Source: an uncultured virus (IMG/VR IMGVR_UViG_3300011955_000032)
Lineage: Duplodnaviria; Heunggongvirae; Uroviricota; Caudoviricetes
IMG/VR virus record: IMGVR_UViG_3300011955_000032
Location: 47,239-67,238 of that record
Reading direction: 5' to 3' (one strand)
Length of the DNA stretch: 20,000 nucleotides
Below the pieces are notes generated by a model that saw only the letters and a list, made by a program, of their open reading frames with translations, was not told the DNA's origin and searched no databases. The position numbers and the translations under genes are program-made. Positions within the stretch are counted from its first letter, which is position 1, and every line of letters starts with the position of its first letter. Positions 1-20,000 of this stretch are shown here, piece after piece.

Positions 1-2
1 AC

Positions 3-3000
3 CGTCTGGGCCTGGAGACCGCCGAGACAGCCATGGCCAAGATCGGCACGGGCGCGACCACGGAGGTGCCGCTGTCGGCCCAGCGCCGCATTCTGGGCGG
101 CATGGTGTCCGAAGCGGTGCTCCAGGAACTGCCCCAGTCGGCTCAGGAGCAGATGTGGCAGAACTACGCCGACGGCAAGCCGCTCATGGAGGGCGTGGCC
201 CGGGCCAGCACGGAAGGCGCGATTGCGGGCGGCGTGATGGGGGCGGGCGCCAACGTGAGTGGCGGCGCAAACCGTCGCGCACGCCAGGCAGACCAGCAGG
301 GCCGCCAGCGCGCGGAGGATGCCGCAGCCAGTGCCAACCAGCTGGCCGAAGAGGCAAGCATCCAGAACTTGGCCGGGCAGCCGGTCAACCCCGTGGACCT
401 GGGCGCGCCCGCCAGCTTCGAGGACCTGGTGACTTCCAGGCCCCAGGCCGAGCCGGACCCCTACACGGCATGGGACCAGCAGGTGCAGGCTGGCGCACGT
501 ACCGCGCAGCCGGGTGCTGCTGCTCCTGCAAAGGCTGCTGGCCCTGCAGTGGACCCATTCACGGACTGGGATGAGCAGAACGCTGCGGTGCGTGAGTTCC
601 TCAGTCGCCCGCAGGATGCCCCCCAGCAGCGTCCAGACTACCTCGCCGAAGTCCAAGCCGCCGTGCGCAGCGGCACGCAGTTCTCCACCCAGCAGACGGT
701 GGACACGGTGCGCGATGCGATGGAGGACGCCTGGCTGGCTCAGAACGTGGGCGCTGATCCTGCGGGTGCGCCAGCCTCTGGTGCTGGGCTGCAGGCGGCA
801 GACGCCATGGGCGTGCAGCTGCAGGGCCAGTTCCAGCAGGCCAGCGAGGATGCCGGCATTGCCGCTGTGGACGCCCGAGTGCGCACCGGCCGCATTCTGT
901 CCGGGCTGCAGAACCTACTGGACGGCGGCGCCCAGAACACGGCCCAGGTGCTGGGCGGCCTGAACGAGGGCCTGGCCCGCATCAACGAGCAGCCGTTGGA
1001 CACCGCTGAGACGCAGCGCGTGCGCCGCATGGTGGACGCCTACATGGGATTCCGGGGTGTGGGTGAGCCTGCGCCGCTGCCGGCCGACCGCGCGCCAGCG
1101 GTGGACCCCTTCGCCGACAACGCCGCCATGGAAGCGCTGATCCCCCAGCGCCCGCTGCAGCGCCCCTCCGAGCGCATGGGCATCAACCCCGCAGACGGCC
1201 CGCTGTCGCGCGGCGCAGCGATGGCGGTGGATGCCGGCTTCGACGCCACCCAGCAGGCCACCCTGCAGGCCCAGGAGATCGCAAATGCCCAAGGTGCCCA
1301 GGCACAGGCTGCCGCCGTGGCCGCCCCAGCAGCCAATCCCCCAACCGGACCCGGCGCCCTGGAAGCCGCTGGGCCTGGCCCCCTGACCCAAACCACAGGA
1401 GCCACCTTTGCCCCGCAAGCCGATCAAGCCCAGCAAGCTGGCGCGCAACCTCCGCAAGCAACTGGAGCGCCAAGCGCGCCGGCTGCTGGTGCTGCTGCAG
1501 CGCAGGAAGGTCTGACCAATGCCAGCACCACGACTTTCAACGATGGCGCGCAAGGCGGCCCGGCGCCAGGCGCGCAAGGACAAGCGCAGGCAGCAGCTCC
1601 CCGCCCGGCCAACTGGCGATCCAGCGCGCTTCCTGCCGGCCGCGTGGCCCGGAGTCTGGGAATAGATCCCAAGGGGAAGAGGCTGGCGCAGATCCTGGCT
1701 GAGATCGATGCCGCTGATGCGGCGCGATCGAACCCCGTATCACCAGCGACGAGGGATGCACAGCTTGCCAAGCTGCGCGACGAATTGGGCGAGGGTGTGG
1801 GCACCTATGCGCAGAAGCTGGCGACAAGGTTGGGCGATGCGCGGTACAGCCTGATGCAGGCAGAGAGCCTGTCTCCTATGCAGCAGCGTCTTTCCGGCAG
1901 GAATCTGGCAGAAATTCGCGCAGAGATCGCGCGCTTGGAGAGCGCTGCCGAAAGTGCCACCTTGCTGGACGATATCGATTTGCGGGACGGCTTGAACCGC
2001 AGCATGCTGGCTGGCGCGCGACAAGAGCTGGATGCCAGCCCCCTCGGTAACCAAGATCGCTTGGCGGTTGCCTCGGCTGCCAGAGAGGCCGGAAATGCGG
2101 CAGATGCTGCTGCGACAGTGTTCGCAGCCGTGGATGGCGCTGAGACCCCCGCTCTTGCGCGCAAGCAAAGTCCTGATCCTCAGTTCAGCCGCGACATGCC
2201 CGAGGAGCTGGCCCGGGAGATCCGCAAACTGCGCCCACCTGTCTACCCGGCCACGAACGCCTCTGTGCGCCAGGCGGTCGGCCAGCTGGTCGGCAGCATG
2301 GGCATGCTGCCCAACCGCTTGGGCCGCATCGTGGTCACGACCTCGGATGACATCCGCGCCAACTGGGAGCCGCTGATCGGACCCGTGGCCATGGGTGCAG
2401 AGGGCGGCGGCAAGGCCCAGGGCTTCTACGATCCCAACACCAAGACCGTGTTCATCATCTCCGACCACATCGTGGCCGGCGACGAGCTGGGCGTGGTGGC
2501 GCACGAGCTGATGCACAAGCACGGGCCTGCGGTGCTGGGCGAGGAGGGGTGGAACCAGCTGCATGGCGCCATCGGCGGCTGGGCCAGTGCGCAGGAGGGA
2601 AGCCTGGAGCGACAGGTCTACAACGAGGCCGCCGCGCGCGTACGCGATTCCCAACCGGCCGTTGCAGATGCGCAAGCCTACTCGTCGCAGGAACTGTTCC
2701 CCTACGCCGTGCAGGTCGCGCTGGAGATGGGCGTGCGCCCCAATGCGCTGGCCAAGCCTGGCACCGTGGCGCGCTGGCTGGACCAGGTGCGCAAGGTGCT
2801 GCGCCAGGTCTGGGCCAAGATCGCCGGCAGCCGAAGTGACTTTGGCAGCCAGGACCTGGTGAACCTGGCCTTCGGCATTGCGCAGCGGGAAAACCCAGCA
2901 CATACAGGAGAACTGGATGGAGCCATTGCTTCGACTGCTGAATCGAGTGCCCAGCCAGAGCAGGCAGACGCCGCCTCCATGCCAGGGCAGGCCGGTGAGC

Positions 3001-6000
3001 GGAAAGATGAGCAGCGGGCGCGCATTCTTCAGGGGGATCCGATCCTGACCCTCACTGGCGAGGAAGCACCCCAAACCGGCATGCTGGCCGTGCGTCAGTG
3101 GGCAACGGAGCTATTTCGGCAGCAGGGTGGCAAGGCCGTGAACCCGGAAATCGGTGAGGTGACGCTGGATGGACGCTCGGTGCGCGATTCCATGGCGCAT
3201 GGAAAGCCTAACCCGTTCAAATACACAGCGTTTGCTGCAGTGAAGGACGTGCTGGAGAAGGGCGCTGTCGTGCTGTCCACCCAGCATGGCCGCGATGGCC
3301 AGAGCTTCTACGTGAGCGCGCCAGTGCGCATCAAGGGTGTGGACGACGTGGTCACCGTGCTGGTGCGCCGCGATCCGAATGACCAGCGCATGTACCTGCA
3401 CAGCGTGGCCACAAAAGAAAATCTCCTGAATCGTCGAGTTTCCGGGACTGACACCGCAGGCGGTGTGGAGCGATCCGGCTCATCCAATTCAGGAGACGGT
3501 TCGATAGTAGCGCAGCAGCAGCCCGCTGGCAAGTTGTCCTCTGAGGCGGTAGCCAATGAAATCAACAGGTTGTTGAAGAAGCCAGTGCAGTTCAGCCGAG
3601 CCGCGCCGGCCGCGCCCACGGCAAGCGACTACACCGCCGAGCAGGCCCGTGCCGCAGAGCATGCCTTCGGTGTCCAGGTGAAGCAGACCTGGGCCGAGCG
3701 TGCGCAGGCCATGCGCCAGAACTTCGGCACGCGGCTGCGCCAGGGACTGGTCGACCAGTTCGCACCCCTCAAGGAGATCAGCGAGAAGGCCTACATCCTG
3801 GCGCGCCTGTCCAAGGGCAGCGACGGTGCGGTGGAGGCGGCGCTACTCTACGGCAAGCCCTACCTGCGCGACGGCGTGGCCGACGTGGACATCAAGGACG
3901 GTGGATTCGCCAACGTGCTGGCCAGCCTCAAGGGCGAGCACGACCGGTTCTTCCAGTGGGTGGCCGCCCAGCGCGCGCAGCGCCTCAAGGCCGAAGGCAA
4001 GGAGAACCTGCTGACCGACCGCGACATCACAGCCCTGCGCTCGCTGGATGCCGGCCGCATGGCCGATGGCACGGCCCGCATGCCGCTGTACGCTGCAGCG
4101 CTGCGGGAGCTGAACGCCTTCAACGAGGCCAGCCTGAAGGTGGCTCGGGACTCCGGCCTGATCGACCAGGCCGCCTACGACCTCATGAAGGACCAGCCCT
4201 ATGTGCCGTTCTACCGCCTCATGGAAGAGGACGGCGGCATGCGCGGCCCGCGCTTCAGCTCCGGGCTGGTGAACCAGCAGGCCTGGAAGAAGCTCAAGGG
4301 CGGCACGCAGCAGCTCAATGCCGACCTGCTGCAGAACACGCTCATGAACTGGAGCCACCTGTATGCCGCCGCCGCGCGCAACCGGGCCTCCCTGGAGACC
4401 ATGGACGCGGCCGAGAAGCTTGGCGCTGCCGAGCGCGTGCCGGCGGACACCAAGGGCTCGGTGAAGGTCATGCGCAACGGCGTGGCCGAGCACTGGGCCA
4501 TAGAGGACCCGCTGCTGGTCGATGCCATCTCGGCCATGAGCTACACGCCCGGCGGCATCGTCAAGGCCATGGCGCCGTTCAAGCGCCTGCTGACCTTCGG
4601 CGTGACGGTGAACCCCACCTTCAAGATCCGTAACCTGATCCGCGACAGCCTTTCGGCCATCGCCCAGAGCGACCTGAGCTACAACCCGCTGGAGAACGTC
4701 GCCAAGGGCTGGAAGGCCACGTCCAAGAACAGCCAGACCTATGCCTCCATGCTGGCCAGCGGCGGCATCATCAAGTTCGGCACGCAGGAGAACACCAACC
4801 AGCTGCGTGGCCAGATCGAGCGCCTGGGCGGCACCATGCTGGACAAGCAGGGCTTCGACAAGCTCAAGGACCAGATGCGCTCTCTGTGGGAGGTGTATGA
4901 GGAATTCGGCGACCGCACCGAGAACGTGAACCGCACGGCGCTGTACGAACGCCTGCGCGCCAAGGGCCTGAGCCATGCCGAGGCCAGCTTCCAGGCCCGG
5001 GACCTGATGGACTTCAGCATGTCCGGCAAATGGGAGACGGTGCGTTTCCTGGCCCAGACCGTGCCCTTCCTGAACGCGCGCCTGCAGGGCCTGTACAAGC
5101 TGGGCCGCGCCGCCGGCGAAGACCCGCGCCGCTTCGCCGCCATGGCCGGCGCCGTGTCGCTGGCCAGCCTGGGCCTGCTGGCCGCCTATGCCGATGACGA
5201 CGACTGGAAGAAGCGCGAGGACTTCGACCGGGACAATTTCTGGTGGTTCAAGATCGGCGACAAGGCCTTCCGCATCCCCAAGCCCTTCGAGGTGGGCGCC
5301 ATCGGCACGGTGGCCGAGCGCACGGCCGAGCTGATGATGAGCGAGGAGATGACCGGCAAACGCTTCGGCCAGCGCATCAGCGACATGGTGTTCAACACCT
5401 TCGCCATGGACCCGACGCCCCAGGCCATCAAGCCTTTCTTGGACGTCTACGCCAACAAGGACAGCTTCAGCGGCCGGGCCATCGAGGGCATGGCCGACGA
5501 GCGCCTGCGCCCGCAGGACCGCTACAACGAGCGCACCTCGGAGGTGGCGCGCCTGCTGGGCTCCTGGGGCCTGCCGGACCCGGTGCGCCTGGCCAAGGGG
5601 GAGTACTCGGGCCTGAGCCCGAAACAGGTGGACTTCCTGCTGCGCGGGTACTTCGGCTGGCTGGCCACGGTGAGCACCACTGCCACGGACACCATCGCGC
5701 GCCCGATGCTGGACCGCGGCGAGCGGCCGGCCATGCGCTGGCGGGATGCCTTCGTCGCCGGCAACTTCGTCGAGGAACTGCCCACGGGCTCCAGCCGCTA
5801 CGTCACCACCATGTACGAGCAGGCCAAGGGCGTGGAGCAGGCTTGGGCCAGCCATCAGGCTGCGATCAAGTCCGGCGACGTGGAGCTGGCGCGCAGCATC
5901 CAGGAAGAGGAGGGGCCGAAGCTGCGCAACCGTATGGCCATCAACGCCGCCAAGCAGCAGATGGCCGAGCTGGGCCAGCGCGCCAAGAAGATCGAGGGGG

Positions 6001-6098
6001 ACCGCCTGATGAGTGGCGAGATCAAGCGAGAGCGCCTGACCCAGATCGAGCAGCAGCGCAACGCCATCGCGCAGCGCGTGGCGGGGCTCACAGACTGA
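3..6098 (+). CDS. Giant phage polyvalent / DNA-ejection-type protein (>2021 aa, 5'-truncated): Ala/Gln/Pro-rich N-part, zincin metallopeptidase-like domain, LPD3/BECR-like domain, LPD38-like C-terminal region
   Basis: Frame is open from nt 3 (RLGLETAETAM...), so ATG 33 is probably internal. QGFYDP...VAHELMH (HExxH at 2502-2516)...SQELFPY fits a zincin. 3021-3410 (NPEIGEVTLDGRSVRDSMAHG...FYVSAPVRI...RMYLHSV) resembles LPD3. ~5240-5800 (FWWFKIGDKAFRIPKPFEVG...SPKQVDFLLRGYFG) resembles LPD38. Strong GC3 codon bias. Confidence 0.85.
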   Translation, partial: RLGLETAETAMAKIGTGATTEVPLSAQRRILGGMVSEAVLQELPQSAQEQMWQNYADGKPLMEGVARASTEGAIAGGVMGAGANVSGGANRRARQADQQGRQRAEDAAASANQLAEEASIQNLAGQPVNPVDLGAPASFEDLVTSRPQAEPDPYTAWDQQVQAGARTAQPGAAAPAKAAGPAVDPFTDWDEQNAAVREFLSRPQDAPQQRPDYLAEVQAAVRSGTQFSTQQTVDTVRDAMEDAWLAQNVGADPAGAPASGAGLQAADAMGVQLQGQFQQASEDAGIAAVDARVRTGRILSGLQNLLDGGAQNTAQVLGGLNEGLARINEQPLDTAETQRVRRMVDAYMGFRGVGEPAPLPADRAPAVDPFADNAAMEALIPQRPLQRPSERMGINPADGPLSRGAAMAVDAGFDATQQATLQAQEIANAQGAQAQAAAVAAPAANPPTGPGALEAAGPGPLTQTTGATFAPQADQAQQAGAQPPQATGAPSAPAAGAAAAQEGLTNASTTTFNDGAQGGPAPGAQGQAQAAAPRPANWRSSALPAGRVARSLGIDPKGKRLAQILAEIDAADAARSNPVSPATRDAQLAKLRDELGEGVGTYAQKLATRLGDARYSLMQAESLSPMQQRLSGRNLAEIRAEIARLESAAESATLLDDIDLRDGLNRSMLAGARQELDASPLGNQDRLAVASAAREAGNAADAAATVFAAVDGAETPALARKQSPDPQFSRDMPEELAREIRKLRPPVYPATNASVRQAVGQLVGSMGMLPNRLGRIVVTTSDDIRANWEPLIGPVAMGAEGGGKAQGFYDPNTKTVFIISDHIVAGDELGVVAHELMHKHGPAVLGEEGWNQLHGAIGGWASAQEGSLERQVYNEAAARVRDSQPAVADAQAYSSQELFPYAVQVALEMGVRPNALAKPGTVARWLDQVRKVLRQVWAKIAGSRSDFGSQDLVNLAFGIAQRENPAHTGELDGAIASTAESSAQPEQADAASMPGQAGERKDEQRARILQGDPILTLTGEEAPQTGMLAVRQWATELFRQQGGKAVNPEIGEVTLDGRSVRDSMAHGKPNPFKYTAFAAVKDVLEKGAVVLSTQHGRDGQSFYVSAPVRIKGVDDVVTVLVRRDPNDQRMYLHSVATKENLLNRRVSGTDTAGGVERSGSSNSGDGSIVAQQQPAGKLSSEAVANEINRLLKKPVQFSRAAPAAPTASDYTAEQARAAEHAFGVQVKQTWAERAQAMRQNFGTRLRQGLVDQFAPLKEISEKAYILARLSKGSDGAVEAALLYGKPYLRDGVADVDIKDGGFANVLASLKGEHDRFFQWVAAQRAQRLKAEGKENLLTDRDITALRSLDAGRMADGTARMPLYAAALRELNAFNEASLKVARDSGLIDQAAYDLMKDQPYVPFYRLMEEDGGMRGPRFSSGLVNQQAWKKLKGGTQQLNADLLQNTLMNWSHLYAAAARNRASLETMDAAEKLGAAERVPADTKGSVKVMRNGVAEHWAIEDPLLVDAISAMSYTPGGIVKAMAPFKRLLTFGVTVNPTFKIRNLIRDSLSAIAQSDLSYNPLENVAKGWKATSKNSQTYASMLASGGIIKFGTQENTNQLRGQIERLGGTMLDKQGFDKLKDQMRSLWEVYEEFGDRTENVNRTALYERLRAKGLSHAEASFQARDLMDFSMSGKWETVRFLAQTVPFLNARLQGLYKLGRAAGEDPRRFAAMAGAVSLASLGLLAAYADDDDWKKREDFDRDNFWWFKIGDKAFRIPKPFEVGAIGTVAERTAELMMSEEMTGKRFGQRISDMVFNTFAMDPTPQAIKPFLDVYANKDSFSGRAIEGMADERLRPQDRYNERTSEVARLLGSWGLPDPVRLAKGEYSGLSPKQVDFLLRGYFGWLATVSTTATDTIARPMLDRGERPAMRWRDAFVAGNFVEELPTGSSRYVTTMYEQAKGVEQAWASHQAAIKSGDVELARSIQEEEGPKLRNRMAINAAKQQMAELGQRAKKIEGDRLMSGEIKRERLTQIEQQRNAIAQRVAGLTD
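3413..3431 (-). terminator. U-tract after the closing stem; likely intrinsic 3' end of the antisense RNA
   Basis: Minus strand reads ...ATTCAGGAGA-TTTTCTTTTG. A/T runs of this kind are rare in the GC-rich CDS. Confidence 0.5.
3413..3497 (-). ncRNA. Putative ~85-nt structured antisense small RNA inside the giant CDS
   Basis: Predicted +1 (~3497) coincides with the edge of a perfect 10-bp inverted repeat (tctcctgaat 3422-3431 / attcaggaga 3487-3496). This encloses an inner hairpin acaccg-cagg-cggtgt (3451-3466). On the minus strand the closing stem is followed by TTTTCTTTT (3421-3413). Confidence 0.6.
3504..3532 (-). promoter_or_regulatory. Intragenic antisense sigma70-like promoter (-35 TTGCCA, 17-nt spacer, -10 TACTAT)
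   Basis: Plus-strand tggcaa at 3527-3532 and atagta at 3504-3509, spaced by exactly 17 nt. -35 matches 5/6 and -10 matches 4/6 with TA...T conserved, in otherwise very GC-rich coding DNA. Confidence 0.7.
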
Positions 6099-6258
6099 TC
6101 GCGCCGCGCCGGATGAACTGCCAGATGAAGCCCACGGCGCCGAGCCCGAGGATGATCAGCCAGTAAGTCTCGATCATCGAGCGGCGCTCGGCGGGCGTGG
6201 TCAGCTTGAAGAAGAGGATGGCTGCGATCACGAGCAGCCAAAAGATGATGCCGGGCAT
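6088..6258 (-). CDS. Small 56-aa two-TM membrane protein (moron-like, candidate superinfection exclusion)
   Basis: MPGIIFWLLVIAAILFFKLTTPAERRSMIETYWLIILGLGAVGFIWQFIRRGAISL has two hydrophobic helices. It fills the gap between + strand genes, converges on the giant gene and has a promoter directly upstream. The ORF-track start at 6462 overlaps the next gene and is unlikely. Confidence 0.75.
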   Translation of the reverse strand: MPGIIFWLLVIAAILFFKLTTPAERRSMIETYWLIILGLGAVGFIWQFIRRGAISL

Positions 6259-6264
6259 GGAGAC

Positions 6265-6293
6265 ATGGTAGGGGCCGGCGCGTGCCGTCGCAA
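6265..6293 (-). promoter_or_regulatory. sigma70-like promoter for the small membrane gene (-35 TTGCGA, 17 nt, -10 TACCAT), leaderless
   Basis: Plus-strand tcgcaa 6288-6293 and atggta 6265-6270 with a 17-nt spacer. The -10 box ends 6 nt before the ATG at 6258 and there is no SD. Confidence 0.65.
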
Positions 6294-6311
6294 TCCTCAC
6301 TGCGTGGCACA

Positions 6312-6361
6312 CCCCCGCCCAAGGTTCGACCCAAACGCGCGCACCCGGGAGACTGCGGTGC
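6312..6361 (+). promoter_or_regulatory. Late-promoter-like motif copy 1 (CCCCCG-ccc-AAGGTTCG-N20-GAGACT-N7-ATG)
   Basis: Same motif and identical spacing to the ATG as copies at 14597 and 17384. Confidence 0.75.
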
Positions 6362-7036
6362 ATGGACTCAATCCTCCACGACACCTGGCAAGGCTCCGGC
6401 AGCATCCACGGCCACGTCCCGGACCAGGGCGGCGGCAACTGGGTGCACCAGGACCTGACCACCTACCCGGCGAACACGACCATCGTGGCCGGCGGGAAGG
6501 GTTCGCTTGTGAACCCCGATGGACTGGTGTACGTGGACTATTTCATGCCCATGCCGACGGGTATGGATACCTTCGCGGCTGAATTCGAGTTCTTGTCCGA
6601 GCCTGATTCGGACGTGAGCGGTACAGAGTTCGGTGCGACGGTGGGCCTGGTAAATGCCGCCGCCGAGGTGGCGCTGCGCGTGGGCGGGTATTACTACTCC
6701 TATCCCGGCAATGCGAACTACGACCCACCGAAGTTCAACGCCTTGGTGCTGGGCGAGGAATACACGGGCCAGGAGGTCGAGGTCTCGCGCCCGGTTCCGG
6801 GTGGCACACGCGTCGTCAAGCTGATGCTGAGCGCGGCCAGCCAGACGGTGACGTTCGATGGCGAGGTGGTGCTGTCTGCGACAGAGGCCGTGCCTGCGGA
6901 TGTGCAGCAGCTGTACCTGTCGTTCAAGCTGCTGGGCCGGCATTCGGTCAAGAAGGTCACCGTCACGGGGGGCGGCGAGAAGCCGTTCTGGACGGGCTTT
7001 CGGCGCACTGCCGAGGTGTCGGAGGTGACGCCATGA
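6362..7036 (+). CDS. Hypothetical virion-associated protein, 224 aa, beta-rich (possibly lectin/ConA-like)
   Basis: Follows the conserved motif and is ATGA-coupled to the next gene. Alternating beta-strand pattern. Fold assignment is a guess. Confidence 0.7.
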   Translation: MDSILHDTWQGSGSIHGHVPDQGGGNWVHQDLTTYPANTTIVAGGKGSLVNPDGLVYVDYFMPMPTGMDTFAAEFEFLSEPDSDVSGTEFGATVGLVNAAAEVALRVGGYYYSYPGNANYDPPKFNALVLGEEYTGQEVEVSRPVPGGTRVVKLMLSAASQTVTFDGEVVLSATEAVPADVQQLYLSFKLLGRHSVKKVTVTGGGEKPFWTGFRRTAEVSEVTP

Positions 7037-8265
7037 CGGGGCAGAACAAGGCGCTGGGCCCGTGGCCCCTGGGTGTGGACAACCGCAAGGCAGACCATGC
7101 GCTGACGCAGGCCCAGGGCAATGTCGTGGTGGATCTGCTGCGCAGTGCCACGAACGTGGACATCACGGACGAGGGGCGGCTGCGGCGGCGCGCGGGCTTT
7201 GCCCTGTCATTGGCCGGCGAGAACGTGCATTCGCTGTGGTCGGATGGTGGCTCGGTGGGCTTCTGCGCCTCTGGCCAGCGCCTGCTGCAGCTCGATGAGC
7301 AGCTGGTGGCCACCGAAGTCCGTGACGACCTCATCCCCGGCCAGCCGCTGTCCTTCTGCGAAGCAGGCGGCACCTACTTCTACACCGGCGGCGGCCAGCT
7401 CGGCATGGTGCGCGACGGCGCGCGCCTGGACTTCACGCCAGCGCCGCGCGTCGTTCCGGCCCTGGACATCATCGCTGGCGCGCTGCCCGTCGGCCGGTAT
7501 CAGCTGTGCTTTACGCACCTGGGCCCTGGCGGCGAGTCGGCGGCCACGCCCATCCAGGAGATCGAGCTGGCCGAGCCGGGCGGCATCTCCATCAGCACGA
7601 TCCCGGCGGCCGAGACGCTGCTGGTCTACATGACCGGGCCTGACGGCGAGGTGCTGGGCAGGGTGGGGCGCGTGGACGGCATGCTGGACATCGTGGCGCC
7701 GCCGGCCCTGGGCGCGCGCTGCCAGACCGTGAACCTGGCGCCCATGCCGGCCGGCTCCATCGTGCGCTTCAGCAATGGTCGGCTGCTGGTGGCTGCCGGC
7801 AACCTGCTGGTCTACAGCGAGCCCTTCGGCCTGGGCCTGACCAACCCCAGCAAGAACTACATCCCGTTCCCGGCCCCGATCACCGTCGTGGAGCCCTGCG
7901 GCACCGGCGTGTTCGTCGCGGCCGACAAGACTTATTGGATCGAGGGCGAGATCACCCAGGCCTCGCTGGTGGTGCGGCTGCCTTATGGCGGCGTGGCCGG
8001 CTCAGGCACGCGCGATCCACTCTCACCCGAGACCGCGCTGTGGATCTCGGAGCGCGGCCTGGTGGTGGGCACGGCGGACGGCACGGCCACGGCGGTGCAG
8101 GAGCCCCGTCTTCTCCTGGCCGGCGGCGCGGCCGGCGCAACCCTGCGCCGCGAGCGCGAAGGCATGCAGCACGTTGTGACCGCGGTGCGCGACCCCATGG
8201 GCGTGACCGGGGCCTGCAGCAGCTATTTCGAGGCAGAGATCATCAGAAAGGGATCACGCAAATGA
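7033..8265 (+). CDS. Phage tail/virion structural protein, 410 aa (beta-propeller-like)
   Basis: ggaggtg SD, ATGA overlaps at both ends, strong GC3 bias. The N-terminal GVDNR...NVDITDEGRLRRRAG and later LVYSEPF patterns recall podovirus tail-hub proteins. Confidence 0.7.
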   Translation: MTGQNKALGPWPLGVDNRKADHALTQAQGNVVVDLLRSATNVDITDEGRLRRRAGFALSLAGENVHSLWSDGGSVGFCASGQRLLQLDEQLVATEVRDDLIPGQPLSFCEAGGTYFYTGGGQLGMVRDGARLDFTPAPRVVPALDIIAGALPVGRYQLCFTHLGPGGESAATPIQEIELAEPGGISISTIPAAETLLVYMTGPDGEVLGRVGRVDGMLDIVAPPALGARCQTVNLAPMPAGSIVRFSNGRLLVAAGNLLVYSEPFGLGLTNPSKNYIPFPAPITVVEPCGTGVFVAADKTYWIEGEITQASLVVRLPYGGVAGSGTRDPLSPETALWISERGLVVGTADGTATAVQEPRLLLAGGAAGATLRREREGMQHVVTAVRDPMGVTGACSSYFEAEIIRKGSRK

Positions 8266-8771
8266 AACAAGCACATACCGCTGGTGGCGACGCCGGCATT
8301 GTCTACACCCTGGAGATCCTCCGGCGCGGCCAGGTCATAGACCGCGAGGTGGTGCACAACCTGATGCCCGAGGAGGGCCGCAACCACGGCGTCTCCGTGA
8401 TGCTCAAGGGGGCCACACAGGCGGCGACCTGGTACATCGGCCTGTTCGAGGGCAACTATGTCCCGGTGGACTCGGACAAGGCGGCGACCTTCCCTACGCT
8501 GGCCACCGAGTGCACGGCCTACGCCCCGGCGACCCGCACGGCCTTCACCAGTGGCGCAGTGGCTGCCGGCACGACCGACAACACGGCCAGCCGGGCCGAG
8601 TTCACGTTCACCTCGGCCAAGACGGTCTATGGAGCTTTCCTCACCTCGGCCCAGGCCAAGGGCGCCGTCACGGGCGTGCTGCTGTCGGCCGCCCGCTTTA
8701 CCCAGCCCAAGGCGCTGCAGGTGGACGACGTGCTGCGCGTGACGGCCTCGTTCTCCCTGCAGTCGGCATAA
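8262..8771 (+). CDS. Minor tail/virion beta-sandwich protein, 169 aa
   Basis: Start re-assigned to ATG 8262 (ATGA overlap, aaaggga SD). HNLMPEEG...WYIGLF...TVYGAFL...GVLLSAARF...DDVLRVT pattern is typical of small tail proteins. Confidence 0.75.
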   Translation: MKQAHTAGGDAGIVYTLEILRRGQVIDREVVHNLMPEEGRNHGVSVMLKGATQAATWYIGLFEGNYVPVDSDKAATFPTLATECTAYAPATRTAFTSGAVAAGTTDNTASRAEFTFTSAKTVYGAFLTSAQAKGAVTGVLLSAARFTQPKALQVDDVLRVTASFSLQSA

Positions 8772-8782
8772 GGACCAGCACC

Positions 8783-9223
8783 ATGACCACGTACGTTTCC
8801 ACGGGCCTGCAACGACAGATGCTCAATGCTGGCGGCTTCAAGGAAGTGATGGACGGCAGTGAGGTTCGCCTCTACGCCGGCCTGCGTCCTGACAGCGCGG
8901 ATGCCAGCATCGGCGGTGCCACGCTGCTGTGCACGATCAAGAACGGGTCCTCTGGCATCACCTTCGATGCCGACACCACGCCCGGCGTGCTGCTCAAGCC
9001 CACCGGCGAGACTTGGCAGGGCACGAACGTGGCCAGCGGCACGCCCAGCTTCTACCGGATGGTCAAGTCCGACGACACGGGAGCTGCCTCCACGACGGCT
9101 GCACGCGTGCAGGGCGATGTCGGCGTGGTCGGCTCAGATCTCAACATCTCGTCTGGCGCGCTTACTGCAGGTGCTCCGCAGTCCATCGAGTACTACGCCG
9201 TCTCTGTGCTGCCGGCGGCCTGA
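8783..9223 (+). CDS. Minor tail/virion protein, 146 aa
   Basis: Start re-assigned to ATG 8783 after the SD aagga. VRLYAG.RP.SADA...GTPSFYRM...RVQGDVG..GSDL is a recurrent small tail-protein pattern. Confidence 0.75.
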   Translation: MTTYVSTGLQRQMLNAGGFKEVMDGSEVRLYAGLRPDSADASIGGATLLCTIKNGSSGITFDADTTPGVLLKPTGETWQGTNVASGTPSFYRMVKSDDTGAASTTAARVQGDVGVVGSDLNISSGALTAGAPQSIEYYAVSVLPAA

Positions 9224-9230
9224 GCGCGCC

Positions 9231-11156
9231 ATGGAGTTTCCGTCCCGCACCGGCGGCGCCCAGGGCGGGCTGATCAAGGGCAACCTGTTCGCCCAGTCCG
9301 GCATGCCCGCATTCAGCCACACCCGGCACGGCGACGCCGTGATCCACACGGTCAACGGCCGCATTGCGATCACGCGCGACCAGGCGGGCGGCCTGCCTCC
9401 CTACCTGATGTGCCAGCTCTATCTGGACGGTGTGCTGGGCACGAAGCGCGCGGGCATCGAGGCCGATGTGCAGACGCTGGAGACCTTCGGGGATACGCCG
9501 GCAGCAGGGCAGGACTGGCGCAGCGGCAACGGCGTGTTCGTTGGCGATGGGTACTTCCTGTGCCTGCGCCGCAATGCCGAGAGCACGGCGGCCCGTCCGG
9601 CGCTGATCAACATCGATGACCCCGAGGCGCCTGCGGTGGATTCACGGTCGGCCGACAACGTGGCCGGGGCCAATGTGTTCTTCGATGTGCCGTACCTGAT
9701 GGAGCGCACCACGGGTGCGGGCTGCCTGTTCCCTTCGGTGATGGCCTGCGGCTGGCGCGACAGCGCGCGGCGCTACGGCTTCGCGGTCTTCGGGATCCTG
9801 GTGGATGGCACCTCGATCCTGCAGTCGCGCTATGTCTGCTTCGTCGGCGACACCGGCACGCGCTCCGTACGAATGATCGACCTCCCAACGCTGCCGGACT
9901 CGCCTTTCCCTGTGCTTGTCTACGGCGACCCCGACCGCAAGGTCTACAAGACCAGTTGGTGGGGCGTGGAGACCTGCGACTACCGTACCTATTACAGCGA
10001 GGCAGAAGGCACGACGCTGGACCCTGGGCCTGCTCGCTGCTACTGCATCGCGCCCGGCCACCTGGTCACGGTGCTGATGCCACAGGAGCGCCTGGACGTG
10101 CCGCCCGATGCGCAGGGCGGATACACCATCCACCCAAATCGCCTACCAGCAGGTTCGGCCCCGCGCCTGCTGCGCTCGCGCGACTTCGGCGAGACCTGGA
10201 GCATCGAGAGCGCTGATTTCCTGATTGCCGACGATCCGCCAGCGCCTGATCCCCTGTTCGACGGCACGCCAACCCAGCGCGTGAGCTGGCAGTCCATGTT
10301 CATCGCGGCGCCATTCGGCGATGGCCGCGTGGCCCTGACCGCCCACGGCAAGAGCCTGGGCAGCTTCTCCTATGAAACGGCCGAGAACGAGAACTTCGCA
10401 TCCGCGCACCGGGCCTGGCGCTTCTACGTGGCCGACAGCCACGGCAGCGGCTTTCGCAACGTGCCCTGGCCGCTGGACCAGATGCGTGGCTACTTCGAGA
10501 GCGTGCTGGACCTGGGCGGCGATGCCGAGCGCAGCTACGAGTACCCGCTGTTCTATCCGGACCAGCGCGCTGCGCGTGCGTACTCCTTCGGGCCGGGCAA
10601 CTTCACGATCTGCACCATGCGCTCGCACCTGTCCCTGCCGGGCCTGGTCTGGGGCAGCTATCCCCAGGACTACCCGGTCACGGCATGGATGACCGGCGAC
10701 TACGGCCTGACCTGGACAGCCCACCTGGTGCCCGACAGCTGCAAGCCCTATGCGACACGGCTGCAGGAGCTCAAGGACGCCTACGGCATGGGCACCGGCA
10801 ACGGCAGCCAGCTCAGCGACGGCTGGGCGCTGAACTGGTTCAAGCTGGGGTTCTATGAGCCCGCCGTGCCAGCCGGCGCCGAGGCCGCGCAGCCGCCGCT
10901 GGTGACGGTGATGACGCACGATGTGGTGGGGCCGCTGCTGCTGTGTGCCAGCACCGACGCGGCCGCGCCCGTCGAGAGCCTGGCGCCCATCAAGGAGCCC
11001 AGCTCCATCGACATCACCGTGGCCGCTGACCCGACCAACATCTATGCGGAATTCAGCCGCGTGCCCTACGAGTGGTTCTACACCGGCGACGCGCTCAATC
11101 CCATGTACCCGGAGCTGGTGTACCCGGGCTATCCAGAATTCGAGGTGGAGCCATGA
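9231..11156 (+). CDS. Asp-box (BNR) beta-propeller protein, 641 aa, candidate receptor-binding/tail protein
   Basis: Start re-assigned to ATG 9231, 7 nt after the previous stop. Asp-box motifs SRDFGETW (~10176-10199) and TGDYGLTW (~10692-10715). ATGA-coupled to the next gene. Confidence 0.7.
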   Translation: MEFPSRTGGAQGGLIKGNLFAQSGMPAFSHTRHGDAVIHTVNGRIAITRDQAGGLPPYLMCQLYLDGVLGTKRAGIEADVQTLETFGDTPAAGQDWRSGNGVFVGDGYFLCLRRNAESTAARPALINIDDPEAPAVDSRSADNVAGANVFFDVPYLMERTTGAGCLFPSVMACGWRDSARRYGFAVFGILVDGTSILQSRYVCFVGDTGTRSVRMIDLPTLPDSPFPVLVYGDPDRKVYKTSWWGVETCDYRTYYSEAEGTTLDPGPARCYCIAPGHLVTVLMPQERLDVPPDAQGGYTIHPNRLPAGSAPRLLRSRDFGETWSIESADFLIADDPPAPDPLFDGTPTQRVSWQSMFIAAPFGDGRVALTAHGKSLGSFSYETAENENFASAHRAWRFYVADSHGSGFRNVPWPLDQMRGYFESVLDLGGDAERSYEYPLFYPDQRAARAYSFGPGNFTICTMRSHLSLPGLVWGSYPQDYPVTAWMTGDYGLTWTAHLVPDSCKPYATRLQELKDAYGMGTGNGSQLSDGWALNWFKLGFYEPAVPAGAEAAQPPLVTVMTHDVVGPLLLCASTDAAAPVESLAPIKEPSSIDITVAADPTNIYAEFSRVPYEWFYTGDALNPMYPELVYPGYPEFEVEP

Positions 11157-13177
11157 CGACGCTCATCAAATCGGAGCGCTTCGACACGCCCGAGCCATTG
11201 CCTCCCGTGCCTCCGGTGGTGCGCCGATACACGGTCACCACCCAGGTGCCGAAGTACGGCCGCATCCCGGTTTTCACGCGCGCAGAGGCGGATGTGATCC
11301 TGTACCCCAAAGTGCCAACGGCATTGGCGAGGGCGGGCATGGACCTGAACGGCAACTGGATCCTGGTGCACAACTGGTACAAGACCGTCATCACGGGCTA
11401 CACGACGGTGACGGAGGTGCGCACAGATGTGATCCCGCAGCCACAGCCCCCCCAGCCTACGGCGACTCCTGTGCCAGATGCATGGGACGCCACAGCCCGC
11501 TCGATCGACGCCTTCGCGGACCCTGTGCGCGCCACGTTCGCATTGGGACCGGGGACGCGCGGGGCGGTGCGGGCTGGGCTGACCTTCCTGGAAGCCAAGC
11601 CGGGCACGGAGCAGAGCCACATCATCCACGGCTTCAAGGTCGAGTCCGGCATGGCCTATGTGCAGACGCAGGCGCCCGCCGGTTTCCCGCCCTCTGACGC
11701 TGCCACGGAGACCATCATGCCGGCCCGCAGCGTTGTGCCCGGCGATGTGATGCGCATCGATGTGGTGGCCGGCGTGGTGAGCTACTTCGTCAACGACCAG
11801 TTGATGGCGCGCGGTCCGTCCTATCTGTCCAACTTCCCGGCGCACCTGGGTGCCGCCCTGTACTCGACAGCGGACTCAATCCAGGGCGCCACCATCGAGC
11901 CACTTGGCGCCACGGGCCGGGGCCAGGCCCAGCTGAAGCTGGTGGCGGTGGGTGGCCCCACCGACGCTGGCAGGCTGAAGCTGCGCCTGCATGCCAAAGG
12001 CGGTCAGACCGGTAACGGCTTCAAGCTGCGCCTACACGCCACCGGCGGCGACAGGCCGCCCGGCTACGGCCAGGCCCACCTGCCGGCACTGCGCGCCCAG
12101 GGGTTTGGCTACACCGGGGCGACGGCACAAGCCACAGTGCGCCTGTTCTCGCGGGTGGTGTCGTTTGGCAGCGACAGGCCCTACAGTGCGGGGGCTCTGG
12201 TATTGCAGCTGGCCACCCTGGCGCGCACGGAGGCACCGGCCACCGAGGTGATCGGCTCAGCTCGGGGCGTGATGGCGGTGCTGGAGTCCACGGCCACATT
12301 CCCGCACGCCGGGGCCTACGAGGTGGTGCGCGGCGGGGCACAGTTCGAGGGGGCAATCTCTCCAGTGCTGCCGCATCAGGCTGCAGGCCGGGCTACTGCA
12401 GTGTTCAAGGGATCGCGCCGCCTGCTCGATGAGTTGCTGGTGCGTTGCCGGGGCAGCAGTGCCTTCGGCGCCCAGCGGCTGCTGGATGGCGCGCTGGTGG
12501 CACAGGGGCAGATTGGCGCGCAATGGCTGGGCCTGCTGCTGGTCTCGGAGTCGCTGCACACCGTTGGCGTGGCCGGCGTGGACCTGCTGGGCCAGCGCAC
12601 CGTCGGTGAGGCCTTCACCACAGGCGCCACGGGCGACATCGCAGTGCAGGCCGGCCAGGTGCTGCAGGCCGCGCTGCAGGCGCTGGGCTATGCCGGCGTG
12701 GCGGTGGGCGAACCTGGCCGCAACCTGTCGGTCTGGTCGATCAACACCGCCACGGGCGCGAGCTCGGCCTATGAGGGCTATCCCTTCAACAGCTTCGCGC
12801 GCATCGGCGGCCGGTACTTCGGCGCCACGGCGGACGGAATCTACGAGCTGGAGGGCAACGACGACGCCGGCCAGCCCATCGCAGCCCACGCCAACTTGGG
12901 GCAGCGCAATTTCGGCTCCAACCGCCTGAAGGCCTGGCCTACAGCCTACCTGGGTGTGTCCAGCCGTGGGCACATGGTGGTGCGCGTGACAACAGAACGC
13001 GAGACGTACACCTACCGGGCGCGCAGCAGTGGCCGGGACATGCAGACCCAGCGCGTGGACTTCGGCCGGGGCCTGCGCGCCAACTACATCACGCTGGAGC
13101 TCATGAACGAGTGCGGCGCCGACTTTGACCTCGATGGCATCGAGTTCACGGTCGTTGAACTTGGAAGGAGGATCTGA
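11153..13177 (+). CDS. Phage tail/virion structural protein, 674 aa
   Basis: Start re-assigned to ATG 11153 (ATGA overlap, gaggtggag SD). The C-terminal ~150 aa (WSINTATGASSAYEGYPFNSFARIGGRYFGATADGIYEL...RVDFGRGLRANY) looks like a conserved phage tail domain. Confidence 0.7.
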   Translation: MTTLIKSERFDTPEPLPPVPPVVRRYTVTTQVPKYGRIPVFTRAEADVILYPKVPTALARAGMDLNGNWILVHNWYKTVITGYTTVTEVRTDVIPQPQPPQPTATPVPDAWDATARSIDAFADPVRATFALGPGTRGAVRAGLTFLEAKPGTEQSHIIHGFKVESGMAYVQTQAPAGFPPSDAATETIMPARSVVPGDVMRIDVVAGVVSYFVNDQLMARGPSYLSNFPAHLGAALYSTADSIQGATIEPLGATGRGQAQLKLVAVGGPTDAGRLKLRLHAKGGQTGNGFKLRLHATGGDRPPGYGQAHLPALRAQGFGYTGATAQATVRLFSRVVSFGSDRPYSAGALVLQLATLARTEAPATEVIGSARGVMAVLESTATFPHAGAYEVVRGGAQFEGAISPVLPHQAAGRATAVFKGSRRLLDELLVRCRGSSAFGAQRLLDGALVAQGQIGAQWLGLLLVSESLHTVGVAGVDLLGQRTVGEAFTTGATGDIAVQAGQVLQAALQALGYAGVAVGEPGRNLSVWSINTATGASSAYEGYPFNSFARIGGRYFGATADGIYELEGNDDAGQPIAAHANLGQRNFGSNRLKAWPTAYLGVSSRGHMVVRVTTERETYTYRARSSGRDMQTQRVDFGRGLRANYITLELMNECGADFDLDGIEFTVVELGRRI

Positions 13178-13179
13178 GC

Positions 13180-14592
13180 ATGGCCACCGAAAGCACGAAT
13201 ATCAGCATCATCATGCTGGAGCGGATATGGGAGCTGCTGAACGGCATCATCGATGAGAAGAACAGCGCTGCCGAATCGCAGCTCAATGCTGCACTGGGAG
13301 CTGCAGGCTCCGTCGCGGTAGAGTTCGATAAAGGCGCAGCCACAGCGGCCGCCTCTGCCATCAATGCGGTCACAGCCCCAGCACTGGGGCCGATGACATC
13401 GCCCGGCACTCCGGCATTGCTGCCCTCGGCGCCAGACCCGGGCCAGGCCCCGACACCCGTGGCGATCCTGACTCCGGGCCTGGGAGCTATCGACCCGATG
13501 GCGGACTACGGCCAGGCGCCTGCATTCGACGATGCCGATGCCTTCACCATGGACAGCCTGCGCAACCTCTACGAGAACGACCGGGCCGAAATGCTGCAGC
13601 AGCTGGAGTTCTCGTTCCAGGGCTTCATGGCCGAGTACTTCCCGCCAGGGGGCTACTTCGACATGGCCACGGCCTGGCTGGAGCGCGTGCTCGATGCCCA
13701 GGGCACCGGCATTCCCATCGCCGTGGAAAGCGCCCTGTGGGAGCGCGACCGGGCACGGCTCACGGCCGAAGCCAGCCGCGCGGAGGACGAGGCGCTGACG
13801 ATGTGGGCGGGCCGCGGCTACGCGCTGCCGCCCGGCGCCCTGGTGCACAGCACCCAGCTGATCCGGGCCGGCCTGACCAATGCGCTGGCCCAGCAGTCGC
13901 GCGACATCGCAATCAAGGTCACGGACGTGCACGTCGAGAACGCGCGCCTCGCAGTGGGGCAGGCCGCGCAGATCCGCTCCCAGGCCATCGGCGCCGCAGT
14001 GGAGTACGTCAAGGCCCTTATGGTCAGCCCACAGTACGTGGGCCAGTGGCTGGGCGCACTGCTGGATGGGCGTGCCAAGCTGGTCGGCGCCCAGGCCGAC
14101 GTGTTCCGCACGCGGGCCGGCGTGGCAGTGGACGTGTTCAAGGTCGGCGCGCAGACCCAGCTCGACAAGTTCAAGACCTCGGCCGATGTGGGGATCGAGT
14201 CCGCCAAGACGCAAAACGCCACGGGCCTGGAGGCCTATCGCGTCGGCGCCGACGTGGGCCGTCAGCAATTCCAGGCCGAATTGGACCTGTACCGCAGCTC
14301 CGAGCAATTCCGGCTGGAGCACTTCAAGACAGTGGAGGACCGGGCCCTGCGCTACTTCGAAGGCGAGTTGCGCGCGGCCCAGGTCAAGGGCGAGATGCTG
14401 ACTCGGGCCGGCGAGTTGGGCGCCCGTGTCAGTGAAGGCGTCTCGAAGGTGGAGCTGGAGAAGGCGCAGATGAAGGTCCAAGCCATGATGGAGGCCGCCA
14501 AGATGCTGGCTACCCAGTGCGCCGCTGCCCTGAACAACATGCAGTTGTCGGCCCAGGCCAGCAATTCGTCCACGACCAGCGGACGCATGTAG
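13180..14592 (+). CDS. Alpha-helical virion protein, 470 aa, with a Pro-rich linker and 11-residue repeats
   Basis: aggagg SD. Ala/Glu/Gln-rich helical sequence with aromatic residues at ~11-aa spacing over ~14100-14370. Confidence 0.75.
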   Translation: MATESTNISIIMLERIWELLNGIIDEKNSAAESQLNAALGAAGSVAVEFDKGAATAAASAINAVTAPALGPMTSPGTPALLPSAPDPGQAPTPVAILTPGLGAIDPMADYGQAPAFDDADAFTMDSLRNLYENDRAEMLQQLEFSFQGFMAEYFPPGGYFDMATAWLERVLDAQGTGIPIAVESALWERDRARLTAEASRAEDEALTMWAGRGYALPPGALVHSTQLIRAGLTNALAQQSRDIAIKVTDVHVENARLAVGQAAQIRSQAIGAAVEYVKALMVSPQYVGQWLGALLDGRAKLVGAQADVFRTRAGVAVDVFKVGAQTQLDKFKTSADVGIESAKTQNATGLEAYRVGADVGRQQFQAELDLYRSSEQFRLEHFKTVEDRALRYFEGELRAAQVKGEMLTRAGELGARVSEGVSKVELEKAQMKVQAMMEAAKMLATQCAAALNNMQLSAQASNSSTTSGRM

Positions 14593-14596
14593 CCTG

Positions 14597-14646
14597 CCCC
14601 CGGCTAGGGTTCGCCTCCGGGTGGCCCTGCCGGGACACTGCGGGGC
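14597..14646 (+). promoter_or_regulatory. Late-promoter-like motif copy 2 (CCCCCG-gct-AGGGTTCG-N20-GACACT-N7-ATG)
   Basis: Occupies almost the whole intergenic gap, with the same spacing as copies 1 and 3. Confidence 0.75.
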
Positions 14647-15003
14647 ATGACCAAGCCGGCCAATCTCAAACTGCAGATCTACCAGGGCGCGACCTTTCGC
14701 AAGCGCCTGCGCTGGCTCAACCCCGACAAGACCCCCATCGACCTGACGGGCTGCACGGCTCGCATGCAGGTGCGTGAGGAAGTGGAGTCCGCGGCTGTCC
14801 TGCTGGAGCTGACCACGGAGAACGGTCGAATTGCCTTGGGCGGCACGGCCGGCACGATGGACCTGCTGATCGACGCTGGCACCACGGCCGCCATCACCTG
14901 GGGCGGCGGGGTCTGGGACCTGGAGATCGTCCACCCCGGCGGCGAGGTCACGCGCCTGGCCCAAGGCTCCTGCTGCGTGAGCCCGGAGGTCACCCGTGAC
15001 TGA
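14647..15003 (+). CDS. Tail collar/fibre adaptor beta-sandwich protein, 118 aa (LtfC/BppU-N-like)
   Basis: IYQGATF...PIDLTGCTARMQVR...GVWDLEI...VTRLAQG...VSPEVTR pattern is typical of fibre-attachment domains. Confidence 0.75.
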   Translation: MTKPANLKLQIYQGATFRKRLRWLNPDKTPIDLTGCTARMQVREEVESAAVLLELTTENGRIALGGTAGTMDLLIDAGTTAAITWGGGVWDLEIVHPGGEVTRLAQGSCCVSPEVTRD

Positions 15004-15490
15004 TTTGCTGGTCGTCCAAGAGGTCGAGATCCTGGCGGAAGAGGCCCAGGACTCGGTGCTGGTCGAGCAGGTCGAGGAAATCGAGATCCTGGCTGTGGCG
15101 GAGCAGGGGCCTCCTGGCCGTCCCGGCGAGCCCGGCCCTGCCGGCGGCGCATCGGTGCAGCGAACGTCCGGCACGAACCTGTCGGCCTTGCTCGCGGTGT
15201 ACGAACTGAATGGCGTAGTGCGCGCGCTGAGCGCTGACGATGCGGCGCACATCGACCTGTTGCTGGGCATCACGATGACGGCGGCCCAGGTTGGCGAGCC
15301 CGTCAACGTCCAGAGGCTGGGGTCCATCGAGGACTCCAGCTGGAACTGGGTGCCAGGCCGGATTTACCTGGGTACCCATGGATCGCTCACCCAGACACCG
15401 CCTACAACCGGCTTTGACCTGCTCATCGGCTCCGCCACTTCCCCCACGCGCATCGCGCTGAATCTGCAAGACCCTATTTCACTGGAGTAA
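14996..15490 (+). CDS. Virion protein, 164 aa, with a short collagen-like segment
   Basis: GTG start after ggagg. QGPPGRPGEPGPAGG Gly-X-Y run, and WNWVPGRIYLGTHGSLTQTPP resembling decoration/cement-type domains. Confidence 0.75.
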   Translation: MTDLLVVQEVEILAEEAQDSVLVEQVEEIEILAVAEQGPPGRPGEPGPAGGASVQRTSGTNLSALLAVYELNGVVRALSADDAAHIDLLLGITMTAAQVGEPVNVQRLGSIEDSSWNWVPGRIYLGTHGSLTQTPPTTGFDLLIGSATSPTRIALNLQDPISLE

Positions 15491-15495
15491 GCACC

Positions 15496-16026
15496 ATGGC
15501 AACTCAACCTACCCAGGGCTTTCTGGCCCGTATCTCGGGCAAGACCCGCCAACTCTTCGGCCTGGCCGTGTCAACCGGCGCAGCGGACGCAGGCAAGCTC
15601 GTGGCCACCGGATCGGACGGGCGGCTGGACCCCTCGCTGTTGCCCGCCGGTATCGGTGCCAATACGACCATCGTGCCGGCAAGCGAAGCCATCGGTGCGG
15701 GCAAGTTCGTGAATTTCCATTCCAATGCTGGCGCACTGAATGTGCGACTGGCCGACAACAGCAATGGCCGTCAGGCCGATGGCTTCGTCAAGGATGCCGC
15801 GGCTTCGGCTGGCAGTGCCACCGTGTATCCCCTGGACACCACGAACTCCTCGCTGACTGGCCTGACGCCGGGCAGCCGGTATTGGCTCGGCACTGCGGGG
15901 GGTGTCCTCGCCGCGGCCCTCGATCCCACGGACACGGCCAATGCGAGCAAGGTCTGCCAGGAGCTGGGCACGGCCAAAAGCGCGACTGAACTGGTCACGG
16001 ATGATCTTGGCTACGTGACCCTCTGA
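15496..16026 (+). CDS. Virion protein, 176 aa (decoration/fibre-base-like)
   Basis: ggag SD. ASEAIGAGKFVN...ADGFV...GLTPGSRYWLGTAG pattern resembles the preceding gene's domain. Confidence 0.75.
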   Translation: MATQPTQGFLARISGKTRQLFGLAVSTGAADAGKLVATGSDGRLDPSLLPAGIGANTTIVPASEAIGAGKFVNFHSNAGALNVRLADNSNGRQADGFVKDAAASAGSATVYPLDTTNSSLTGLTPGSRYWLGTAGGVLAAALDPTDTANASKVCQELGTAKSATELVTDDLGYVTL

Positions 16027-16027
16027 A

Positions 16028-16855
16028 ATGACTGCACGGCGACCACTTGTCAGATTCGGCGGGCGCATTCGGCAGCTGCCCAGCGGCGACACGCTGTCTG
16101 GCGTGCGCGAGATGCTCACTGCCGCTCGCACCTACTATGTCCGCACTGATGGCAGCGACAGCAATACCGGGCTGAGCAATACTGCAGGCGGGGCGTTTGC
16201 GACGATACAGCGCGCAATGGATGTTGCTGGGATGCTGGATACAGGCATCTTCAATGTGACGGTTCAGGTCGCGGCTGGAAGCTACACGGGGACGGTGAAC
16301 ATTCCCTTGATGGTCGGCAGTGGGTTGCTTGAAATTATTGGCGATGTTTCCGTGCCTGCAAATTGCAGCTTTTCGTCATCTGGCACATGTTTTCAGGCGG
16401 CTGATTATGCGAAAGCTTCTGTCGTAGGATTCAAAGTATCTGGTTCTATTGGGATGCGTGGAGTTCGTGGCGGCGGTCTATTCTTTGCCTCAATTGATTT
16501 TGGTAGCTGTTCATCAAGCCACATAGAGGCGTCAAATGGTGGGTGGATTCGATCTACAGGTAACTACACAGTATCCGGAGCATCTCCACGACACATCTAC
16601 TCATTCACCCTGTCTCGAGTGCTAATACCAGGTGGAATTATCACCTTCAGTAGCACGTTTACTTATTCGGATGCTTTTGTACGATCCTCGCTGGGTTCCA
16701 GTGTCCAGGTGCAGGGTGCAGTGTTTTACGGTTCTGCCATCGGGTCAAGATATCGCGTGGAGTCCAATGCAGTGATCGATACTTTCGGAGCCGGGCCGAA
16801 CTATCTGCCCGGAAATGCAGCAGGCACGAATGACGGAACCGGGGCCTACACATGA
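16028..16855 (+). CDS. Tail fibre/spike, 275 aa, with a beta-helix-like C-terminal region
   Basis: TYYVRTDGSDSNTG...AFATIQRA...VQVAAGSY is a typical lead-in to a pectin-lyase-like beta-helix. The Gly/Ser-rich remainder has visibly lower GC. Followed by a chaperone-like gene. Confidence 0.8.
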   Translation: MTARRPLVRFGGRIRQLPSGDTLSGVREMLTAARTYYVRTDGSDSNTGLSNTAGGAFATIQRAMDVAGMLDTGIFNVTVQVAAGSYTGTVNIPLMVGSGLLEIIGDVSVPANCSFSSSGTCFQAADYAKASVVGFKVSGSIGMRGVRGGGLFFASIDFGSCSSSHIEASNGGWIRSTGNYTVSGASPRHIYSFTLSRVLIPGGIITFSSTFTYSDAFVRSSLGSSVQVQGAVFYGSAIGSRYRVESNAVIDTFGAGPNYLPGNAAGTNDGTGAYT

Positions 16856-17394
16856 CAACCTATCAGCTCACGGGTGAAAAATTTGTCTATCGGTGGGAGG
16901 GCGGGTTGCGTGTGACGATTCCGCTCATCGATTTCCCCGACCGGCTGCCAAACCCAGACGCTTTGGAATACCAAGCGTGGCTTGCCGCGGGCGGCATACC
17001 GCTGTCTGCCGAGTTGCGGCCGGCTGCCGAGATTGCCGCAGCCCTTCGCCAGGCCTTGGCCGTGGAGTACCGCAGGCGCATCCAGGTGATCGCCGCAGGC
17101 TACCCGCTGAGCGAGCGCGAATCGTGGCCCGTGCAGACAGAAGAGGCAAGGGCGCTTGAATCCGACCCAGCAGCGGGCACGCCCTGGATCGATGCTGCAG
17201 CGCTGGCGCGTGGCCTCGACCGCCTGGTGCTGGCAGAGCGCATCCGCGAGAAGGACGACAAGTACCGCCAGGTGCACGGCCTGCTGACGGGCACCCGGCA
17301 GCGCATCGAAGACCAGATCGACGCGGCGGCCGACGACGCCCTGGCGCTGTCGCTGATCGACGTTGGCGCGGGCTGGCCAGCGTCCCCCGTATAG
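16852..17394 (+). CDS. Tail fibre assembly/chaperone-like protein, 180 aa
   Basis: ATGA-coupled to the fibre. N..EYQAWLAAG and YP.SERESWPVQTEEARA...TPWID..A.ARG motifs are common in fibre-associated proteins. Confidence 0.75.
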   Translation: MTTYQLTGEKFVYRWEGGLRVTIPLIDFPDRLPNPDALEYQAWLAAGGIPLSAELRPAAEIAAALRQALAVEYRRRIQVIAAGYPLSERESWPVQTEEARALESDPAAGTPWIDAAALARGLDRLVLAERIREKDDKYRQVHGLLTGTRQRIEDQIDAAADDALALSLIDVGAGWPASPV

Positions 17395-17433
17395 GGTTCG
17401 ACCGCGCGGCCCGGCCCCGGAATCATCGGGGCC
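17384..17433 (+). promoter_or_regulatory. Late-promoter-like motif copy 3 (CCCCCG-tat-AGGGTTCG-N20-AATCAT-N7-ATG) ahead of the lysis cassette
   Basis: Same motif and spacing as copies 1 and 2. It overlaps the stop codon of the upstream gene. Confidence 0.75.
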
Positions 17434-17745
17434 ATGAAGAAATACCTCGTATCCCTGCTCGCGCTGATGGGCATCCACCAGCACCTGAGCGCCGAGCAGC
17501 GGCAGGACCTGGCCAATGCTGCTGTTCATGCCACGCCAGGCGCTGCTGCCACCGGGGTGTTCAAGGTCTGGGGGCTGCCGCTCAGCGAATGGCTGGTGGT
17601 GGCTTCGCTGGCATTCATCGTGCTGCAGGCTGGCTACCTGATCTGGAAGTGGCGACAGGACTATCAGCGTGCCCAGCAGCGGCAGCGCCTCGCGCGGCTG
17701 GCTGGGCTCAAGCCTGAGCCTGAAACGGACTGGGGCGCGCCATGA
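17434..17745 (+). CDS. Holin, 103 aa
   Basis: Immediately upstream of the lysozyme. TM segment WGLPLSEWLVVASLAFIVLQAGYLIWKW resembles the T7 gp17.5-type holin, followed by a basic tail. Confidence 0.8.
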   Translation: MKKYLVSLLALMGIHQHLSAEQRQDLANAAVHATPGAAATGVFKVWGLPLSEWLVVASLAFIVLQAGYLIWKWRQDYQRAQQRQRLARLAGLKPEPETDWGAP

Positions 17746-18326
17746 GCAAGACCCCGCGCACCGCCGTCGCCGCGCTCACCATCTCGGCAGCCGGCCTGCT
17801 GGCCACCATGGGCGTGGAGGGCTTCCGGCCAGATCCCCATGTGCCAACCCAGGGCGACAGGCCCACCATCGGCCACGGCTCGACGGTCTACGAGGACGGC
17901 ACGCCCGTGCGCATGACCGATCCGCCCATCACCCGCGAGCGCGCGCTGCAGCTGGTGCGCAGCCACACGTCCAAGGATGAGGCCATGTTCCGAGCCAGCC
18001 TGCCGGGCGTGGCCCTGTACCAAACGGAATACGACCTCTATCTGGACTTCACCTACCAGTACGGCATCGGCGCCTGGCGCACCAGTCCCATGCGCGCGCG
18101 GCTGCTGGCCGGGCAGTTCGCGCCCGCCTGCCAGGCGCTGCTGGGCTATCGCTTCATGACCAGCCCCAAGCGCGAGGGCTCGGGCTGGGAGCCTTACCAG
18201 TGGGACGCGGCCGGCCGCCCCAAGCGCTGGCGTTTCGACTGCAGCACGCCAGGCAATCGCATCTGCCGCGGCGTCTGGATCCGTCAACAGGCGCGGCATG
18301 CCGCGTGTATGGAGGCCCAGCCATGA
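17742..18326 (+). CDS. Endolysin, GH24 (T4-type fold) lysozyme with a SAR-like N-terminal anchor, 194 aa
   Basis: Weakly hydrophobic Ala/Gly-rich N-terminus after basic residues. EG...PTIGHGST catalytic region, EYDLYLDFTYQYGIG, C-terminal GVWIRQQAR...C. Confidence 0.9.
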   Translation: MSKTPRTAVAALTISAAGLLATMGVEGFRPDPHVPTQGDRPTIGHGSTVYEDGTPVRMTDPPITRERALQLVRSHTSKDEAMFRASLPGVALYQTEYDLYLDFTYQYGIGAWRTSPMRARLLAGQFAPACQALLGYRFMTSPKREGSGWEPYQWDAAGRPKRWRFDCSTPGNRICRGVWIRQQARHAACMEAQP

Positions 18327-18376
18327 GCCCGATCTGGATCGCAATGTGGTGTTACTGGTGGAGGGGAGGGCGATGA
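18323..18376 (+). CDS. 17-aa Trp-rich mini-protein MSPIWIAMWCYWWRGGR in the lysis cassette
   Basis: SD ggagg at 18311-18315. Its ATG overlaps the endolysin TGA (ATGA) and its TGA overlaps the Rz ATG (ATGA). Too short for the ORF track. Confidence 0.6.
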   Translation: MSPIWIAMWCYWWRGGR

Positions 18377-18885
18377 TCCCGGCGCTCTACACCCACCTGG
18401 GAGCCGCCGCCTTGGCCGCCGCGCTGGCATGGCAGTTCCAGGGCGCGCGCCTGGGCGCCGAGCTGGCCGAGGCTCGGCTGGAAACCACCACCCAGCAGCT
18501 GGCCACCAGCACGGCGCAGCGCGCGGCCGACGCCCGCGTGCGCCAGGCCGAGCAGGCCATGACCAAGAAATACCAAGGAGCCCTCAATGCCGCTCGTGAC
18601 CGCGAGGCGCTGCTGCGCCGTGACCTTGACCATCTGCTCGCTGTCTCTGACGGCCTGCGCGAGCAATCCGCAGATGCCGCCCGCCGGCTTGCCAGCGCTC
18701 CCCCCGCCGCCGTCCTTGAGTACGCCACTGCCCTCGGAGTCGTATTTGAAGACTGCCGCGCAGCGTATGGGGACATGGCAGCAAAAGCTGCAGGGCACGC
18801 AGCTGATGTCCAAACCCTCGGCGCCGCCTGGCCCGTGATCCCGCGCCTGCCGGCCGCAGGCACCACCGCAGAAAGCAATCCATGA
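18373..18885 (+). CDS. Rz: Rz-like inner-membrane spanin, 170 aa
   Basis: Start re-assigned to ATG 18373 (gaggggagg SD). N-terminal TM then coiled coil, downstream of the endolysin, with an embedded lipoprotein ORF. Confidence 0.85.
   Translation: MIPALYTHLGAAALAAALAWQFQGARLGAELAEARLETTTQQLATSTAQRAADARVRQAEQAMTKKYQGALNAARDREALLRRDLDHLLAVSDGLREQSADAARRLASAPPAAVLEYATALGVVFEDCRAAYGDMAAKAAGHAADVQTLGAAWPVIPRLPAAGTTAESNP
18587..18838 (+). CDS. Rz1: Rz1-like outer-membrane lipoprotein spanin embedded in Rz (+1 frame), 83 aa
   Basis: aaggag SD upstream. Signal peptide with lipobox LTAC, Pro-rich mature part (PPAGLPALPPPPSLSTPLP), fully nested in Rz. Confidence 0.85.
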   Translation: MPLVTARRCCAVTLTICSLSLTACASNPQMPPAGLPALPPPPSLSTPLPSESYLKTAAQRMGTWQQKLQGTQLMSKPSAPPGP

Positions 18886-20000
18886 ACACCTCTCCCATCA
18901 AGCCCACAATCGGCCGCCGTGTCTGGTTCCGCCCGAGTGCTCGGTTTCTGGAGCGCAACCCAACCGTGACGCAACTGGGGTCTGGCCAGCCGATGGACGC
19001 CGGCATCGTCTATGTTCACCACGACCACATGGTGAATCTGGCCGTGTGTGACCACGTTGGCCGGACGCATATGGTGCCGAGCGTGCCGCTTCTGGCCGGT
19101 CAATGGGAGCCGAGCGACGATGACTACATGGTGTGCGAATGGATGCCGTACCAGAAGAGCCAGGCGGCGAAGGCCGAAGCCGCGCCAGGTGCGATCGAAT
19201 CCAAGGCCTACGGCGACGGCACAACAGCCACCGGCCCAGGCCCTCTGCCCGACCTCTCTCCGGCTGAGCAGTCCATCGAAGCCGAGATCCAGGCCAAGGG
19301 CAAGACAGCGGCGCGGGTCACCCCCGATGACATCCAGCGGGAGATCGTGGAGGAGACCTACTTCACTGCTGCCGAAGGTCGGCACGGGCACTCGCACAAG
19401 AACCACGGCTTCGAGTACGCCGAGCCGGCCAACAGTCCCCTCAACTTGCTGACGTTCTGTGTTCTGGAGCTGCGCAACGGCTTCACGGTGACCGGCGAAA
19501 GCGCGTGCGCATCCCCCGAGAACTTCGACGCCGCCATCGGCCGCCGCATCGCGCGCGAGAACGCTTTGCAAAAGATATGGCCGCTGCTGGGCTTCCGGCT
19601 GCGCGACAAGCTGGCGGGCATCAACGACCCCAGCAAGGCCGAGCAGGTCCTGGGCGAGGTGCTTTCTGTGGTGCAGCACTACCTTCCGCCGGATGGTGGC
19701 ACGGTTCATGAGGCGATGGACAAGATCATCGGGCTGGTGGACCCCTGGCCTCTGCATGCTCGGCCCCTGCCTTGTGGCACCAAGCCGCGCACAGCGCAGT
19801 CTGCCATCGATGTAGCTGCTGAAGAATATGCCCGTGATGAGCAAAACCTGAGCATCTCCAAATTGCACAGCCGTGAAGCCCAGGATGCAGTCACAGCCGC
19901 CTTTGAAGCTGAGCGTGCAGCAGACGCGGCCTGCAAGGCAGCTCTGGGCAAGCTGGCAGAGGCGGCGCTACCCAAGCACCCGGACGCAGGACAGAGCTGA
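18882..20000 (+). CDS. Multi-domain protein, 372 aa, with a central N4 Gp49/Sf6 gene 66 family domain
   Basis: ATGA-coupled to Rz. ~19266-19613 EQSIEAEIQAKGKTAARVTP...LTFCVLELRNGFTVTGESACASPENFDAAIGRRIARENA..KIWPLLGF is the Phage_gp49_66 signature. Separate N-terminal and C-terminal segments flank it. Confidence 0.85.
   Translation: MNTSPIKPTIGRRVWFRPSARFLERNPTVTQLGSGQPMDAGIVYVHHDHMVNLAVCDHVGRTHMVPSVPLLAGQWEPSDDDYMVCEWMPYQKSQAAKAEAAPGAIESKAYGDGTTATGPGPLPDLSPAEQSIEAEIQAKGKTAARVTPDDIQREIVEETYFTAAEGRHGHSHKNHGFEYAEPANSPLNLLTFCVLELRNGFTVTGESACASPENFDAAIGRRIARENALQKIWPLLGFRLRDKLAGINDPSKAEQVLGEVLSVVQHYLPPDGGTVHEAMDKIIGLVDPWPLHARPLPCGTKPRTAQSAIDVAAEEYARDEQNLSISKLHSREAQDAVTAAFEAERAADAACKAALGKLAEAALPKHPDAGQS

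Follow-up and report, generated by a model that had tools for sequence, protein, structure and literature searches.

The last gene of a Delftia-type provirus encodes a modular protein of 372 aa in which a domain of the Acb4 sponge family is joined to an N-terminal five-stranded barrel, a member of a large unnamed family that was found repeatedly fused to, or next to, sponge domains of known type. The reading that best accounts for these observations, to which we give about an even chance of being right as a whole, is a prophage anti-signalling fusion that combines an Acb4 sponge with a barrel binding a nucleotide signal not yet covered. The Acb4 domain would, as tetramers, bind cyclic dinucleotides (probably 3'3'-cGAMP and c-di-AMP), and their capture would blunt CBASS. 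The barrel would be an independent module from the same toolkit, one that most likely oligomerises and binds a nucleotide immune signal outside the classical test panel, while the two C-terminal modules, D3 and D4, would be optional passengers in a variable slot right after the Rz gene. Coupling to Rz would probably limit expression to lytic growth and so hold the sponge back in the lysogen, in which it might otherwise disarm its host or set off sponge-sensing guards. Published data were taken from 10.1101/2024.12.30.630793 (PMC11722364), 10.1101/2025.07.12.664507 (PMC12265669) and 10.64898/2026.06.04.730250, and further from PMC13712596, PMC13640721, PMC13728456, PMC13232231 and PMC12393519.

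Genomic setting of the fusion gene

The source record has 67,238 bp and is classed as a 100 % complete provirus; the window, the whole stretch of 20,000 nucleotides that was analysed, is its final 20 kb. The provirus is of Delftia type, and close homologues of the gene carry Delftia names. The TGA stop codon of the gene ends on the final base of the record, which makes it the last gene of the provirus. Truncation at a contig end was ruled out and the stop is real, because a relative (L004) is identical over the last 12 bases and its sequence runs on beyond them. The genes at this end of the window are listed below.

17434..17745, + strand, holin (phrog_920, E 1e-14)
17742..18326, + strand, endolysin (phage lysozyme; domain/family library match)
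18373..18885, + strand, Rz-like spanin gene (probable start at 18373 after GGAGG; phrog_5777; weak Rz-like matches, E 0.001-0.006)
18587..18838, + strand, probable nested Rz1-like lipoprotein gene (lipobox-like, Pro-rich; no library match behind the identity)
18882..20000, + strand, gene studied (complete ORF of 372 aa, ATG to TGA)

The gene order is holin, endolysin, Rz-like gene and then the fusion gene; the ORF inside the Rz-like gene is presumably an Rz1-like lipoprotein gene. The end of the Rz-like gene and the start of the fusion gene share 4 bases (18882-18885), which confirms the coupling to lysis genes described in the original prediction, and both sequence motifs that it had quoted are present in the translated protein. 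It is this overlap with Rz that points to late expression. The promoter scan returned 0 sites, and the two terminator-like sites (1.0 expected) were taken as chance. No further sponge domains were detected in this provirus genome by the sponge profiles built here.

Other features of the record were also noted. Window positions 33-6098, in the virion region, encode a protein of 2,021 aa that carries the polyvalent domains LPD3 and LPD38. At the left end of the record (G000:C1:369-2811, L198) lie two ORFs of 414 and 375 aa, neither with an NCBIfam or PADLOC match, and an ORF at 3628-4854 near that end is taken to be a second integrase-like ORF beside the one at 5155-6318.

Domain organization and module shuffling

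The whole-protein AlphaFold2 model (mean pLDDT 76.9, pTM 0.38) places a domain of five strands at aa 13-87 and Acb4 at approximately aa 132-244, followed by two low-confidence helices at aa 250-285 (pLDDT ~50-57) and a single long helix at aa 308-362. The protein was divided into the following parts.

18897..19172, + strand, N-domain (aa 6-97), a barrel of five strands resembling SH3/Tudor/KOW domains and closed by a C-terminal helix; unnamed, and found as a family of stand-alone genes as well
19173..19265, + strand, linker (aa 98-128) with a small predicted hairpin
19266..19619, + strand, Acb4 domain (aa 129-246) of the Gram-negative subtype; Pfam core aa 146-244, equal to 19317-19613
19629..19754, + strand, D3, a two-helix module (aa 250-291); mobile, conserved and unnamed, with low model confidence
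19797..19976, + strand, D4, an Ala-rich long helix (approximately aa 306-365) that relatives may lack; Ala makes up 28 % of aa 306-372

This five-part layout, and the shuffling of the parts among the 120 best of 1,424 homologues, bear out the earlier description of a modular protein. The N-domain and Acb4 occurred together in 92 of these 120 and Acb4 was combined with D3 without the N-domain in 24, leaving four with neither arrangement, and only two homologues had all four parts as in the present protein. D3 was placed N-terminal of Acb4 in two of the 120, where its copies were approximately 55 % identical. In P0076 and P0093, Tad2 takes the place of the N-domain and is joined to Acb4 by the same linker.

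Rough, uncorrected dN/dS values, from pooled codon differences against close loci (6-9 sequences each), were 0.13 for the N-domain, 0.28 for Acb4, 0.09 for D3 and 0.46 for the linker. Near-identical copies of D3 were present at seven viral loci, one locus (L137) carries D3 without Acb4, and a search of the ESM Atlas with D3 gave no match; D3 is conserved yet narrow in distribution, being restricted to close relatives. D4 is frameshifted in two relatives (L004 and L005) and missing from most others, and this tail is dispensable. The fold searches used the whole-protein model, which hardly probes D3 and D4. Because D3 occurs only in close relatives and the tail is mostly frameshifted or absent, the term 'multivalent' used in the original prediction applies mainly to the N-domain and Acb4.

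The central domain belongs to the Acb4 family

PF13876 matched aa 146-244 over the full length of the model (100.6 bits, cut-off 27; E 7e-29). This Pfam family is assigned to Acb4 in the Acb4 paper, in line with what the original prediction had stated for Phage_gp49_66. Direct sequence similarity to Acb4 of Bacillus phage SPO1 was weak (E 0.098), but a profile match to the SPO1 structure, 9E4W, reached E 5.9e-7. The same structure was the top Foldseek match of the model (probability 1.0, E 0.004) and superposed in the VIA comparison with a Z of 8.9 and an rmsd of 2.4 Å over 74 residues; both methods placed a 9E4W-like three-stranded sheet flanked by helices in the model. The central Gp49 domain is, as had been proposed, of the Acb4 family and fold, which it has in common with SPO1 Acb4 and the proteins of PA15, N4 (gp48) and PEV2. 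In phage N4 (L130, EF056009) the PF13876-like gene is annotated as gp48, though the Pfam name reads Gp49.

The ten pocket positions compared (K36, F48, E49, V56, Y57, F62, N63, I66, T70 and K81) are among the pocket residues that the Acb4 paper lists for SPO1; their numbers in the PDB entry are greater by one. The present protein retains F48, F62 and I66, and the changes of V56 to C and of N63, a backbone contact, to D are similar or backbone-only. The remaining five differ (K36 to L189, E49 to T202, Y57 to A210, T70 to I223 and K81 to P234), so that, relative to SPO1 Acb4, residues contacting guanine and phosphate are replaced. A further difference from SPO1 Acb4 is the presence of three added modules. 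These five replacements, and a long insertion that separates strands one and two of the domain, could be explained by an Acb4 domain that has lost or changed its ligand, but this is very unlikely given that the same residues are found in the homologue from Pseudomonas PA15 (A0A1Q9XIK3), that the Acb4 proteins of N4 and PEV2, both tested, also have Thr at the E49 position, and that F48, F62 and I66 are retained. By eye, 44 of 56 core residues and each of the 10 pocket residues compared are identical between the present protein and that of PA15. The PA15 protein was counted among the eight homologues that Fig. S4A of the Acb4 paper names as tested, all described there as binders of 3'3'-cGAMP, since its name and N-terminus match that figure and it has a row in Table S3. 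The domain therefore aligns with Acb4, as predicted, while the SPO1 pocket residues that were also expected are in five cases missing, yet identical to those of PA15.

Because at each of the ten positions it has the same residue as a Pseudomonas homologue reported to bind cGAMP, the domain probably works, and by this analogy it is very likely an active cyclic-dinucleotide sponge. Its ligands are probably 3'3'-cGAMP and c-di-AMP, like those of other Gram-negative Acb4 proteins: c-di-AMP is reported to be bound only by homologues from phages of Gram-negative hosts, and N4 Acb4 to bind it at 111 nM and to trigger PanDA. Taken alone, the Acb4 part is ordinary and already published. A Delftia K82 protein with the N-domain, Acb4 and D3, 93 % identical to the present protein, is one row among the 1,331 homologues in the table of the Acb4 paper and lies outside the eight tested homologues named in Fig. 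S4A.

The N-terminal barrel represents a large unnamed family

Modelled in isolation, the N-domain is a five-stranded barrel with a C-terminal helix (pLDDT 89.0). Its fold matches were led by Tudor, PWWP, KOW and SH3 domains (best Z 6.1, rmsd 3.5 Å over 59), none reached Z >= 8, and the scores were in the range expected generically for a common arrangement. It resembles these barrels in its five strands (Z 5-6) and differs by the added, conserved C-terminal helix. Foldseek gave no match at E 0.001, PDB sequences gave no match, and no Pfam, NCBIfam or PADLOC model was found for the domain. The Tad2, Sequestin and RyR families (PF11195, PF21825 and PF02026) were absent from the N-domain of this gene and of 94 aligned members, and Acb2, Tad1, Lockin, TadIV-1 and Acb5 were not among the matches listed from PDB sequence and fold libraries, which may not hold every one of these families. 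A weak match to N_BRCA1_IG in 2 of the 94 members was taken as noise. The domain matched only phrog_2293 in PHROGs (unknown function, E 1e-4), solely weak uncharacterised phage proteins in BFVD, and three unnamed clusters of 89-97 aa in the ESM Atlas (at 0.92).

The N-domain profile recovered 4,576 clusters at 50 % identity (3,132 at E 1e-10), many of which are of single-domain length; likewise, 62 of the 95 loci described below encode an N-domain protein of at most 135 aa. A gene of Xanthomonas phage Sopo is one of the stand-alone homologues. P8, G11, R12, V45, N52, W87, M88 and Q91 were 99-100 % conserved across 253 members, a set partly gathered by words containing these conserved motifs. 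The domain is charge-neutral (9 K/R, 9 D/E), and its near-invariant polar residues are R12, N52 and Q91. No published description of the barrel was found in the searchable literature, which excludes most subscription journals, and by this measure it is undescribed so far, whereas Acb4 and sponge fusions are already published.

Barrels of the SH3, Tudor, PWWP and KOW types commonly bind peptides or nucleic acids. As these lead the fold matches, they favour an alternative in which Acb4 is an active sponge and the barrel an anti-defence module whose target is not a nucleotide but a protein, such as an effector, a signal synthase or a guard of the Panoptes/PanDA type. No partner protein was identified, and we regard this explanation as rather unlikely; the published screen considered below bears on it in both directions.

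The barrel is associated with known sponges

The N-domain was found fused to Acb4, Tad2, Sequestin, RyR and Tad1, that is, to five sponge families. Among the best 150 of the 4,576 representatives of 50 % clusters, 21 had a Pfam partner, and in 20 of these the partner was a sponge family (Acb4 10, Tad2 6, Sequestin 4); 129 had no Pfam match, and one sub-threshold match to FtsK_gamma was seen. Of 120 long carriers, 55 were left out as already in the Acb4-biased set. The 65 new ones were partnered by Acb4 (27), Tad2 (13), RyR (4), Sequestin (1), other domains (3) or none (17), and one of the 17 matched Tad1 structures (E 1e-11). In one protein each, the barrel was also joined to a domain of the YAcAr/SLOG, the Cpn10 and the FGE-sulfatase-like type (P0292, P0291 and P0268).

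Neighbourhoods were compared at 95 barrel loci (80 of 367 viral, 39 genome and 2 phage records, minus 26 near-duplicates). A known sponge domain was fused to the barrel or lay within 600 bp of it at 35 of the 95 loci (18 fused, 17 adjacent), compared with 1 of 43 and 0 of 45 loci for two control genes of the same prophage, although the sponge profiles were built from N-domain carriers or proteins like the present one, a bias that favours the test set over the controls. These two accessory genes are presumably DUF551-like and H-NS-like. Separate sponge domains numbered 23 within 600 bp and 7 further away, a 16-fold difference in density whose p-value is overstated because the loci are interrelated, and 54 of the 95 loci had no known sponge domain within the DNA examined. 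The barrel motif is also present in published homologue tables, at 17 places in the file of Tal et al., where the rows shown are Sequestin fusions including one barrel-Acb4-Sequestin protein, and at 8 places in that of Hadary et al., where the rows shown are from the Acb2 and Tad2 sheets; the available passages of those papers contain no discussion of these rows.

These associations make the N-domain a strong candidate for an anti-signalling module, and such a role is likely. The same surveys contain observations that would suit a protein in which only Acb4 counters defence, while its three other modules just ride along or assist (in stability, oligomer scaffolding, localisation or virion loading) and collect at the same accessory sites. 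N-domain genes often follow the portal gene, flank terminase genes or sit in recombination modules (176 neighbour genes, chosen by a simple rule, many without a match), such fusions exchange a large number of small modules unrelated to one another, D4 has the frameshifts noted above, and the screen described next was negative for a sister clade. A passenger would not be expected to show the 16-fold sponge density within 600 bp (23 versus 7 matches), Pfam partners that are nearly all sponges, many members of single-domain length or near-invariant R12, N52 and Q91, and we consider this explanation unlikely.

A sister clade in a published screen

Tal et al. screened 124 candidates that were predicted homo-oligomers with positively charged pockets between subunits, and expected real sponges to be a minority of them. 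Three candidates in their Table S2 (Ga0209919_100007456, Ga0193743_100292612 and Ga0314855_10010626), all listed as predicted hexamers, have a motif in common with a natural family homologous to the N-domain. In the reported results, none of the three made cultures collapse when combined with Thoeris I, Thoeris II, CBASS (3'3'-cGAMP) or Pycsar cUMP; for Pycsar cCMP there is a single, negative result, transformants of the other two being lacking. Natural members of this sister clade were fetched by the shared motif (80 loci examined, 62 non-redundant). The barrel profile scored >=20 bits on 11 of the 62 loci, and hhalign aligned the clade with the N-domain at a probability of 98.6 % and E 1e-15 (40 of 62 aligned, including P0439, a bridging member with the motifs of both clades). 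On these alignments the sister clade is homologous to the N-domain, but the C-terminal motif and the helix, both near-invariant in the clade of the present protein, are missing from most sister-clade members. A known sponge domain lay within 1.2 kb at only 1 of the 62 loci, and a motif search of the candidate table, as available, found no member of the present protein's own clade.

The screen cuts both ways: it gives independent structural support for a pocketed oligomer, yet is negative on the signals named in the original prediction, and the proteins screened come from a sister clade rarely found near known sponges, not from the clade studied here. Of the earlier proposal that the partner domains bind immune signals (CBASS, Thoeris, Pycsar), the candidacy of the N-domain stands by association, and the named systems are those on which the sister clade was negative. 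Selection of that clade for positively charged pockets between the subunits of predicted hexamers argues against a protein-binding barrel. On the other hand, protein-binding inhibitors (Tad3-8) are known and Acb4 is reported to trigger Panoptes and PanDA, so that a guard-blocking companion would be favoured beside every kind of sponge; both the pairing with five sponge families and the negative screen fit such a barrel. The Acb4-Sequestin fusion of Ab09 still triggers Panoptes according to its report and is barrel-less, hence no test of guard shielding. For the barrel to bind a nucleotide rather than a protein, we put the chance at even or slightly below.

A published counter-precedent for active sponge partners is gp68_N of phage CB1, reported to be without anti-Thoeris activity. 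The protein concerned, RyR-Tad or RyDEP (gp68), likewise combines a sponge with an N-terminal domain of unknown function, and its RyR domain is also a fusion partner of the barrel. Identity of the inactive gp68_N with the barrel was rejected (hhalign probability 0.6 %, no HMM match), and the two are unrelated.

The site after Rz is a variable anti-signalling slot

A survey seeded with the Rz-like protein covered 55 of 65 loci, 10 weak partial matches having been dropped, and 40 non-redundant loci had at least 600 bp downstream. At 10 of these 40 relatives a known sponge domain came directly after Rz. The arrangements varied and included barrel-Acb4, Tad2-Acb4, and hairpin-Sequestin followed by Acb4; Delftia PS-11 has a fusion of barrel and Sequestin, with Acb4 as the next gene. 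The post-Rz site is a lysis-coupled, variable anti-signalling slot in part of this prophage group. Elsewhere the N-domain adjoins genes for portal, terminase or recombination functions, and in N4-like phages Acb4 is reported at a replication-region hotspot, so that linkage to lysis genes characterises this prophage group and not the N-domain. The present gene differs from those of known Acb4 proteins in its position after the lysis genes of a temperate phage.

Relatives without a sponge had other occupants. L166:3124-4533 (also L172) encodes a post-Rz SIR2-type protein (PADLOC PDC-S25, E 8e-84), a match which suggests that the slot can hold a defence gene in sponge-less relatives.

Several unnamed modules recurred in these surveys. 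A helical hairpin of approximately 55 aa was fused to Sequestin, to the barrel and, in a published table, to Tad1 (L013:3564-3734; L148, L152 and L173 after Rz; P0287, P0300, P0302, P0305 and P0433). It had no PDB or NCBIfam match and is a second orphan sponge candidate. Proteins with the hairpin motif account for 7 of the 124 screened candidates, listed as predicted hexamers and negative wherever transformed. Other recurring modules (P0019, P0025, P0029, P0033, P0064, L003:2992-3798 and L136-L138) include a helical stretch between the barrel and Acb4, and a hairpin resembling the N-terminal extension of the tested Variovorax Acb4. A Cys/His-rich N-terminal motif, which may bind metal, also recurs in fusions.

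Relation to known sponge fusions and implications

The original prediction was right that sponges are fused to each other: Acb4-Tad2 (Pasteurella phage Pm86), Acb4-Sequestin (Ab09 gp59) and Tad2-Sequestin have been published, and like the present protein they carry at least two small modules per chain. The fusions of Pm86 and Ab09 are each reported to inhibit both CBASS and Thoeris. Sequestin itself was discovered through its fusion to known sponges, in a search described as limited to Pfam families. The barrel could not have surfaced in a search of that type, because no Pfam or NCBIfam model exists for it.

It is plausible, with the balance tilted somewhat against it, that the barrel constitutes a very large unnamed anti-signalling family of phages, acting as a sponge for a novel signal or as a shield of known sponges against Panoptes/PanDA-type guards, and combined by Delftia-type prophages with Acb4, Tad2, Sequestin and other modules in an Rz-coupled slot. 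The pattern of pairing with sponges, and of a sister clade that passed a structural filter and failed on the signals tried, points to an untried signal or another mechanism. With 97 aa, a confident model and many stand-alone members, the barrel would be cheap to test, and the post-Rz slot supplies a list of further candidate modules. Study of the barrel could expose a signalling defence that is still without a matched inhibitor.
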